The translations under genes and the position numbers were made by a program. A stretch of DNA of 64,000 nt from positions 1 through 64,000 of the forward strand of contig JABWCP010000010.1 in the NCBI GenBank assembly GCA_013360215.1, read 5' to 3'. The stretch is from a bacterium (GTDB taxonomy: Bacteria > CLD3 > SB21). The first letter of the stretch is position 1; each line of letters starts with the position of its first letter. Of the stretch, positions 1-64,000 are shown in pieces. Under the pieces are notes generated by a model. It worked only from the letters and a program-made list of their open reading frames with translations, had not been told where the DNA came from and did not search any database.

Positions 1-314
1 CCAAGTCGTGCCTGTAAAAGACATGCGGTCGCCGGAAAAAACATATCCGGCGTAACGGTTCCTACAATGATCAAATCAATTTCGGCAGGATCTGTATTCG
101 TTTGTTCCAAAAGACGTTTACAAGCTTCATAGGCAAGATCGGATGTGGCTTTACCTTTTTCTAAAATATGTCGTTCTTTGATACCGGTCCGCGTGGTTAT
201 CCATTCATCGGTGGTATCTACCATTTTCTCAAGCTCTTTATTGCTGAGAATTTGCTCGGGCACCCAGTGGGCAACACCCGAGATTTTTGCACGATACTTA
301 TTGCCTAACGCCAT
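1..314 (-). CDS. fabH: Beta-ketoacyl-ACP synthase III, 5' part (runs off window)
   Basis: Manual translation from ATG at 314: MALGNKYRAKISGVAHWVPEQILSNKELEKMVDTTDEWITTRTGIKERHI...PDMFFPATACLLQ. Contains the FabH DTxDEWIxxRTGI motif and lies after plsX. Confidence 0.95.
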   Translation of the reverse strand, partial: MALGNKYRAKISGVAHWVPEQILSNKELEKMVDTTDEWITTRTGIKERHILEKGKATSDLAYEACKRLLEQTNTDPAEIDLIIVGTVTPDMFFPATACLLQARL

Positions 315-359
315 AATTCTTTTCTACTGCGGCATGCAGCACAGCGCGCAGTGTGTTAG

Positions 360-1376
360 TTATGATAATCGAATACGTTCTTTAATGACTTCGTTTATTT
401 TTTTATCCACCATTTTTTGCGCAACCATGATCGCGTTGTACATGGCTTTGGGCGAAGAACTGCCGTGACCGATGATCACCACACCGTTTACACCCAACAA
501 AGGAACGCCGCCATATTCTTCATAATTCATATCTTTAAAAACACCTTTGATGCCGGTCTTTGCCAACAGTAATTGGAGTTTCGTCATAAAACTCGACTCA
601 GCGGCCTGTTTGAAACGGGCTTTGAGAAAACCGGGAACACTTTCTCCAAATTTTAATACGATATTTCCTACAAAACCGTCGCACACGATAACATCCGTCG
701 TTCCCTTGAGAATGTCCCGACCTTCCACATTACCCGCAAAATTGAATAATTTTTTTTCTCGAAAAAGGGCGTTGGTTTCTTTGGTTACTTCATTTCCTTT
801 GGAGTCTTCTTCACCGATACTCAAAAGCCCTACAGTGGGATTTTTTACACCCCACATCGCCTCCATATAAATACTACCCATGAGGCCAAACTGCAAAAGA
901 TGTTGCGGTTTACAATCCGAGACGGCACCCACATCAAGCACCAGAGAGCGCCCGCGGGCTGTCGGGAAAAAAGCACCTATTGTAGGACGTTGAACACCTT
1001 CGATCCGCCCAACGCCGAGTAACCCGGCTGTCATCATCGCTCCGGTATTGCCCATCCCGATAAACGCATCCGCTTGGCCGGATTTGACTAATTCCGCACC
1101 GCGATGAATCGAGGAACCGGACTTATTTCGCCAAGCGTCCGCCGGTGACTCATGCATATCGATGACAGATGTCGTATGTTCTAAGCGTAAAATATTGCCG
1201 CATAAATCACGACCTCCGCAGCGCTCGATCTCTTTCATTACTACATCTTTATCGCCGGTCAGAATGATTTCGTGATTTACGCCGGTAGATACCCATGCCC
1301 GAGCCGCCAAAATGACGCCGTCAATTATATGTTTGGGCGCTTCATCACCGCCCATCGCATCCACAACGATCTTCAT
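360..1376 (-). CDS. plsX: Phosphate acyltransferase PlsX
   Basis: VDAMGGD N-terminus, GNTGA, GNVEGRD, VCDGFVGN and IGHGSS motifs; rpmF-plsX-fabH synteny. Confidence 0.97.
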   Translation of the reverse strand: MKIVVDAMGGDEAPKHIIDGVILAARAWVSTGVNHEIILTGDKDVVMKEIERCGGRDLCGNILRLEHTTSVIDMHESPADAWRNKSGSSIHRGAELVKSGQADAFIGMGNTGAMMTAGLLGVGRIEGVQRPTIGAFFPTARGRSLVLDVGAVSDCKPQHLLQFGLMGSIYMEAMWGVKNPTVGLLSIGEEDSKGNEVTKETNALFREKKLFNFAGNVEGRDILKGTTDVIVCDGFVGNIVLKFGESVPGFLKARFKQAAESSFMTKLQLLLAKTGIKGVFKDMNYEEYGGVPLLGVNGVVIIGHGSSSPKAMYNAIMVAQKMVDKKINEVIKERIRLS

Positions 1377-1467
1377 TACCTTCTCCGACTTATATGCCTG
1401 TTCGTTTCATATTACGAAAAGACCGCGCCAATATACCGTTATCAACCCACATTATCAAACCGCAATT

Positions 1468-1508
1468 AAAAAAAAACCTGTCGTTGCCGTGGGAACAAGG
1501 ACAGGTTT
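1468..1508 (-). terminator. Intrinsic terminator between rpmF and plsX
   Basis: Minus strand reads AAACCTGTC...GACAGGTTT followed by a T run. Confidence 0.7.
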
Positions 1509-1535
1509 ACTTAGACGATTTGAGCGCACTCCAAA

Positions 1536-1718
1536 TCAGGCTTCGCGCGCGATCACGATCTGACGGCCATCGTAGTGCCCGCAGTTGGGGCACACACGGT
1601 GATGCATTTTGGGTTGACCACAGTTGGCACATTTGCCGACGGCGGCATTATCCAGTTTCCAGTGCGTACGACGTTTATCACGGCGCTGCTTTGAATGTCT
1701 GCGTTTGGGATTAGGCAT
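1536..1718 (-). CDS. rpmF: 50S ribosomal protein L32 (Zn-binding type)
   Basis: MPNPKRRHSKQRRDKRRTH, CxxC...HRVCxxCG. Confidence 0.97.
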   Translation of the reverse strand: MPNPKRRHSKQRRDKRRTHWKLDNAAVGKCANCGQPKMHHRVCPNCGHYDGRQIVIAREA

Positions 1719-1746
1719 GATATTCTCCTAAAATAATGTAAAATCG

Positions 1747-2262
1747 TTATTCGTTCACGGTCTGCGCATGCTCACATGCACGTTCATTGAGATTCGCTCC
1801 GCACTGTACACACAAACCTTTACAATCTTCATCGCAAAGAACTTTATGCGGCATCGCAAGCTCAATCGTATCTACAATATCTTTATCTAAAACGATTTGG
1901 TTTTCCTTGCGGACATCCAATAACCGTATTTCCGTTTCACCGCTCTGCGCGTTCCGCTCGCTCCGATGATCGGTGTAGATGACCTGAAAATCATCGGCCA
2001 CATCTACACTTACATCCTCCAAACAACGGTCGCATACTAATCTCGCCTCCCCAATCACTTTCATCTTTATATAATAGACGTGATTGGTTTTGGTCAACAC
2101 CGCGTCCGCCGAAATCGGTTTTTCGAAGTGATTCCGGCCTTCAAAATCAATACTGTTCAAGCCGATATCTTCGGCCTTAACATCAAAATGGAAACGGTGT
2201 TCACCGTCTCCTAAGCTTAAAATTTTGTCAATTTTCGCAACCAAGCGAACACCTAACTTCAA
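1747..2262 (-). CDS. yceD: YceD/DUF177 family protein
   Basis: CDRCL and LCxxDCKGLCxxCGANLN motifs; directly upstream of rpmF. Confidence 0.9.
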   Translation of the reverse strand: MKLGVRLVAKIDKILSLGDGEHRFHFDVKAEDIGLNSIDFEGRNHFEKPISADAVLTKTNHVYYIKMKVIGEARLVCDRCLEDVSVDVADDFQVIYTDHRSERNAQSGETEIRLLDVRKENQIVLDKDIVDTIELAMPHKVLCDEDCKGLCVQCGANLNERACEHAQTVNE

Positions 2263-2295
2263 TTTGATAAAACACTTATCAAATTTTGGGGCACG

Positions 2296-2324
2296 AAGAT
2301 AGTTTTTTTTGTTTGGATTGTCAA
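2296..2324 (-). promoter_or_regulatory. Sigma70-type promoter of yceD-rpmF
   Basis: Minus strand TTGACA-17 nt-TATCTT, about 35 nt before the yceD start. Confidence 0.7.
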
Positions 2325-2649
2325 GGGAAAAGAGGAGCTTTCAAGCTCTATATACATAGCTGCCCCATTAACGTCTATATCGCATCCTACCGCAAATCAA
2401 TTTATTCAGCCAACTTCAATAGTCGGTCTTTCATCGGCTGAAAAAAAATTTGTTTTTGGCGCAAAATAAGATGTTCAACCTTTTTAATTTCAGACGGTTA
2501 ATTAATATGTTCAGGCACTCAATCATGCACAAACATAAAATTCTAAAACAAATCCACAAAACATACATTGATATTTTTCACACAAACTAACCCACGCAAA
2601 AACAGCTACATCTTGATGTAGGTTGATGTTTTTGTAAGAAAGGTGGATT

Positions 2650-4059
2650 TTGCTCCATTCAATTTATACCTTCGCAACATCATTACATACAATGCACACA
2701 TTCATCCAAAAATTCGTTTGGTTACCTCACGATCCCGGCCTCCCTCCGCTTGAATTCTGGAGAAAACGCATCACTATCGCCGTAGTAGCTGCCAACTGCA
2801 TTATGGGAACCGCCGCATTGATCCCTACAATTCCATTTTTCATGCAAAGCGAAACGCCATGGATAGGCCTTATTTTCGTTGTGATGATGATCGGCATGTA
2901 TTTCGCGTGGTTTTCTCAAAAACTATCACAATTAAAAAAGTCTATTTTAGTTACAGTCAGCTTTTTGATTGCCGGGACATTGTGTTTTAAACCCTTTGGT
3001 GCCGCGGGAGCAATATGCACTCTATTCGTCGCACATATCTTATCGTCATTACTTTTTCGTCCACGCCTTTTTCTTATAAGCCTTTCTTACATTTTTATCG
3101 TTTTTATCGTGGCCGGGTTTTACATGGATACCGGAAATACCATAGGTGATGACCAGTTTGAATCGCGTTATACATGGAACACCTGGTTCATCGTTATTTC
3201 TAATGTAATTGCAGCGCTCTTGACTATCGGCTGGGCAATTCACATAGTCATCAATAGTTTGGAACATTCACTGATCATGGAGAATTCTTCTCGATTAGCA
3301 CTTCAAGAGGAAATAAATCAGCATAAAAGAACGCAAACCGAACGTATAAAACTAGAAGAAGAAGTATTCCATATGCAGAGAGCTCAGGCTATGCATCAGA
3401 TGGCTGGCGGTGTTGCACACGACTTCAGCAATATATTAACCAGTACGCTCGGTTATCTTGCGCTTTTACAAGAACGGGTTCAGCATGACCCTAAAGCGAT
3501 TGAAATGATAAGTTCGATGAATGCCGGAGCCCGGCGTGGGCGTCAACTTATTCGCCAATTGCTTATGTATAGCCGGCAAACCGAAGTGCATCAAGAAGCT
3601 TTTCAGCTTTCTCCTTTGATTGACGAATGTTATGATATGGTTAAACCCGCCTTAAAGCATATACGATATCAATTCATATCCGAAGTCAAAAATGACACTA
3701 TATTTGGCGATCCGACACAAATGCATCAGGTGCTATTTAATCTGATGACAAATGCTATACAGGCCATGGATGGAAAAGGTCATTTGAGTGTCAAAGTAAT
3801 CCCGGGACCGCACCAATATCTTCGAATTTTAGTTTCCGATACCGGCCCCGGCATAGCAACCGAAAATATTGATAAAATTTTTGAACCCTACTTCAGCACC
3901 AAGCCCCAAGGGCTCGGCACGGGATTGGGCCTTGCGGTGGTACAAAGCATTATACGAAATCACCATGGGGCTATTCGTGTTCGCTCCACACCCGGGCAAG
4001 GCGCCACATTTGAAATTGATTTGCCTTTGCAAAAACTTAATACGGATCAACCTTCATGA
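2650..4059 (+). CDS. Orphan membrane-bound sensor histidine kinase (HisKA + HATPase_c)
   Basis: About 6 N-terminal TM segments, GVAHDFSN H-box, NLMTNA N-box, DTGPGI, FEPYFSTK and GTGLGL. True start may be ATG 2692. Confidence 0.9.
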   Translation: MLHSIYTFATSLHTMHTFIQKFVWLPHDPGLPPLEFWRKRITIAVVAANCIMGTAALIPTIPFFMQSETPWIGLIFVVMMIGMYFAWFSQKLSQLKKSILVTVSFLIAGTLCFKPFGAAGAICTLFVAHILSSLLFRPRLFLISLSYIFIVFIVAGFYMDTGNTIGDDQFESRYTWNTWFIVISNVIAALLTIGWAIHIVINSLEHSLIMENSSRLALQEEINQHKRTQTERIKLEEEVFHMQRAQAMHQMAGGVAHDFSNILTSTLGYLALLQERVQHDPKAIEMISSMNAGARRGRQLIRQLLMYSRQTEVHQEAFQLSPLIDECYDMVKPALKHIRYQFISEVKNDTIFGDPTQMHQVLFNLMTNAIQAMDGKGHLSVKVIPGPHQYLRILVSDTGPGIATENIDKIFEPYFSTKPQGLGTGLGLAVVQSIIRNHHGAIRVRSTPGQGATFEIDLPLQKLNTDQPS

Positions 4060-5285
4060 CGGATGGCCTCCGCCGGATTTAGCTTGGATGCTAAAGCGGC
4101 GGGATATGTACCAAAAATAATTCCCACCATCACAGCTATACCTGAGACGGTCAGCAATGTGCCCCACGTAACGGAGGCTTGAAACGGTGTTGTAGCCATG
4201 TGGCTGATGATCACAGCCAAAAGCATGGCGCCGAGATACCCTAAAATCATCCCCAAAACGCTCCCCAAAAACGATACCACTACCGATTCCGATAAAAACT
4301 GAACCAATATATCGCGGCGCTTGGCACCGGCCGCTTTGCGAACACCGATTTCCATCGTACGCTGCGTGACTGAGATTAACAGTACATTCATCACACCGAT
4401 ACCGCCGACAAGCACTGAAATGCCGACGATAAACCCCATCACAATCCGAAATACAAGAAACCCTTTGGCCATCTGATCAACCCGTGATTTATTACTGGCT
4501 ACGATCAATGTATCTCCCGCACTGACAGGGTGCGTATGGAGATAATTTTGTATATGCTCTTGCAGCGGTATCACGTTTTCTATCTGTGGTGTTTCAAACA
4601 ATCCGATCGGCGGGTACTCGGTAAGCTTCGCTGAATCCATAAGCGAAATAGGCAGTATTGCTTCGGCGGTAGTTTCACGCGCCGCCGTAATCCCGATAAT
4701 GGTATAAGTTTGCGCGCCGATATGTATCGATTTGCCAATTAACGCAGGAATCAAAGACGAATCTTTCGCAGATTGAAAAGCAAGAAACCGATTGATGACC
4801 GCAAATTTCCTTTTACCGTAGATATCCTCTTCCGATAAAACCCGGCCGTCCAATAAAGAATCTGCCCTTAAAACCATGGCCGAACTAAAATTGATCTGAG
4901 CGCCTACCCATTTGGATGAATCTACTTTTACCTCTGCACCATAAGTGGAAACTAATTGCGCGGTATGGGACATACGCAGTGAACTTTTCAGCGAATCAAA
5001 TACGACCGGAGACAGTATGGCCAGGTCCGTTTTACGCATACGAACGCCGTCTGATTTTTTAAACGGCTCGCTGCTCACGATGACCATGTTCATGGACGTA
5101 GTTTGCAGTATCTGTTTACGAACGGATGCCTCCATACCTTCGATGAGGGCCAGCACCATCACCAAGGACGCCACACCGATCACGATTCCCAAAACTGAAA
5201 GAAAGGTATGAAAAAAACGCGCCTTCACATTATGCATTGTAAACGAAACGGCGCTACGGAAATTTTCAAAAAATGTCATTCGCAT
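4047..5285 (-). CDS. MacB/FtsX-like ABC transporter permease
   Basis: LGIVIGVAS, VGGIGVMNVLLISVTQRTMEIGVRKAAGA, GTYPA...P.EAIRHE. Confidence 0.92.
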   Translation of the reverse strand: MRMTFFENFRSAVSFTMHNVKARFFHTFLSVLGIVIGVASLVMVLALIEGMEASVRKQILQTTSMNMVIVSSEPFKKSDGVRMRKTDLAILSPVVFDSLKSSLRMSHTAQLVSTYGAEVKVDSSKWVGAQINFSSAMVLRADSLLDGRVLSEEDIYGKRKFAVINRFLAFQSAKDSSLIPALIGKSIHIGAQTYTIIGITAARETTAEAILPISLMDSAKLTEYPPIGLFETPQIENVIPLQEHIQNYLHTHPVSAGDTLIVASNKSRVDQMAKGFLVFRIVMGFIVGISVLVGGIGVMNVLLISVTQRTMEIGVRKAAGAKRRDILVQFLSESVVVSFLGSVLGMILGYLGAMLLAVIISHMATTPFQASVTWGTLLTVSGIAVMVGIIFGTYPAALASKLNPAEAIRHEG

Positions 5286-5483
5286 AACAACCCGGTTTTT
5301 AAATCTGTTTTATGTGCATGGTATACGTTTTCAATTCAAAAAGTTTCCTTTCAAATTTTATGGCCATTCATCAGTTGTAGTTTCAAATTGCAAATCATCG
5401 TGAATGTCAATATAATCCGTCGTTAAAATTAATTATGTCCGCACACATCCTATGTGCGGATTCACGTTGGTCAACGGAGCAGT

Positions 5484-6848
5484 ATGAGCACGCAGAAGCC
5501 TCTTTCGGGAACAGAACTCATGGACAAAATCGTATCGCTATGCAAGCGGCGCGGATTTATTTTTCAATCGTCGGAAATTTACGGCGGCCTCAACGGATGC
5601 TGGGATTACGGCCCACTCGGCGTCGAACTTCTGAAGAATTATAAAGATGCTTGGTGGAAGGCCATGACCTTTCGGGACGATATCGAAGGTTTGGATGCCG
5701 CTATACTTATGCATCCGCGCGTATGGGAAGCCTCCGGTCACGTGGAAAATTTTACCGATCCGATGGTGGATTGCAAAGAATGTAAAGCGCGTTTTCGTGA
5801 AGACCAGATCGAGGATTCGATGTGCGGCAATAAAGCCTATCAAGGCCGGAAAGCACATAAATGTATGGCCGAAGGAAAGTTTACCGAAGCGCGACAATTT
5901 AATCTGATGTTCAAAACCTACATCGGACCGCTCGAAGACTCCAGCGCGGTAGTTTACCTTCGCCCGGAAACGGCGCAAGGCATCTATGTCAATTTTCACA
6001 ATGTCAAAGATTCTTCCCGCCAAAAAGTACCGTTTGGTATCGCACAGATCGGCAAAGCCTTCCGCAATGAGATCAACACCAAAAACTTTTTATTCCGTAC
6101 GCGGGAATTCGAACAAATGGAAATGCAGTTTTTTGTGAAGCCCGGTACGGATATGGAATGGTTTAATACGTGGAAAGAAAACCGTAAACAATGGTACCTT
6201 TCGCTCGGCTTTACGGAAGACAAACTAAAATTTCACGCGCATGAAAAACTGGCGCATTATGCGGCGGCGGCTTTTGATATCGAATTTCTTTTCCCCTTCG
6301 GATGGGGCGAAATTGAAGGTATACACAACCGTACGGATTTTGATCTCAAGCGCCATCAGGAATATTGCGGTAAGAATCTGGATTATTTTGACGATACGAC
6401 CAAAGAAAAATACTTGCCGTATGTGATAGAAACATCGGCCGGCGCTTCGCGCGGTGTCATGGCTTCGCTGGTCAATGCGTATGCCGAAGAAGAAGCACCT
6501 ACCGGCGACGGTAAAACGGAAACCCGCGTCGTGATGAAGTTTCATCCCACACTCGCACCGGTCAAAGCCGCTATTTTGCCTTTGGTCAAAAAAGACGGTA
6601 TGCCGGAAGTGTCTATGACTTTATATAATGAACTCAAGAAGCATTATAAGATATTTTACGATGAATCCGCCACCGTCGGAAAACGCTACCGCCGGCAAGA
6701 TGAAATCGGTACGCCGTATTGTTTTACGATCGATAGCGAGACACTGCAAAATCAAACCGTCACCGTCCGTCACCGCGACAGCATGACGCAGGAACGTATT
6801 GCAATGGATCAGGTTCTGCGGTTTCTCCGAGATAACTTGAACACTTAA
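5484..6848 (+). CDS. glyS: Glycine--tRNA ligase, homodimeric (alpha2) type
   Basis: CKRRGFIFQSSEIYGG, LRPETAQG, FRNEI, REFEQME, GKRYRRQDEIGTP. Start set at ATG 5484 because GGAG lies upstream. Confidence 0.97.
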   Translation: MSTQKPLSGTELMDKIVSLCKRRGFIFQSSEIYGGLNGCWDYGPLGVELLKNYKDAWWKAMTFRDDIEGLDAAILMHPRVWEASGHVENFTDPMVDCKECKARFREDQIEDSMCGNKAYQGRKAHKCMAEGKFTEARQFNLMFKTYIGPLEDSSAVVYLRPETAQGIYVNFHNVKDSSRQKVPFGIAQIGKAFRNEINTKNFLFRTREFEQMEMQFFVKPGTDMEWFNTWKENRKQWYLSLGFTEDKLKFHAHEKLAHYAAAAFDIEFLFPFGWGEIEGIHNRTDFDLKRHQEYCGKNLDYFDDTTKEKYLPYVIETSAGASRGVMASLVNAYAEEEAPTGDGKTETRVVMKFHPTLAPVKAAILPLVKKDGMPEVSMTLYNELKKHYKIFYDESATVGKRYRRQDEIGTPYCFTIDSETLQNQTVTVRHRDSMTQERIAMDQVLRFLRDNLNT

Positions 6849-6957
6849 AAGCATTGTGTGAAATAATACCGCTGCATGAGGGCGCATATTTGTCTTTCTA
6901 AAAAACAAAGACATTCATTTATATGCGCTCTTTTGCAACATATACTTGATCGCGTCG

Positions 6958-6989
6958 CCGTTCACCGACTTCCCGCCACCATTCACCGA
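6958..6989 (+). promoter_or_regulatory. LytTR-type direct-repeat operator
   Basis: CCGTTCACCGA (6958) and CCATTCACCGA (6979), period 21 bp, upstream of an operon that encodes a LytTR regulator. Confidence 0.75.
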
Positions 6990-7055
6990 AATGCGTGCAA
7001 CAAAATTTATTTTCCTATGTATGTTTATGGCGTAAACAAAAACAAGGAAAAAGCC

Positions 7056-7439
7056 ATGTTCACGCATCACTCTCATGACATAAAAAGACACCTGATCTGG
7101 GGCGTTGCCCTGATCGCAATCGGTTTCGTCGTGTTATTAGACCGATTGCACGTGTATGACATCGGCCCGTTGTGGAAATTCTGGCCTGTATTTTTGATCG
7201 TAGGCGGTATCAGCGATTTACTCAGTTACAACAAGGCGCGTCGCATCGCCGATGGCGTGTTTTGGATATTAACCGGCGGTTGGTTGCTCGCGGTACAGTT
7301 TTATGCATGGGGATTGACCTATCGCAACAGTTGGCCGTTTTTATTGATCGCCTGGGGCGTCAGTAAAATCACGAGAAGTTTATTAAACAAATATTATTTC
7401 ACACCACAAACTACGACACATTATGAAAACGGACTCTAA
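7056..7439 (+). CDS. LiaF-TM/DUF5668-like membrane protein
   Basis: GVALIAIG..LLD.L and repeated WPxxLI motifs. Start moved to ATG 7056 (AAGGA SD). Confidence 0.75.
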   Translation: MFTHHSHDIKRHLIWGVALIAIGFVVLLDRLHVYDIGPLWKFWPVFLIVGGISDLLSYNKARRIADGVFWILTGGWLLAVQFYAWGLTYRNSWPFLLIAWGVSKITRSLLNKYYFTPQTTTHYENGL

Positions 7440-8118
7440 AATCCCCGGGCAGGTTATCCTCGGAGTTATCGCCATCGTTCTCGGCGTTTTATTTCTCCTG
7501 GACAACCTCCGAATTATAGAAGACTTCAGGCTTTCGCGTTTATGGCCGGTTATCTTTATTATTTTCGGCGTCCTCAAAATTCGCCAATCGCGTACCGTAC
7601 CGAGTTATTTTGTCGGCAGCGTATTGATATTCGTGGGTACGATCATGATTCTCCACAGACTTGGGATCATCTATTTCAGTTGGCACACATGGTGGCCGGT
7701 TTTTATGATCCTCGCCGGCGGTGCTTTTATACTCAAAGGTTTTTATCGCCATCGTGGACAGGACGAAACGAACATACCGAAAGCCGATAATGAACACGTC
7801 GTACAAGCAACAGCGATTTTCGGTGGCAACTCACGTATCATTGCCAGTCAGGATTTTAAAGGCGGCGAAGTAACGGCCGTCATGGGCGGATGTGAGATAG
7901 ATTTGCGTCATGCTTCCGTCGCCGATGAGGCGACGATCCACGTGTTTGCATTATTCGGCGGTATTGATATCAAAGTGCCGACGGACTGGGCGGTATTTCT
8001 CAACGGCACACCGATTCTCGGCGGCTTTGATGACAAAACACTGCATCCCGCCGCTCAAACCAAACGCTTGCACATCCAAGGATATGCCATCATGGGCGGC
8101 GTTGAGGTTCGAAACTAA
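7423..8118 (+). CDS. LiaF-like protein (TM DUF5668 + C-terminal DUF2154-like domain)
   Basis: Four TM segments with WP motifs, then AIFGG...FKGGEVTAVMGGCEIDLR...ALFGGIDIKVP. Confidence 0.8.
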   Translation: MKTDSKIPGQVILGVIAIVLGVLFLLDNLRIIEDFRLSRLWPVIFIIFGVLKIRQSRTVPSYFVGSVLIFVGTIMILHRLGIIYFSWHTWWPVFMILAGGAFILKGFYRHRGQDETNIPKADNEHVVQATAIFGGNSRIIASQDFKGGEVTAVMGGCEIDLRHASVADEATIHVFALFGGIDIKVPTDWAVFLNGTPILGGFDDKTLHPAAQTKRLHIQGYAIMGGVEVRN

Positions 8119-9179
8119 TGCATCCTGTACTCGGCAACATTCGCAGTCTTGCATGGTACGCTCTGGTGTGGCTTTTTGCGGGTGTCCTGATCGCAAAGCT
8201 GATTTATTTTACCGGACGCGGTGATTGGGCGCAAGCTTTTGCATTTGCGATACCGCTCACATTGGTTTACGGATTCATCAATCTTTCGGCGTATTATGTC
8301 AGCCGTTCCTCGCCGCTCGCATCGGATCGCCGGCTTCGTGTGGTGCTCACAGCGTTATTCAACGCCATGCTCACCGCTTGTTTTTGGCTGGCACTGGCGA
8401 TGGGATGGAATGTTATCCTGCATGAATGGCAGACGGCCATTGTCATGGATACCGGCACGACCATGATCATGATCGTCGTCGGCACGGTCTTGTACCTACT
8501 CTCCATAGCAATTTATTATGTGATGATGATGGCGCGGCAGGCCGAACAAGCCAAACAAAATGAATTGCAAAGTGCTGTGCTTTCAAGGGATGCCGAGTTG
8601 CGGATGCTTCGTGCGCAAATTGATCCGCATTTTTTATTCAACAGTCTCAACTCCATCAGCGCTCTGACGCATAGCGATCCTGACGGCGCGCGACGCATGA
8701 CGGTGGAACTGGCCGCCTTTTTTCGTCAGACCCTGGCCCTTGCACAAAAGCCGCTGATCACTTTGCGTGAGGAATGGAATCTGTGTGAACATTTTTTGTC
8801 TGTTGAAAAAGTTCGATTCGGCAATCGTTTGACCGTAGAAATGATGTTACCCGAGCAATTGTACGATATACTTTTACCGCCCATGCTGATACAACCTTTA
8901 GCGGAAAACGCCGTCAAACACGGCATCGCACAGTGTGTTGAGGGTGGTACGATTCGTATTCATGCATTAACCGATGGACCGTATGCCCATATCGTTATCG
9001 AAAATCCAATGGAGGATGAATCATCCTATTCCGAAGGAACACATATCGGTTTGGATAATATCCGTAAACGTATTCAAAACCAATATGGTCGCGACGCCCG
9101 GCTCACCACCGAAAAACAAAACCGCCTATTTGTCGCTAAATTATCAATACCTGTTTCGCCCGGAGAAGTGTCAGCATGA
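8118..9179 (+). CDS. LytS/YehU-family sensor histidine kinase
   Basis: LRAQIDPHFLFNSLNSI, QPLAENAVKHG, GLDNIRKR. Confidence 0.93.
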   Translation: MHPVLGNIRSLAWYALVWLFAGVLIAKLIYFTGRGDWAQAFAFAIPLTLVYGFINLSAYYVSRSSPLASDRRLRVVLTALFNAMLTACFWLALAMGWNVILHEWQTAIVMDTGTTMIMIVVGTVLYLLSIAIYYVMMMARQAEQAKQNELQSAVLSRDAELRMLRAQIDPHFLFNSLNSISALTHSDPDGARRMTVELAAFFRQTLALAQKPLITLREEWNLCEHFLSVEKVRFGNRLTVEMMLPEQLYDILLPPMLIQPLAENAVKHGIAQCVEGGTIRIHALTDGPYAHIVIENPMEDESSYSEGTHIGLDNIRKRIQNQYGRDARLTTEKQNRLFVAKLSIPVSPGEVSA

Positions 9180-9910
9180 ATACACCACAACTTCGCGTTA
9201 TCATCGTGGATGATGAAGCACTGGCTCGTCAGTTGATACGCGAATACCTCGCTTCGCATACAGATATCTCCGTCATCGAAGAATGCGCCAATGGGTTTGA
9301 AGCCGTCAAAGCAATCACGGAGATTCATCCCGATTTGGTTTTTCTTGACATCCAGATGCCTAAACTCTCTGGATTTGAAGTGTTAGAGTTAACCCAACGA
9401 AAGCACGGTGTGATTTTTACGACGGCGTATGATCAATATGCATTGAAGGCTTTTGAAGTGCATGCATTGGATTATTTACTCAAGCCGTTTAGCCGTGAAC
9501 GTTTTGATGCGGCACTTGCGCATGCACGGCAACATATACAAGACGCAATCACATGGGAAGTTCCGTCGTCATTGACGTCGGATAAAAAAACAGAGCGTAT
9601 TCTCATTCGCGATGGCGTACAGGTGCATGTGATACCCGTAACACAAATAGATTATATTGAAGCGCAGGACGACTACATTGCAATTTACACTGCCGGCAAG
9701 TGTTATCTTAAAACACAAACGTTGGCCGATATAGAGAAACAACTTGATCCGTCACGTTTTGTACGCATTCACCGTTCGTACATCGTCCATGTCGAACGTA
9801 TTGCCCGAATAGAACTCTACGCCAAAGACAGCCGAACGGCAATTTTACGCGATGGCAAACAAATACCGATCAGTCGCTCCGGATATGATCATATCAAGCA
9901 GCTATTATGA
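9176..9910 (+). CDS. LytTR-family response regulator
   Basis: VDDE, FLDIQMP, TTAYDQYA, DYLLKP, FVRIHRSYIV. Confidence 0.95.
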   Translation: MNTPQLRVIIVDDEALARQLIREYLASHTDISVIEECANGFEAVKAITEIHPDLVFLDIQMPKLSGFEVLELTQRKHGVIFTTAYDQYALKAFEVHALDYLLKPFSRERFDAALAHARQHIQDAITWEVPSSLTSDKKTERILIRDGVQVHVIPVTQIDYIEAQDDYIAIYTAGKCYLKTQTLADIEKQLDPSRFVRIHRSYIVHVERIARIELYAKDSRTAILRDGKQIPISRSGYDHIKQLL

Positions 9911-9998
9911 TTTGCATCGAATTATTGCAATTTTAAGTAATTTTACTGACTTTGGTTTCGTTTGAATAAAACATCACCGTCTATACAAAAACATAATT

Positions 9999-11249
9999 AT
10001 GGCATCTGAAGCAGAAAAAGTAGATTTATCTTCGCTCCGTATTCAACGCGAGCCTATGAAATTTGATCCAGAAGACAAACGCTCCTCCGGTAGTTTAGTC
10101 AAATGGGCGCTGATCGTCATTGGCGTCGTAGCCATCGGGTTTATCGGCTATGTATCGCGCAATATGTTCAAATCAACACCGGTCGTGCAATTGACCACCG
10201 TAGCATTTGTAGCACAGGGCAGCGGTGGCGGCGTTCTGACGGCAAGCGGCTATATCGTGCCGCAGCGCAAAGCGTCCGTCGCTTCCAAGGGCACCGGTCG
10301 TTTAGTGTTTCTTGGCGTCGAAGAAGGCGACCGCGTCCAATCGGGTCAGGTCATTGCACGTTTGGAAAACAATGATATCCAAGCCGGACTCGAACAAGCC
10401 CGCGCCAATTTGCTCGTCGGTCAAGCGCAGGTCGAACAAACTGAAGCCGATCTGGAACGCGTGAAACGCAACTATGAACGAAATGAAACATTACTCAAAA
10501 GCAATGTCATTACCGATGCAGATTTTGAAATCGTTCGCGCCGAGTACCGTTCCGCACAGGCACGCGTGAATTCGGCCAAAGCCGGCGTAGCCGCGCTTCA
10601 AGCCGGGATCCATGCGACGGAAGTGGAATTGGAAAATACGATTATTCGTGCCCCGTTTGATGCAACGGTGCTTACCAAAAATGCCGACGTCGGTGAAATC
10701 GTAGCGCCGTTTGCGGCCGGAGCCAATTCCCGCGGCAATGTTGTGACACTGGCTGATATGAGTTCGTTGATGCTCGAAGCCGATGTTTCTGAATCCAACA
10801 TCGAGCGCGTAAAAATCAAACAGCCTTGCGAAATCACGCTGGACGCGCTTCCGGAAAAGCGTTACCGCGGTGAAGTTTGGAAAGTCGTTCCGACGGCCGA
10901 TCGTTCCAAAGCTACGATTTTGACCAAAATACGATTTATTGATATTGACAATCGTGTTTTACCTGAGATGAGTGCTAAAGTCAATTTTCTCACCGAAGCG
11001 ATCAGCGACAGCGCGATGCAAGCCAAACCCAAACTGATGGTCAACACCTCCGCCGTCGTCGAACGAAACGGGCGTAAAGTCGCATTGAGTGTGGTCAGCG
11101 GAAAAATCCGCGCGATCCCCGTAATGACCGGTGAGCGTAACGGAAATAAAACCGAAATCGTAAACGGTCTCACGGCCGGCGATAAAGTCATTGACAATCC
11201 CACCGCCGATCTGAACGACGGCGACACCGTAACAACAGAACAAAAATAA
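9999..11249 (+). CDS. Periplasmic adaptor (MFP, HlyD/MacA family)
   Basis: N-terminal TM, V.EGD.V..GQ.IARL, coiled coil, IRAPFD; precedes the ABC ATPase. Confidence 0.92.
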   Translation: MASEAEKVDLSSLRIQREPMKFDPEDKRSSGSLVKWALIVIGVVAIGFIGYVSRNMFKSTPVVQLTTVAFVAQGSGGGVLTASGYIVPQRKASVASKGTGRLVFLGVEEGDRVQSGQVIARLENNDIQAGLEQARANLLVGQAQVEQTEADLERVKRNYERNETLLKSNVITDADFEIVRAEYRSAQARVNSAKAGVAALQAGIHATEVELENTIIRAPFDATVLTKNADVGEIVAPFAAGANSRGNVVTLADMSSLMLEADVSESNIERVKIKQPCEITLDALPEKRYRGEVWKVVPTADRSKATILTKIRFIDIDNRVLPEMSAKVNFLTEAISDSAMQAKPKLMVNTSAVVERNGRKVALSVVSGKIRAIPVMTGERNGNKTEIVNGLTAGDKVIDNPTADLNDGDTVTTEQK

Positions 11250-11283
11250 AACATACATTATTCACTAAACCCGAGAACCAATT

Positions 11284-11955
11284 ATGCCCGGATTAGTAGA
11301 AATTCAAAACGTAAGCAAAGCGTACCAACGCGGCAGCATGAGTATTCCTGTGCTGCAAAACATCAATCTTTCCATTGCCGACGGCGATTTCATGGCGCTG
11401 ATGGGACCTTCCGGTTCCGGTAAATCCACGCTGCTCAATCTGATCGCCGGTATTGATAAACCGACGCAAGGATCTATCATCGTCGGCGGTACGGACGTCG
11501 CTTCGCTCAGCGAATCGGCTTTAGCTAAGTGGCGTTCCTATCACGTGGGATTCATTTTTCAGTTTTACAATCTTATGCCTGTCCTCACGGCCTATGAAAA
11601 TGTGGAACTGCCGTTGCATCTGACCAATCTTTCTAAAAAAGAACGGGATGAACGTATTCAAAAAGTGCTCACCATCGTCGGTTTAGGCGATCGCATGAAA
11701 CACTATCCCAATCAGCTTTCCGGCGGTCAGCAACAGCGTGTGGCCATTGCCCGCGCGATCGTCACCGATCCTACGCTGATCGTAGCCGACGAACCGACCG
11801 GCGATCTGGACCGCACTTCGGCCGAAGAAATCATGACGCTCATGACGCGCCTCAATCAGGAACTGGGTAAAACGATCGTCATGGTGACGCACGATCCGCA
11901 CGCTGCCGAAAAAGCCAAAACCCAGCGCCACCTCGATAAAGGTACGTTGAGTTAA
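11284..11955 (+). CDS. ABC transporter ATP-binding protein (LolD/MacB-like)
   Basis: [41 protein letters not shown]. Confidence 0.96.
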
Positions 11956-11994
11956 ATCACTTAAACCTTCGACATCCAAAACGGACATAAATAT

Positions 11995-13152
11995 ATGCTC
12001 TTCAAAATGATGTTACGAAATGCGTTGCGCCACAAGCTGCGTACGATACTGACGATACTCGGTATCGCTATCGCCGTAGGCGCGTTTGGCCTTTTGCGAA
12101 CGGTCATTACCTCATGGTATGCCGCCGTCGAAGCCGCCGCCGTGGATCGCCTTATCACACGGCAAGCCGTATCGTTTATTTTTCCTTTGCCTTACGCGTA
12201 TCGTGATCAGATACTCAAAGTACCCGGCGTGGAAAAAGTCGGATATTTCAATTGGTTCCAAGGCGTATACAAAGATAAATCGGAATTTTTCCCGCGCATG
12301 GCCTGTGATCCGGAAACGATATTTGATGTATATCCCGAGTTCCTCGTCACACCGGAGGAAAAAGCCGCATTTCAAAAAGAACGCAACGCGTGCGTCGTCG
12401 GCGCGGACATTGCCAAAAAGCATAATCTGAAAATTGGCGATGTAATGAGTATCGAGGGCGATATTTATCCGGGGCGATGGGAATTTGTAATACGAGCGAT
12501 TTATCAACCTAAAACGCCCGCGATTGACGCCACGCAAATGTTTTTTCATTGGACGTATCTCGACGAACGCATGAAACAAGATATGCCCGGGCGCGAAGGC
12601 AACGTCGGGTGGTACGCCGTCAAAATCAAAGACCCTAGCGAATCGGCCGCGGTATCCGAGGCGATTGATGCGATTTTCAAAAATTCCAACGCGGAAACCA
12701 AAACCGAAACCGAACGTGCTTTCAATCAAGGTTTTATCGGTGCGTACGGCGCCATCATCAACGGCATCAATATTATGGCGTTCATGATCATAGGGATCAT
12801 CCTTTTGGTGTTAGCCAATACGATGATCATGTCGGCACGCGAACGTAACCGCGAATACGCCGTAATGAAAACACTCGGATTCACGGGCAAACACATTTTC
12901 GGCGTCGTGACCGGCGAATCAATTATTATCGGCATTCTCGGCGGTATAGCCGGTTATGCGGTCACGTTGTTCTTTGTCGGCGCCTTTTCCGTTGCGGTTC
13001 CAAAAAACTTCTTCCCTGTTTTTATTTTAGCGGATATTACGGTGATTCAGGAATTCTCGTTTGCAGTGATCGTAGGTATCCTCGCGGGTATTATCCCCGT
13101 TGTTCAGGCGATTAAAACGGATATCGTGGACGGTTTACGCTACGTCGGATAA
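11995..13152 (+). CDS. ABC transporter permease (MacB_PCD + FtsX)
   Basis: RNALRHKLRT.LT.LGI; NTM.MS.RER..EYAVMKTLGF. Confidence 0.92.
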   Translation: MLFKMMLRNALRHKLRTILTILGIAIAVGAFGLLRTVITSWYAAVEAAAVDRLITRQAVSFIFPLPYAYRDQILKVPGVEKVGYFNWFQGVYKDKSEFFPRMACDPETIFDVYPEFLVTPEEKAAFQKERNACVVGADIAKKHNLKIGDVMSIEGDIYPGRWEFVIRAIYQPKTPAIDATQMFFHWTYLDERMKQDMPGREGNVGWYAVKIKDPSESAAVSEAIDAIFKNSNAETKTETERAFNQGFIGAYGAIINGINIMAFMIIGIILLVLANTMIMSARERNREYAVMKTLGFTGKHIFGVVTGESIIIGILGGIAGYAVTLFFVGAFSVAVPKNFFPVFILADITVIQEFSFAVIVGILAGIIPVVQAIKTDIVDGLRYVG

Positions 13153-13189
13153 CAATAGCAATTGTGGATTGAATATAAAGGAAACTATC

Positions 13190-14356
13190 ATGGTACCTAT
13201 CAAATATATCGCCGGCGGTTTTAAACGCAGAGCTTTGACAACCTTCATCACGATTGCCGGTATCGCACTCGTCGTATTTGTTTATACGGCTGTTCTTATG
13301 ATGTCATATGGTGTTGAAAAAACACTCGCTTCCGGCGGTTCCGAACGAAACGCCGTCATCGCACGCAAATCCTCGCAAGGCGAAATCTCAAGTATTCTCG
13401 ATGGCGAAACGATCAATGTCATCATGACGCTGCCCCAAATCGCCAAAGGCGCCGACGGTAAACCGTTGGCTTCGGCCGAACCGGTCGTCGTGATCAATCT
13501 TGATCGCGTTGGCGGCGGTATCAGCAATATAACCGTTCGCGGAGTCGAACCGACAGCCATAACTTTGCGACCCAATATCCGCATCACGGAAGGCCGTATG
13601 TTTAATACAGGTTCGCGTGAAGTGATCGTGGGTACCTCCGTAACGGAGCGTTTTATCGGTGCACGTATGGGTGATAAGATCAAGTTTGCCAATGACTACT
13701 GGACTATTGTCGGTATAATGGATGCAAAAGGCAGCGCCTTCGAATCGGAAGTTTGGGGCGATGCCCGACAATTGCAAGCCGCATTCAATCGCGGCAATTC
13801 GGCTTCTACGATGAATGTTCGTATGGCGGACGGAGTAACAATCGAAGAATTTAAACAGGCTTTTGAAAACGATAAACGCCTGTCGCAGTTTGAACCTAAG
13901 ACCGAAGTAAAATTTTACAAAGAACAATCCGAAGCGTTGGCCACATTTATCGTCGTGCTCGGAACTGCCATCACAATCATTTTTAGTTTCGGCGCCGTGA
14001 TCGGAGCGATTATTACAATGTACACGGCCGTGGCTAACCGCATCACGGAAATCGGTACGTTACGTGCGCTCGGATTTCGCCGTCGCAGTGTTCTGGGAAG
14101 CTTTTTACTTGAAACGATTTTTATCTCTTTGTCCGGCGGCGTGATCGGTGTGATCATCGCCTCCTTTTTGCAGTTTTTCAAGATTTCAACGATGAATTTT
14201 AATTCATTTTCTGAGTTAGCTTTTTCGTTTTCGTTATCGCCGGGCATTATCATCAATGCATTGATTTTTTCGACGATCATGGGTTTGATCGGTGGTTTTT
14301 TCCCGTCCATCCGCGCGGCACGTCTCAAAATCGTGGATGCATTGCGTAACGCATAA
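13190..14356 (+). CDS. ABC transporter permease (MacB_PCD + FtsX)
   Basis: TMYTAVANRITEIGTLRALGF, GGFFP..RAARL. Start set at ATG 13190 (AAGGA SD). Confidence 0.92.
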   Translation: MVPIKYIAGGFKRRALTTFITIAGIALVVFVYTAVLMMSYGVEKTLASGGSERNAVIARKSSQGEISSILDGETINVIMTLPQIAKGADGKPLASAEPVVVINLDRVGGGISNITVRGVEPTAITLRPNIRITEGRMFNTGSREVIVGTSVTERFIGARMGDKIKFANDYWTIVGIMDAKGSAFESEVWGDARQLQAAFNRGNSASTMNVRMADGVTIEEFKQAFENDKRLSQFEPKTEVKFYKEQSEALATFIVVLGTAITIIFSFGAVIGAIITMYTAVANRITEIGTLRALGFRRRSVLGSFLLETIFISLSGGVIGVIIASFLQFFKISTMNFNSFSELAFSFSLSPGIIINALIFSTIMGLIGGFFPSIRAARLKIVDALRNA

Positions 14357-14445
14357 TTTTTTGAAAATATTTTGTAAGAGTTATCTTGTTTTGTGAACAA
14401 TGAAGATACAACAACAGTATACTAACAACTAGAAAGGAGTTTGTT

Positions 14446-15702
14446 ATGTATCTTCATCGTATCTTTTTTGTGGCGGCTTTTTTACTTTTTGCAGTTTTTG
14501 GCTGCTATCGTGATCCTGGGGACGGGTCATCGCAACTTCCTCCATCGGGACCGCGATGGATCGAAGCAAACCTTTGGCGCATGGTGCTTCAACCGGACGG
14601 CCGGTGGGGTTATGATGTCACGGATGATGATCACGACGGTAATAGTAGTGGCGCCGAATTTCCAAAAAACTCAGGAAACTACGGTCTCTATGCGGGCGGA
14701 TTGATGGTCGGCGCATACAAAGACGGAGCACCGGTGGTTTTGGATATGAATTGGACAACCGAATTTACCGCTGGCAGAATTACCAATACTACGCCAACGT
14801 CGGTAGATCAACTGGAATATTCATCCGAAGACAATGCCCGTACTTATTTCATTACTTCCACCTCTCACCATGATTCTCCTGATCTACAAAACTGGCCTTC
14901 GGATTATGGCGGTCCTTGGGACAGTATATTATCAAAACCGACGTTAGTCTCCGATTTAGACACATGGGCTTCGGGTCACGATCTCCTTGCCGACTCTCTG
15001 AGCAATGAGGCGGGACAATCTTCCTTAGGTATTGAAGTACGTCGCATGACTTATTCCAAAACAGGTGCTTCCTGGGAAAACGCAACATTGATTCGTTTCC
15101 AAGTAGTTAATAAATCCGATCAAAATTACACCAATGCTTACCTTTCCTGGTGGGTTGACCATAATCTGGGTTCAACGGTAACCAATGATGCCGTTGGTAC
15201 AGATACAGTGCGCAATTTAGTTTATACATACAATCTCTCACCCGATGTCACATCCACCGGTAAACAGTATGCCGTCGGACACACGCTTTTGTACTTTAGT
15301 TCGAGCGGAATAAATTCAAAATGGAATTCCACATACGCCTACTATAACGGAAATGACCCCGTCGGACAAACCGAAAAATACCGAATACAACAAGGCGGGA
15401 TCAACCATAACAGCGGATTTTCTTTGGACAGTACAGTAACCGGAAGCGTAGGGGGAAGGTACGTTTATCCCGGCGATCCTGTTACGGGCACCGGCACTTT
15501 GTGCACACAGGGACGCAATGGGCGCCTTATAGGTAACGTCGGACCTTTTACACTTGAGTCGGGCAAGGTTTATGATATCGTCGTTGCCGTGATCGGCGGC
15601 GAAGGTACCGATCGTCTCAATGCCATTTCAGATTTAAAAACCAAATCCGATTTTATCCGAAGTGCATTTACGACTATATCTCCCAATATGAAATTGAAGT
15701 GA
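14446..15702 (+). CDS. Putative lipoprotein of unknown function
   Basis: Lipobox-like AVFGC, AAAGGAG SD, Ser/Thr/Gly/Asn-rich extracellular composition, GDPVTGTG and GPFTL motifs. Confidence 0.75.
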   Translation: MYLHRIFFVAAFLLFAVFGCYRDPGDGSSQLPPSGPRWIEANLWRMVLQPDGRWGYDVTDDDHDGNSSGAEFPKNSGNYGLYAGGLMVGAYKDGAPVVLDMNWTTEFTAGRITNTTPTSVDQLEYSSEDNARTYFITSTSHHDSPDLQNWPSDYGGPWDSILSKPTLVSDLDTWASGHDLLADSLSNEAGQSSLGIEVRRMTYSKTGASWENATLIRFQVVNKSDQNYTNAYLSWWVDHNLGSTVTNDAVGTDTVRNLVYTYNLSPDVTSTGKQYAVGHTLLYFSSSGINSKWNSTYAYYNGNDPVGQTEKYRIQQGGINHNSGFSLDSTVTGSVGGRYVYPGDPVTGTGTLCTQGRNGRLIGNVGPFTLESGKVYDIVVAVIGGEGTDRLNAISDLKTKSDFIRSAFTTISPNMKLK

Positions 15703-15819
15703 TGTTGATTTAGTCATAAAATTTTCGACAAAAACCTTTGTAGCAACTAATATCCTTGATTATCGCCGAACAAATAGTGATGTTTGTTCCATCAAAGCGA
15801 TAATCAGGGATATTTTTTT

Positions 15820-16173
15820 ATGCAACTGGATGGTACATGGCAGATGGTTTCTGCGGAATTAGCCGGCGGTGCTTTTGAAGACGAAGATGTCAAGGATATG
15901 CGACTTATCATCAAAGGTAATACCTACGAATCGCACGTCGGAAAAGATTGCGATAAAGGCGTATTGCGTATTTTTCATTATGACCGACCGATGGGACTGG
16001 ATGTCATCGGCACCGACGGACCCAACGCCGGGCGCACCATTTTCGCTATATTCGAAGTATCAAAGGAATCTCTCACGATATGTTACCAACTTGAGGGCAG
16101 TGCACGCCCTTTGCATTTTGAGACCAAACCCGGCACCATGTTGTTTTTAGTGCGCTACAAACGAACCGCCTGA
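15820..16173 (+). CDS. TIGR03067-like domain protein
   Basis: LDGTW..VSAE.AG, GPNAGRTI.AI..L...LTICY...G..RP..F.T.PG pattern. Confidence 0.75.
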   Translation: MQLDGTWQMVSAELAGGAFEDEDVKDMRLIIKGNTYESHVGKDCDKGVLRIFHYDRPMGLDVIGTDGPNAGRTIFAIFEVSKESLTICYQLEGSARPLHFETKPGTMLFLVRYKRTA

Positions 16174-16186
16174 AACGCATCCCCTA

Positions 16187-17371
16187 ATGAACGAGCACAC
16201 CCAGACACACACTTACATTGCTAAAACTTTTTTCGGCCTTGAACCTGTTTTATCGGACGAATTAAAAAACATCGGCGCCACACAAATCAAAACTTTAAAC
16301 CGCGCCGTATCTTTTAGCGCCAGCGAAGAAATAATGTACAAAGCCAATCTATGGCTGCGCACCGCGCTTCGTATCATCAAACCGATTCATGAGTTTAAAG
16401 CGATCAACGAAGAACAACTTTACCGCCATACGCAAAAAATGGATTGGTCGCAGTTCCTCGAACCCAAAGACACGTTCGTTATTGATAGTACGGCCCATTC
16501 CAAATTTTTGACGCATTCGCATTATGCCGCTTTGAAAGTCAAAGACGCCATCGTAGATCAGTTGCGCGATCAATTCGGCGAACGCCCGTCTATTAACGCG
16601 GAGAACCCCACACTGCGCATCAATCTCCACATCGCTCACGATGATGTTACTATCGGGTTAGATGCTTCGGGAAATTCACTTCACAAGCGCGGTTACCGCA
16701 CCGGTACTAATGAAGCTCCTCTCAATGAAATTCTGGCCGCAGGAATGATACTTTTATCCGGATGGGATCGCCGAGCGCCGCTGCTTGACCCAATGTGCGG
16801 ATCAGGTACGATCCCAATCGAAGCCGCTATGATTGCGCTCAATGTGCCGCCGGGTCATCTGCGTACTTCATTTGGTTTTTTTACATGGAAAGATTTTGAT
16901 CCGACATTATGGAAAAAAGTTCGAACCGATGCCGAAGCGCAGCGAGTCAGAAATTCCGATGTACGTATTTTCGGCTCAGATATTGATCGCGGTATTTTGG
17001 ATAAAACAAGACAGAATATCGTCAATGCGAAAATGGATGCGCACATTTCCATAGCGCCCAAATCCTTTTCGGATGTAACACCGCCCGCCACACCGGGTAT
17101 GATCATAACCAATCCCCCTTACGGGGAACGCCTTAAGCCTGCCGATTTGCAAACGCTTTATAAAATGATCGGCGACGTACTGAAAAAGAATTTTGCCGGT
17201 TGGGATGCCTGGGTCATCAGCGGCAATAAGGATGCGCTTAAACAACTCGGATTGCATCCATCTAAAAAACTTACCTTATACAATGGCGCTTTAGAATGCC
17301 GCTTTCAGAAATTTGCTATGTACCGCGGCAGCATTAAACAAAAACATCAGACACCAAACGACGAAAATTAA
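16187..17371 (+). CDS. rlmL: THUMP-domain class I SAM-dependent rRNA methyltransferase (RlmL/YpsC-like)
   Basis: AKTFFGLE, NLWLRTA.R, SLHKRGYR, APLNE.LAA, DPMCGSGT, TNPPYGER. Confidence 0.88.
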   Translation: MNEHTQTHTYIAKTFFGLEPVLSDELKNIGATQIKTLNRAVSFSASEEIMYKANLWLRTALRIIKPIHEFKAINEEQLYRHTQKMDWSQFLEPKDTFVIDSTAHSKFLTHSHYAALKVKDAIVDQLRDQFGERPSINAENPTLRINLHIAHDDVTIGLDASGNSLHKRGYRTGTNEAPLNEILAAGMILLSGWDRRAPLLDPMCGSGTIPIEAAMIALNVPPGHLRTSFGFFTWKDFDPTLWKKVRTDAEAQRVRNSDVRIFGSDIDRGILDKTRQNIVNAKMDAHISIAPKSFSDVTPPATPGMIITNPPYGERLKPADLQTLYKMIGDVLKKNFAGWDAWVISGNKDALKQLGLHPSKKLTLYNGALECRFQKFAMYRGSIKQKHQTPNDEN

Positions 17372-17466
17372 CCTTGTTTAACACACCGGGTTTGATATAA
17401 ATTTCCGCACCGTTCAATCATTCGCGTTTCAACGTTTAACAATTTTTCAATCATGGGAGCCTTATC

Positions 17467-18456
17467 ATGAAAAAGATCGGCATTCTTTTCGGTATGGAAA
17501 ACACGTTTCCGCAGGCCTTTGTGGGCCGCGTTAATTCCAAAAAAGAAAAAGGCATCACGGCCGAACTTGTTTCGATTGATAAAGTCATTCAGGGCGAACC
17601 GTGCGGATATGACGTAATCATCGATCGTATATCGCAAGATATTCCTTTTTATCGCGGTTACTTAAAAAACGCCGCGCTCAGCGGGACGGCCGTGATCAAT
17701 AACCCTTTTTGGTGGAGCGCAGATGAGAAGTTTTTCAATAATGCGCTTTCGATCAAAGTCGGCGTACCGGTGCCTAAAACTGTGCTTTTACCATCCAATC
17801 AGCATCCACCCGATACGACGGCACAATCCATGCGCAATTTGGCCTATCCTCTGGATTGGGAAGGTATTTTCAAATATGTCGGATTCCCGGCCTATTTCAA
17901 ACCCTTTGCCGGCGGCGGTTGGAAAAATGTGTACAAACTCAATAATCCTGAGGAATTTTTCAAAGCTTACAATGAGACCGGTACGCTTGTGATGATGCTT
18001 CAGGAGGAAATTATTTTTACGGAATATTTCCGTTGTTACTGTTTGGACGGAAAGGATGTGCATGTCATGCAATACGATCCGCGGCAACCGCATCACGCAC
18101 GATATGTCAAAGGTCCGAAAACTGATGCCGTAAAAAAACTCGAAGCTACCGTCGTAGATTATGTATTGCGACTCAATCAGGCTTTGGGATATGATTTTAA
18201 TACTGTGGAATTGGCTGTACGCGACGGGATTCCCTATGCGATTGATTTTTGCAACCCCGCGCCGGATGCTGATCTCAAGTCGGTAGGCGAAGATAATTTC
18301 GAATGGATTGTCGAACATGCGGCACAGATGGCGATTGAGCGGGCAAAAAATCACAAACCGGATCAAAACAATCTCACTTGGGGTACTTTTGTGAAATCTT
18401 TTGCAGCCGATAAACCGTTGATTTCTAGATCGCAACCGAAATCAAAGAAAAAATGA
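17467..18456 (+). CDS. RimK/glutathione-synthase-like ATP-grasp protein
   Basis: VIIDRIS, NNPFWWSADEKFF, FPAYFKPFAGGGWKNVY, MLQEEI, NTVELA, AIDFCNPAPD. Confidence 0.85.
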   Translation: MKKIGILFGMENTFPQAFVGRVNSKKEKGITAELVSIDKVIQGEPCGYDVIIDRISQDIPFYRGYLKNAALSGTAVINNPFWWSADEKFFNNALSIKVGVPVPKTVLLPSNQHPPDTTAQSMRNLAYPLDWEGIFKYVGFPAYFKPFAGGGWKNVYKLNNPEEFFKAYNETGTLVMMLQEEIIFTEYFRCYCLDGKDVHVMQYDPRQPHHARYVKGPKTDAVKKLEATVVDYVLRLNQALGYDFNTVELAVRDGIPYAIDFCNPAPDADLKSVGEDNFEWIVEHAAQMAIERAKNHKPDQNNLTWGTFVKSFAADKPLISRSQPKSKKK

Positions 18457-18488
18457 TCCTTAGTTCATCATCAAAAGGAGATTCAGCC

Positions 18489-18950
18489 ATGAAAGGCAAA
18501 GGTCGTATTTTATACTTCATTTTATTTTTTTGTGTGACAACTCTGTCTGCACAACAATCTGGAAGATTTGGTCTTGGTGTTATGGCGGGTGATCCGACCG
18601 GCTTGAGCGGTAAATACTGGACATCGTCATCCACAGCGTTTCAAGGAGCGGCTGCTTGGAGTGTTGTTGGAAACGACAAGAATCATATGATCGCTCAGAT
18701 TGATTTTACAAAACATAATTTTTCGATTTTTAATGTCTCAAAAGGCCGGTTACCTTTTTATTTTGGACTTGGTGGATACGTTGTTTTTGCAGATAAATTA
18801 GGCATTGGTGCTCGTGTACCGATTGGTATAGACTATATTTTTGCAGATCAAAAGCTTGACATATTTCTTGAAATCGCACCGACACTTAACTTGATACCAT
18901 CCACCTCGTTTACCGCCAATGGCGGGGTTGGGATACGTTATTGGTTTTAA
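18489..18950 (+). CDS. Small outer-membrane beta-barrel protein (DUF3996-like)
   Basis: Signal peptide, GLGVMAGDPTGLSGKYW, GARVPIG, C-terminal GIRYWF. Start set at ATG 18489 (AAAGGAG SD). Confidence 0.75.
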   Translation: MKGKGRILYFILFFCVTTLSAQQSGRFGLGVMAGDPTGLSGKYWTSSSTAFQGAAAWSVVGNDKNHMIAQIDFTKHNFSIFNVSKGRLPFYFGLGGYVVFADKLGIGARVPIGIDYIFADQKLDIFLEIAPTLNLIPSTSFTANGGVGIRYWF

Positions 18951-19016
18951 AAGACACCTAAGTCATAAGACTAAAATTCTCCGTCTTCTGTAAAAAGGCA
19001 AATTTTTATTTTTTAG

Positions 19017-19054
19017 AAAAAAGAAACCCCGCGCATCTTGGAATGCCGGGGTTT
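19017..19054 (-). terminator. Intrinsic terminator closing the small minus-strand operon
   Basis: Minus strand AAACCCCG-GCATTCCAAGATGCG-CGGGGTTT followed by CTTTTTT. Confidence 0.75.
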
Positions 19055-19209
19055 ATATCTGAGGCCTTGGCAATTTGATGGACTGTCCCATAGATCCACC
19101 TATCGCCTGTGGGTAATGAGGAGCGTTATTGATTGGGCCGCTGAGGTCCTTCATTGGAGATAGGGCGCTTTTGCGGTTTTGGCGTTAACTTTGAATTTGT
19201 CGGTTTCAT
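19053..19209 (-). other. Small ORF B: 27 aa as written (19126-19209), or 51 aa ending at the terminator if one base is skipped
   Basis: AAAGGAG SD, then MKPTNSKLTPKPQKRPISNEGPQRPNQ*. The overlapping +1 frame (SALSP)MKDLSGPINNAPHYPQAIGGSMGQSIKLPRPQI* stops at 19053-19055, at the base of the terminator. Confidence 0.5.
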
Positions 19210-19395
19210 AGCCCTACTCCTTTCTCTGTTGATTTTACTTTCTCTTTACGCGGAATCTCGCGCATTGTTTCGCCGACGGGTGTATTGATCGGCATACTTT
19301 GCAAGTCAACGCGCTTCTCCCAACAATCTACATGGTAATACGATAATTGGATGTGTCCGGTATCACGTCGGTTTAATTTTTTTTTTCTTTTTCAT
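19206..19395 (-). pseudogene. Small ORF A (62 aa) interrupted by +1 nt in an A10 run
   Basis: AAGGTGAT SD, ATG at 19395, A10 at 19377-19386. With A9 it reads MKKKKKLNRRDTGHIQLSYYHVDCWEKRVDLQSMPINTPVGETMREIPRKEKVKSTEKGVGL*, and its TGA overlaps the next ATG (ATGA). Confidence 0.6.
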
Positions 19396-19429
19396 ATCCG
19401 TATCACCTTTGCTATTTGCTTTATGTATT

Positions 19430-19445
19430 AGCATAGAGTGTGCCA
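19430..19445 (-). promoter_or_regulatory. Sigma54 (-24/-12) promoter
   Basis: Minus strand TGGCAC-ACTCT-ATGCT, with the exact GG-N10-GC spacing, 35 nt before ATG 19395. Confidence 0.65.
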
Positions 19446-19538
19446 GGTATATGAAAAATTATAACAACATGTTTTTTATGAAATGCGATATGCGCTCTGC
19501 AGCAAAAAAACTGTTATAAGTCGAATATTTAATATTGC

Positions 19539-19560
19539 AGTGTAGTTTTTTCACTACACT
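19539..19560. promoter_or_regulatory. Perfect 8-bp inverted repeat, candidate enhancer (UAS) for a sigma54 activator
   Basis: AGTGTAGT-TTTTTC-ACTACACT (TGT-N12-ACA core), about 95-115 bp upstream of the sigma54 motif. Confidence 0.55.
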
Positions 19561-19630
19561 TCAAAATCAGAAACCTGAAAATTCAATCCGTATTCCGATA
19601 CGTTATATGTGCGCTCCGTCACATCATAGA

Positions 19631-20104
19631 TCAAATACGAATGGCTCTTTCTAAACTCGGTTCTAACGAAATAAAAGTCTCAGTACGCTCAACGCCTTCG
19701 ATAGTCTGAATTTTATCGTTTAGTACATCTCTGAGATGACGCGTGTCCCGGCAATAGAGTTTGGCCAAAATATTATAATTACCTGTCGTGTAGTGGAGTT
19801 CGGTTATTTCCGGAATAGCCTCAAGCTGCTTCACCACTTTTTTATACAACGAGCCTTTTTCAAGAAAAATTCCGAGAAACGCGCACAGATCATAGCCCAA
19901 CATGGACGGGTCAACACGCAGCTTAGACCCTATCACAACACCGGCTGCTTCCAATTTTCGCATTCGAACGTGTACTGTCCCGGAAGAAGTGTGAACTTTT
20001 TCAGCAATTTCTGTGTAGGGCATCTGGGCATTTTCCATCAAAAGATTTAATATCTTTCGATCCAGTTCATCAAAATCGGTAATTTTAGTGGTCTTTTCGT
20101 GCAT
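19631..20104 (-). CDS. asnC: Lrp/AsnC family transcriptional regulator, AsnC clade
   Basis: DELDRKIL..LMENA..PY.EIA....S.GTVHVR..KL, LGYD.CAFLGIFL, L..IPE..E.HYTTGNY, DKIQTIEGVERTETFISL. This matches E. coli AsnC hallmarks (HVR, YTTG, KIQTI, TET.I). Confidence 0.9.
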   Translation of the reverse strand: MHEKTTKITDFDELDRKILNLLMENAQMPYTEIAEKVHTSSGTVHVRMRKLEAAGVVIGSKLRVDPSMLGYDLCAFLGIFLEKGSLYKKVVKQLEAIPEITELHYTTGNYNILAKLYCRDTRHLRDVLNDKIQTIEGVERTETFISLEPSLERAIRI

Positions 20105-20242
20105 AATTTTACAAAAAATTAAACAAAATAATTAATTTTATACAATATATGTAATAATATTCAAATTTCAATATATTATTTGTAATAATAAATAACTTGT
20201 ATTATATTATTTACGATAATAATAGATTATTTTTGTACTTTT

Positions 20243-20248
20243 TATAAT
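20243..20248 (+). promoter_or_regulatory. -10 box (TATAAT) for the tRNA-like RNA, within an extremely AT-rich asnC-divergent region
   Basis: Perfect TATAAT 8 nt before the 5' acceptor strand. No good -35 at 17 nt spacing, consistent with activator dependence. Confidence 0.55.
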
Positions 20249-20256
20249 TCAACTAT

Positions 20257-20371
20257 TGTAGGGTGATGAAACAGGCAGCCATACCGTCCGGTCTCGACGG
20301 TGGAGAATTTGGGATAAATTCCGATTACCGGGACTAACTACTCCGTGGAGGTTCGACTCCTTCCCCTACAG
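20257..20371 (+). ncRNA. Non-canonical tRNA-like RNA (GUC anticodon, 46-nt branched variable region)
   Basis: Acceptor TGTAGGG/CCCTACA plus G73; U8-G9; D arm ATG-AAACAGGCAGC-CAT; anticodon stem CCGTC/GACGG with loop CGGTCTC; variable region closed by GGAG/CTCC; T arm GGAGG-TTCGACT-CCTTC. No encoded CCA. Confidence 0.85.
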
Positions 20372-20384
20372 CTCGTACACCACC

Positions 20385-20429
20385 ATAATAAAAAACTGTT
20401 CCGCCGGTCACGGAACAGTTTTTTATTAT
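20385..20429. terminator. Bidirectional intrinsic terminator
   Basis: ATAATAAAAAACTGTTCCG-CCGGTCA-CGGAACAGTTTTTTATTAT, between the tRNA-like RNA and the convergent gene. Confidence 0.85.
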
Positions 20430-20451
20430 TAACTTTTGGGGTTAATTAGAA

Positions 20452-21060
20452 TTAAAAAACAAGTTGTGCATGAAGAGCCAGAGTGCGTGATTTAGGGTCA
20501 TACGAGGGACTCGCTGATAATTCAAATTTTTTGTTATAATCATGGACAGATTGTGGTAAAGTAAAAATGCTATACAAAGCTCCGATCGTATAAATAATGA
20601 ACCCGCCTGTTATTTTTGCGCCGCCGTCACCTCGACTGTCATTACCTTCGTCATCAAACCAATCATCTTGAAGCGCATCCGCAACACCACTATAAAACAA
20701 AGCAGTACCAGCGGTGCGAATACCAACACCTAGAAGACCGCGCCCAAAATCTTGTGCATAAAAATTACCCATCGAAGGTCCAATTAAAAAACCGTAGCCC
20801 ACTGCAAAGCTTCCGGCCGTCTCATACGTGTCTAATTTGTTAAGTATGTATCCTCCGGCAACAACAGGTAATACGGTATGTCCGGCGCTCTATAAAAAAG
20901 CTTCTGTAGCATTTTTTTTGGAATGAAGCGATGTTTTTCTATTCATTTGTGGATACGAAGCATTCAATCCGCGTTTAATAATCACACTACGTGATGAATC
21001 TGCTGGCATAGCCCAAAGATTTAAGCCGAAAAAATAGCTGATAAAAACGATGATTTTCAT
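20452..21060 (-). pseudogene. Exported/membrane protein gene (202 codons) interrupted by one in-frame TAG at 20890-20892
   Basis: GGAG SD and ATG at 21060, signal peptide MKIIVFISYFFGLNLWA. The frame continues ...KKNATEAFL*SAGHTVLPVVAGG... into the track ORF 20452-20802. Confidence 0.75.
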
Positions 21061-21222
21061 GTTAATAATTCTCCGATAAAGAGTTTAAATGCGTCTGATT
21101 TGTGTAAGACAAACCCTATGCCGAAAAATCGATTAAATAAAACAAGGAGGGAGATGGAAAATAATTTTACAATCGAGTAAAACTGTATCTAGTATTCACA
21201 GACGCAATAAAAAGATGGCACG

Positions 21223-22215
21223 TTAGCCGATACGATAAACAGTAACACTTCTTTCGTCGGCGTCGGTAATGGTCAGGAGTTTATTATCTTTGGAGAGTTC
21301 AAGCGACCGTACCATATGAAAGCGTGTTGCCAAATCAAGTCGGACTTCACCCGTTGCAAGCTCGATCATTTTAACGTTACCATTTCCTGCTATAAGCACA
21401 TAATTAGAATCTGCGCTGAATATCCCCGCGGGCTCTCCGAATATAATTCTTTGCCCATAATATTTTTCTTCATTGCTCCAGCGATCGTAAACGCGAACCG
21501 CTCCGTTATAAATTTGCGCTAGATAACGTCCATTGGGGCTGAGTTTTATTTTATCAGGACGCTTTGCAAGCAACGTATCTACGATCCGACCGGTTTTAAT
21601 TTCCGTTATGGTAATTTTCTTTTGATCATGATGATACATCGCGATGAGATGCGGCGTAATATCCATAGTCCACAAAGGACGTTCTTCCGGCGCATTGAGT
21701 TTTGCAAACTGTTGTCTGTACGGCCAGGATTGGACAATCAGCGCCCAATCGTCACCTTCCGTTTGCGTTTTTGCCTTTGCAAAACCTTGCGATGAAGGAA
21801 GTACTATAGAAAGCGAATCCGCATTTTCTTCTTTGTACAAAACTTCCCAGGTCTTAGTATCCCAGATTTCACGCCCCGCTGATGTTTCCAATGCGATATG
21901 ATGACCATCGGCAGCATAACATACACGACGCAATCCGCTATCCATATTCATTTTGGTTTCGATACGCCACGAAATCGTATTGTACACCACCAGCGACGAA
22001 TCGTCATACACAAGGACATAGTCTCCGTCCGGGCTGATCACCGAACGTACCGGCAGATCGGATAATGTTATCGTCTGCGCGGGTATAGCATTTAACAATG
22101 GAGTCTCTGGCCAAAACGATTCCATCAAATATCCGTATAGCGGGGCTAGAAAAAATAAAAATAAAAAAACACCACCTACCGTGAGCCCAAGCATTCTGCG
22201 CATCGAATGAGTCAT
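21223..22215 (-). CDS. Membrane-anchored WD40/YVTN-like beta-propeller protein
   Basis: N-terminal TM; repeats such as ISPDGDYV, YAADGHHI, LSPNGRYL, FSADSNYV, LSKDNKLL. Confidence 0.75.
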   Translation of the reverse strand: MTHSMRRMLGLTVGGVFLFLFFLAPLYGYLMESFWPETPLLNAIPAQTITLSDLPVRSVISPDGDYVLVYDDSSLVVYNTISWRIETKMNMDSGLRRVCYAADGHHIALETSAGREIWDTKTWEVLYKEENADSLSIVLPSSQGFAKAKTQTEGDDWALIVQSWPYRQQFAKLNAPEERPLWTMDITPHLIAMYHHDQKKITITEIKTGRIVDTLLAKRPDKIKLSPNGRYLAQIYNGAVRVYDRWSNEEKYYGQRIIFGEPAGIFSADSNYVLIAGNGNVKMIELATGEVRLDLATRFHMVRSLELSKDNKLLTITDADERSVTVYRIG

Positions 22216-22275
22216 AAGAATAACATTATATGAAGTTTTTTTGTACGGCGTGCCGCATGTGCGGACGTTGCGTTT

Positions 22276-23190
22276 TTAATACACTTTTATTTTCATACAA
22301 AATACCGAACCGCCGGATTTTATAAATTCCGAAGTATCTACACCGATAACTCTTTTGCCCAGCTTTTCCAATGCATGTATCGTTTCCACACACGTGCCCT
22401 GAATAAATACAATTTCTCCGTCCGGTGAAAATGCATTGCATGCAAAATTAGGCGCATATGCTTCTTCTTTACTCACGTCAATAATAGTTTTAAAGAATAG
22501 CCGCAGGATGGCCATGCCATGATCACCGACACCGGGCGGATAAACGAGGCATACATCTTTATCTATGATCGCCAATGTTGTATTGAGATGATAAAAATCC
22601 GGATGTTTCAACTCGATCCCAACCACCGGCCCATCGGTAATACGCGCCACTTGCTCCAACGCCAGCAAATCGGTGCGGTGATGCGTTGTACTTCCAAAGC
22701 CTGAAATGATCAGATGTTTTTCGGGAAACCACAACGCGTCACCGTTGGACTCGAAACAGCCGCCTTTCAATTCGTGAATCATGTAGCCTTGTTTGCGATA
22801 CCATGATTGGAAGTACGGCACTTCCCCTTTGCGCTTATCTTTACGCATATTACTCATGATCACCGCGGGTTTTTCCTGATGGCGATCCCAAAAAGGAAAA
22901 CTTTGATTGGCCGAAAAAACCATATCCTCAAGCCCTACTTCACCGCGTATTGTATGTACACGATACCCAAGAGCTTCGTATAAAAAACGAATATTGGTCC
23001 ACTGCTGAAACGCGAGCGGGCGATCCACCTGATTCATTTGACCGGCGGTATCGGTCATAAAATTATTAATCGCTTCGGTCACATTAAAATGGTCAGGGGA
23101 GCACATCAAAAGTTTTTCAGGTTCCGGACGTTCCGGAATATCGGCAAGACGGAAATCAATAGACTCCGCGTTGGTATATACTTTGTTCAT
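22276..23190 (-). CDS. Pentein/amidinotransferase superfamily hydrolase (arginine dihydrolase/DDAH/CtlX-like)
   Basis: LLMCSPDHF.V...IN.FM, DMVFSAN, FE..GDA, FYHLNT, FACNA, EFIKSGGSVFCM with the C-terminal catalytic Cys. Confidence 0.88.
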   Translation of the reverse strand: MNKVYTNAESIDFRLADIPERPEPEKLLMCSPDHFNVTEAINNFMTDTAGQMNQVDRPLAFQQWTNIRFLYEALGYRVHTIRGEVGLEDMVFSANQSFPFWDRHQEKPAVIMSNMRKDKRKGEVPYFQSWYRKQGYMIHELKGGCFESNGDALWFPEKHLIISGFGSTTHHRTDLLALEQVARITDGPVVGIELKHPDFYHLNTTLAIIDKDVCLVYPPGVGDHGMAILRLFFKTIIDVSKEEAYAPNFACNAFSPDGEIVFIQGTCVETIHALEKLGKRVIGVDTSEFIKSGGSVFCMKIKVY

Positions 23191-23246
23191 ATCATCAAAA
23201 CTAGTTTAGTTGTAGATAAGATCATAGATCATCCGTAAGTCCCACG

Positions 23247-23588
23247 TTATTCGATATTTTCACTTTTCATCATTGCCAACCCGAGCTCACGTAGTGCTTC
23301 GATAATTGGAACAACCGTGCGGCCTTTATTCGTAAGGCTGTATTCGACGCGTGGCGGCACCTCGGGAAACACTTCGCGACAAATTAAACCATCAGCTTCC
23401 ATTTCATCCAGTTGTTCACTCAGCATTTTGTGGGTTATTTTTTTTAAATCACGTTTTAACTCGCCGTAGCGCCATACGCGGTCTTTGAGACGCCAAAGAA
23501 TCGGAATCTTCCATTTTCCGCCGATTTTCCCAAGCGCAAATTCTACCGGATTATTATACCGTTTCCCGTTGGCTGTAAATTCGGGCAT
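23247..23588 (-). CDS. HxlR-family winged-helix regulator
   Basis: IGGKWKIPILW.L, RYGEL, ITHKMLSEQL, FPEVPPRVEYSLT. Start set at ATG 23588. Confidence 0.92.
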   Translation of the reverse strand: MPEFTANGKRYNNPVEFALGKIGGKWKIPILWRLKDRVWRYGELKRDLKKITHKMLSEQLDEMEADGLICREVFPEVPPRVEYSLTNKGRTVVPIIEALRELGLAMMKSENIE

Positions 23589-23626
23589 GATTTTTTTTGG
23601 ATACGTAAGTAAAACAATAACACCAA

Positions 23627-23665
23627 TACTCACTCAAAAGTGCGTATCACACCCAAAGGTGCGTT
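23627..23665. promoter_or_regulatory. Tandem imperfect palindromes, candidate HxlR operators, abutting a sigma70-like promoter
   Basis: TACTCAC-TCAAAA-GTGCGTA and TCACAC-CCAAAG-GTGCGT, followed by TTGACG (23667)-16 nt-TATATT (23689). Confidence 0.55.
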
Positions 23666-23727
23666 CTTGACGAACGAAAGTTAGCTATTATATTTATCGA
23701 GTACAAAACATTTTTATAGTCAACAAA

Positions 23728-24534
23728 ATGCACGAGGAGTCTATAATGAGAGTATTTTGGATCGCCGTATTGATCAATACCGTTTGTGTTTTCGGTCAGC
23801 ATGATCCCAACACATCGTCACCTAAAAAACGCATACTAATGGTCGCGGCAAATTCTTCGGTATCGGCACAAACCGGATGGCCGATCGGCGTGTGGGCGGC
23901 CGAGATCACGCATCCGTACTTAGCTTTCATCGAAGCCGGTTACGAAGTTGAAATCGTCAGCCCTAACGGCGGTAAAATTGAATTTGACAATTACAGTGAT
24001 CCGCGCGATCCGAGCGGCTATTCGGCGCACGATATGATCAGCATGGGTTTTATTCATACGCCATCGCGCATGGTCCTGTTAGAAAAAACCCGTCGTTTGG
24101 ATGAAATAAATGAAAAAAACTACGATGCGATCTTCGTATGCGGCGGCCAATCACCCATGTATACATTTATAGACAACACTAAACTGCATACTCTGTTTGC
24201 CAAATTTTACGAATCCGGTAAACCGTCGGCGGCAATATGCCACGGTACGTGCATCTTACTTAAGGCTAAATTAAGCAACGGTCAATATCTGGTCGAAGAA
24301 AAAACATGGACCGGGTTTGCAAACAGCGAAGAAGATTTTGCCGACAAAGCGGTGGGTAAAAAAATTCAACCATTTCGTATTGAAAGCGAGGCCGGAAAAA
24401 TGAATAACACCAATTTTATCACTCACAATGCGTTCCTCCCTTTTGCCATTCGCGACGGGCATCTTATCACCGGCCAGCAACAAAACAGCGGCACGGAAGC
24501 TGCAAAATTAGTCATCGAAATGCTTGGCCACTAA
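23728..24534 (+). CDS. DJ-1/PfpI (type 1 glutamine amidotransferase-like) protein, possibly exported
   Basis: TGWPIGVWAAEITHPY, SPNGG, YDAIFVCGG, AAICHG nucleophile elbow, LITGQQ. Confidence 0.9.
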   Translation: MHEESIMRVFWIAVLINTVCVFGQHDPNTSSPKKRILMVAANSSVSAQTGWPIGVWAAEITHPYLAFIEAGYEVEIVSPNGGKIEFDNYSDPRDPSGYSAHDMISMGFIHTPSRMVLLEKTRRLDEINEKNYDAIFVCGGQSPMYTFIDNTKLHTLFAKFYESGKPSAAICHGTCILLKAKLSNGQYLVEEKTWTGFANSEEDFADKAVGKKIQPFRIESEAGKMNNTNFITHNAFLPFAIRDGHLITGQQQNSGTEAAKLVIEMLGH

Positions 24535-24550
24535 TACCTGTGAGTACATT

Positions 24551-25150
24551 ATGTTATTTTCCAAAACACGAACCGAAGCCCTCAGTGACGGCGTTTTTGC
24601 TATCGTCATTACATTGCTCGTACTTGAAATCAAAGTGCCGGATATGCATGCATCCGGTCAATCGCTAACCCATGCGTTAGTCGGCCTGCTACCCAAAATT
24701 ATCAGTTGGGTTATTAGTTTTGCCGTGGTGATGATTTTCTGGATCAATCATCACCGGTTATTTCACAGTCTTACATCGGTCGATGCACGTTGCATGGGTC
24801 TTAACGGAATTTTTCTGATGGGATTATCTTTTATTCCATTTCCGACCGCGCTGATGGGCGAATACATTCATGAGGCATTAGCCGTCAGTCTTTTTGGATG
24901 GATCATGGCGCTTACAGCCGGAGTATTGCCTATTCTTCGAAGTTATGCATCCAAAGCAGACCTGTTTGATCCAATGCACGATAAACAAACCATTAAGACA
25001 TATAACCGGCGTTCATATATACTTGGCAGCGGAGCTTATGCCGTCGCGGCCTTGCTTGCCTGGATAGAACCTATTATCGCGATTGTTTTATACGCCGTGA
25101 TTGCGATGTATTTTATTCGCCCCAAACATCGCCATTTAAAACAAGTATGA
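24551..25150 (+). CDS. TMEM175-family potassium channel
   Basis: RTEALSDGVFAIVITLLVLEI, SF.....FW..HH.LF, SFIPFPT. Confidence 0.9.
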   Translation: MLFSKTRTEALSDGVFAIVITLLVLEIKVPDMHASGQSLTHALVGLLPKIISWVISFAVVMIFWINHHRLFHSLTSVDARCMGLNGIFLMGLSFIPFPTALMGEYIHEALAVSLFGWIMALTAGVLPILRSYASKADLFDPMHDKQTIKTYNRRSYILGSGAYAVAALLAWIEPIIAIVLYAVIAMYFIRPKHRHLKQV

Positions 25151-25219
25151 TTTGCGTTGCACGTAATAGGCGACGATCCGTATACTATGCCAACTTAGAT
25201 CAAACAAGGAGAAATAGTT

Positions 25220-25639
25220 ATGCCGTTGATTAAACGTTCAGCACAAGCCCATTGGGCAGGCACAGGCAAAGAAGGTAAAGGCGATCTGTCCACGCAAAGC
25301 ACCGTACTGAATAAAACACAATATTCGTTTGGGACGCGCTTTGAAAACGGCGTTGGCACCAATCCGGAAGAATTGATCGGCGCGGCGCATGCGGGTTGTT
25401 TTACGATGAAGCTAAGTTTTGTATTAAACGCTATGGGATTAACTGCCGAAGCCCTCGACACTAAAGCTACCGTTTCTTTTGAGGACGGTGTGGTAACGCA
25501 GGTACATCTTGATCTTACCGGTAAAGTGCCCGGCTGCACAGCGGAAAAGTTTCAAGAAGCCGCCAATGATGCAAAAGCCAACTGCCCGATATCCAAATTA
25601 CTGAATACCAAAATCACTTTGGATGCAAAATTGGTTTAA
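25220..25639 (+). CDS. osmC: OsmC peroxiredoxin
   Basis: W.GTGKEGKG, YSF.TRFE.G.GTNPEELIGAAHAGCF, AK.NCPISK. Confidence 0.95.
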   Translation: MPLIKRSAQAHWAGTGKEGKGDLSTQSTVLNKTQYSFGTRFENGVGTNPEELIGAAHAGCFTMKLSFVLNAMGLTAEALDTKATVSFEDGVVTQVHLDLTGKVPGCTAEKFQEAANDAKANCPISKLLNTKITLDAKLV

Positions 25640-25660
25640 CTCGAAACAATATGAATGTAT

Positions 25661-25687
25661 AAAACCACGCTTCGGCGTGGTTTTTTT
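25661..25687. terminator. Bidirectional intrinsic terminator
   Basis: AAAACCACGC-TTCG-GCGTGGTTTTTTT. Confidence 0.9.
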
Positions 25688-26438
25688 ATTTGCCCATCCA
25701 GTTTTTAAAATCGGCCGCGTTTTCCTGGCTCACGATAATATCCTCCGATGTACCAGGCTGCAATTCAACTTTGATTTTTCCTTTTTCGTACGGCTTAAAC
25801 CGAACTATCGCCGAAATACGTGCAATATACTTTCGATTGAGTCTGAAAAAGGTTTGTTTATCCAAAGCCGCTTCCAAGTCTGCCAACGGTTTATCAACGA
25901 TAAATTTTTTACCACGAACGTCAACCAAAAAAACCATTTTATGTGCGGTGAAAAAATAAGCTACATCATTTATAGGTACCGCGATAAAATCCGTTCCTTT
26001 CTGAACGACGATGCGTTGCAAGGAAGGCTCGGAAGAGCGACTCATCTGTGCCAGTAGATCGGAGAGACTGCCGGTGAAATGTTGCCGAAGCCGCACGTAT
26101 TTATCAAGCGCGTGAAACAGTTTCGGTTTTTGTATCGGTTTGAGAAGATAATCTATAGAGTTAAATTCGAATGCTTTGATCAAATATTCATCAAATGCCG
26201 TTGTAAAAATGATCGGCGCATGGATCGCCGTATCCTTGAAAATTTCCAGCGATAATCCGTCATTGAGCTGAATATCCGCCAATATCACGTCGGGTGCGTT
26301 ATGTTTTGCAAACCAACCCCGTGCTTCTTTTACACTGTAGAGTGTCGCTACGATACGAATCGCCGGATCGTAATCATGCACCATCGCTACCAACCGTTCA
26401 CCCGCAGGTTTTTCGTCTTCGATAATCAGTACATTCAT
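25686..26438 (-). CDS. LytTR-family response regulator
   Basis: IIEDE, ADIQL.DG, FTTAFDEY, DYLLKP, FFRLNRKYI. Confidence 0.95.
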   Translation of the reverse strand: MNVLIIEDEKPAGERLVAMVHDYDPAIRIVATLYSVKEARGWFAKHNAPDVILADIQLNDGLSLEIFKDTAIHAPIIFTTAFDEYLIKAFEFNSIDYLLKPIQKPKLFHALDKYVRLRQHFTGSLSDLLAQMSRSSEPSLQRIVVQKGTDFIAVPINDVAYFFTAHKMVFLVDVRGKKFIVDKPLADLEAALDKQTFFRLNRKYIARISAIVRFKPYEKGKIKVELQPGTSEDIIVSQENAADFKNWMGK

Positions 26439-26452
26439 ATAACATGGATCGT

Positions 26453-27523
26453 TTAGTACGGCACTGCATGTGCACCGGTCATCAGTACAGGCAGGTGAAC
26501 CGTGAAATTTTCGATGCTTTCTTCAATATAGATCGTTTGTCCGATGATCAATTTGTAACGTTCATTAAGATTTTCAAGCCCGGTGCGCGACGAATTTTTG
26601 ACCTGAACTTTTTTTCTTATCGGATTGTTCACTACGACCGCTTGGTCGGATACCCGAATCGTGATAGCCATCGGGTGCTGATCGGAAAACGTGTTATGTT
26701 TGATCGCATTCTCCAATAGAATTTGAAGTGATATCGGCGGAATCAGCACATTATCCGGAGAAACACTATCCTCCGCAATATACAAACCGATACTTTCACC
26801 AAAACGAATCTTCAGTAGCGAAAAATATTTTTCAGCAAAAGAGAGCTCCTCACTGAGTAAGACCAAATTACGATTGCGGTTATATAAAATATAACGAAAA
26901 ACCTCCGCAAGGTTGTCGTTAAACATACGCGCTTTGGGCGGATCCTGTTCGATCAGGTGCGAAAGCGTATTAAGCGAATTGAACATGAAATGCGGATCAA
27001 TCTGATTTTTCAATGCTTCTAATTCCGCCTGTGCTTTGGCCTTTTCAAGCGCCTCACTTTTGGTTTTATCAGTTTCCCATGATTTGATAAGAAAGACGGT
27101 TTCATATGTATGCGTTATAAATACCACACACACCACGCATAGCGCTGTCGCTTTGAAAATCACGTCCCAATCCGCACTGCGGTGCTGCGCAAAAACATAC
27201 CAAGCCGTCATCAGTCCGACTGCAATCGGTACGGTATAAAACATATTGGAAACCATCAATGCGAGCACTTTATACATCGGCTGACTGAGCCATGAAAACC
27301 GAATGCGTAAACGAAATAACAAATACCGATTACCATGCCAAATCGCAAACGCGATAAACATAAAATAGAGATAGTGCAAAACGAGTTGATTAACGGTAAA
27401 GACGCTATTATCTATCATGCCTGTGATATTGGGAATCACTATGCCGAAAAAAGGAATCATAATCACACGTATTGTGCGATCATTCAATTCCTGATCAATA
27501 TTTTCCTCGTTTAGCGGCTCCAT
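26453..27523 (-). CDS. LytS-family sensor histidine kinase
   Basis: LKNQIDPHFMFNSLNTL, LQILLENAIKHN, GLENL.ERY. Confidence 0.93.
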   Translation of the reverse strand: MEPLNEENIDQELNDRTIRVIMIPFFGIVIPNITGMIDNSVFTVNQLVLHYLYFMFIAFAIWHGNRYLLFRLRIRFSWLSQPMYKVLALMVSNMFYTVPIAVGLMTAWYVFAQHRSADWDVIFKATALCVVCVVFITHTYETVFLIKSWETDKTKSEALEKAKAQAELEALKNQIDPHFMFNSLNTLSHLIEQDPPKARMFNDNLAEVFRYILYNRNRNLVLLSEELSFAEKYFSLLKIRFGESIGLYIAEDSVSPDNVLIPPISLQILLENAIKHNTFSDQHPMAITIRVSDQAVVVNNPIRKKVQVKNSSRTGLENLNERYKLIIGQTIYIEESIENFTVHLPVLMTGAHAVPY

Positions 27524-27569
27524 GATTTGCTAATCTACATACTATTCATGCTTTGTGCAAAAATTTCAC

Positions 27570-27622
27570 TCCGATTCAGCATCGTATTTTCCGGTTTCAG
27601 TTCGCGTTTTTTCGGTTTGAGT
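27570..27622 (+). promoter_or_regulatory. Three LytTR-type direct repeats
   Basis: TCCGATTCAGC (27570), CCGGTTTCAGT (27591) and TCGGTTTGAGT (27612), period 21 bp. Confidence 0.7.
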
Positions 27623-27716
27623 AGAATAACCTTTGCAGTGCTTCCATATTGCGTTTAACTTGCGATCGTATTTAAAAAAGTACCCGCATTTTTTTATTCA
27701 AACGGAGGAATGATGT

Positions 27717-28133
27717 ATGGACATGGCAAGTGCATTTAATTCACTGAATTGGCTGGCCATTATCGTAGCCAGTATTTCGGCCTTTGTGCTCGGCGGTATT
27801 TGGTATTCGCCATTGATGTTCGGCAATGCCTGGATGAAAGTAGCCGGTATGACCGAAGAATCCGTCAAACAAGGCAATCCCGGTAAAATTTACGGCGGTG
27901 CTTTTTTACTGACATTGATCGCGGCGATCAATTTAGGAATGTTCCTCGGCCCCCAAAGCGATATGGCGTTTGGTATCGCGGCCGGTGCAGCGACGGGTAT
28001 CGGCTGGGTTGCTCCCGCGTTTGGTGTGGTCTATCTTTTTGAGCAGCGCCCGACACTTCAGTGGTTTATCAATGGTGCCTATTGGGTTGTCACATTTATC
28101 GTGATGGGTGCGATCATCGGTGCATGGCACTAA
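27717..28133 (+). CDS. DUF1761-family membrane protein
   Basis: NWLAI.VA...AF.LG.IWYSP..FG.AW, YLFEQR, INGAYW. Confidence 0.88.
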   Translation: MDMASAFNSLNWLAIIVASISAFVLGGIWYSPLMFGNAWMKVAGMTEESVKQGNPGKIYGGAFLLTLIAAINLGMFLGPQSDMAFGIAAGAATGIGWVAPAFGVVYLFEQRPTLQWFINGAYWVVTFIVMGAIIGAWH

Positions 28134-28149
28134 CAAAGTTTATAGATAT

Positions 28150-28182
28150 AAAAAAACCACGGCAACTAACCGTGGTTTTTTT
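28150..28182. terminator. Bidirectional intrinsic terminator
   Basis: AAAAAAACCACGG-CAACTAA-CCGTGGTTTTTTT. Confidence 0.9.
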
Positions 28183-28185
28183 ATG

Positions 28186-30603
28186 CTATTCAAAATCACA
28201 CGAACCGATCGGCGCGCCCGGTGGTGCTGGTTTAGGCTTGTAAGGCAGTACAAAACTTTTTGGTTCATCATTAAATTCTCGAATCAATCGAGCTACCTCT
28301 TCATAGTGGATTTTCCATGCACCGGTAGTTTTTTGGTTGGCAACCCATTGCCCCAGAGCATTGATCTTACTCCGTGTTATCGCCTGGATTTGCGGCTGGG
28401 CTTCGCCGGAATTAGCCAAATAAAATAACTGATACAAAGCTACATAATTGATCGTACGCTGTACCTCCGCTTCGGCAGTATTAGTAACTTGTTTTTTAAT
28501 GGTGCGGTTGATAAGGCTATCCAACACGGCAGCGGCATCAATCTTAGAAACTTCCCGGCGTTTTTGTTCCAGTAAGCGGTTCATACGTTGCGGATGCAAA
28601 AGTCCGCTGATCGTATGTTCGGCGGCTGTCTCTGCGATCGTCAAAGGATCAAGCATAATACCGGTTCGACGCGGGAATAATTCGCGATGCATATCGTATC
28701 CATCCGCACGCGGAGGGATAATCTTAATGATATGTTCGGGTAAAGTTAAAGCCGAAGTTTCGATGGTACTGAGAACTGCCGATAATGCACGTTCTTGCTC
28801 TTGATCGGTTGCCGGATACGCGGGTACACTTCCGTCACCACGCAGCGTATATTCATAATGCAAGCCGCCTATGATTTTAGCTGCCGCATCGGTTTGATAA
28901 CGATGCAATAAATAGATCGGTACCAATACTTCTTCGATCGTACTGTTGGGTTCGCCAACGCGAATAACGCGATCTGAAAAATTACCAAGGGCTTTCGCAC
29001 GAATCTTCATAATACGTAGGAGTTCGTCCGCGGCATTGGTACCATTATCCCAAAGATGCGCCGTGGGATGCGCTGTGCCGCGCGGCCGTGCATCCGTATC
29101 CGTGATGTACGTGAGACCTTGCTTGCGGCTTTGATCTATGATCGCACGTAATCCTTCTTTTTCCGAAGCGGCGTCTTTAAACGTTGCGTAAGCAAACCGT
29201 ACCGTAGCTTTATCCCATGCGCCTATGCCCGTAGCGTACGCATTATCTAAACTGATTTTCCCTTCCGGCGTGAACGAGATCAGCGGATGGGGATAATCCA
29301 TCACCGAAGCACGTTCGGAAACGCTGGCGGCAAAGTTATGCTGAAATCCGAGTGTATGTCCGACTTCGTGTGCGGACAGTTGTTGCAATCGCGCCAGTGC
29401 CATAGCTTCCATTGCTTTCGGGGCAGGTTTACCTTCTTCAAACGGCGCAAGCAATCCTGTGGCTATCAGATAATCCTGTCGCACACGGAGTGATCCGAGC
29501 GAAACGTGACCTTTGATAATTTCTCCCGTGCGCGGATCCGTAATCGGATTACCGTACGACCAGCCGCGCGTCGAACGGTGAACCCACTGAATGACATTAT
29601 AACGTACATCCATCGGATCAGCCGTGTCCGGTAATACTTTGACCTGAAAGGCGTTGATAAAACCGGCGGATTCAAAAGCTTCGTTCCACCATGATGCGCC
29701 CTCCAGAAGAGCGGAACGAATCGGTTCCGGTGTGCCACCATCCACATAATATACGATCGGCTTTACCGCTTCGGATTTTTCAGCAGCCGGATTTTTTTTC
29801 TCTAAACGGTGGCGCGTGATCCAGCGTTTTTTGATCGGTTCCGCGATCGGTGTCGCATAGTCGTGAAATTCGACCCAAATCATACCGGCGCGCGGATCAT
29901 GCCAACGCGGTTGATAACCCGGATCCGGTAACTGCACAAACGAATGATGCTGATGAACAGTCACCGCATCGGGCGAAGGTGTCACGGAGCGCAACCATTC
30001 GCCGGCCGGGCCGCCGGTAAACGTCAATACGGCATCAAACTCCGAATTGCGAGGAAAGTTTTTGGTTCGCTCCATATACATCGCACTGCGCGAAGCATCC
30101 ACCTGATAATTTCCCTGCTGCGTACTTTTGAGCGAACCGGCCACATCGTGCGCATCCCGCATAAAAAAAGACGTGGCATCCACCAGCACGCGGCGTCCTT
30201 CTTCGGCGTCGACCGTAAATCCCCACAAAATTGATTCGGCAAATGATTCGCGTACGGCTTGCCGTTCACGCGGGTCGTCGGAATTGGCGCGATAATACGT
30301 ATTGGATTCGATCAAAAGCACTTTGGGGCCGACACGGGTAAAACGAACCAAACGACTACCGCCGATCTGCCCGCGATCCAAACCGATATCATTGGAACCA
30401 ACGCCGTGCGAAAGCCCTACGATGTAAATGAAGTCATTGTCCCATCGTTCGACTTCTAAAAAAATTTTTCCGGATTTTTCATCCCAATAATACGGAATGT
30501 ATCCGTCGTATTTTTTCATCGTCGCGGTTTTATTCGCGAGAGAGGACGTTTGTCCCCACAGTGAAAGGCCGGCAAAGATGAACAGAAAAAAAGTACGCAC
30601 CAT
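28186..30603 (-). CDS. Secreted zinc-dependent metalloprotease (DUF5117/DUF4953 type)
   Basis: Signal peptide, KPIVYYVD, DPRTGEIIKG, HEVGHTLGFQH metzincin motif, SVMDYP Met-turn. Confidence 0.92.
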   Translation of the reverse strand: MVRTFFLFIFAGLSLWGQTSSLANKTATMKKYDGYIPYYWDEKSGKIFLEVERWDNDFIYIVGLSHGVGSNDIGLDRGQIGGSRLVRFTRVGPKVLLIESNTYYRANSDDPRERQAVRESFAESILWGFTVDAEEGRRVLVDATSFFMRDAHDVAGSLKSTQQGNYQVDASRSAMYMERTKNFPRNSEFDAVLTFTGGPAGEWLRSVTPSPDAVTVHQHHSFVQLPDPGYQPRWHDPRAGMIWVEFHDYATPIAEPIKKRWITRHRLEKKNPAAEKSEAVKPIVYYVDGGTPEPIRSALLEGASWWNEAFESAGFINAFQVKVLPDTADPMDVRYNVIQWVHRSTRGWSYGNPITDPRTGEIIKGHVSLGSLRVRQDYLIATGLLAPFEEGKPAPKAMEAMALARLQQLSAHEVGHTLGFQHNFAASVSERASVMDYPHPLISFTPEGKISLDNAYATGIGAWDKATVRFAYATFKDAASEKEGLRAIIDQSRKQGLTYITDTDARPRGTAHPTAHLWDNGTNAADELLRIMKIRAKALGNFSDRVIRVGEPNSTIEEVLVPIYLLHRYQTDAAAKIIGGLHYEYTLRGDGSVPAYPATDQEQERALSAVLSTIETSALTLPEHIIKIIPPRADGYDMHRELFPRRTGIMLDPLTIAETAAEHTISGLLHPQRMNRLLEQKRREVSKIDAAAVLDSLINRTIKKQVTNTAEAEVQRTINYVALYQLFYLANSGEAQPQIQAITRSKINALGQWVANQKTTGAWKIHYEEVARLIREFNDEPKSFVLPYKPKPAPPGAPIGSCDFE

Positions 30604-30737
30604 TTGGGTCTCCGGTATTTTTTTGGGATCCGAATATGAAGTAAATATATATATGACGGGCTTGAACGGATTAGACGATTACCATTCGCTTACGAAGTCC
30701 GTGCCGAAAAAGTTGCACCGAAAAGCGAGGTCTCTTT

Positions 30738-32030
30738 TCATTCCAAAGTTTTGAAGAAGATGGCTGCTAAAAAGCCAAATAGTGTGGACAACCCGGTCAC
30801 AGAACCGCCTTTGTGAAACGCCTCCGGTAACATGGTTTCTGCAATCATGGTGAGCATCGCACCGGCGGCCAATCCTTCGACAAGCGCAAAGAGAAACAGC
30901 GGTGCTTCGGCAAAAAACAAATTACCGAAGTACGCGCCAATCCCGGTCGCAATCATAAGCGACATCCACATCCAAAAGATTTTTTGCCCGCTGTACTTTT
31001 GTTGACGCATACCGACGGAACTGGACAATGCTTCCGGGAAATTGGATAAGAACAATCCGGCCAGAAGCGAAAAACTGATCGAAGCATGGAGCATACTGGA
31101 ACCGATGACAAGCGATTCCGGAATGCCGTCCAAAAAGATACCGAGCCATATCGCGAGCGGTGCGCCTCCATGCGATTCCGAAACTTGTTTGACTTCTTGT
31201 GCCGTCGGAGGTTGCATATGCGCCTCCAAATGATGCGTGGCATCATCATACCACGCTTCGGCATGTTCATCACTGACCGGACCGTGTTCTTTCAGATCGG
31301 CTAAACGCGTTTCTACCAAACTGTGCATCGCCGCAGCGAGCACAGGTGACTGGCGTATTAAAAAATCAAAATCTTTTTTGTGAATCTCCCACGCCAACAC
31401 ATCCGTCTGGGCCGTTGCGGAAGCCGTCCGCGGTTCACCGGTGATTAACGCCATTTCACCAAACACATCCGACGCACGCAATGTCGCAATGGTGCGATTA
31501 TTTTGCTTAGGATCGGTGATGAGCACGTCGCCTGATTGAATGACAAACATGCTTTCGCCGGGATCACCCTGGCGAAGAATACATTCGTCTTTTTTGAAAC
31601 GATGTGTTTTGACGGTACGTACCAACGCGGTGAGTTCTTCGGGCGGAAGAATCTGAAACAGCGGAACCTTGCTCAAACGGCGATAAAACGATTGATAACT
31701 CCGAAGTTTAAGTTTATTCAAATGCTGCATCGTCGTCGCCGCTTTACGAAGAAAACCACCGTTGTCATTGACGATTTTATTAAGCAGAACAAAAAGTAGC
31801 CCGCCACCGATACAACCGGCGGCCAAAGGATAAAATTCACCTTTGCGTAAGGACTCGGCTACTAAATCAATGGTCAGTGCAGCTAATAACGCGCCTCCGC
31901 CAAATGCCATCATCGCTGCGACCACGCGATCTTTGGGTGTCCAATACATGGCGATAATCGCTCCCAGAGGCAACGATGCAGCGCTCAAAAGTCCCATCAG
32001 AAATGATTGAACAGCCAAATCTTGTAGCAT
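30738..32030 (-). CDS. ZIP (ZupT-like) metal transporter with inserted cyclic-nucleotide-binding domain
   Basis: MAFGGGALL, GIFLDGIPESLVIG, SNFPEALSS, AAGAML.M..ETM.PEA; central cNMP domain with QGDPGESMF.I.SG and FGEMAL.TGEPRTASA. Confidence 0.88.
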   Translation of the reverse strand: MLQDLAVQSFLMGLLSAASLPLGAIIAMYWTPKDRVVAAMMAFGGGALLAALTIDLVAESLRKGEFYPLAAGCIGGGLLFVLLNKIVNDNGGFLRKAATTMQHLNKLKLRSYQSFYRRLSKVPLFQILPPEELTALVRTVKTHRFKKDECILRQGDPGESMFVIQSGDVLITDPKQNNRTIATLRASDVFGEMALITGEPRTASATAQTDVLAWEIHKKDFDFLIRQSPVLAAAMHSLVETRLADLKEHGPVSDEHAEAWYDDATHHLEAHMQPPTAQEVKQVSESHGGAPLAIWLGIFLDGIPESLVIGSSMLHASISFSLLAGLFLSNFPEALSSSVGMRQQKYSGQKIFWMWMSLMIATGIGAYFGNLFFAEAPLFLFALVEGLAAGAMLTMIAETMLPEAFHKGGSVTGLSTLFGFLAAIFFKTLE

Positions 32031-32133
32031 GATTTTTTATCCTCGGTTAAATAGATCAACGAGAGGTGTCAAAGCGAAGTGCGATGGATTTATTGTACTA
32101 ACAAACGATGAAAAGTGCAATCGCTGCATTCGT

Positions 32134-33489
32134 TTACAAACGCACAAGTTTCCAAGAGCCGCGATTGAATTTTATAAAACTAAGTACACCAAACAATGTG
32201 ATGTAAACACCCCACGCTATCCACGGCCCGTAGTTTCGCAGATTCAGAGTAAATGTAAGCAAATAAGTCAGCGGCAAAAAAACACCCCAGTTAACCAAAA
32301 TTTCCATCATCATCACCCATCGCGTTTGCCCTGCGCCCTCAAGCGCCGTTGATAAAACCATCCCGGCTGCATCTACGATTTGCACTATTCCGACAAGCCG
32401 CAGCGGGCCAATCGCATACTTCATCACTTCTTCGTCATCCGTAAATACACGCACGACCCATTCCGGTGCGACGAGAAATAAAATGCCCACGCTTCCCATA
32501 AATATAATACCGAGTTTCATCGCTTCGTAACCTGCACGTTCGGCGCGTTCAGTGTTACCGGCGCCAAGACTGTGACCGATCATCGTCGCGGCGGCAATTC
32601 CGAAACCATATCCCGGCATAAATGAAACCGATTGAATATTGATCACCAGATTAACTACAGCGGCTTGCGCGACACCGACCCGATCCACCATAGCATAAAA
32701 CACCAACAATCCGCCGATGACCATCACGCCACGAAACATATTGGGCCAAGCCAGCCGGGCAATCTCTCCGACCAATTCCCAGCGCCACTTTGCACCGGAA
32801 AATAATTCATAATCGGCTAATGTTTTTTTACGATGCCAAAACGTGTATAAAATAAGAAAAGAAAATCCGCATATCATGGAAAGCGCCGAGCCGACGGCTG
32901 CACCGGATACGCCCATTGCAGGCGCACCCCAATGGCCATAGATAAACATATAATTGCCGCACAAATTGGCCGTGAATAATATGCCCGCCGACATAAGAAA
33001 TACCCGTGTGCGACCGATACCGCTGAAAAAACCGCGCAATGCAAAGAACATCCCCGACAACCAAAGCGTCGCAAATAAAACACGGATGTATCCCGTCGCC
33101 AAAGAGGCTACTTCTTCATTAGCTGATATCCATCGTGTCAACCGGGGCGCCATGCTATACAAAACGATCATTGAGAAAAAACTCAACGTTAGTGAAAACA
33201 CCAGCGCATGATGCAGTACTTCGCCACAAGCCGGGAGTTGCCCTTCACCAAATCGGCGCGCACTGATCGCTTGCGTTGCCAATTCGACGGAGCGGAGAAC
33301 CCAATTGACGGTCCAAAACACCATAACGGCTTGACCGGTTGCAGCCAACGCCGTTGCGCCGAGTCGGCCCACCATGATCGTATCCGTCAGACCTATCGCC
33401 GTAATGGATGCAAGCCCTGCAACCACCGGAAGCGCCAGATGCAGTACCTCTGTAGAAAGTTTACGATCTAATGTGAACCACTTTTTCAT
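32134..33489 (-). CDS. MATE family efflux transporter
   Basis: LALP, DTIMVGRLG..ALAA, NYMFIYG.WG.PAMGVSGAA, IG.SLGAG, GAGQTR. Confidence 0.93.
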   Translation of the reverse strand: MKKWFTLDRKLSTEVLHLALPVVAGLASITAIGLTDTIMVGRLGATALAATGQAVMVFWTVNWVLRSVELATQAISARRFGEGQLPACGEVLHHALVFSLTLSFFSMIVLYSMAPRLTRWISANEEVASLATGYIRVLFATLWLSGMFFALRGFFSGIGRTRVFLMSAGILFTANLCGNYMFIYGHWGAPAMGVSGAAVGSALSMICGFSFLILYTFWHRKKTLADYELFSGAKWRWELVGEIARLAWPNMFRGVMVIGGLLVFYAMVDRVGVAQAAVVNLVINIQSVSFMPGYGFGIAAATMIGHSLGAGNTERAERAGYEAMKLGIIFMGSVGILFLVAPEWVVRVFTDDEEVMKYAIGPLRLVGIVQIVDAAGMVLSTALEGAGQTRWVMMMEILVNWGVFLPLTYLLTFTLNLRNYGPWIAWGVYITLFGVLSFIKFNRGSWKLVRL

Positions 33490-33726
33490 ACCGTGTATAA
33501 TCCGTATTAATCAGACAACAAAATCGTATCAAGATTTCATCACTATACGATGAAAATCTCTTTTGTTCAATCTCGCACATGCAATCTTGATCACTAAGTT
33601 TATCTAAGTGATCGTATAAAAAGTGATCCATCCTTCGTTTCTAATATTAAAAAATCAGAACCCGCCCTCTGACATTAGATTCAATGAACTTCATATACAA
33701 TCCTTGCGTGATAAAATTAAACAAAT

Positions 33727-33762
33727 AAAAAAGCCGCTAATGGAACATTCCAATAACGGCTT
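33727..33762 (-). terminator. Probable terminator after ftsZ
   Basis: Minus strand AAGCCGTTATTGGAA...CCATTAGCGGCTT followed by a T run. Confidence 0.65.
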
Positions 33763-33799
33763 AACCCTGTCTTTTTGAGAGAAAAGACGTTTATATTTT

Positions 33800-35044
33800 T
33801 TACATCTTTCGTTGACGAGCGGCATTACGCAAAAAAGCCGGTATGGCGCTGTCATCCTGTGCATCCGTTCCGGTCTTGGACAGAAAATCGTCTTCTTCCG
33901 CAACGGGTTCGCTCTCTTTCATACGCTCGTATGCCGGCTGATCCAGTTTACCGTATTTCTGCTCTTTGAGTTCTTTCAAATGCTCATAATAATCATGCGG
34001 ATTTTTCTTCGTCCGCAAGGTCATCGGTTGCTGCGCTTGTTCAGAAGCCGAAGTCGGCATCTCCGGGGCAACGGATTTGGTATAACGATGTTTATTGAGA
34101 CCGGCGGCGATAACCGTGACGTGCACTTCGTTTTTGAGATTTTCGTCCACCGAATAACCCCAGATCACATCCGCTTCTTCGCCGGCGACACCGGTGATCA
34201 TATTGGAAATCTGATCTACTTCTTCCGTTGTAAAATCCGGAGGGCAGGTCAGATTGAGCAATACGCCGGTTGCACCTTCGATACTCGTTTCTTCCAGGAG
34301 AGGGCTATTGATGGCTTGTTTGACCGCCATTTCACCACGACCCTCGCCGGAACCGACACCCATGCCCATGATCGCATCGCCAGCGCCGCTCATGACGCGC
34401 TTGACATCGGCAAAATCCACATTGACATAACCGGTATTGGAAATCAAATCGGCGATACCTTTGGTCGCACGATACAGTACGTCGTCAGCGGTACGAAATG
34501 CCTGAATGAACGGTGTATTTTTGGGCATGACCATCAGAATTTTTTCGTTGGGAATCACGATCAGCGTATCCACGTTTTTGCGGAGCTCTTCGACGCCGCG
34601 CAACGCCTGACGCATACGTTTCTCTTTTTCAAAGTTAAACGGTTTTGTCACGATACCGATCGTCAGTGCGCCCATACTTTTAGCGACTGAAGCCACGATC
34701 GGTGCGGCGCCGGTACCCGTACCGCCACCCATGCCGCATGTAATAAATACGAGGTCCGTGCCGTCTAAAATCGCTTTGATCTGATCCATGTCTTCTTCGG
34801 CGGCCCGTTTGCCGAGCTCCGGATCTGCACCGGCACCAAGACCGCGTGTCAGATTTTTTCCGATCTGGATTTTGTGGTGCGCTTGATTGCGCTCTAAGGC
34901 CTGCACATCGGTATTGATCGCGACAAATTCGACGCCGGACAGCGTGGACGCGATCATCGTATTGACGGCATTACATCCGCCGCCACCGATGCCGACGATG
35001 CGCATTTTGGCACCGTATTCGCGGGCTTCTTCATAAGTAATCAT
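33800..35044 (-). CDS. ftsZ: Cell division protein FtsZ
   Basis: GIGGGGCNA, GMGGGTGTG, NVDFADV, C-terminal IPAFLR. Confidence 0.99.
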   Translation of the reverse strand: MITYEEAREYGAKMRIVGIGGGGCNAVNTMIASTLSGVEFVAINTDVQALERNQAHHKIQIGKNLTRGLGAGADPELGKRAAEEDMDQIKAILDGTDLVFITCGMGGGTGTGAAPIVASVAKSMGALTIGIVTKPFNFEKEKRMRQALRGVEELRKNVDTLIVIPNEKILMVMPKNTPFIQAFRTADDVLYRATKGIADLISNTGYVNVDFADVKRVMSGAGDAIMGMGVGSGEGRGEMAVKQAINSPLLEETSIEGATGVLLNLTCPPDFTTEEVDQISNMITGVAGEEADVIWGYSVDENLKNEVHVTVIAAGLNKHRYTKSVAPEMPTSASEQAQQPMTLRTKKNPHDYYEHLKELKEQKYGKLDQPAYERMKESEPVAEEDDFLSKTGTDAQDDSAIPAFLRNAARQRKM

Positions 35045-35092
35045 AATAATCCTCCATGGGAGAGGTTGGTGAAATGAGTATTATATTAATTT

Positions 35093-36418
35093 TTAAAAAA
35101 ATTCTTCCGTCCAGCGTTTCATCTTTTTGGAAATTTTCTGATACAAGGGCGCCTGGTATTCACCGGTTTGGCTTTGCATTTCCAAAGCGTCCGTATGCGT
35201 TTCCCCCGGATCGCCCTCCGTCGGACCTTCCGGAGGTGTTTCGTCACCTTCGTCTTCCATATCGTCATCGCCCGATTTTTCTTTTTGGATACCGTAGTGA
35301 ATCAATCCGATACCTGTTGCATAGATCGGGCTATTGGCGGCATCCATGAGTCCGCCGAAACCGCGCGGTGAACCGATACGTACCGGCAACTGGAAAATTT
35401 CCGTTGCCAATTCCGCCGACCCTTCCAGCAGCGAACCGCCGCCCGTGAGTACAACACCGGCATTCATCATACTGCGCAACTTACTTTTTTCGATAACGGA
35501 GCGCACCAGATTAAAAATTTCCATCATGCGCGCTTCGATGACTTTCGAGAGAAACTGGCGATTTTCACGCCGCGCATCGCGCCCACCGACTCCCGGTATC
35601 AGAATACTTTCCGTTTCATCCACGAGCGAAGCCATTGCGCACCCGTGTTTCTTCTTTATTTCTTCCGCTTTGTCATAGGGTATTTTTAAACAAATTGACA
35701 CATCATTGGTCACGGCTTGTCCGGCAATACCGAGCATATCCGTATTACGAATGCTGCCGTCAAAAAACATCGCGATATCCGTCGTACCGCCGCCGATATC
35801 AATCAGTACGACTCCCAACTCTTGCTCATCCGTTTCGAGTACGGCGTAACTTGACGCCAGCGGTTCTAACACTAAATCTTTGACTTTATATCCCGCGCGT
35901 TCGACACAACGATAAATATTTTGTGCCGAAGCGACGGCGCCCGTCACGACATGCGCTTCCACTTCAAGGCGCGTACCGGTAAGACCGATCGGATTTTGAA
36001 TACCTTCTTGTTTATCAACGATAAATTCTTGCGGGATGACGTGAATGATTTCACGATCCATCGGCATATTGATGGCTTTGGCGGCATCAATCACGCGACG
36101 CACATCGTCTTCGGTGATCTCGCGATCGTCGCGACCGACCGCTACGACAGCGTGGCTATTGATTCCGCGAACGTGATCTCCGGCTATGCCGACGTACACC
36201 GATTCCGCCTGAATGCCGGCCATGAGTTCGGCCTGCTGCATGGCTTTTTTGATGGATTCGACAGTATGTTCGATATTGACCACCATACCGCGCCGGAGTC
36301 CGACCGACGGGCATGTACCGACACCTTTGATTTTAATTTCTTTTCCGCCGACCTCGGCGATCAGCGCCGCGATTTTGGTGGTACCGATATCGAGACCAAC
36401 CACAATGCGATTTTTCAT
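35093..36418 (-). CDS. ftsA: Cell division protein FtsA
   Basis: GLDIGTTKI, EPLAS, IDIGGGTTD, VLTGGGS, C-terminal amphipathic KMKRWTEEFF. Confidence 0.98.
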   Translation of the reverse strand: MKNRIVVGLDIGTTKIAALIAEVGGKEIKIKGVGTCPSVGLRRGMVVNIEHTVESIKKAMQQAELMAGIQAESVYVGIAGDHVRGINSHAVVAVGRDDREITEDDVRRVIDAAKAINMPMDREIIHVIPQEFIVDKQEGIQNPIGLTGTRLEVEAHVVTGAVASAQNIYRCVERAGYKVKDLVLEPLASSYAVLETDEQELGVVLIDIGGGTTDIAMFFDGSIRNTDMLGIAGQAVTNDVSICLKIPYDKAEEIKKKHGCAMASLVDETESILIPGVGGRDARRENRQFLSKVIEARMMEIFNLVRSVIEKSKLRSMMNAGVVLTGGGSLLEGSAELATEIFQLPVRIGSPRGFGGLMDAANSPIYATGIGLIHYGIQKEKSGDDDMEDEGDETPPEGPTEGDPGETHTDALEMQSQTGEYQAPLYQKISKKMKRWTEEFF

Positions 36419-36442
36419 AATATCACCTATGTTTTATCTATG

Positions 36443-37822
36443 CTAATTCCTAAGAAAAATTTGCCCGTTGTATCGCAGATCCACTTCGCGCGTACCCTTG
36501 ACCGCGTCATCTTCTTGTTTGAAGTGCTGCGCCGCCGCTGAAAGATAAACAGCCGCACGCATAAGTTCTTCGTCCTCTATGCGAAAAGCGACATGCAGTG
36601 AATTCAAAAATACCGTCATGTCTTTTTTATTGACGACCACTTCCGATATATCGTAAAACAAAGATTCATCGGCCTCTTTAGCCTTTGCAAGAAATTGTAA
36701 CGCCAGCGGCAAACGGTCATTTTTAAATTTTTTGCCCGGTTGCGCCACGCCGGTCATACCGGAAATCACCGGAAGATTGTAAATCATCCGCGCTTTCAAT
36801 TTGGGCAACACAAATCCGTTCGCATCTACAGGATACAATTCGTCCATCGGCAAAAAAGCAAACGGCTCGCGTTCTTTGACCGTAATCACGACGCTGGACG
36901 GATAGTTACGGCTTACCGCCACATGCTCAAAAAGCGGATTCATTTTGATGCGATCTGCGGTTTTGGTCAGATCGATTTCCGCCAAACGCCGTCCCATATC
37001 CAGATCCGCCGCCTTGATAATATCTTCTTTACTGCCGATCAGATTGCCTTGCACGTACACATTGCGTAACGAGAAAAGTGACGAATTAACCACCCATTCC
37101 TGCCAGTTAAAAAGCACCATAACAAAAAACAGCAGTAACAACACCGAAACCGTTTTGACGGCAAGTTTATTGATTCGACGCGCGCGCCGCTCTTGTTTTC
37201 GGGCACGTTTGGCTTCCTCGGCTTTGATGCGCGCTTCTTCCGTCAGATAAAAACCTTCCGAAAAATCACGATTGATGATCTTCGGTTTGGCCTCTTTGGG
37301 AATAATTCCGGGTTTGGTGTGAACTTCAACCGCTTCTTGGGATTCATCCTCAGAATTTTCCGACAGCGTGACCGCCTGCGGTTGAGGTTCTTCAGCCGCA
37401 ATAGCTATAATCTCATCGTACGGTCCGGAATTTTCTTTCACCTCTTCCGCTGCCGCCGGGATGGCATCGGCTTCCGCTTGTTCGGTCCGACCAAACACTT
37501 TATCCAGGCTGATCTCTTCCGTCGGTTGGCTAACCGATGCACGAATGGATATCTCTTCCGCTGTCACTTCATCGCGTTTGTGAATTTCGCGCACCGCGTT
37601 TTCAGTGGACTCGTCTTTTTTATGTTCGGCGGTTCCGTTAAATTCGCCCATCAGAATCGGATTTTTAAACGTCCGCTCAATTTGAATCTTCTTGATCACG
37701 GTTTCTTTGTTTTCGGTGTGTCCTGTTTCGGCCGATTTAGACAAAAACGAAGGTTCCTCCGGAAGGATATTTTCCTTCACAAACAAATCGACCTGTGCCA
37801 CTTCGCGTTTTTTTCGTATCAT
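36443..37822 (-). CDS. ftsQ: FtsQ/DivIB with long acidic N-terminal extension
   Basis: TM near residues 221-241, POTRA-like V.VQGN...V.R.YP....I.V.ER.P, C-terminal VDLRY..QI; located between murB and ftsA. Confidence 0.9.
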   Translation of the reverse strand: MIRKKREVAQVDLFVKENILPEEPSFLSKSAETGHTENKETVIKKIQIERTFKNPILMGEFNGTAEHKKDESTENAVREIHKRDEVTAEEISIRASVSQPTEEISLDKVFGRTEQAEADAIPAAAEEVKENSGPYDEIIAIAAEEPQPQAVTLSENSEDESQEAVEVHTKPGIIPKEAKPKIINRDFSEGFYLTEEARIKAEEAKRARKQERRARRINKLAVKTVSVLLLLFFVMVLFNWQEWVVNSSLFSLRNVYVQGNLIGSKEDIIKAADLDMGRRLAEIDLTKTADRIKMNPLFEHVAVSRNYPSSVVITVKEREPFAFLPMDELYPVDANGFVLPKLKARMIYNLPVISGMTGVAQPGKKFKNDRLPLALQFLAKAKEADESLFYDISEVVVNKKDMTVFLNSLHVAFRIEDEELMRAAVYLSAAAQHFKQEDDAVKGTREVDLRYNGQIFLRN

Positions 37823-37853
37823 AGTTTAGGTACGTTTGCGCATCGCTGCGCCG

Positions 37854-38783
37854 TTAATCCGTAATCCCGTCTAATTCTTCGTGATTAAATCCGACAAACT
37901 TAACTTCCGTTTCCAGACGAATACCATTGCGCTGTGCAATCGTTTGTCGAATGTGTTTAATAATTTCGAGAACATCGGCAGCTTTCGCTTTGCCTTCATT
38001 GACTATAAAATTGGCATGTTTTTCCGATACACTTGCCCCGCCGATTCGAAACCCTTTGAGCCCGGCTTCTTCGATCAATCGCGCCGCATGATGACCCGCC
38101 GGGTTTTTAAAAACACTGCCGCTGCTGGGCAAATTGATCGGCTGCGTCAGGCGCCTTTTCTCCATATATGCTTTTCGTTTTTCAGCCAACGCTTCTTTAT
38201 CACCATACTCCAGAACCATCTTACCTGATACGATCACCGTGTCCGGCTTTTCCAATGTCTCGACATGACGGTACGCGTATCGAACATCCGATTTGCTGCG
38301 CGTGACTAAAACATTGTCTTCGAGAGTAGTTACCTCTGTCAGCACGTCAAACATTTCTTTGCCGTGGCAACCCGCATTCATCCGTATCGCGCCACCGACA
38401 GTTCCGGGAATCCCCGCAAACATTTCGATTCCTGCGAGTCCCTGACGTTCACACTCAAGCACCAGCTTGGGCATATATACACCTGCGCCGACGGTTACCT
38501 GTGTTTTTTCAAATTGTGTAAAAGAACATGCTTTTTCGAGATCTATCACGATCCCTGAAATACCGCGATCACTGACTAACAGATTACTGCCTTTGCCGTG
38601 CACAAAAAAACCGATGTTATTTTTTTTGCACATGCGCAGCAAATATTTGAGATCTTCTATATCATCCGGTTCGCACCATGCTATACATGGTCCACCGATT
38701 TTGTACCAAGTTTTATCCGAGAGTAAAACGTTTTCCGTCCAGCGTCCGCGAAATCCGGAACGCATATCCTCTGTCGTTTTCAT
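37854..38783 (-). CDS. murB: UDP-N-acetylenolpyruvoylglucosamine reductase
   Basis: G.GSNLLVSD, GIPGTVGGA.RMNAG, SGSVFKNP, KHANFIVN. Confidence 0.97.
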   Translation of the reverse strand: MKTTEDMRSGFRGRWTENVLLSDKTWYKIGGPCIAWCEPDDIEDLKYLLRMCKKNNIGFFVHGKGSNLLVSDRGISGIVIDLEKACSFTQFEKTQVTVGAGVYMPKLVLECERQGLAGIEMFAGIPGTVGGAIRMNAGCHGKEMFDVLTEVTTLEDNVLVTRSKSDVRYAYRHVETLEKPDTVIVSGKMVLEYGDKEALAEKRKAYMEKRRLTQPINLPSSGSVFKNPAGHHAARLIEEAGLKGFRIGGASVSEKHANFIVNEGKAKAADVLEIIKHIRQTIAQRNGIRLETEVKFVGFNHEELDGITD

Positions 38784-40141
38784 ACGCCGCGCACCATCTG
38801 ACGCCCAATGTGCGTAATGTCCCCCGCACCCATCGTGATCACGATATCACCCGGTTTTGCCGCTTTACGAATGGCCTCTGATAGTTTGGCTTTATCGCCG
38901 ACGAACGTGACATGCGCATGATTTTTTTTCGTTGTTTCGTACAATTTCTCTCCGGTGATGCCCGGTATCGGCATTTCACGCGCCGGATAAATTTCCGTCA
39001 GTATCACTTCGTTGGCTGCCGTAAATGCCGACGCAAAATCTTCAAAATAATCCCGTGTGCGCGAAAAAAGATGCGGTTGAAACACAGCGATGATTTTTCG
39101 TCCGCCGGCGCCGTCCCGCGCACCTTCAAGCGTTGCGCGTATTTCCGTCGGATGATGCGCATAATCATCAATAAAAAGAACTCCGTCTTTTTCCCCGAGC
39201 CGCTCAAATCGCCGTCCAGTCCCGCCAAACTTGGCCAGACTTTCAGCGATACGCGCTACAGGCACTTCGCACATCAAACCGGCTGCGATACACGCCAGTG
39301 CATTCTTAATATTGTGCGTGCCGCTCATCGGCAACATCATGCGTTCGATCTTTTTTGATTGTAAAAGAACATCAAAATGTAATTCGCAAAATTTTGTTTC
39401 GATATTTGCCGCGCGAAGATCAGCCGCTTCCGATAAACCGAAAGTCATCGTACGTTTACCGCACTGCCTTAGCACTTCCACGACGACCGGATCATCCGCA
39501 TTGCCGATCACCGCACCCAAAAACGAAGTCTGTTTAGCAAACTGCGTAAACGCGCCCGTGATATCGTCCAGATCGCGGTAGATGTCAAGGTGATCCGATT
39601 CGATATTATTGATCACCGCGATATGCGAATGCAATTCTAAAAACGAGCGATCATATTCATCCGCTTCAACCACCACCCAAGCCGAGTCGGAAAGTTTAGC
39701 ATTGGTGCCCAGCTGCCGGACTACACCGCCAATGAACATGGTCGGGTCCAATCCTGCATACTCCAGCATCATGCCGATCATGGCACTGGTCGTCGTTTTA
39801 CCGTGCGTTCCGGCTACCGCGACTCCTTTTTTTCCGCGAAGAAATTCACCCAACAGCGCCGACCTTTTGATCATCGGAATATGCTTTCGCCTGGCTTCGA
39901 TGATCTCGGGATTATCTTCATGCACGGCCGCGGTGTATACTACAAGATCGGCGTGCACTTGTTCCGCACGATGCCCTTCATAACACGTAACGCCTAATTT
40001 CTGAAGGTGCGCCGTTTGTTCATTGAAGGCCTTATCCGATCCGCTCACTTTATAACCCTGACGGAATACCACTTCGGCAAGTCCGCTCATGCCGATGCCG
40101 CCGATGCCGATGAAGTGAATATGTTGTATCGGTCGAATCAC
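38780..40141 (-). CDS. murC: UDP-N-acetylmuramate--L-alanine ligase
   Basis: HFIGIGGIGMSG, GTHGKTTT, EADEYD, DDYAHHPTE, FQPH. Confidence 0.98.
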   Translation of the reverse strand: MIRPIQHIHFIGIGGIGMSGLAEVVFRQGYKVSGSDKAFNEQTAHLQKLGVTCYEGHRAEQVHADLVVYTAAVHEDNPEIIEARRKHIPMIKRSALLGEFLRGKKGVAVAGTHGKTTTSAMIGMMLEYAGLDPTMFIGGVVRQLGTNAKLSDSAWVVVEADEYDRSFLELHSHIAVINNIESDHLDIYRDLDDITGAFTQFAKQTSFLGAVIGNADDPVVVEVLRQCGKRTMTFGLSEAADLRAANIETKFCELHFDVLLQSKKIERMMLPMSGTHNIKNALACIAAGLMCEVPVARIAESLAKFGGTGRRFERLGEKDGVLFIDDYAHHPTEIRATLEGARDGAGGRKIIAVFQPHLFSRTRDYFEDFASAFTAANEVILTEIYPAREMPIPGITGEKLYETTKKNHAHVTFVGDKAKLSEAIRKAAKPGDIVITMGAGDITHIGRQMVRGV

Positions 40142-41250
40142 GCACGAACTCCTTCTAGACTAAACATGTGCCGTACAATGTTTTGTGCCGCATCCGGTTG
40201 GCGCAGTGCATAACTGGCTTCAGCCATCGCACGGCGATATGCTTGATCTTGCATCATCTTTCGCAACGCCGGTAAAAGTTGTTCATTCAGATCGGTTTGC
40301 AATAGCGTCATCGCCGCGCCGCGATCCGATAAGGAGCGGGCATTATATTCCTGATGATTGTCCGCCGCAAAAGGATACGGCACAAGTACGGCCGGCAAAC
40401 CCATCATAGTGATCTCTGATAACGTCATGGCACCCGCCCGGCATAAAACTGTATCCGCCGCCGAATACGCGCCGATCATATTGTCAATGAAAGCATGTAC
40501 CTGCACTTGCGAATAGGGTTTCATCGTATCCCGTACATTTTCATAATCCGGTTTTCCCGTTTGCCAAAGAACCTGTATGTTATCGTCTTGCAATAACGTA
40601 TCCATGATTTTAAGTAATGCCGCATTTACCGCACGGGCGCCGAGGCTTCCGCCCAGTACAAGCAATGTGTTTCTTCCGCTGTCCAATCCCAACGCCGCAC
40701 GGGCGGCCGCCATATCCTGACGGGCAAATCCTTTGCGCAAAGGGTTACCGCTCATCATAAGTTTGCGTTTGGGATCAAAAAACCGTTGCGCATCTTCGTA
40801 CGTGAGATGAATCGCGTCAGCCCAACGCGCAAGACTCAGTGTCGTTCGGCCGGGACGGCTGTTTTGTTCCTGCAAAATTATTTTTTTACGAAACAGCGCC
40901 GCCAAAAGCACTATCGGCCCGGTCACGTAACCGCCGCATCCGATCACGACATGCGGGCGAAACGTCCACATCACGGTTATTGATTGAAGCAGCCCGAATA
41001 ACACTTTGAACGGCATCACCAGATTTCTAAGAACATCGCGCGGATGCAAACTGCGTTGCACGCCGCTCATCACTATCGTTTTCAATCTAAATCCCGCAGC
41101 CGGAATGACGCGCTCTTCCAAACCGCGATTCGTACCGATAAACAAAATTTCCGTCTCCGGTTTTTGCGCCCGGATTTCTTCACCGATGGCCAGCGCTGGA
41201 AATACGTGTCCGCCGGTGCCACCGGCCGCTATGATCACACGCGACGCCAT
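40138..41250 (-). CDS. murG: Lipid II GlcNAc transferase MurG
   Basis: GGTGGHVFP, GGYV, EQN, GGSLGA, CRAGA, HQE.NA. Confidence 0.98.
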   Translation of the reverse strand: MASRVIIAAGGTGGHVFPALAIGEEIRAQKPETEILFIGTNRGLEERVIPAAGFRLKTIVMSGVQRSLHPRDVLRNLVMPFKVLFGLLQSITVMWTFRPHVVIGCGGYVTGPIVLLAALFRKKIILQEQNSRPGRTTLSLARWADAIHLTYEDAQRFFDPKRKLMMSGNPLRKGFARQDMAAARAALGLDSGRNTLLVLGGSLGARAVNAALLKIMDTLLQDDNIQVLWQTGKPDYENVRDTMKPYSQVQVHAFIDNMIGAYSAADTVLCRAGAMTLSEITMMGLPAVLVPYPFAADNHQEYNARSLSDRGAAMTLLQTDLNEQLLPALRKMMQDQAYRRAMAEASYALRQPDAAQNIVRHMFSLEGVRA

Positions 41251-42539
41251 CAGGACATGTCCATACCGACGATATTGGTGCGAACGGCTTTTTTCGCCGG
41301 TGCTTTTTTTGTCGGTACCGGTGTCGTATCGGTCGAATATTCTTCCTCTTCGCCGATTTCACCGCCGACATTAAAATTTTCCGTGAATCGGCTTCGCATC
41401 GCATATTCCGGCGCCGTTGCTTTCATCGCTTCATCTTTGCTCACCGTTTGCGAAGAAATATTTAACAATACACCCACGAGAAAACAGGTGAAGAGCAACG
41501 AAGTACCGCCGTAGCTGATAAAGGGCATCGGTAAGCCCGTGGTCGGAAATACACCTACCGCCACACCCGCATTGACCAGTGCATACACGACAATGCTGAT
41601 GATAATACCTGTCGCTAAATAAAAGCCGTACATATCGGGCGCTGTGCGTGCAGTTTTGATCGCACGGAAAAGAAAAACAATAAACAATCCGAGCACCAGT
41701 ACAGCGCCGATGAACCCCATTTCTTCGCCGATGATCGAATAAATAAAATCCGTAAACGGTTCCGGCAAAAATAACAACTTCTGCTGACCTTGCCCTACGC
41801 CGACCCCCGTGAGCCCGCCATTGGCAAAACTGATGAGCGACTGTTTGATCTGATAACCGCTGCCTTGCATGTCAGCCGTCGGATCAAGGAAAGCCATCAA
41901 TCGTGCGCGGCGATACGGACTGAGTATGACCGTCAGTAGCGCAACCGGAATCGCCACGGCCGCCATCATTCCCAAGTGTTTGATGTCCATGCCCCCGATA
42001 AAGAGCATCAGGATAACCATACCCATGACGACGGCAGCCGTACTGAAATTGGGCTGCAGAATAATCGCAACAGCAAATACGCCGGCCATGATGAGCGGCG
42101 GTAAAAGACCGTTTTGGAAATCACGAATGCGGTCGCCTTTGCTATCCATATAACCCGCGACATAAAACACGAGTGCGATTTTGGCTATTTCCGAAGGCTG
42201 AATACCGAACCCGCCGACTTGCAACCATCGGGCGGCTCCTTTGAGCTGACCGAGCGTGAGCACCACGGCACAAAGCACTCCCGCGATGAGAAGCATCATC
42301 ATCGTGTGCCGTTTATAATTATGATAATCGTATTTGGCGGCAAACATCAGGATCACGATTCCCATCATCGCACGCAAAAACTGATTGACCAGAAAATGCG
42401 TACTGCTGCCAAATTTTTGTTCGGCAATCACATTGCTCGCACTGTACACCATCACGATGCCAAACAGCATCAGCGTCAGCACGATCAGAAAAAGCCCTTT
42501 ATCAATGGTTTTGCGGGGCGTCAATGTTTCTGTAGTCAT
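41250..42539 (-). CDS. ftsW: SEDS peptidoglycan polymerase FtsW
   Basis: MVYSAS, GA.RW, QPSE..K, LPEP.TDFI, PTTGLPMPFISYGGTS. Confidence 0.97.
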   Translation of the reverse strand: MTTETLTPRKTIDKGLFLIVLTLMLFGIVMVYSASNVIAEQKFGSSTHFLVNQFLRAMMGIVILMFAAKYDYHNYKRHTMMMLLIAGVLCAVVLTLGQLKGAARWLQVGGFGIQPSEIAKIALVFYVAGYMDSKGDRIRDFQNGLLPPLIMAGVFAVAIILQPNFSTAAVVMGMVILMLFIGGMDIKHLGMMAAVAIPVALLTVILSPYRRARLMAFLDPTADMQGSGYQIKQSLISFANGGLTGVGVGQGQQKLLFLPEPFTDFIYSIIGEEMGFIGAVLVLGLFIVFLFRAIKTARTAPDMYGFYLATGIIISIVVYALVNAGVAVGVFPTTGLPMPFISYGGTSLLFTCFLVGVLLNISSQTVSKDEAMKATAPEYAMRSRFTENFNVGGEIGEEEEYSTDTTPVPTKKAPAKKAVRTNIVGMDMS

Positions 42540-42542
42540 AAT

Positions 42543-43895
42543 TTATTTCAAACCTTCCACGGCTACTTTAAACTGGCGGCCGCGATCTTCATAATTTTTG
42601 AACATATCATAACTGGCACAGGCCGGCGAAAGTAAAACAACATCACCGGGCGTGGCCGTCTGTTTAGAAATTTCCACCGCTTCTTGCATGGATGCGGCGC
42701 GCTGCACACGGGTCACGGCACCGAGATCACCGGCGATAATGTCCGCCGCTTGCCCGATCAGTACGAGGCTCTTCACCCGCGCTTCCACGAGCGCTTTCAA
42801 AGGTGTGTAAGGCGAACCTTTATGTTTTCCCCCGGCAATCAAAATTACTTTTTCTTTCTTAAAACTATCCAATGCGACATAGGTCGAATCCACGTTCGTA
42901 GCCTTGGAATCATTGTAATAGCGCACACCTGATTTTTCCGCGACAAATTCCAAACGATGTTCTACACCGCGAAATGATCGCAGTGTTTCGGCCATCACCG
43001 ATGTCTTTACATCAAGTGCTTTTGCAGCCAAAACGGCTGCCATGGCATTGTACAGATTATGCCGGCCGATAATACCGATATCACCGGTGGCTATTACCGG
43101 TTCAGGTTTTCCATTTATTTTCATCATTAACATATCATTTTCTACGTACGCGCCGTTTTCCGGAATACTTTGTAACGAAAACGTCCATCGCTGCGCCTTC
43201 GAATCGTCGATCAGTTGCATGAGCGTCGCATCATCCTGATTAACCACCAGTACATCCGACGCTGTTTGATTTTTGATTATATTTTTTTTGGCTGCATAAT
43301 AAGCCTCTACACCGCTGTACCGATCCAAATGATCGGGCGACAAATTGAGCATGATGCCGACTTGCGGATGAAATGATTCAAACCCTTCGGCTTGGAAGCT
43401 GCTCACTTCCACGACGGCTACACCGTCTTTGGGCAACGTCTCCGTGCAATCCGAAAGCGGCGTGCCGATATTACCTGCGACAAGTGTCGTACGACCGGCG
43501 TGTTTAAAAATCTCACCGATCAATGTTGTCGTCGTCGTTTTGCCATTACTGCCTGTGATCGCGACGATCGGCGCCGGGATCCACCACGATGCGATTTCCA
43601 CTTCGCTATACACCGGGATATTCCGCGCATACAGTGTTTGCAGAACGGGAATGTCGGATGGCACGCCCGGACTCACGACAGCCCAATCGCAATCCGTCGC
43701 TCGTTCGGTGTGACCGCCAAACTCAGAGGCGATATGTTCGTTTTGTAAAAGAACTTTGGCTTCGTTTTTCTTTTCTTCCGAAGCGAATTCGCTGACAAAA
43801 ACCGATGCACCTTTGTGCTTAAGCAAGCGGGCGGCGGCGATACCGCTGGACGCCGCGCCGATGACCGTTATTTTTTTTCCTTTCACATCCCGCAT
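42543..43895 (-). CDS. murD: UDP-MurNAc-L-Ala--D-glutamate ligase
   Basis: SPGVP, TGSNGKTTT, EVSSFQ, PDHLDRY, NDSKATN, LSPACAS.D. Confidence 0.98.
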   Translation of the reverse strand: MRDVKGKKITVIGAASSGIAAARLLKHKGASVFVSEFASEEKKNEAKVLLQNEHIASEFGGHTERATDCDWAVVSPGVPSDIPVLQTLYARNIPVYSEVEIASWWIPAPIVAITGSNGKTTTTTLIGEIFKHAGRTTLVAGNIGTPLSDCTETLPKDGVAVVEVSSFQAEGFESFHPQVGIMLNLSPDHLDRYSGVEAYYAAKKNIIKNQTASDVLVVNQDDATLMQLIDDSKAQRWTFSLQSIPENGAYVENDMLMMKINGKPEPVIATGDIGIIGRHNLYNAMAAVLAAKALDVKTSVMAETLRSFRGVEHRLEFVAEKSGVRYYNDSKATNVDSTYVALDSFKKEKVILIAGGKHKGSPYTPLKALVEARVKSLVLIGQAADIIAGDLGAVTRVQRAASMQEAVEISKQTATPGDVVLLSPACASYDMFKNYEDRGRQFKVAVEGLK

Positions 43896-43899
43896 ACGC

Positions 43900-45006
43900 T
43901 CAACGCACTTTAAATGTAGTCAACGTGAGCAGGGCACATAAAATAGCCATGATCCAAAACCGCGTCACCACTTTGGTTTCATGCCAACCTTTGAGTTCAA
44001 AATGATGGTGTAATGGTGCCATTAAAAAAATCCGGCGCCCTTCGCCGTATTTTTTCTTCGTGTATTTGAAGTACATCACCTGCGCAATGACGGAAATATT
44101 TTCTGCGACCAACACCGCGCCGATGATCGGCAAAAGCAATTCTTTTTTGATCAAAACAGCCAACGTACCGAGCGCACTGCCGATGGCCAAAGCGCCGGTA
44201 TCGCCCATAAATACCTGAGCGGGATATGCGTTGTACCAAAGGAAACCCAAACCCGCGCCCACCATGGCCGTACAGAAAATCGTAAGTTCGCTCGCTTGCG
44301 GAATGTACAAGATATTAAGATAGTCGCTGAAGTTGACATTGCCCGTCACATAGCACATTACCGCAAAGGCCGTCATCGCGATCGAAACGACGCCGATCGA
44401 AAGGCCGTCCAACCCGTCCGTAAGATTGGTGGCGTTGGATGTCGCCGTAATTACAAATATCACCATCGGTATATAAAAATATCCAAAATCAAAATTGAGA
44501 TCTTTGACAAAAGGTATCGTTGTCACCGTTGCAAAACGCTCAAACTCCGGTGTCATGATCATTACCAAACCGACGATCAATCCGAGAGAAATCTGGCCCG
44601 CCGTTTTATAGCGCGCAACGAGGCCTTTTTTCATTTTTTTAATCGCTTTGAGGTAATCATCAATAAAGCCTACCACACCCATCCACGCCGTTGCCAGCAA
44701 TACGAGCAATACATACGTATTGGACAAATCCGCCCAAAGCATCGTCGGTATCAATGTGGATGCTAAAATGATCAGACCACCCATCGTCGGCGTGCCGGCC
44801 TTGGATAAATGCGACTGCGGTCCGTCGAGACGAATTTCCTCGCCGATCTGCATTTCGCGCAGTTTGCGAATGATAAACGGTCCGACAAAAAGACTGATGG
44901 CCAACGCCGTTACCGCCGCCATCGCCGAACGAAACGTGATGTAGCGGAAAAGATTGGAACCGGTAATCCCGGAATCCGCAAATATTTGATATAAAAAATA
45001 AAACAT
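43900..45006 (-). CDS. mraY: Phospho-MurNAc-pentapeptide transferase
   Basis: KAGTPTMGG, GFIDDY, NLTDGLDGL, FMGDTG, MAPLHHHFE. Confidence 0.98.
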   Translation of the reverse strand: MFYFLYQIFADSGITGSNLFRYITFRSAMAAVTALAISLFVGPFIIRKLREMQIGEEIRLDGPQSHLSKAGTPTMGGLIILASTLIPTMLWADLSNTYVLLVLLATAWMGVVGFIDDYLKAIKKMKKGLVARYKTAGQISLGLIVGLVMIMTPEFERFATVTTIPFVKDLNFDFGYFYIPMVIFVITATSNATNLTDGLDGLSIGVVSIAMTAFAVMCYVTGNVNFSDYLNILYIPQASELTIFCTAMVGAGLGFLWYNAYPAQVFMGDTGALAIGSALGTLAVLIKKELLLPIIGAVLVAENISVIAQVMYFKYTKKKYGEGRRIFLMAPLHHHFELKGWHETKVVTRFWIMAILCALLTLTTFKVR

Positions 45007-45017
45007 AAAATTTTTCG

Positions 45018-46385
45018 CTATGCTAAAATTGCCTGTACAATATCTTCCATTTTCATACCGCGCGAACCTTTTACTAAAACCACATCGCCGGGTTTCACGG
45101 CTTCTTTCAACATCTCTATCAATCGGGCTTTATCTTCAAAATAAAACTTGTTCTTCATACCTTGTGCACCGTTCATTGCATGGGCGGCCAACGGACCCGT
45201 GAGATACAACGCATCCACCTTTTTTTCTGCGGCATATGCGCCCATGTCGGTGTGTTCGCTATCCGCCATCGCCCCAAGTTCCAACATGTCCGCCAATACC
45301 GCGATTTTGCGCCCGGATGTTTTTATGCTCATCAGTGTGTCCATTGCCGCGCGCATGGAATTGGGATTTGCATTATAGGTATCATCCATCACGGTAATCC
45401 CGTTTTTCTCTTTAAAACTTACACGATTCGACGGTTGACGATACGCTTCTAAAGCTTGTACTATCGCTTCATCCGGCATCGGCATGTGTTTGGCCACCGC
45501 TACCGCTGCAAGAACGTTATATGCATGATGCAAACCCGGTACACCCAGCCGAATATGCATCACCGGTGATTTGTCTTCTTCGATACCCAGTGTGATGCAT
45601 CCTTTGTCGCTGACCTCATGTATCGTTCCACGAAACTGCGCAGATTGCTTCATGCCGTACGTAACAAGATCGCCAGCCAATTCAGTTTGATCGCGTAAAA
45701 AAGGGTCGTCCGTATTTACAAACCGTACGCCATGATCAATCAAATGCCGGTACAATGCCGTTTTTGTTTCCGCTACGGCTTCGACGCTGCCAAAGCGTTC
45801 GATGTGCGCTTTACCGATATTGGTGACAATACCAAAATCGGGCCTTACGATACGACACAGCGTTTCGATATCACCCGGGCGATCCGCACCCATCTCAATA
45901 ACCGCAACCTGCGTATCCGCTTCCAATTTCAAAAGTGTCAAAGGAACGCCGATTTCATTATTCAGGTTACCTTCGGTTGCTTGCGTGATAAATGTTTTGC
46001 TCATCACGGCTTTGAGCATTTCTTTGGTCGTTGTTTTTCCGTTGGAACCTGTAACGCCGATTACTTTGGCGCGGGATTTTTGGCGATGGTTCTCGGCCAG
46101 TCGTTGCAATGCATTCAGCGTATCTTGAACGATCACTAACGGCAACTTTTCCCAAGCCGACGCATAACGCGCAAAAGCCTCCGCCGTCACGACGCATACG
46201 ATACCCCGCAACGCGACATCGCGGACAAATGCGTGCGCATCAAAGCGGGCACCTTGTAATGCAAAGAACATTTGGGATGTTTGTACATCCCGGCTATCCG
46301 TCGAAACGCCCGATGCCGACCACGTGTCTAAAATATTTCGGCATTCGCCGATGGCTTTCAGATCCGCCGGTGTGAATACGGGCAT
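45018..46385 (-). CDS. murF: UDP-MurNAc-tripeptide--D-Ala-D-Ala ligase
   Basis: TGSNGKTTTKE, NLNNEIGVPLTL, DTYNANP.SM, DMLELG, VKGSRGM. Confidence 0.97.
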   Translation of the reverse strand: MPVFTPADLKAIGECRNILDTWSASGVSTDSRDVQTSQMFFALQGARFDAHAFVRDVALRGIVCVVTAEAFARYASAWEKLPLVIVQDTLNALQRLAENHRQKSRAKVIGVTGSNGKTTTKEMLKAVMSKTFITQATEGNLNNEIGVPLTLLKLEADTQVAVIEMGADRPGDIETLCRIVRPDFGIVTNIGKAHIERFGSVEAVAETKTALYRHLIDHGVRFVNTDDPFLRDQTELAGDLVTYGMKQSAQFRGTIHEVSDKGCITLGIEEDKSPVMHIRLGVPGLHHAYNVLAAVAVAKHMPMPDEAIVQALEAYRQPSNRVSFKEKNGITVMDDTYNANPNSMRAAMDTLMSIKTSGRKIAVLADMLELGAMADSEHTDMGAYAAEKKVDALYLTGPLAAHAMNGAQGMKNKFYFEDKARLIEMLKEAVKPGDVVLVKGSRGMKMEDIVQAILA

Positions 46386-46391
46386 AACGAA

Positions 46392-46580
46392 TTACTGATC
46401 CTTTTTGGGAAACAGTTTATAATTGGTTTCGTCAAAATATTCTTTGGAATGCACATCCAGTTTGTCGGGATTATTGCGAATATCCGACAACAACTCATTG
46501 TGTGAAAAAACACCGGGCTCAAACGTCTTAGGATCGAAATGGCGAAATCCCAATTCTTCTTTTTTCTTTTCAAAATCCAT
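46392..46580 (-). CDS. Small hypothetical protein (62 aa) at the murE position
   Basis: Purine-rich SD (GAAGGGAGAGG) before ATG; fills the ftsI-murF gap with 16-nt and 6-nt spacers. Confidence 0.7.
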   Translation of the reverse strand: MDFEKKKEELGFRHFDPKTFEPGVFSHNELLSDIRNNPDKLDVHSKEYFDETNYKLFPKKDQ

Positions 46581-46596
46581 ACGCCTCTCCCTTCAC

Positions 46597-48789
46597 TTAG
46601 AGGTTGGGTTTGCACTGAATGATGACCGATTCACCGTTTTTGGCGACGGCGCCGGCACGCGGGTATTGAGCGATCACGTAACCGTTGCCTTTTATTTTAA
46701 CATCAATTCCCGACTCATATAACTTATTCATCGCCATACGCATACTCAGGCCGCGCACGTCGGGGATTCGTTTCTTGCGAAAGTCCAACGTATCGGATTC
46801 ACTGACCGTAACGGCATTTCCGGTCGTCAGCAAAAGAATGTTCTGTTTCAATTTCGGGTCGTATGTCCATTCTTGTGCCGTCACCATATCACCGGTTCCC
46901 GCGATACGAAATTCGAGATTCATACGATCCAACACATTTTTGGCTGCAGCGATATTGAGATATTTCACATCCGGTGCAGTCATCGCGGCGTCACCGGCTG
47001 TCGTATCCTGATCAAGATCCGCCAAAACACGATTGACGTGTTTGGCAAAATCATCCGACGAATTGATAATTTTTTCGAGAATCTGCCTGGTCGCATTCGC
47101 TGCGGAGGCTTCGCCCCAAATGCTTCGGCGCGGATTGTCCACCGTTACGATAAATGCAACCTGCGGATTTTGTACGGGAAAAAATCCCGCAAACGAAGCC
47201 ACATAGGAATTCGGCGCATAACGTCCGGTATTCACATCAATTTTTTGGGCCGTTCCGGTTTTTCCGGCTACTTCGATACCTTTGATCGCCGCCCGATGAC
47301 CAGTTCCGCCTTCGACGACTTCTTTGAGCATACGGCTGACACGCTGCATGGTCTCTTGCGAAGCCACCGTACGGATCAACTGCGTTTCATGTTCAGTTTG
47401 TGTTCGCTCCAGCGGATCGTACACACCTTTGATGATATAAGGTTTGTACAGCGTACCGCCGTTGGCTATCGCGCTGTACGCCGTCACCATCTGCAGCGGC
47501 GTCACCCCGATTTCCTGACCGATGGAAATCATCGGACGCGAAAGGCCCGACCATGTGCTGGGATGGCTCAGCAATCCGCGCGTTTCGCCTTCGAGATCTA
47601 CGCCGGTTTCGTTGCCAAATCCGAACGCACGCACATATTGATAAAGTTTTTCCGAACCGATCAGATCGGTCGTTTTGATAATGCCGATATTGCTGGATTT
47701 CTGAACAACCTCGGTAAATGAAATCGTGCCATGCTTTTTAGTGTCGTGTATGACATGTCCGTACAATGTCATTTTTCCCCATTCGCAATTTATCCGGTCT
47801 TCCGGATTGCGCACTTTTTCTTCCAACGCCGCTACTGCAGAAAAGGCTTTGAATGCCGACCCGGGTTCATACAAATCCGTAATGGCGCGATTGCGCAGCA
47901 GCTCGGCATCAAACGTTTCCGGAGCATTGGGATCCAATCCGGGATAATTGACCATTGCAAGAATTTCGCCTGTTTGCGGAGACAACAGGACGGCTGTCGC
48001 GTTATCGGCGTTGTAGTCTTTGACGGTTTTTTCGAGTACCTGATAGGCGGCCATTTGATAATTCATATCCACCGTCAGCACCACATCTTTACCGTTGACG
48101 GGATCTTCGTGCGGGTAATCGGGATTGGGATACAAACGTCCGAGAGCATCGGCTTGTAAGATCGCCCAACCGTCTTTCCCGCCGAGCGTGGCCTGCTGAT
48201 CCAGCTCAATACCGGCCGAACCTTCGTTATCAATATTCGTCATGCCGAGAAGCGCAGCGCCCGCTTTACCAAACGGATAGTGGCGCCGCAGAGATTGCAA
48301 TTTGATCAATCCTTTGACCGAATCATTGACTTTTTCAGCTACCTGATCGTTGACGCGCCGCTCCAGCCAAACAAACGCACCGGGTTTGTTGAGTCGTTTT
48401 AAATATTCGTTCTTCGGTTTACCGAAAACGCGGGAAAAATTTTCCGCAACGCGCGCTTTGTCCTGTTCATTCATAAAACTCGGATCGGCGGCGAAGGAAT
48501 AGTTGATCAGGTTGACGGCGATTTTCTGCATGTTGCGGTCATAGATTACACCGCGTTCGGCTTCCAACACCGCCCGGCGCTCATACTGCCGCTTGGCCAT
48601 CGCCTCGTAGTCGCCGATATTGGCCACTTGTACAAAAAATAAGCGCCCCACGATGATCAGCGCAAACGCCACTAAGCCAAACGCCAAAATACGCAGACGC
48701 TCTACGCGCGTTTTTACAAAAGTCGCGTGATCTGTTTTAGGCTGGATTTTAGGTTCGGGTTTAGGGGTCATATTTTTTTGCTTCGGCAT
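46597..48789 (-). CDS. ftsI: Class B PBP FtsI/PBP3 with C-terminal PASTA domains
   Basis: RG.IYDRN, R.YP.G, EPGSAFK (SxxK), SSN, GKTGTAQ; two PASTA-like repeats (PDV...). Confidence 0.96.
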   Translation of the reverse strand: MPKQKNMTPKPEPKIQPKTDHATFVKTRVERLRILAFGLVAFALIIVGRLFFVQVANIGDYEAMAKRQYERRAVLEAERGVIYDRNMQKIAVNLINYSFAADPSFMNEQDKARVAENFSRVFGKPKNEYLKRLNKPGAFVWLERRVNDQVAEKVNDSVKGLIKLQSLRRHYPFGKAGAALLGMTNIDNEGSAGIELDQQATLGGKDGWAILQADALGRLYPNPDYPHEDPVNGKDVVLTVDMNYQMAAYQVLEKTVKDYNADNATAVLLSPQTGEILAMVNYPGLDPNAPETFDAELLRNRAITDLYEPGSAFKAFSAVAALEEKVRNPEDRINCEWGKMTLYGHVIHDTKKHGTISFTEVVQKSSNIGIIKTTDLIGSEKLYQYVRAFGFGNETGVDLEGETRGLLSHPSTWSGLSRPMISIGQEIGVTPLQMVTAYSAIANGGTLYKPYIIKGVYDPLERTQTEHETQLIRTVASQETMQRVSRMLKEVVEGGTGHRAAIKGIEVAGKTGTAQKIDVNTGRYAPNSYVASFAGFFPVQNPQVAFIVTVDNPRRSIWGEASAANATRQILEKIINSSDDFAKHVNRVLADLDQDTTAGDAAMTAPDVKYLNIAAAKNVLDRMNLEFRIAGTGDMVTAQEWTYDPKLKQNILLLTTGNAVTVSESDTLDFRKKRIPDVRGLSMRMAMNKLYESGIDVKIKGNGYVIAQYPRAGAVAKNGESVIIQCKPNL

Positions 48790-49312
48790 CCTGAAGCATT
48801 TTTTGTTTTTCTGTATCTAAAAAAATCACACCTGGTTTTTCTGTTGCCGGTTTCATTTTCAATTGCTCTTTGGCGATTTTGGCAATGCGTTCATAATTGG
48901 ACAACCGCGTGATTTCGGCTTGTAAACTCTCATTAGCCTTTTGCGCCTCAAGCTGTTTGTCTTTGAGTTGTTCCAACATGAGCATTTCCTGACGTACCGT
49001 CACGGACATCCATACCCACACCAACATGAGTATAGCCACTACGACGAAAGCGAGAAACATCCGAAGCGGTGTGATACCTTTTTTGTTGGATGCCTCGACC
49101 GCCGCCGACGCTACTGTTTCTTGTACGGCCGGCTTGGTTTCAACGCGCACGGTTTCGGTTTCACGCGCAGATGATTTTACCGGCGCTTTGGAATACCGCG
49201 CGTAACGGTCTTCCGTTTTTGTGCGCTCCGTCGGCGAAACCGGTGTTTCCGTCGTTTTTTTCTTTCGGCCGGAAAAATCCACGCCGACAATATTTCCACT
49301 GTATGTTGACAT
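48761..49312 (-). CDS. ftsL: Cell division protein FtsL
   Basis: Single TM followed by a coiled coil, RI..IA...L.M; between rsmH and ftsI. Confidence 0.85.
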   Translation of the reverse strand: MSTYSGNIVGVDFSGRKKKTTETPVSPTERTKTEDRYARYSKAPVKSSARETETVRVETKPAVQETVASAAVEASNKKGITPLRMFLAFVVVAILMLVWVWMSVTVRQEMLMLEQLKDKQLEAQKANESLQAEITRLSNYERIAKIAKEQLKMKPATEKPGVIFLDTEKQKMLQDAEAKKYDP

Positions 49313-49339
49313 GATATTTTATTTCAAAAAATATTTTTT

Positions 49340-50263
49340 CTATATCCGCTCCGCCACACGCAGTTTGACACTGCGCGCACGCGGATTTTGTTGTATTTCT
49401 TCGTCCGTCGCTTCATAAGGTTTTTTTGTAATGACTTTCAGTCGCGGCGTTTTGGGTTCGGACAGTTCGGGGTAGTGCGTATTGAGTATTTTATCCATCG
49501 CTTCATCTCTGAAGAAATCTTTGACGATACGATCTTCTAATGAATGGTAACTCATCACCACGATACGCCCGCCAGTCGCAAGTATCGCCGTCGCATCGGC
49601 TAATGCCTGACGCAGATTATTCAGTTCGTCATTGACCTCGATACGGATTGCCTGAAAAATGCGTGACAGCGTTTTATTGGCGTGACGCTCCGGTATGATG
49701 CGCCGTATCAAGTCTGCCAAATCTTTGGTCGTCTGAAGCGGGGCCGTCGTTCGCTGTTGTACGATCGTACGCGCGATACGCCGGGATTGCTGCTCTTCGC
49801 CGTAATGAAAAAAAATACGGGCGAGCTCTTGTTCAGAATATCCGTTGACTACGTCACGTGCCGTGAATGCGGCGTCATCGGCCATAGCCATCGTGAGCGG
49901 CGCTTCGAACCGATAGCTGAATCCTTTGTCGGACCAATCCAGCTGATGCGAAGAAACGCCAAGGTCAAGTAGGATGCCATTGATCTGTGTGATACCCCGA
50001 GCCGCTAACGCCGAACGCACATGACGAAAATTATCATTGATGAGCGTCGCGCGATCACCGTATTCCGCAAGGCGAATACCCGCCGCTTTTATGGCATCGC
50101 GATCCATGTCAAATGCGAACAAACGACAGGAATCGTTTTGCTGAAGAATAAAAGCGCTGTGCCCTCCGCCGCCCAGTGTACCGTCAACGTAGAACCCGTC
50201 GGGACGAATCTGAAGAAAATCAATACAGGATTGTAAAAGAACAGGTATGTGATAATCCGGCAT
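49340..50263 (-). CDS. rsmH: 16S rRNA m4C1402 methyltransferase
   Basis: HIPVL, DGTLGGGGHS, DLGVSS.QLD, FQAIRIEVN, YHSLEDR, NPRARS.KLR. Confidence 0.98.
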   Translation of the reverse strand: MPDYHIPVLLQSCIDFLQIRPDGFYVDGTLGGGGHSAFILQQNDSCRLFAFDMDRDAIKAAGIRLAEYGDRATLINDNFRHVRSALAARGITQINGILLDLGVSSHQLDWSDKGFSYRFEAPLTMAMADDAAFTARDVVNGYSEQELARIFFHYGEEQQSRRIARTIVQQRTTAPLQTTKDLADLIRRIIPERHANKTLSRIFQAIRIEVNDELNNLRQALADATAILATGGRIVVMSYHSLEDRIVKDFFRDEAMDKILNTHYPELSEPKTPRLKVITKKPYEATDEEIQQNPRARSVKLRVAERI

Positions 50264-50266
50264 GGA

Positions 50267-50704
50267 TTAAAACTTTACAAATTTCGCGGCGGTCGTTTCG
50301 AGGTCAAACCCGTTGTGCGCCGTATCATACTGTTTGGGATTCCACGCTTCCATACGTTCGAGCGCGCCGATGATGACGATTTCCTTTTCGATCCCTGCAA
50401 ATGAAAGTAGCGGTTGGGGAATGATCACACGGCCTTGTTTATCAAGTTCGCACTCTTGTGCAAAACCCATCAGCAAACGAACGAGTTTTCGCGCGTCGGA
50501 ATCCATATTGGATAATTGACGCAACTCATCCTCACGGCGCAACCATTCCGAATATGGATACATGTAAATGCACTGTTCAAACCCGCGTGTAAGGATCACC
50601 GTATCTTTATCCTCGGGAACAAACGCGCTGCGCATCTTCGCCGGAATGTTGAAGCGGTTTTTGGAATCCAATATGTGGTTGTACGTGCCTTTAAACGAAG
50701 GCAT
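50267..50704 (-). CDS. mraZ: Division/cell wall cluster repressor MraZ
   Basis: F.G.Y.H.LD.K.R..IP, LDKQGRV.IP; first gene of the dcw cluster. Confidence 0.97.
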   Translation of the reverse strand: MPSFKGTYNHILDSKNRFNIPAKMRSAFVPEDKDTVILTRGFEQCIYMYPYSEWLRREDELRQLSNMDSDARKLVRLLMGFAQECELDKQGRVIIPQPLLSFAGIEKEIVIIGALERMEAWNPKQYDTAHNGFDLETTAAKFVKF

Positions 50705-50740
50705 ACACTTTAAACCCTGTTATTCCTTAATAAACCTTTT

Positions 50741-50759
50741 TAACCCACTATAACCCACT
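50741..50759 (-). promoter_or_regulatory. MraZ-binding direct repeats
   Basis: AGTGGGTTA twice with period 10 upstream of mraZ, fitting the known GTGG(G) MraZ boxes; TTGACA on the minus strand at 50791-50796. Confidence 0.7.
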
Positions 50760-51102
50760 TTCCTACTAAATTCAACTAAAACAAGCTCAATGTCAAGCGA
50801 ATTTTTGTTATTTCTTACGCTCCGGATATTGACGCTTCGCAAAAAAATGTGACCTGCAATACAGACATTAAGAGTGGAATTTCTTTCTTTTCAAGGTTCC
50901 ATGGCTAGACCTGTTAAGGGCATACTTCAGAGAAATCGAATCATGTATAATTTTTGATAAAGCTCCGATGACGAAATAACACGCGCTGCGTGTTTAAAAA
51001 GCAAAAAAGTGCATAGAGACATTCAAATTTTTTACAAACTATTTCCAGTTATTACACTCTTAAATAGAGATCCGCATACATCAAAATTAGATATATGATT
51101 TG

Positions 51103-51131
51103 TTGACATGCTAGCTCTGTTGAAGTATATT
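51103..51131 (+). promoter_or_regulatory. Sigma70-type promoter of the giant protein gene
   Basis: TTGACA-17 nt-TATATT; GGAG SD before ATG 51203. Confidence 0.75.
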
Positions 51132-51202
51132 TTAAGGTAATTTCTCCTCATGAAAATTCGTAATAAATTCATTCTTACTTATAAACAAACCGGAGTCACA
51201 CG

Positions 51203-54200
51203 ATGAAACGGTTCATGTACGATTTTCTCAAGAAAAACGCGGTGATGTTATGCGTTTTATTGTGCTGTAGCGCGAGTCTTTTCGCTCAGAACAATGCTTT
51301 GACACTCAACGGTACGTCGCAGTATGCTTACTATGGCGGTTCGTTATCTACTTACGAAGACGTTACCATGGAAGGTTGGTTCAAGTGGGATGGAAGCACC
51401 GGAAGCAACCAGTTGCTGATGTACGACGGGCACACTTCGCTCAGCGGTTTTGGGCTTATGCTTGATGCATCCGCAAGCAACAATCTGATCATTCTTGCCG
51501 GTGGTTATCAGGTCACTTCCGTGAGTCGCGGATTAGACATAGGCGAATGGTCACACATTGCCCTCGTTAAGAAAGGGAACTTTTTTAGTCTTTATATCAA
51601 TGGGGATCCGGAGATCGCTAAGGCTATGACTTACGCCTATCCTTCGGGCTCCTATATGGTCGGCGGCAACTCGCTCAATAATTCAGAATTCTTTAAAGGC
51701 GCCATTGACGAAGTGCGTCTGTGGAATAGAGCATTATCTTACAATGAAATTTTTACAGCAGCCGCCACGCCCATGACCGGCGCGGAGACAAACTTAGTAG
51801 CGTCCTATCGTTTAGACAATAGCGCCGATGGCTTAACGGGCGATCAAACAGTTAACGGTTATAATCTGACTTTAGTTGGCACTCCCACATTTACCGCTTC
51901 GTCTTCGGACAGCGTGATGATTCGCCAACAGACGAAATCGTTATATACCGGCGGCACATCGGTATCCGTGGGTTGGCATGCCGATCCACATAGCTTTGTC
52001 ACCGGCTACATTGTTTACGCAGATACATCCGATGCCGTAAGGACGCAGGTCGGCACTACCTCGGCCCGCACCGATACGACGTTTACTGTCACGGGACTTC
52101 TTCCCAATACGGTGTATTATCTCACGGCGCGCGCTGTTACCGCCACGGACACCAGCGATTATTATCGGTTGGCCGTGGTTTCCACATTCGAAAGCGGCGG
52201 ACGTGCGGCTATGTTTTCGGATAACAACTACTATGCCGCGCCATTTAATGAAAACATCCCCATCGGAAGCAGCGCCTATACTATCGAAGCCTGGATCAAA
52301 CCAAACTCGATGGGCGTACACGGTATTGTGGGTTGGGGACAATATGGTTACAGTTATCAAACGAATGCATTGCGACTTACCGACGACGGTATTATTAACT
52401 ATTGGTGGAACAATGATATCTCTATCTCCACGGGTAATATCGCCGGAAGCTGGCACCACGTAGCAGCGACCTATGACGGTACGACGCGTAAAATGTATTT
52501 CGACGGTAAACTCATGGCGTCGGAAAATGTTGTGTACAACCCTGAGATTCCCTTTTCTCACAACTTCACCATCGGCGTTACCAACTATACTGAATATTTC
52601 AACGGAGAAATTGACGAAGTACGCATCTGGAATGTTGCGCGTTCGGAATCTGAAATCGTTTCATTAATGTTTTCACCGGCGACAGGTTCGGAAAACGGGC
52701 TCGCATCGGTATATCATTTTGACGAAATCGGCGGCAATTATGCCGGCGATTATGTCGGCGCCAACCACGCCGAAGCAACCGGCGGAACCCCGCAAAGAAC
52801 ATTATCGGATGCCATGTTGCCGTTCATGCCGGCTCGTTTGCAAGCCATAGCCGGTGACGGCCAGGTCGAATTGCGTTGGGAAAAATCCATTCATCCCGAT
52901 TTTGCGAGCTACACATTGATGGCTGCAACCGATATCGAATTTACCGATATCGTAGCAACGCATTCCTCTGGCGTCGGCAATCCATCTGACACATCCCACA
53001 CCGTAGCCGGACTGACTAACGGAACGCTGTATTATTTCGCAGTCAAGATGACAACAAACTCCGGCGCAACCACACCGTTTCGTATGAATGCGGCCGTTCC
53101 TAACACCGGCGGTCCCGGCAATGCGCTTATATTTGATGGTGTGGATGATCAGATCATACTGGAAGACAATATCGTGCGATCACGGTCCGAAATGACCATC
53201 GAAACATGGTTTAAAACCACAACTTCCGGCGGCATTTTTGGCTATAATGACGCCTCGAATGCAGAGCATGTACCTGTAATCTATGTTGGCATGGATGGAT
53301 ATCTTCAATCTCAATTGTGGATCGGCGATTATAATTCTGTCATGCGATCACTTCGACCTGTGTCAGATGGTTATTGGCATCACGTCGCGCTTACTGCCGG
53401 TAATGACAATCAATACCTATATATCGACGGCCAGCTGTGTGACTCAATTATCGGTCGACCGCTCAATCATCTAAGCATGATCAAAAACCAAATCGGTAGG
53501 GCTACTACTTCAGGTTGGCCAAATGGCGGGAATGAATACTTTAGCGGCGAGTTGGACGAATTCCGTTTTTGGGATCGCGCCCTCTCACACAAAGAAGTTT
53601 ATTCTTACGCCAATCAATCTCTGCGCGGAGATGAAAGCGGTGTTGCCCTATTGCATCATTTTAATGAGCCTTCCGGTTTGATATATACGTATGACGCCGG
53701 GCCTAACGGTTGGACGGGCGGATTAGAGAGTTTCTCCGCATCAACAACAGTGGCATCCGGAGCAATGCGGCCATTCTCACCGTATAATTTACAATCTACC
53801 AATACATTGTCTTCCATCACCTTAAAATGGAATCCCAGCAACGCCTCTGCAGTACGTGCATATTATATTTATACTTTTGACGGCGAATCCACGATGTTGT
53901 GGGATTCTACGACAGGCGGATTGACCGACACGACGATAACATTCGGTGAATTACCGTCATTCACAAATTTCACTTATTACATATCGACCGTTGATGCATC
54001 GGGCTCCGAGTCGGAAAAATCTAACCCCATTTTCGTGACGACGACTTCCTTTAAAGAAGTTACCGGAACGAATTTTTCACAAGTCGTTGACGGAAAATTC
54101 CAATGGGCGGATTATGATAACGATGGCGATTATGACGTATTAGTCGCCGGTTCGGAAAATAACGACTACTATCCTCCCTATCAAAACGGAACGATCAAAC

Positions 54201-57200
54201 TGTATCGCCACGATAACGGCGGAACATTTACTTTAGTTGACGTGGGCCTAGCTCAGGAAATTCATCGCGGTACGGCGGCTTGGTGCGACTATAACAATGA
54301 CGGACTTCCGGACATCTCCTATATGGGAAGCGGCGGCAGCGGAACGCGCCCGTTTAAATTATATAAAAATGACGGCGATGGTACTTTTACAGAAATCCTA
54401 AATAATATCCAAGGCGCCATTTTCGGTGCAATGGCTTGGGGTGACTATGACAACGACGGTGATCAGGATGTGTTTGTCATGGGTTCGATAGGAAGCGAAG
54501 GCGGGGATAACTATTCCATGCTTTTCAGAAATGACAGAAATGATCTGTTTACTCAAATAGACATCGGTCTCATCGGATACTCCGGAGGTTCAGCGGCTTG
54601 GGGCGATTATGATCGAGACAACGATCTTGATCTTTTGATTTTAGGTTCAACCAACGGTAGTTATAGCGGCGGTAATCTCCATGTTTATCGCAATGACGGT
54701 AATGATGTGTTTACCGAGCCCGGGGAAGGCGGCTATCGAAGCGGGCTTCATCGCGGTACTGCGATATGGGCGGATTATAACAACGACGGTTATTTAGATA
54801 TCGTATACAGCGGCGCTATCGGCGGCGGTTCCCGTGATGCGGGCGTTCTTAAAAATCTAAGCGGAACCGGTTTTACCGGATTTGAATCCAATCCTTTTAT
54901 CGGTCTTTCTGAAGCTTCCGTCTCTGCGGGTGATTTTGATAACGACGGCGATCTTGACTTTTTCTTCGCCGGTAATCATGCCGGTGGTGAAGGTTCCGCC
55001 GATATACGCTCCATCCTTATGCGTAATGACGGCGAAGATACTTTTACCGAATTACAAACCGGTATTAATCCTATTGCAGGAAGCTCATACGCCCAAGCCG
55101 CATCGGCAATGGTTGATTACGACCGCGACGGTGATTTGGATATCATGATCGAAGGTATTTACGACGACGGTTTTGGCAATACATCCTTTGTCACGAAACT
55201 CTATAACAACGATTGGGCAACAGCCAATACACCACCATCCGATCCTAACGGACTGAGCGCTGTGACCGTCATGGATACAGTCACGATGAATTGGAATAAA
55301 TCAACGGATGCCGAAACACCTCAGGATGGTTTGACTTACAATATCCGCGTAGGTAAAACCTCCGCCGGTGTGGACGTAATGTCTCCATTGGCCAAAGTCG
55401 TAGGTAGTGGCAACGCCGGAGGATTCCGCTATGTACAGGAATCCGGCAACACAAGTCATAATAATTCATGGCGCTTATCCGGTCTATCCGATGGCACCTA
55501 CTACTGGAGTGTCGAAGCGATTGATCAAGTTTATCGCAATTCCAAATTTCAATCGGCGGCTCAATTCACGATTGACGGCGCTCCTTCTGCACCGGACAGT
55601 CTTAGCGTTACTTCCGGCGTCAATTCCGTTACTTTGATGTGGGGTTCAACAAACAAGTCGGATGTAAGCAAATACTTCATTTATGTCAGCGCGGATAACG
55701 AAGGCTATACACTTGTTGACTCTACCACGACCGGAATTTTTGGTACGACCAAAACGGTGACCAAAGGTCCTTCGGGCGGCATACTTCAAAACGGTTCCAT
55801 CTATTATTTCCGCGTCGAAGCCATGGATCACAATGGTTATGTAGGCCCGTATTCAAACTATGTAACAGCAATACCATCCGCCACACCCGGTAAGTGGTTT
55901 GTTGTAAATACAGATGACTCCGGTCCCGGATCATTACGTTCAGCTATTGATTCGACCAATCTTTCAACACAGAAAGATACCGTTGTGTTCCTCATACCCA
56001 TCGGTTCCAGTATTACATTAAATTCAGAACTTCCCGCGATCTCGACAGACTATACCGTGATTGATGCGGACAGCAACGATGACGGCAAACCGGATATCTC
56101 GATCTCACCGGAGGGCGAAGGCGGCGGATATTTTACGGGGTTGTCAATCCAATCATCCAACAACGTCATTCGCGGGCTCGTGATCGGTGGTTTCGGCGAT
56201 TATTATTCGGGCGGAGGATCCCTCTTTATCAACGGAGACAATAACCGGATTCTTGGTAACTATATCGGCGTTTCAGCCGACGGTATGTCAACTCATGGTA
56301 ACGCCCATGGCATTTTGATCAATGGCGGCTCCAGCGGTAACTGGATCGGCGACGGCACAGGAACCGGTAGAAATATCATTGGCGGAAATCAACAATACGG
56401 AATTTATCTCAACGGCGCTTCCACGTCCGTGAATAACACGAAGATTCTCGGCAATTATATCGGTATCGCTACAGACGGTTTAACGGCACTTCCCAATTCG
56501 GGTCCCGGTATATCCATCTATAACAGAGCGCTTAACACAATAATCGGCGACGGCACGGCCGAAGGCCGCAATATTATTTCAGGAAATAGCAGCGACGGTA
56601 TATCGTTGACCGACAACAACGGACACATTGAAGGAACTTCGATACTGGGCAACTATATCGGTACGGATGTTACCGGCAATGTCGGCGTGGGCAACAATAA
56701 TCACGGTATCTTTTTTAACACTCTAACCGGCGAAGGCGCCTCCATCGTAAATAACACCATCGGTGATGGTACGGCCGGCGGACGCAATGTTATCTCCGGA
56801 AACGCCGGTAGCGGTATTAATTTTTACTACTACCAAGTACATGACAATACTATCAAAGGAAACTATATTGGAATAACAGCCGACGGTTCCACGGCTCTCG
56901 GCAATGGTATGTACGGAGTGAATATTGAACACAGCAATAATAATATCATTTCCTCCAATACAATATCAGGAAACGCCTATGACGGTATCATGATTAATGG
57001 CTCGTATGGTGAAGCTAACAACAATGTGGTAACCGGTAATTACGTAGGAACCAACCCTACAGGATCATTTGCCATAGCTAACGGTCAACGCGGTATCTAT
57101 CTTCAAAACGGCGCTTCTTATAACCAAATCGGTGGTACGGCAGCCGGCGAAGGTAATATCATTTCCGGTAACCTCAACGGAGGTATCGGTTTTGGTTATG

Positions 57201-60200
57201 CTTATACACCCACCGTATCTAATCAGATTCTTGGCAACAAGATAGGAACCGATGCATCCGGTATGTTTGGTATTCCCAACAAAGAATCCGGTATTTACAT
57301 CAACGGCTCGAATCACAATTATAACTATATCGGCGATGGTACTACCGGTGGTCGTAATATTATTTCCGGAAACGACGGCGATGGTATCTATATCAACGGC
57401 GATGCCTCTGATAATTTTATTTTAGGCAACTATATCGGCGTTGATGCAACCGGTAATACCGGATTAGCCAATGATTCCAACGGTATCGCGATTTACAACT
57501 CCGGTCACATTCTGATCGGCGATGAAACGGCCGGCGGTCGTAATATTATCTCCGGTAACGGTAAAGAAGGTATTGCTGTTTATGCGCAAAGCTCGGAGAT
57601 AATTATCGGCGACGGTCAAGGCGGCGGCGGTGAAGCATTAATCATTGAAGGCCGCGGCGGCGACAAGGCGGAGCGTCCCGGCGCAAATGACATTGACATT
57701 CGTGGTAATTATATCGGGGTCGGCGCGAATGGAACAACCGCCATAGGCAATAGCGGTGCCGGTATTGAAATCGAAGCTGTTTTCGAAGGATTTTTTTCTG
57801 AATACGATTCGATCACGGCCAATATTATTGCGTACAATACCGACGGTGTCGAATTGGTTGGCAACGGTGTTTTCTCGACCTACCTTCATAACAATACGAT
57901 ATACGGAAACACTTCCGAAGGTATCGTGATCGAAGAAGGTGCTCAAAACGGGATCACGGCTCCGTCTATTACATCTGTTTCCAATTTCGTCATCAGCGGT
58001 ACGGCTTCGGTTGGCGCCATGGTATATGTTTACCAGGACACCGGAAATCAGGGACGCTACTACCTCGGTTCTTCCGCGGCTGACGGCGAAGGTTCATGGT
58101 CATACAACGGACTTTACTTGCCCGGTTATAATGTAACAGCAACGCAATTTTTAGATAAACAATCTTCGGCGTTCTCTGCACCATTCGCTACACCATCCGG
58201 CACTGTACATGCTACGACCACATCGCTTTCTTACGGCAATGTCTTAGCCGGTGATAGTGCCACACTAACCACGCGCATTTATGCCATAGGTAATCCTGTG
58301 GTAATGAATAGCGGTTCGTTAGTATTGGGAACGAATGCACAGATGTTAGCTACGTTAGGAACCGACACCCTCTTTATGACGGATACGATCACGGTACAGG
58401 TTCGTTTCAAACCGGTTAACTTTGGATTTCTTACCGATACACTCCGTATTTATTACGGTGAAGGTAATGTGTTTGATATTCGTATCGGTGGAACCGGAAC
58501 GTCCGGTACAATAGCAGCCAGCAGCATCGGATTTGCGATGGAGACACTCAATGGCGACAGCACAAGCGTTCCTATCCAGATGTACACGACAAGCGGTTGG
58601 GTAGAAATCACATCAGCTATATTCGGTCAGAACAATTATTTCACTTATTCGATCGACAAAACGTTACCTTACATATTGAAGCCCGGCGATACAGCCGATG
58701 TGACGGTTACATTTAAACCGACAACATTTACCAGTTCCGCCGACACGCTATACTTTGCAAACAATTCATCCGATGGCATGCTGGAATTGATGTTTAGCGG
58801 TTTGCCGCTCCCGGGTACGGTAGCGACGAATCTTGCATCCCAAGATTTTGGTAATGTTCTATTGGGCGATAGCTTGGAATTGACGACAAAGATTTACGCT
58901 CCGTCAGGCCGGGTCGAAATCACATCCGTCACACTTTCCCAAGGTGATGTACTTTCGATGACGGTAACGCCGGCATTACCTTTTACGTTGAATGCAGGGG
59001 ACACCATCCTCGTGAAAACGAAATTTATTCCGTCTGATTTTAACTCGTTTAACGACACCATTACGGTTTTAAGTAACGCCTCCAACGGAACCGTTACTGT
59101 GTCGTTGTCCGGACAATCTTTGCCCGGAATCATTTCGTCTGCCGCTTCGGCGTTCGATTTTGGTAATGTGTTAGTAGGTGACAGCGCTCAAACCTCAACC
59201 CGTTACTACGCCACAGGCGGTCCCGTTCAAATAACCGGTTCTTCACTGGTAACAAGCGGTGAAACAAGTGTCAGCTTTACACCGTCATTGCCCTATTTAC
59301 TGCACGTAGGAGACTCTGTTGTCGTTACCGCCAAATATAAGCCGTTAACATTTGCGGCGATGAGCGCTGACACGATCCACCTGATCAGTAACGCATCAAA
59401 CAGCGGCAAACTGAGCATCCCGATGAGCGGTTTCGGTCAAACCGGTACGTTGGCCTTTAATACTACACCGGCTAATTTCGGTTCGATTCGCGTTGCCGAT
59501 AGCAGCACGGCCCAAATCGTCAAGGTATACAGCAGCGTAGGTCAAATCCCTCTTACAGGATATACCATCGGCGCTCATTTCAAAGCGACGACTTCGACCG
59601 TATTCCCTATCACCATCAAATCCGGTGATACGGTTACGTTAGCTGTTAAATTTAAACCGCAGACCACCGGCGCTCTTTTAGACACCATCAAAATCGGAAA
59701 CGTACGTATTCCGCTTGCGGGCACCGGTTTAGAAAACGTGGCGCCTACGCTTACGCTCGGCGTGACAAGCGTCATTGCACTCAAGCAGTACCTTGGTATT
59801 TACATGTATAGCAGCGAGGCGTTGAGCGCTAGATCTGCCGCATTTAAATTTAATGATGTCAGTGTCACCGCTCCGACATTTGATGCCGTATCCGGCGTTA
59901 ATAACCTGTACTATGCGCAGTACAAATTATCCGCAGCCGGTTCCCTCAAGATCGACGCTACCGGTACGGACATTGCCGGAAACATCGGTACGCGTTCCAA
60001 AACGTACACGATCGGTTCATTGACCAAAGATCAAACTTTGGCTGTCGAAGCGGAAGGTCTGCGTATCAACGGCACTAAAGGCGCTATCAGTGAAAGCGGT
60101 TTTATGATTATTACCAAATCGCAAACCTATGACGGCGACCCTGTCGGTTTATCGAAAGGTACGTCCAAGTCGGCGACCGATTTTGCGAATGCCAATATCC

Positions 60201-60733
60201 AATCATGGGACATCATCAGCACCGTAGCGCTTGAGAAATCCGTGACGCTGACGGCCGTTTATGATGAAACATGGATCAACACATTACAAACGCAATACGC
60301 CAACTTCGACGAACGTAAAATCGGTTTCTACCGCGAAGAAAACGGTTCATTGGTTTATCTGGGCGGGGAAGGTCGCAACGGTAGCGTTGCACTTCAAACC
60401 AAATCGCTTGGTAAAATCGTGATTCAGTACAATGACGAACATCGTTACTTGCCTTCAGAAATTACGTTGGCGCAGAACTATCCCAATCCGTTCAACCCCA
60501 CGACGACGATCGAATTCGGTCTTCCCGAAGCCTCGCACGTCAAACTGGTCGTCTATAATATCCTCGGGCAACGCGTCGCTGAGCTTTTCAACGGTCAGCG
60601 CAACGAAGGATATCATAAATTCGTATGGAACGGACGCAATGCACAAGGTGCCACGGTGGCCAGCGGCGTGTATCTGTATCGCCTCGAAACCAATAAAGGC
60701 AACGTGACTAAGAAAATGATGTTTATCAAATAA
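51203..60733 (+). CDS. Giant secreted multidomain protein (3x LamG, FN3 domains, 7 FG-GAP repeats, beta-helix, about 5 ASH/Ig-like domains, T9SS/FlgD-type CTD)
   Basis: Signal peptide; three W.H.A...F.G..DE.R.W modules; seven xDYDNDGDxD repeats; repeated GNYIG...IGDGT..GRNIISGN; FGNV..GDS...V.FKP...DT repeats; LAQNYPNPFNPTT...YNILGQ...WNG...SGVYLYRL...KKM. Confidence 0.92.
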   Translation: MKRFMYDFLKKNAVMLCVLLCCSASLFAQNNALTLNGTSQYAYYGGSLSTYEDVTMEGWFKWDGSTGSNQLLMYDGHTSLSGFGLMLDASASNNLIILAGGYQVTSVSRGLDIGEWSHIALVKKGNFFSLYINGDPEIAKAMTYAYPSGSYMVGGNSLNNSEFFKGAIDEVRLWNRALSYNEIFTAAATPMTGAETNLVASYRLDNSADGLTGDQTVNGYNLTLVGTPTFTASSSDSVMIRQQTKSLYTGGTSVSVGWHADPHSFVTGYIVYADTSDAVRTQVGTTSARTDTTFTVTGLLPNTVYYLTARAVTATDTSDYYRLAVVSTFESGGRAAMFSDNNYYAAPFNENIPIGSSAYTIEAWIKPNSMGVHGIVGWGQYGYSYQTNALRLTDDGIINYWWNNDISISTGNIAGSWHHVAATYDGTTRKMYFDGKLMASENVVYNPEIPFSHNFTIGVTNYTEYFNGEIDEVRIWNVARSESEIVSLMFSPATGSENGLASVYHFDEIGGNYAGDYVGANHAEATGGTPQRTLSDAMLPFMPARLQAIAGDGQVELRWEKSIHPDFASYTLMAATDIEFTDIVATHSSGVGNPSDTSHTVAGLTNGTLYYFAVKMTTNSGATTPFRMNAAVPNTGGPGNALIFDGVDDQIILEDNIVRSRSEMTIETWFKTTTSGGIFGYNDASNAEHVPVIYVGMDGYLQSQLWIGDYNSVMRSLRPVSDGYWHHVALTAGNDNQYLYIDGQLCDSIIGRPLNHLSMIKNQIGRATTSGWPNGGNEYFSGELDEFRFWDRALSHKEVYSYANQSLRGDESGVALLHHFNEPSGLIYTYDAGPNGWTGGLESFSASTTVASGAMRPFSPYNLQSTNTLSSITLKWNPSNASAVRAYYIYTFDGESTMLWDSTTGGLTDTTITFGELPSFTNFTYYISTVDASGSESEKSNPIFVTTTSFKEVTGTNFSQVVDGKFQWADYDNDGDYDVLVAGSENNDYYPPYQNGTIKLYRHDNGGTFTLVDVGLAQEIHRGTAAWCDYNNDGLPDISYMGSGGSGTRPFKLYKNDGDGTFTEILNNIQGAIFGAMAWGDYDNDGDQDVFVMGSIGSEGGDNYSMLFRNDRNDLFTQIDIGLIGYSGGSAAWGDYDRDNDLDLLILGSTNGSYSGGNLHVYRNDGNDVFTEPGEGGYRSGLHRGTAIWADYNNDGYLDIVYSGAIGGGSRDAGVLKNLSGTGFTGFESNPFIGLSEASVSAGDFDNDGDLDFFFAGNHAGGEGSADIRSILMRNDGEDTFTELQTGINPIAGSSYAQAASAMVDYDRDGDLDIMIEGIYDDGFGNTSFVTKLYNNDWATANTPPSDPNGLSAVTVMDTVTMNWNKSTDAETPQDGLTYNIRVGKTSAGVDVMSPLAKVVGSGNAGGFRYVQESGNTSHNNSWRLSGLSDGTYYWSVEAIDQVYRNSKFQSAAQFTIDGAPSAPDSLSVTSGVNSVTLMWGSTNKSDVSKYFIYVSADNEGYTLVDSTTTGIFGTTKTVTKGPSGGILQNGSIYYFRVEAMDHNGYVGPYSNYVTAIPSATPGKWFVVNTDDSGPGSLRSAIDSTNLSTQKDTVVFLIPIGSSITLNSELPAISTDYTVIDADSNDDGKPDISISPEGEGGGYFTGLSIQSSNNVIRGLVIGGFGDYYSGGGSLFINGDNNRILGNYIGVSADGMSTHGNAHGILINGGSSGNWIGDGTGTGRNIIGGNQQYGIYLNGASTSVNNTKILGNYIGIATDGLTALPNSGPGISIYNRALNTIIGDGTAEGRNIISGNSSDGISLTDNNGHIEGTSILGNYIGTDVTGNVGVGNNNHGIFFNTLTGEGASIVNNTIGDGTAGGRNVISGNAGSGINFYYYQVHDNTIKGNYIGITADGSTALGNGMYGVNIEHSNNNIISSNTISGNAYDGIMINGSYGEANNNVVTGNYVGTNPTGSFAIANGQRGIYLQNGASYNQIGGTAAGEGNIISGNLNGGIGFGYAYTPTVSNQILGNKIGTDASGMFGIPNKESGIYINGSNHNYNYIGDGTTGGRNIISGNDGDGIYINGDASDNFILGNYIGVDATGNTGLANDSNGIAIYNSGHILIGDETAGGRNIISGNGKEGIAVYAQSSEIIIGDGQGGGGEALIIEGRGGDKAERPGANDIDIRGNYIGVGANGTTAIGNSGAGIEIEAVFEGFFSEYDSITANIIAYNTDGVELVGNGVFSTYLHNNTIYGNTSEGIVIEEGAQNGITAPSITSVSNFVISGTASVGAMVYVYQDTGNQGRYYLGSSAADGEGSWSYNGLYLPGYNVTATQFLDKQSSAFSAPFATPSGTVHATTTSLSYGNVLAGDSATLTTRIYAIGNPVVMNSGSLVLGTNAQMLATLGTDTLFMTDTITVQVRFKPVNFGFLTDTLRIYYGEGNVFDIRIGGTGTSGTIAASSIGFAMETLNGDSTSVPIQMYTTSGWVEITSAIFGQNNYFTYSIDKTLPYILKPGDTADVTVTFKPTTFTSSADTLYFANNSSDGMLELMFSGLPLPGTVATNLASQDFGNVLLGDSLELTTKIYAPSGRVEITSVTLSQGDVLSMTVTPALPFTLNAGDTILVKTKFIPSDFNSFNDTITVLSNASNGTVTVSLSGQSLPGIISSAASAFDFGNVLVGDSAQTSTRYYATGGPVQITGSSLVTSGETSVSFTPSLPYLLHVGDSVVVTAKYKPLTFAAMSADTIHLISNASNSGKLSIPMSGFGQTGTLAFNTTPANFGSIRVADSSTAQIVKVYSSVGQIPLTGYTIGAHFKATTSTVFPITIKSGDTVTLAVKFKPQTTGALLDTIKIGNVRIPLAGTGLENVAPTLTLGVTSVIALKQYLGIYMYSSEALSARSAAFKFNDVSVTAPTFDAVSGVNNLYYAQYKLSAAGSLKIDATGTDIAGNIGTRSKTYTIGSLTKDQTLAVEAEGLRINGTKGAISESGFMIITKSQTYDGDPVGLSKGTSKSATDFANANIQSWDIISTVALEKSVTLTAVYDETWINTLQTQYANFDERKIGFYREENGSLVYLGGEGRNGSVALQTKSLGKIVIQYNDEHRYLPSEITLAQNYPNPFNPTTTIEFGLPEASHVKLVVYNILGQRVAELFNGQRNEGYHKFVWNGRNAQGATVASGVYLYRLETNKGNVTKKMMFIK

Positions 60734-60768
60734 CGTACGGTATATAAAAAATTATATAACAAAGGATC

Positions 60769-61335
60769 ATGATTATGAAACACTTCAAAGTATGGCTGGC
60801 CGGCGCACTGATGATCGCGCTCAGCACAGGATGCAGCGAGGATCCGGCGACCGACCCTCTCGGGGATGCATGGCAGCTTTTTATAAACGGTCAATACACT
60901 GAAGCACAAACCAGTTTTGAGGCCCTTATCGAAACGCAACCCGGTCAAGCTTACGCCGGACTCGGGTGGACGGCCATGAAACTGGACAATATCCCGGCAT
61001 CGGTGGATTATTTCGAACTGGCCGCGGGTGATTCACTTGTGCATGGTTACGCAGGCTGGGCTATTGCGTCATGGGCTAATAAAGATTTTACGCATATCGT
61101 CGAACGTGCAGGTTTTGTAATACGCAAAGAACCGACATTCGAATTTGAATTCTACAAAGATATTACCATCAGCACCATGCGTCTTATGCAAGCCTACGGT
61201 TATTATCATACAGGCAATATGTCAGCCTGTCTTGCCCGCATTCAAGAGTTGGATGGTGGTTTTGCCAGTACAACTGACCCGGCATTATTGCTGGCAAAAC
61301 TTGACGCTTTAAGCGCAACCGCTTCCGGATTATAA
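60769..61335 (+). CDS. TPR-like lipoprotein
   Basis: Lipobox LSTGC; helical repeats AWQLF..GQY.EA...F and AYAGLGW. Confidence 0.75.
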   Translation: MIMKHFKVWLAGALMIALSTGCSEDPATDPLGDAWQLFINGQYTEAQTSFEALIETQPGQAYAGLGWTAMKLDNIPASVDYFELAAGDSLVHGYAGWAIASWANKDFTHIVERAGFVIRKEPTFEFEFYKDITISTMRLMQAYGYYHTGNMSACLARIQELDGGFASTTDPALLLAKLDALSATASGL

Positions 61336-61352
61336 AGCGAACTTTTTATAAC

Positions 61353-61385
61353 AAAAAACCGCAGCCTAAAAACTGCGGTTTTTTT
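61353..61385. terminator. Bidirectional intrinsic terminator
   Basis: AAAAAACCGCAG-CCTAAAAA-CTGCGGTTTTTTT. Confidence 0.88.
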
Positions 61386-61418
61386 ATGTGTAATTTTTGC
61401 AGAAGCATCTTTTTTTCA

Positions 61419-63245
61419 TCAAAACGTACCTATAAAACCAAAGTGGATTTTCCCCTCCGACGGACGATCGTTTTGACCGAGACCATAGTCCAGAGCAAAC
61501 TGCCCAAGCCGCGTTCCAAATCGCATACCAAAACCATAACCCCATGGGAAACCGTCTTGTTTATTAATTTTCGTACGTTCTAAATCAGCATATACTCTGC
61601 GGTAATAATAACCTTGATCGTAAAATACAAACAATCGTGAAGCGCGCCCTGTAACATAACGCAACTCCAAATTGTTCCAACCTACGCGCGTTCCGCTAAA
61701 AAAGCCTTCGGTATAACCGCGCAGGGTTTTTAGCCCGCCAAATAAAAACTGTTCACTCAGCGGCGCCACATCACGACCGGGCCTGAACACTGAAAAATGT
61801 AACCCGTTTGCAATAACCCAGCGACGGACCGGTTCACGGTAAATTTCCAAATCCATTCGCCATGTTTGTGTGCGGATGGATTGGGAAAACGAACGTATGA
61901 TTTTTTGCTCGCCGCCATAGGTGATCGTATCCGTACCGTCGGATGACAGAGTCCAATTTTTTTCCCGTGTACGTCCATACGAAAAAACCGTATGATAATA
62001 TAAACCATTGCGGGGATTGATTTGTTCGTCACGCATATCCCCGGTCAAGCCGCCATTCCATGCGTAACCATCGCTCTGCGGTGTATTAAATATAAATGCT
62101 GTTTTCGGATCGGCGGGTTCCACCGTCTGTAAACGCACCCCCGCTAAAACTGACCAATCGTGGGTAATTTCAGTTTGCAATTCCATCTCCCAGGCGCTGC
62201 GCGAATACAACGAATCTTCGATTTGCTGTTGCACGGCTATGCGTCCGTTGACAGGCCATCCGACCAACCACGGTTCGGTGTACTGCAGCATCAAATCCTG
62301 TGAAAGGCGATTTTTCTTTTGCCAGCGCATACTCAACTGCCGCGCCGTTCCAAAAAGATTATAAAACGATACATGAATCAACCCGGTGAAGTATCCTTTT
62401 TCATCACGCGCCGCATCACGCGGGACATAACCGATAATCCCGTCCATTGTATTGGCACGATCTTCCTCGACATCCAGCCATACCGTCAACAGGGAATCCG
62501 GTCTCATTGTAACCGACGTAAGCTCCGCATTGCGAATAAAAGGAAATCGTCGGATACGCGTAAGACCGTCTTGAATGGCGCGGTGATCATAACCGCGGGG
62601 TAATCTCATGCGCATTTCACGCGTCAAAGTCAGCGGTTTGGTGCTTTCGTTTCCCCGAACGATAAATTCACCGACCGGTTTGACGATACGTCTTTTGATA
62701 TGCAACAGGACATCAATTATAAAATCAGACTCCGCATCACGCCGCATCCAGACCGAATCAAGCGCTATATGTACAAACGGCGCACCGTTGTTTTCAAACC
62801 AGTCCAGCATGCGATTTACCGATGCCGTCCACTGATCCGGTGAGAACATATCACCTGTTTTCCATCGCATAACTTCCGTAATCTGCGAAGCTGAAATATC
62901 CGATTCGCCGCTTATGCGCACAGAACCAAGCTTAGCTTGTTTTTCTTCGGATAGAAAAAAAATCAATTGTATGCCGCCTGCGCCTTCGGTTGGTTTTTGT
63001 TGAATGGAATCAATGGACGACGCCAAATAACCCTGATCGCGATAGTATTCTAAAATACGCATCGCATCATTGCGAGATTGTTCCTGATCAAAAACGGAAC
63101 CGGGTTTGTGATAGAGCAGAGATAAGATTGTTTTGTCATTCACGATACGATTACCGTGAATGGAAACAGAAACAATACGCTCTGTTGCGGTTTGTGCACA
63201 AAGCGTAGTAGTAAATAAAAATATAAACCAGCGCATAAATTTCAC
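61419..63245 (-). CDS. Omp85 (BamA/TamA-like) outer membrane protein with about 3 POTRA domains
   Basis: I.GN POTRA starts, NLFGT.R, FGG..TLRGY, GYGFG.R, C-terminal IHFGFIGTF. Confidence 0.9.
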   Translation of the reverse strand: MKFMRWFIFLFTTTLCAQTATERIVSVSIHGNRIVNDKTILSLLYHKPGSVFDQEQSRNDAMRILEYYRDQGYLASSIDSIQQKPTEGAGGIQLIFFLSEEKQAKLGSVRISGESDISASQITEVMRWKTGDMFSPDQWTASVNRMLDWFENNGAPFVHIALDSVWMRRDAESDFIIDVLLHIKRRIVKPVGEFIVRGNESTKPLTLTREMRMRLPRGYDHRAIQDGLTRIRRFPFIRNAELTSVTMRPDSLLTVWLDVEEDRANTMDGIIGYVPRDAARDEKGYFTGLIHVSFYNLFGTARQLSMRWQKKNRLSQDLMLQYTEPWLVGWPVNGRIAVQQQIEDSLYSRSAWEMELQTEITHDWSVLAGVRLQTVEPADPKTAFIFNTPQSDGYAWNGGLTGDMRDEQINPRNGLYYHTVFSYGRTREKNWTLSSDGTDTITYGGEQKIIRSFSQSIRTQTWRMDLEIYREPVRRWVIANGLHFSVFRPGRDVAPLSEQFLFGGLKTLRGYTEGFFSGTRVGWNNLELRYVTGRASRLFVFYDQGYYYRRVYADLERTKINKQDGFPWGYGFGMRFGTRLGQFALDYGLGQNDRPSEGKIHFGFIGTF

Positions 63246-63874
63246 ACTGAGATCACCGTAGCACGGCCACGGGTCTGATGAATTATCGCATCGCAGAAGT
63301 GCAAAACTTCATTTTTGCGAATCGCAACATCCATCGTGGCTTGCTCTGCATATACAGTGTCCCCTGCTTTCCCGCCGGCATGATGTACACAGCGCATGAT
63401 CGTATTGATTTCATCGTATGGAAACTGTATCCGAAGGTTTTCATAGATCAGCCGCTGTTCTGCACGGCATCGCGAAAGAACTTCCGCGGCCGAATCACCG
63501 TACGCACGTACAAGTCCGCCCGTGCCAAGCTTGGTGCCTCCGAAATATCGAACGACGATGACGATAATATCCGTCCAGTTTTTAGCCGTTATGGCCTGCA
63601 GAATCGGTTTACCCGCCGTACCGGAAGGTTCGCCGTCATCGCTGAGGCGAACCAAAACATGAGGTATTAAACCCACTTGGTAAGCGAAGCAGTGATGCGT
63701 GGCATCAAAATAATTTTTACGAATAGATTGCAAAAACTGTTCGGCGCCGTCTTTATCTTGAACCGGCGCGGCATACCCGATAAATTTCGAACCTTTAACT
63801 TTGATTTCGGAAGTACATGATTCGGCGATCGTGTAGTATTCATCCGGTGTCATGCGTTTTTCCGAGGAAATCAC
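63242..63874 (-). CDS. yigZ: IMPACT/YigZ family protein
   Basis: KGSKFIG, ATHHCFAY, SDDGEPSGTAGKP, VRYFGGTKLGTGGL.RAY. Confidence 0.95.
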   Translation of the reverse strand: MISSEKRMTPDEYYTIAESCTSEIKVKGSKFIGYAAPVQDKDGAEQFLQSIRKNYFDATHHCFAYQVGLIPHVLVRLSDDGEPSGTAGKPILQAITAKNWTDIIVIVVRYFGGTKLGTGGLVRAYGDSAAEVLSRCRAEQRLIYENLRIQFPYDEINTIMRCVHHAGGKAGDTVYAEQATMDVAIRKNEVLHFCDAIIHQTRGRATVISV

Positions 63875-64000
63875 GATGCGTAGAAAATTTTTCCGTTATG
63901 TATAACGCCGACGGCTTTGCCTTTCATCGCATAATCGTGATACGGTGTGTTGATTGATTTCGAACACGTCTGATGCACGTCGTATTTCCAGCGCATTTCC
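63871..64000 (-). CDS. pyrC: 3' end of a probable dihydroorotase (partial)
   Basis: Manual translation ...EMRWKYDVHQTCSKSINTPYHDYAMKGKAVGVIHNGKIFYAS*, matching the SKS.NTP...G....I..G C-terminus of type I dihydroorotases. Its TGA overlaps the yigZ GTG. Confidence 0.7.
   Translation of the reverse strand, partial: EMRWKYDVHQTCSKSINTPYHDYAMKGKAVGVIHNGKIFYAS

What the first reader, a model, noticed from the sequence alone, without database searches (positions are those of the whole stretch)
20257..20371. Chimeric identity elements in the tRNA-like RNA
Seen: the 7-bp acceptor starts U1-A72 with discriminator G73 (extendable by a U-G pair to 8 bp). The D arm resembles tRNA-Leu (A14, A15, GG, A20a, G21) with an A15:U48 pair. 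The anticodon loop is C-G-GUC-U-C, so G33 replaces the near-invariant U33 and a pyrimidine replaces the purine at 37. The variable region (20301-20346) is 46 nt, closed by GGAG/CTCC, and holds two sub-hairpins (AATTT-GGGAT-AAATT and CCG-ATTAC-CGG). The T arm is canonical and CCA is not encoded. Established: GUC plus G73 are AspRS determinants, U1-A72 is the bacterial GatCAB determinant of tRNA-Asn/Gln, and long variable arms are read by SerRS. Inference: the acceptor, anticodon and T stems pair fully while the decoding features are broken, which fits selection for a non-ribosomal role rather than decay. One option is Asp charging followed by GatCAB conversion to Asn off the ribosome. Alternatively, part of the variable region is excised.
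Basis: partly seen in the sequence, partly recalled or inferred. Interest (0 to 1): 0.85.

Follow-up and report, generated by a model that had tools for sequence, protein, structure and literature searches.

The report
Uncatalogued tRNA-like RNA family member
This is an intact copy of a conserved, transcribed, tRNA-shaped RNA with an oversized ornate side arm that standard tRNA finders and Rfam miss; it cannot decode like a normal tRNA, yet it keeps the marks that the aspartate-charging enzyme reads.

Summary
The cloverleaf at 20257-20371 is real. It is not a decayed tRNA. It belongs to a family of 110-213 nt RNAs found mainly in Cytophagales (Bacteroidota): 72 full copies in 50 loci, 2-4 copies per genome, some in tandem. 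Neither ARAGORN nor Rfam 15 detects the family. All helices covary: 99% of cells are paired and 12 pairs show compensatory changes. The closest canonical relatives are tRNA-Leu genes. Each copy is its own unit, with a promoter-like motif and a terminator. Metatranscriptome contigs cover exactly this locus.

The "anticodon" is not conserved as GUC (G34 in 41 of 83 sequences). U35, C36, C38 and G73 are invariant, and no copy has a purine at 37, so it is not a decoder. An AsnC-subfamily regulator gene lies divergently 132-210 bp upstream in 23 of 51 loci, including the window. The window's phylum otherwise lacks both genes, which suggests joint horizontal transfer.

The variable arm is a conserved module: two stems, a GAYAAA/CUAA internal loop and a variable hairpin. 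Function is unproven. My best guess is a tRNA-processed, off-ribosome RNA recognised, perhaps charged, by AspRS. The GatCAB/Asn idea remains untested and gains no support from gene content.

The parts
19631..20104 (-). AsnC-subfamily (Lrp/AsnC family) transcriptional regulator gene, 157 aa, divergent from the RNA gene
   Evidence: Pfam AsnC_trans_reg plus HTH_24/HTH_AsnC-type. The best NCBIfam model is the AsnC equivalog NF008384 at 167.5 bits (cut-off 227, so not an equivalog call); the next is LrpA at 84.7 bits. It is 49-63% identical to the regulators that sit in the same position next to the RNA in Bacteroidota loci.
20105..20256 (.). AT-rich 152-bp shared control region. It holds a TAnnTTTG motif (TATTTTTG, 20228-20235) 21 nt before the RNA 5' end
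   Evidence: Sequence. The same motif lies within 60 nt upstream of 48 of 87 family copies, most often 15-19 nt from the 5' end. Its role as the Bacteroidetes -7 promoter element is recalled, not tested. Sigma-70-like matches at 20160-20208 are not above the shuffles by much.
20257..20263 (+). Acceptor stem 5' strand UGUAGGG (U1, G2, U3 ...)
   Evidence: Pairs with 20364-20370. U1-A72 and G2-C71 are kept in 15 of 15 sequences of the unbiased sample, and pairs 3-7 covary.
20266..20282 (+). D arm of class II (tRNA-Leu) type: 3-bp stem AUG/CAU, loop AAACAGGCAGC with A14, A15, G18, G19
   Evidence: Pair 10:25 covaries A-U / U-A (28 vs 34 sequences). The loop is like tRNA-Leu.
20284..20300 (+). Anticodon-arm analogue: stem CCGUC/GACGG, loop C32 G33 G34 U35 C36 U37 C38 (loop 20289-20295, GUC 20291-20293)
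   Evidence: In the family the loop is C/U32, U/G/C33, N34, U35, C36, U37 (C in 5), C38, with U35, C36 and C38 in 83 of 83. The stem of this copy differs from the consensus CCCUC/GGGGG by a compensatory G-C.
20301..20346 (+). Ornate variable arm. P-V1 is GGAG/CUCC (20302-20305 / 20341-20344). The bulge AAUU is at 20306-20309. P-V1b is UGG/CUA (20310-20312 / 20338-20340). The internal loop is GAUAAA (20313-20318) / CUAA (20334-20337). P-V2 is UUCCG/CGGGA with loop AUUAC (20319-20333)
   Evidence: P-V1 has 3 of 4 pairs with compensatory change, and P-V2 has 3 of 3. In P-V1b all three pairs form in 55 of 83 sequences, with covarying types such as CGG/CCG, CAC/GUG and CGA/UCG. CUAA is kept in 81 of 83 and GAUAAA in 50 of 83. 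P-V2 varies from 4 bp to about 90 nt.
20347..20363 (+). T arm GGAGG-UUCGACU-CCUUC
   Evidence: Sequence. Pair 50:64 is A-U, G-U or G-C across the family.
20364..20372 (+). Acceptor 3' strand CCCUACA, discriminator G73 (20371) and C74 (20372); no CCA
   Evidence: All 83 unique family sequences end ...GC. Cytophagales tRNA-Leu and tRNA-Tyr genes likewise end N73-C74 followed by non-CCA bases.
20385..20429 (+). Intrinsic terminator hairpin with a U tract
   Evidence: One search finds 1 terminator-like site, against 0.2 expected from shuffles. A hairpin plus T-run follows 46 of 76 family copies that are not followed by another copy.

Best explanation
The element is an intact, transcribed member of a family of tRNA-Leu-derived, cloverleaf-shaped RNAs that I did not find in Rfam or in the papers searched. 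The family is multi-copy in Cytophagales and some other Bacteroidota. The window's organism belongs to another small phylum and holds one copy. It also holds the AsnC-subfamily regulator gene that is the RNA's usual divergent neighbour. The pair was most likely acquired together by horizontal transfer.

Shown:
- The fold is conserved and covaries.
- The gene is its own unit, with a promoter-like motif and a terminator.
- RNA-library contigs cover it.
- It lacks what a decoder needs.

Inferred, with my odds:
- It is made as a short primary transcript and matured like a tRNA: RNase P at U1, 3' trimming near G73-C74, then CCA addition (0.7).
- Its transcription is controlled by the amino-acid-sensing AsnC-like regulator through the shared 130-210 bp control region (0.5).
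- It folds into an L-shape from which a structured variable arm projects.
- U37, the free positions 33 and 34 and the large arm keep it out of decoding.
- The invariant G73, G2-C71, U35, C36 and C38 (plus G34 in this copy) make it a ligand, and probably a substrate, of aspartyl-tRNA synthetase (0.35). It would then act off the ribosome as an Asp carrier or as a sensor or decoy.
- Further amidation to Asn by GatCAB through U1-A72 is possible but unsupported (0.1).
For: - Family and conservation: the pattern scan gave 50 loci, which hold 72 full copies at 78-118 bits. Five genomes searched whole hold 2-4 copies each. It was found in 13 of 151 evenly sampled Bacteroidota genomes, plus one copy cut by a contig end.
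- Covariation: 99.6% of cells are paired and 12 of 27 pairs show compensatory change, with 0 of 500 shuffles as high. The unbiased set gives 99.2% and 12 of 25.
- tRNA-Leu origin.
- Own transcription unit.
- Transcription: contigs from RNA libraries X18 (20170-20413) and X20 (20234-20383) match with 0 differences and have zero depth on the flanking genes. Six further RNA contigs are long-form family members from other organisms (matched to the motifs).
- Not a decoder: purine 37 in 0 of 83. Position 33 is U in 62, G in 16, C in 5. Position 34 is G in 41, A in 25, C in 14, U in 3. ARAGORN of 87.
- Asp determinants: PMC9976931 passages, set.
- Regulator link: it is divergent, 132-210 bp away, in 23 of 51 loci and always in the same orientation. 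It is adjacent in 9 of 14 RNA-positive genomes of the unbiased sample. A homologue is present in 13 of 13 RNA-positive genomes against 19 of 138 RNA-negative ones as then called. One of those 19, G088, proved RNA-positive, which makes it 14 of 14 against 18 of 137. It belongs to the AsnC subfamily.
- Transfer: the RNA is absent from the 19 other genomes of the window's phylum. The regulator has no close homologue in the 14 genomes of the same family. The neighbouring DDAH-like gene has orthologues in 12 of 14.
Against: - No experiment shows processing, CCA addition or charging. Contigs cannot give RNA ends or rule out DNA carry-over, and the X18 contig starts 87 nt upstream of U1.
- G34 is a strong Asp determinant in bacteria, yet 42 of 83 sequences lack it.
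- G10 and G1-C72 are also listed for bacterial tRNA-Asp and are absent.
- No aminoacyl-tRNA-using enzyme (Fem, MprF, CDPS, LanB types) recurs next to the gene.
- The regulator is not adjacent in 5 of 14 RNA-positive sampled genomes, nor in any Pontibacter locus.
- The regulator also occurs in 18 sampled genomes without the RNA (19, less G088). The linkage may therefore be inherited synteny rather than regulation.
- The conservation figures of the 50 pattern-found loci are inflated at the 3' module, because the search pattern fixed 22 bases there.
Confidence: 0.6

Rival explanations
1. It is a structural or regulatory RNA that is never aminoacylated. The tRNA shape only secures processing and stability. 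The conserved UCUC loop and the GAYAAA/CUAA internal loop of the variable arm bind a protein or base-pair with target RNAs.
For: - The most conserved non-tRNA features are single-stranded motifs: UCUC in 78 of 83 sequences (UCCC in the other 5) and CUAA in 81 of 83.
- The long forms carry a further conserved motif, GGGUUGACCAC.
- No transferase gene is linked.
- A known precedent for tRNA mimicry without charging is YrlA (recalled; only the abstract of bioRxiv 10.1101/312249 was seen in the listing).
Against: - The acceptor end is conserved in sequence, not only in pairing. U1-A72, G2-C71 and G73-C74 are kept in 15 of 15 unbiased sequences. That is what enzymes acting on the 3' end read.
- The invariant bases coincide with the Asp identity set.
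- Multi-copy and tandem arrays suggest a stoichiometric need, as for tRNAs.
Confidence: 0.3
2. It is a working decoding tRNA: an odd tRNA-Asp (or Asp/Glu) isoacceptor with a giant variable arm.
For: It has a full cloverleaf with intact D/T-loop tertiary partners. The loop C-U-N-U-C-U-C differs from a tRNA-Asp/Glu loop only at position 37. Its gene ends are like those of the hosts' tRNA genes.
Against: - No purine at 37 in 83 sequences.
- U33 is replaced in 21 of 83 sequences, including the window copy.
- Position 34 varies among G, A, C and U within one family that shares one acceptor identity. That would mix Asp and Glu codons.
- The host already has tRNA-Asp(GUC) and a complete set of 46 tRNAs.
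- The arm reaches 138 nt.
Confidence: 0.05
3. It is a decayed class II tRNA pseudogene, or a chance cloverleaf.
For: tRNA finders and Rfam do not call it. There is only one copy in this genome. The single-sequence fold is no more stable than shuffles, with z = -0.49.
Against: There are 72 or more conserved copies in other genomes with compensatory changes in every helix. The same odd features are kept throughout the family. It has its own terminator. RNA-library contigs cover it.
Confidence: 0.02
4. Part of the variable region is an intervening sequence that is cut out to give an ordinary class II tRNA.
For: The length of the region varies from 37 to 138 nt. With its intron option, ARAGORN proposes introns in 11 of 87 sequences.
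Against: - The ARAGORN intron calls disagree with one another in position and anticodon.
- The RNA-library contigs X18 and X20 are colinear with the DNA, and no joint was reported in any RNA run.
- The inner part of the arm is conserved and covaries like a functional domain.
- Removing it would still leave U37 and the variable 33 and 34.
Confidence: 0.03

Closest known systems
Bacterial class II tRNA-Leu
   Same: 7/5 acceptor/T architecture, a 3-bp D stem with an A14 A15 .. G18 G19 .A G loop, a variable arm that leaves the core between U and GU, and a T arm GGAGGUUCGA. tRNA-Leu genes are the family model's next-best hits (7 of 8 tested). The gene 3' ends share the same convention (N73-C74, no CCA).
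   Different: G73 instead of A73, which the review passages call crucial for E. coli leucine identity. The loop is Asp/Glu-like, with U37. The variable arm is 37-138 nt with conserved internal loops instead of a roughly 13-15 nt hairpin. Position 33 is not fixed as U.
allo-tRNAs (Mukai et al., PMC5389517; abstract seen, passages of the review PMC7609411)
   Same: Non-canonical bacterial tRNA-like genes with long variable arms that standard finders miss. Some occur as polycistrons, and some are thought not to serve normal translation.
   Different: allo-tRNAs are defined by 8/4 or 9/3 acceptor/T stems, whereas this family is 7/5. Their anticodons vary widely, whereas here U35 and C36 are fixed. 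The ornate internal-loop arm and the AsnC-type neighbour are not described in what I read.
tRNA-Asp (identity set for AspRS)
   Same: G73, G2-C71, G34 (this copy), U35, C36 and C38. The loop C-N-G-U-C-N-C matches; the host tRNA-Asp loop is CUGUCAC.
   Different: U1-A72 instead of G1-C72, A10 instead of G10, G33 and U37, a class II body, and G34 lost in about half of the family.
tRNA mimics that act off the ribosome (tmRNA tRNA-like domain; YrlA Y RNA; non-proteinogenic tRNA-Gly of staphylococci; tRNA-Other of Bacillus cereus). All recalled except tmRNA, which was tested here
   Same: A tRNA-derived shape used for something other than ordinary decoding. They depend on tRNA-processing enzymes.
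   Different: tmRNA has G3-U70, no anticodon arm and a tag reading frame, and the host has its own tmRNA elsewhere. YrlA has its ends in a Ro-binding stem, not in an acceptor stem. None of these has the extra domain in the variable arm.

Membership tests
Canonical tRNA (Rfam RF00005 / ARAGORN definition) | Detected by the tRNA covariance model or by ARAGORN | tested here: not met
   Rfam gave no tRNA match at gathering scores or at E<=10 on 20150-20480. ARAGORN called 0 genes in the window and 0 of 87 family sequences.
Canonical tRNA (Rfam RF00005 / ARAGORN definition) | Cloverleaf with 7-bp acceptor, D arm, 5-bp anticodon stem with 7-nt loop, 5-bp T stem with UUCRA loop | tested here: met
   Sequence. 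Covariation supports it.
Canonical tRNA (Rfam RF00005 / ARAGORN definition) | U33 and a purine at 37 in the anticodon loop | tested here: not met
   The window copy has G33 and U37. In the family U33 occurs in 62 of 83 and a purine at 37 in 0 of 83.
tRNA-Leu | Discriminator A73 | tested here: not met
   G73 in 83 of 83. The A73 requirement is taken from PMC9976931 passages.
tRNA-Asp (substrate of AspRS) | Strong determinants G73, G34, U35, C36, C38 | tested here: met
   The window copy has all five. In the family G73, U35, C36 and C38 are kept in 83 of 83 and G34 in 41 of 83. This tests sequence only; charging was not tested.
tRNA-Asp (substrate of AspRS) | G10 and G1-C72 (with G2-C71) | tested here: not met
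   A10 and U1-A72 are found instead. G2-C71 is present.
tRNA-Ser / SerRS substrates | G73, C72, G2-C71, R4-Y69, C11-G24, large variable region (table) | tested here: inconclusive
   G73, G2-C71, A4-U69 and a large arm are present. C72 (A72 here) and C11-G24 (U11-A24 here) are absent. The orientation of the arm cannot be judged from sequence.
Substrate of GatCAB amidotransferase | U1-A72 first pair; enzyme present in the genome | tested here: met
   U1-A72 is kept in 15 of 15 unbiased sequences. gatB is present in G000 and in 5 of 5 Cytophagales genomes. Transamidation itself is not testable here. A class II D loop may act against recognition (recalled).
allo-tRNA / tRNA-Sec | 8/4, 9/3, 8/5 or 9/4 acceptor/T-stem geometry | tested here: not met
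The geometry is 7/5 in all copies.
tmRNA | G3-U70, no anticodon arm, internal tag ORF, Rfam RF00023 match | tested here: not met
   The pair is U3-A70. RF00023 matches C15:52491-52854 of the same genome at 148.6 bits and does not match this locus. There is no similarity to the host tmRNA.
E. coli-type AsnC regulator (neighbouring gene) | Score above the NF008384 equivalog cut-off | tested here: not met
   167.5 bits against a cut-off of 227. It is still twice the score of any other Lrp-family model, so it is an AsnC-subfamily relative rather than a called equivalog.

The most novel reading that the evidence does not exclude
The RNA is a dedicated amino-acid carrier kept off the ribosome. It is switched on by an asparagine-sensing AsnC-like regulator. 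The ordinary discriminating AspRS charges it with Asp through G73, G34, U35, C36 and C38. GatCAB then amidates it through U1-A72. In effect it would be an RNA counterpart of asnA in the asnC-asnA gene pair. U37 and the ornate arm would be there to stop Asn from being inserted at Asp codons.
Probability: 0.1. Interest if true: 0.95.

Novelty: new variant of a known kind. Interest (0 to 1): 0.75.

Why it matters
tRNA-derived RNAs that work outside decoding are few, and each has opened a field: tmRNA, cell-wall tRNAs, Y-RNA mimics. This family is widespread, multi-copy and apparently expressed, yet the standard annotation tools do not see it.

It has a sharply defined and testable set of features. 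It carries an almost complete aspartate identity set on a leucine-type body, the first base pair that amidotransferases read, a loop that cannot decode, and a conserved structured domain grafted into the variable arm. It is also usually paired with an amino-acid-sensing regulator, and that pair has crossed a phylum boundary.

If it is charged, it is a new off-ribosome use of aminoacyl-RNA. If it is not, it is a new structured RNA class with a natural tRNA scaffold. In either case genome annotation of Cytophagales currently misses several genes per genome.

Tried and rejected
- Homologues in close relatives: none. BLAST of 40 relatives gave only a 27-nt T-arm match. Model R1 found nothing in the 14 same-family genomes or in the 19 other genomes of the phylum.
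- Viral contigs: an exact 23-mer gave 0 hits.
- tmRNA idea: the loose ends of RNA contigs at first looked like tmRNA 3' regions. I rejected this because the host tmRNA is unlike the element, and because the same motif (GGGUUGACCAC..CUUUG) sits in the long-form family members.
- Integration-site remnant: there is no second copy of the 3' module in the window and no flanking direct repeats of note.
- Need for tRNA-dependent Asn synthesis: not supported by gene content. AsnB-type synthetases and AsnRS are present in 6 of 6 genomes. asnA is rare anyway: 4 of 151 genomes, none of them RNA-positive, which is too few to test anticorrelation. GatCAB is explained by the missing GlnRS in 4 of 5 genomes.
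- Common partner of the AsnC homologue where the RNA is not adjacent: none.
- Weaker RNA copies beside the AsnC homologue: model R2 with filters off was run on 15 of the 17 loci. It found only one further copy, cut by a contig end.
- Boundaries of the insertion: not found. Synteny around the DDAH gene is not kept in relatives.
- Literature: eight searches and passages from three papers gave no description of this family. Paper supplements were not consulted, so a listing in a supplementary motif table cannot be excluded.
- Rfam on long forms: no family matched.
- RNA run X17 had no contig on the window's own RNA, only on the small ORF at 20471-20698.
- The metagenome-contig scan, tRNAscan-SE and R-scape were not run; the last two are not available here.
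Full report
**1. The observation**

- acceptor UGUAGGG/CCCUACA with U1-A72 and G73;
- a 3-bp D stem with an A14 A15 .. G18 G19 loop;
- anticodon-like stem CCGUC/GACGG with loop C-G-G-U-C-U-C;
- a 46-nt variable region closed by GGAG/CUCC;
- T arm GGAGG-UUCGACU-CCUUC;
- GCU rather than CCA after the stem.

A strong intrinsic terminator follows at 20385-20429. ARAGORN finds no tRNA in the whole window. Rfam 15 finds nothing at gathering scores and no tRNA match even at E<=10 on 20150-20480. The minimum-free-energy fold of the single sequence is no better than shuffles (z = -0.49), so the single sequence alone could not settle whether the cloverleaf is real.

**2. It is a member of a large family**

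BLAST and a covariance model built from this one sequence (R1) found nothing in the 14 genomes of the same family or in the 19 other genomes of the window's small phylum.

Laying public runs on the locus gave the first lead. A DNA contig of another organism matched 20255-20296 and 20334-20373, with 90 letters between them instead of 37. Several RNA-library contigs matched 20334-20373 only.

I then scanned one genome per prokaryote species for a pattern that leaves the stems free. It returned 50 loci, nearly all Cytophagales:
- named genera: Pontibacter, Adhaeribacter, Botryobacter, Echinicola, Marivirga, Fulvivirga, Thermoflexibacter, Flexithrix and Marinoscillum;
- MAGs of Cyclobacteriaceae and Catalimonadaceae;
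- one Chitinophagaceae MAG;
- two MAG contigs labelled Roseobacteraceae/Thalassobius, whose upstream regions look like those of Bacteroidota.

R1 finds 72 full-length copies there at 78-118 bits, 110-200 nt long, plus one copy cut by a locus end. Some form tandem arrays of three (L044, L048, L057; also L063). Five of these genomes searched whole hold 2-4 full copies each.

With a family model (R2), 13 of 151 evenly sampled Bacteroidota genomes have the RNA at E<=1e-18. A 14th has a copy cut by a contig end. Rfam has no family for the long or short forms. ARAGORN of 87 family sequences. With its intron option it makes 11 mutually inconsistent calls.

**3. Structure**

On the 74-row alignment, 99.6% of pair cells are standard pairs, against 57-63% with slid partners. 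Twelve of 27 pairs show changes on both sides, and 0 of 500 shuffles reach any measure. That set is biased, because the search pattern fixed 22 bases of the 3' module. The alignment is also fitted to the model.

The 15 sequences from the evenly sampled genomes were found by the model alone. They give 99.2% paired and 12 of 25 compensatory pairs, including five of the seven acceptor pairs. U1-A72 and G2-C71 stay invariant.

The variable arm is not two sub-hairpins. Across 83 unique sequences it consists of:
- P-V1, 4 bp (GGAG/CUCC, covarying);
- a 3-5 nt bulge, replaced by an 18-nt stretch in seven sequences;
- P-V1b, 2-3 bp (UAG/CUA, UGG/CUA, CGG/CCG, CAC/GUG, CGA/UCG, CAG/CUG, AAG/CUU; all three pairs form in 55 of 83);
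- an internal loop, 5'-GAYAAA / 5'-CUAA (CUAA in 81 of 83);
- a distal hairpin that ranges from 4 bp to about 90 nt.

In the long forms the distal part carries a further conserved motif (..AUAGAGCCGAC..GGGGUUGACCAC..CUUUG..). The window copy is a minimal form: bulge AAUU, P-V1b UGG/CUA, internal loop GAUAAA/CUAA, P-V2 UUCCG/CGGGA. The internal loop resembles the UAA/GAN motif of large RNAs. That resemblance is recalled and was not tested.

**4. Relation to real tRNAs**

In the host genome the D and T arms are most like tRNA-Leu(CAG). In Cytophagales genomes the next-best hits of the family model (31-57 bits, 81-86 nt) are tRNA-Leu in 7 of the 8 fetched and tRNA-Tyr in 1. The alignment shows the same D-loop layout and the same way the arm leaves the core.

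Those tRNA genes also end N73-C74 followed by non-CCA bases. The family does the same...ACAGC in 83 of 83 sequences. This suggests that it uses the hosts' ordinary tRNA 3'-end pathway.

**5. Not a decoder, but an aspartate-like identity**

The 7-nt loop across 83 unique sequences is:

| Position | Bases |
|---|---|
| 32 | C in 73, U in 10 |
| 33 | U in 62, G in 16, C in 5 |
| 34 | G in 41, A in 25, C in 14, U in 3 |
| 35 | U in 83 |
| 36 | C in 83 |
| 37 | U in 78, C in 5 |
| 38 | C in 83 |

So GUC is not conserved as such, although it is present in 13 of the 15 unbiased sequences. Position 37 is never a purine. The host already has tRNA-Asp(GUC) and a complete set of 46 tRNAs.

What is invariant is G73, G2-C71, U35, C36 and C38. 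Passages of the identity review PMC9976931 name G73, G34, U35, C36 and C38 as the five strong Asp determinants. They add that G10 and the G1-C72 and G2-C71 pairs matter in bacteria. The window copy has all five strong ones but has A10 and U1-A72. The same review notes that amidotransferases rely on U1-A72. For Ser the set is only half met (A72, U11-A24). For Leu the crucial A73 is missing.

**6. Gene organisation and expression**

Most copies look like units of their own. A TAnnTTTG motif lies within 60 nt upstream of 48 of 87 copies, most often 15-19 nt from the 5' end; 12 further copies follow another copy in tandem. In the window the motif is TATTTTTG at 20228-20235, 21 nt upstream. That this is the Bacteroidetes -7 element is recalled. 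A hairpin with a T run follows 46 of the 76 copies that are not followed by another copy.

Expression evidence comes:
- In RNA library X18 a 244-nt contig equals 20170-20413.
- In X20 a 151-nt contig equals 20234-20383.
- Both match with 0 differences, and both runs have zero depth on the flanking genes within 19900-20900.
- Six other RNA contigs (depth 2-13) are long-form members from other organisms. Their loose ends carry the GGGUUGACCAC..UUGUAC motif.

Contigs cannot show RNA ends and DNA carry-over is possible, so this is moderate evidence of transcription. No joint skipping the arm was reported in any RNA run. A DNA strain variant (X13) differs at five listed sites in the 1001 bases laid, none within the RNA.

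**7. The neighbour**

The gene at 19631-20104 on the other strand is an Lrp/AsnC regulator. Its best NCBIfam model is the AsnC equivalog: 167.5 bits over the full length, below the 227-bit cut-off but twice the next model.

A homologue 49-63% identical lies divergently upstream in these sets:
- 23 of 51 loci, 132-210 bp from the RNA and always in that orientation;
- 9 of 14 RNA-positive genomes of the even sample.

All 13 RNA-positive sampled genomes have a homologue at E<=1e-45, and 11 of the 12 best-scoring homologues are in RNA-positive genomes. Nineteen genomes then called RNA-negative also have one, at 42-56% identity. One of those 19, G088, turned out to hold a copy cut by a contig end.

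Where the RNA is not adjacent, the regulator has no common partner. In nine loci sufB and sufC follow it.

In the window's own family the regulator has no close homologue. The neighbouring DDAH-like gene has orthologues in 12 of 14 genomes at 56-67% identity. So the contig belongs to the lineage, and the regulator-RNA pair is an accessory module. Joint horizontal transfer from a Cytophagales-like donor is the simplest reading. Insertion boundaries could not be defined.

**8. The Asn idea**

It fits the identity marks and the AsnC-type neighbour, which recalls the divergent asnC-asnA pair of E. coli (recalled). Gene content neither requires nor excludes it:
- gatB is present in the host and in 5 of 5 Cytophagales genomes. 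GlnRS was not found in 4 of 5 genomes, so GatCAB is needed anyway for Gln-tRNA.
- AsnRS and AsnB-type synthetases are present in all six genomes.
- asnA is rare in the phylum: 4 of 151 genomes, none of them RNA-positive.

I put this route at about 0.1.

**9. Verdict**

It is an intact member of a conserved RNA family derived from tRNA-Leu. The family has an ornate variable arm and is absent from Rfam 15. I found no description of it in eight literature searches or in the passages of three papers; supplements were not seen.

Odds for each step:

| Step | Odds |
|---|---|
| Functional, non-decoding tRNA-like RNA | about 0.9 |
| tRNA-like maturation | 0.7 |
| Control by the AsnC-like regulator | 0.5 |
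| Recognition or charging by AspRS | 0.35 |
| Amidation to Asn | 0.1 |

The main rival is an uncharged protein- or RNA-binding RNA that uses a tRNA scaffold (0.3).

Noticed in passing
window 18951-19630: A 680-bp stretch downstream of the AsnC-like gene has no ORF of 60 aa or more. Near its start it holds a GC-rich hairpin (AAACCCCG..CGGGGTTT).
   Followed up: no
window 20452-20802 (-): A 116-aa Gly/Asp-rich ORF convergent with the RNA gene has no Pfam or NCBIfam match. An RNA-library contig (X17) covers 20471-20698 exactly. It has no homologue next to the RNA in other loci.
   Followed up: partly
G000 C15:52491-52854 (-): The host's tmRNA is found by Rfam RF00023 (148.6 bits). ARAGORN run with -m on the whole genome did not report it.
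   Followed up: no
L020, L066, L069, L072-L077, L080 (variable arm of long forms): Long-form family members share an extra conserved motif..AUAGAGCCGAC..hairpin..GGGGUUGACCAC(C/U)A..CUUUG.., inside the distal variable arm. The window copy lacks it. Its fold and role are unexplained.
   Followed up: partly
L028 and L044: Two MAG contigs labelled Roseobacteraceae and Thalassobius carry tandem copies of the element with Bacteroidota-style upstream motifs. They may be mis-binned contigs. L028 contains a masked run of N inside one copy.
   Followed up: no
L026, L027, L030, L031, L035, L048, L057, L063, L064: In nine loci the AsnC-like gene is followed in the same direction by a sufB-like gene (481 aa), and in five of them (L026, L027, L030, L031, L035) also by a sufC-like one. 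The names rest on my reading of the sequences, not on a family search. In eight loci an AMP-dependent acyl-CoA ligase-like gene lies downstream of the RNA.
   Followed up: no
L093-L100 (Cytophagales tRNA-Leu and tRNA-Tyr genes): These tRNA genes do not encode CCA but keep a C directly after the discriminator (N73-C74, then variable bases), as the RNA family does.
   Followed up: partly
G000 C20, C21, C56: The host genome has four AsnB-type asparagine synthetase homologues above the family cut-off. It has GatB but no GlnRS match.
   Followed up: no
G043 C66:88630-90051 and C66:99001-99440: In the Fulvivirga genome gatB lies about 9 kb from the three-copy tandem array of the RNA. This is probably coincidence.
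   Followed up: no
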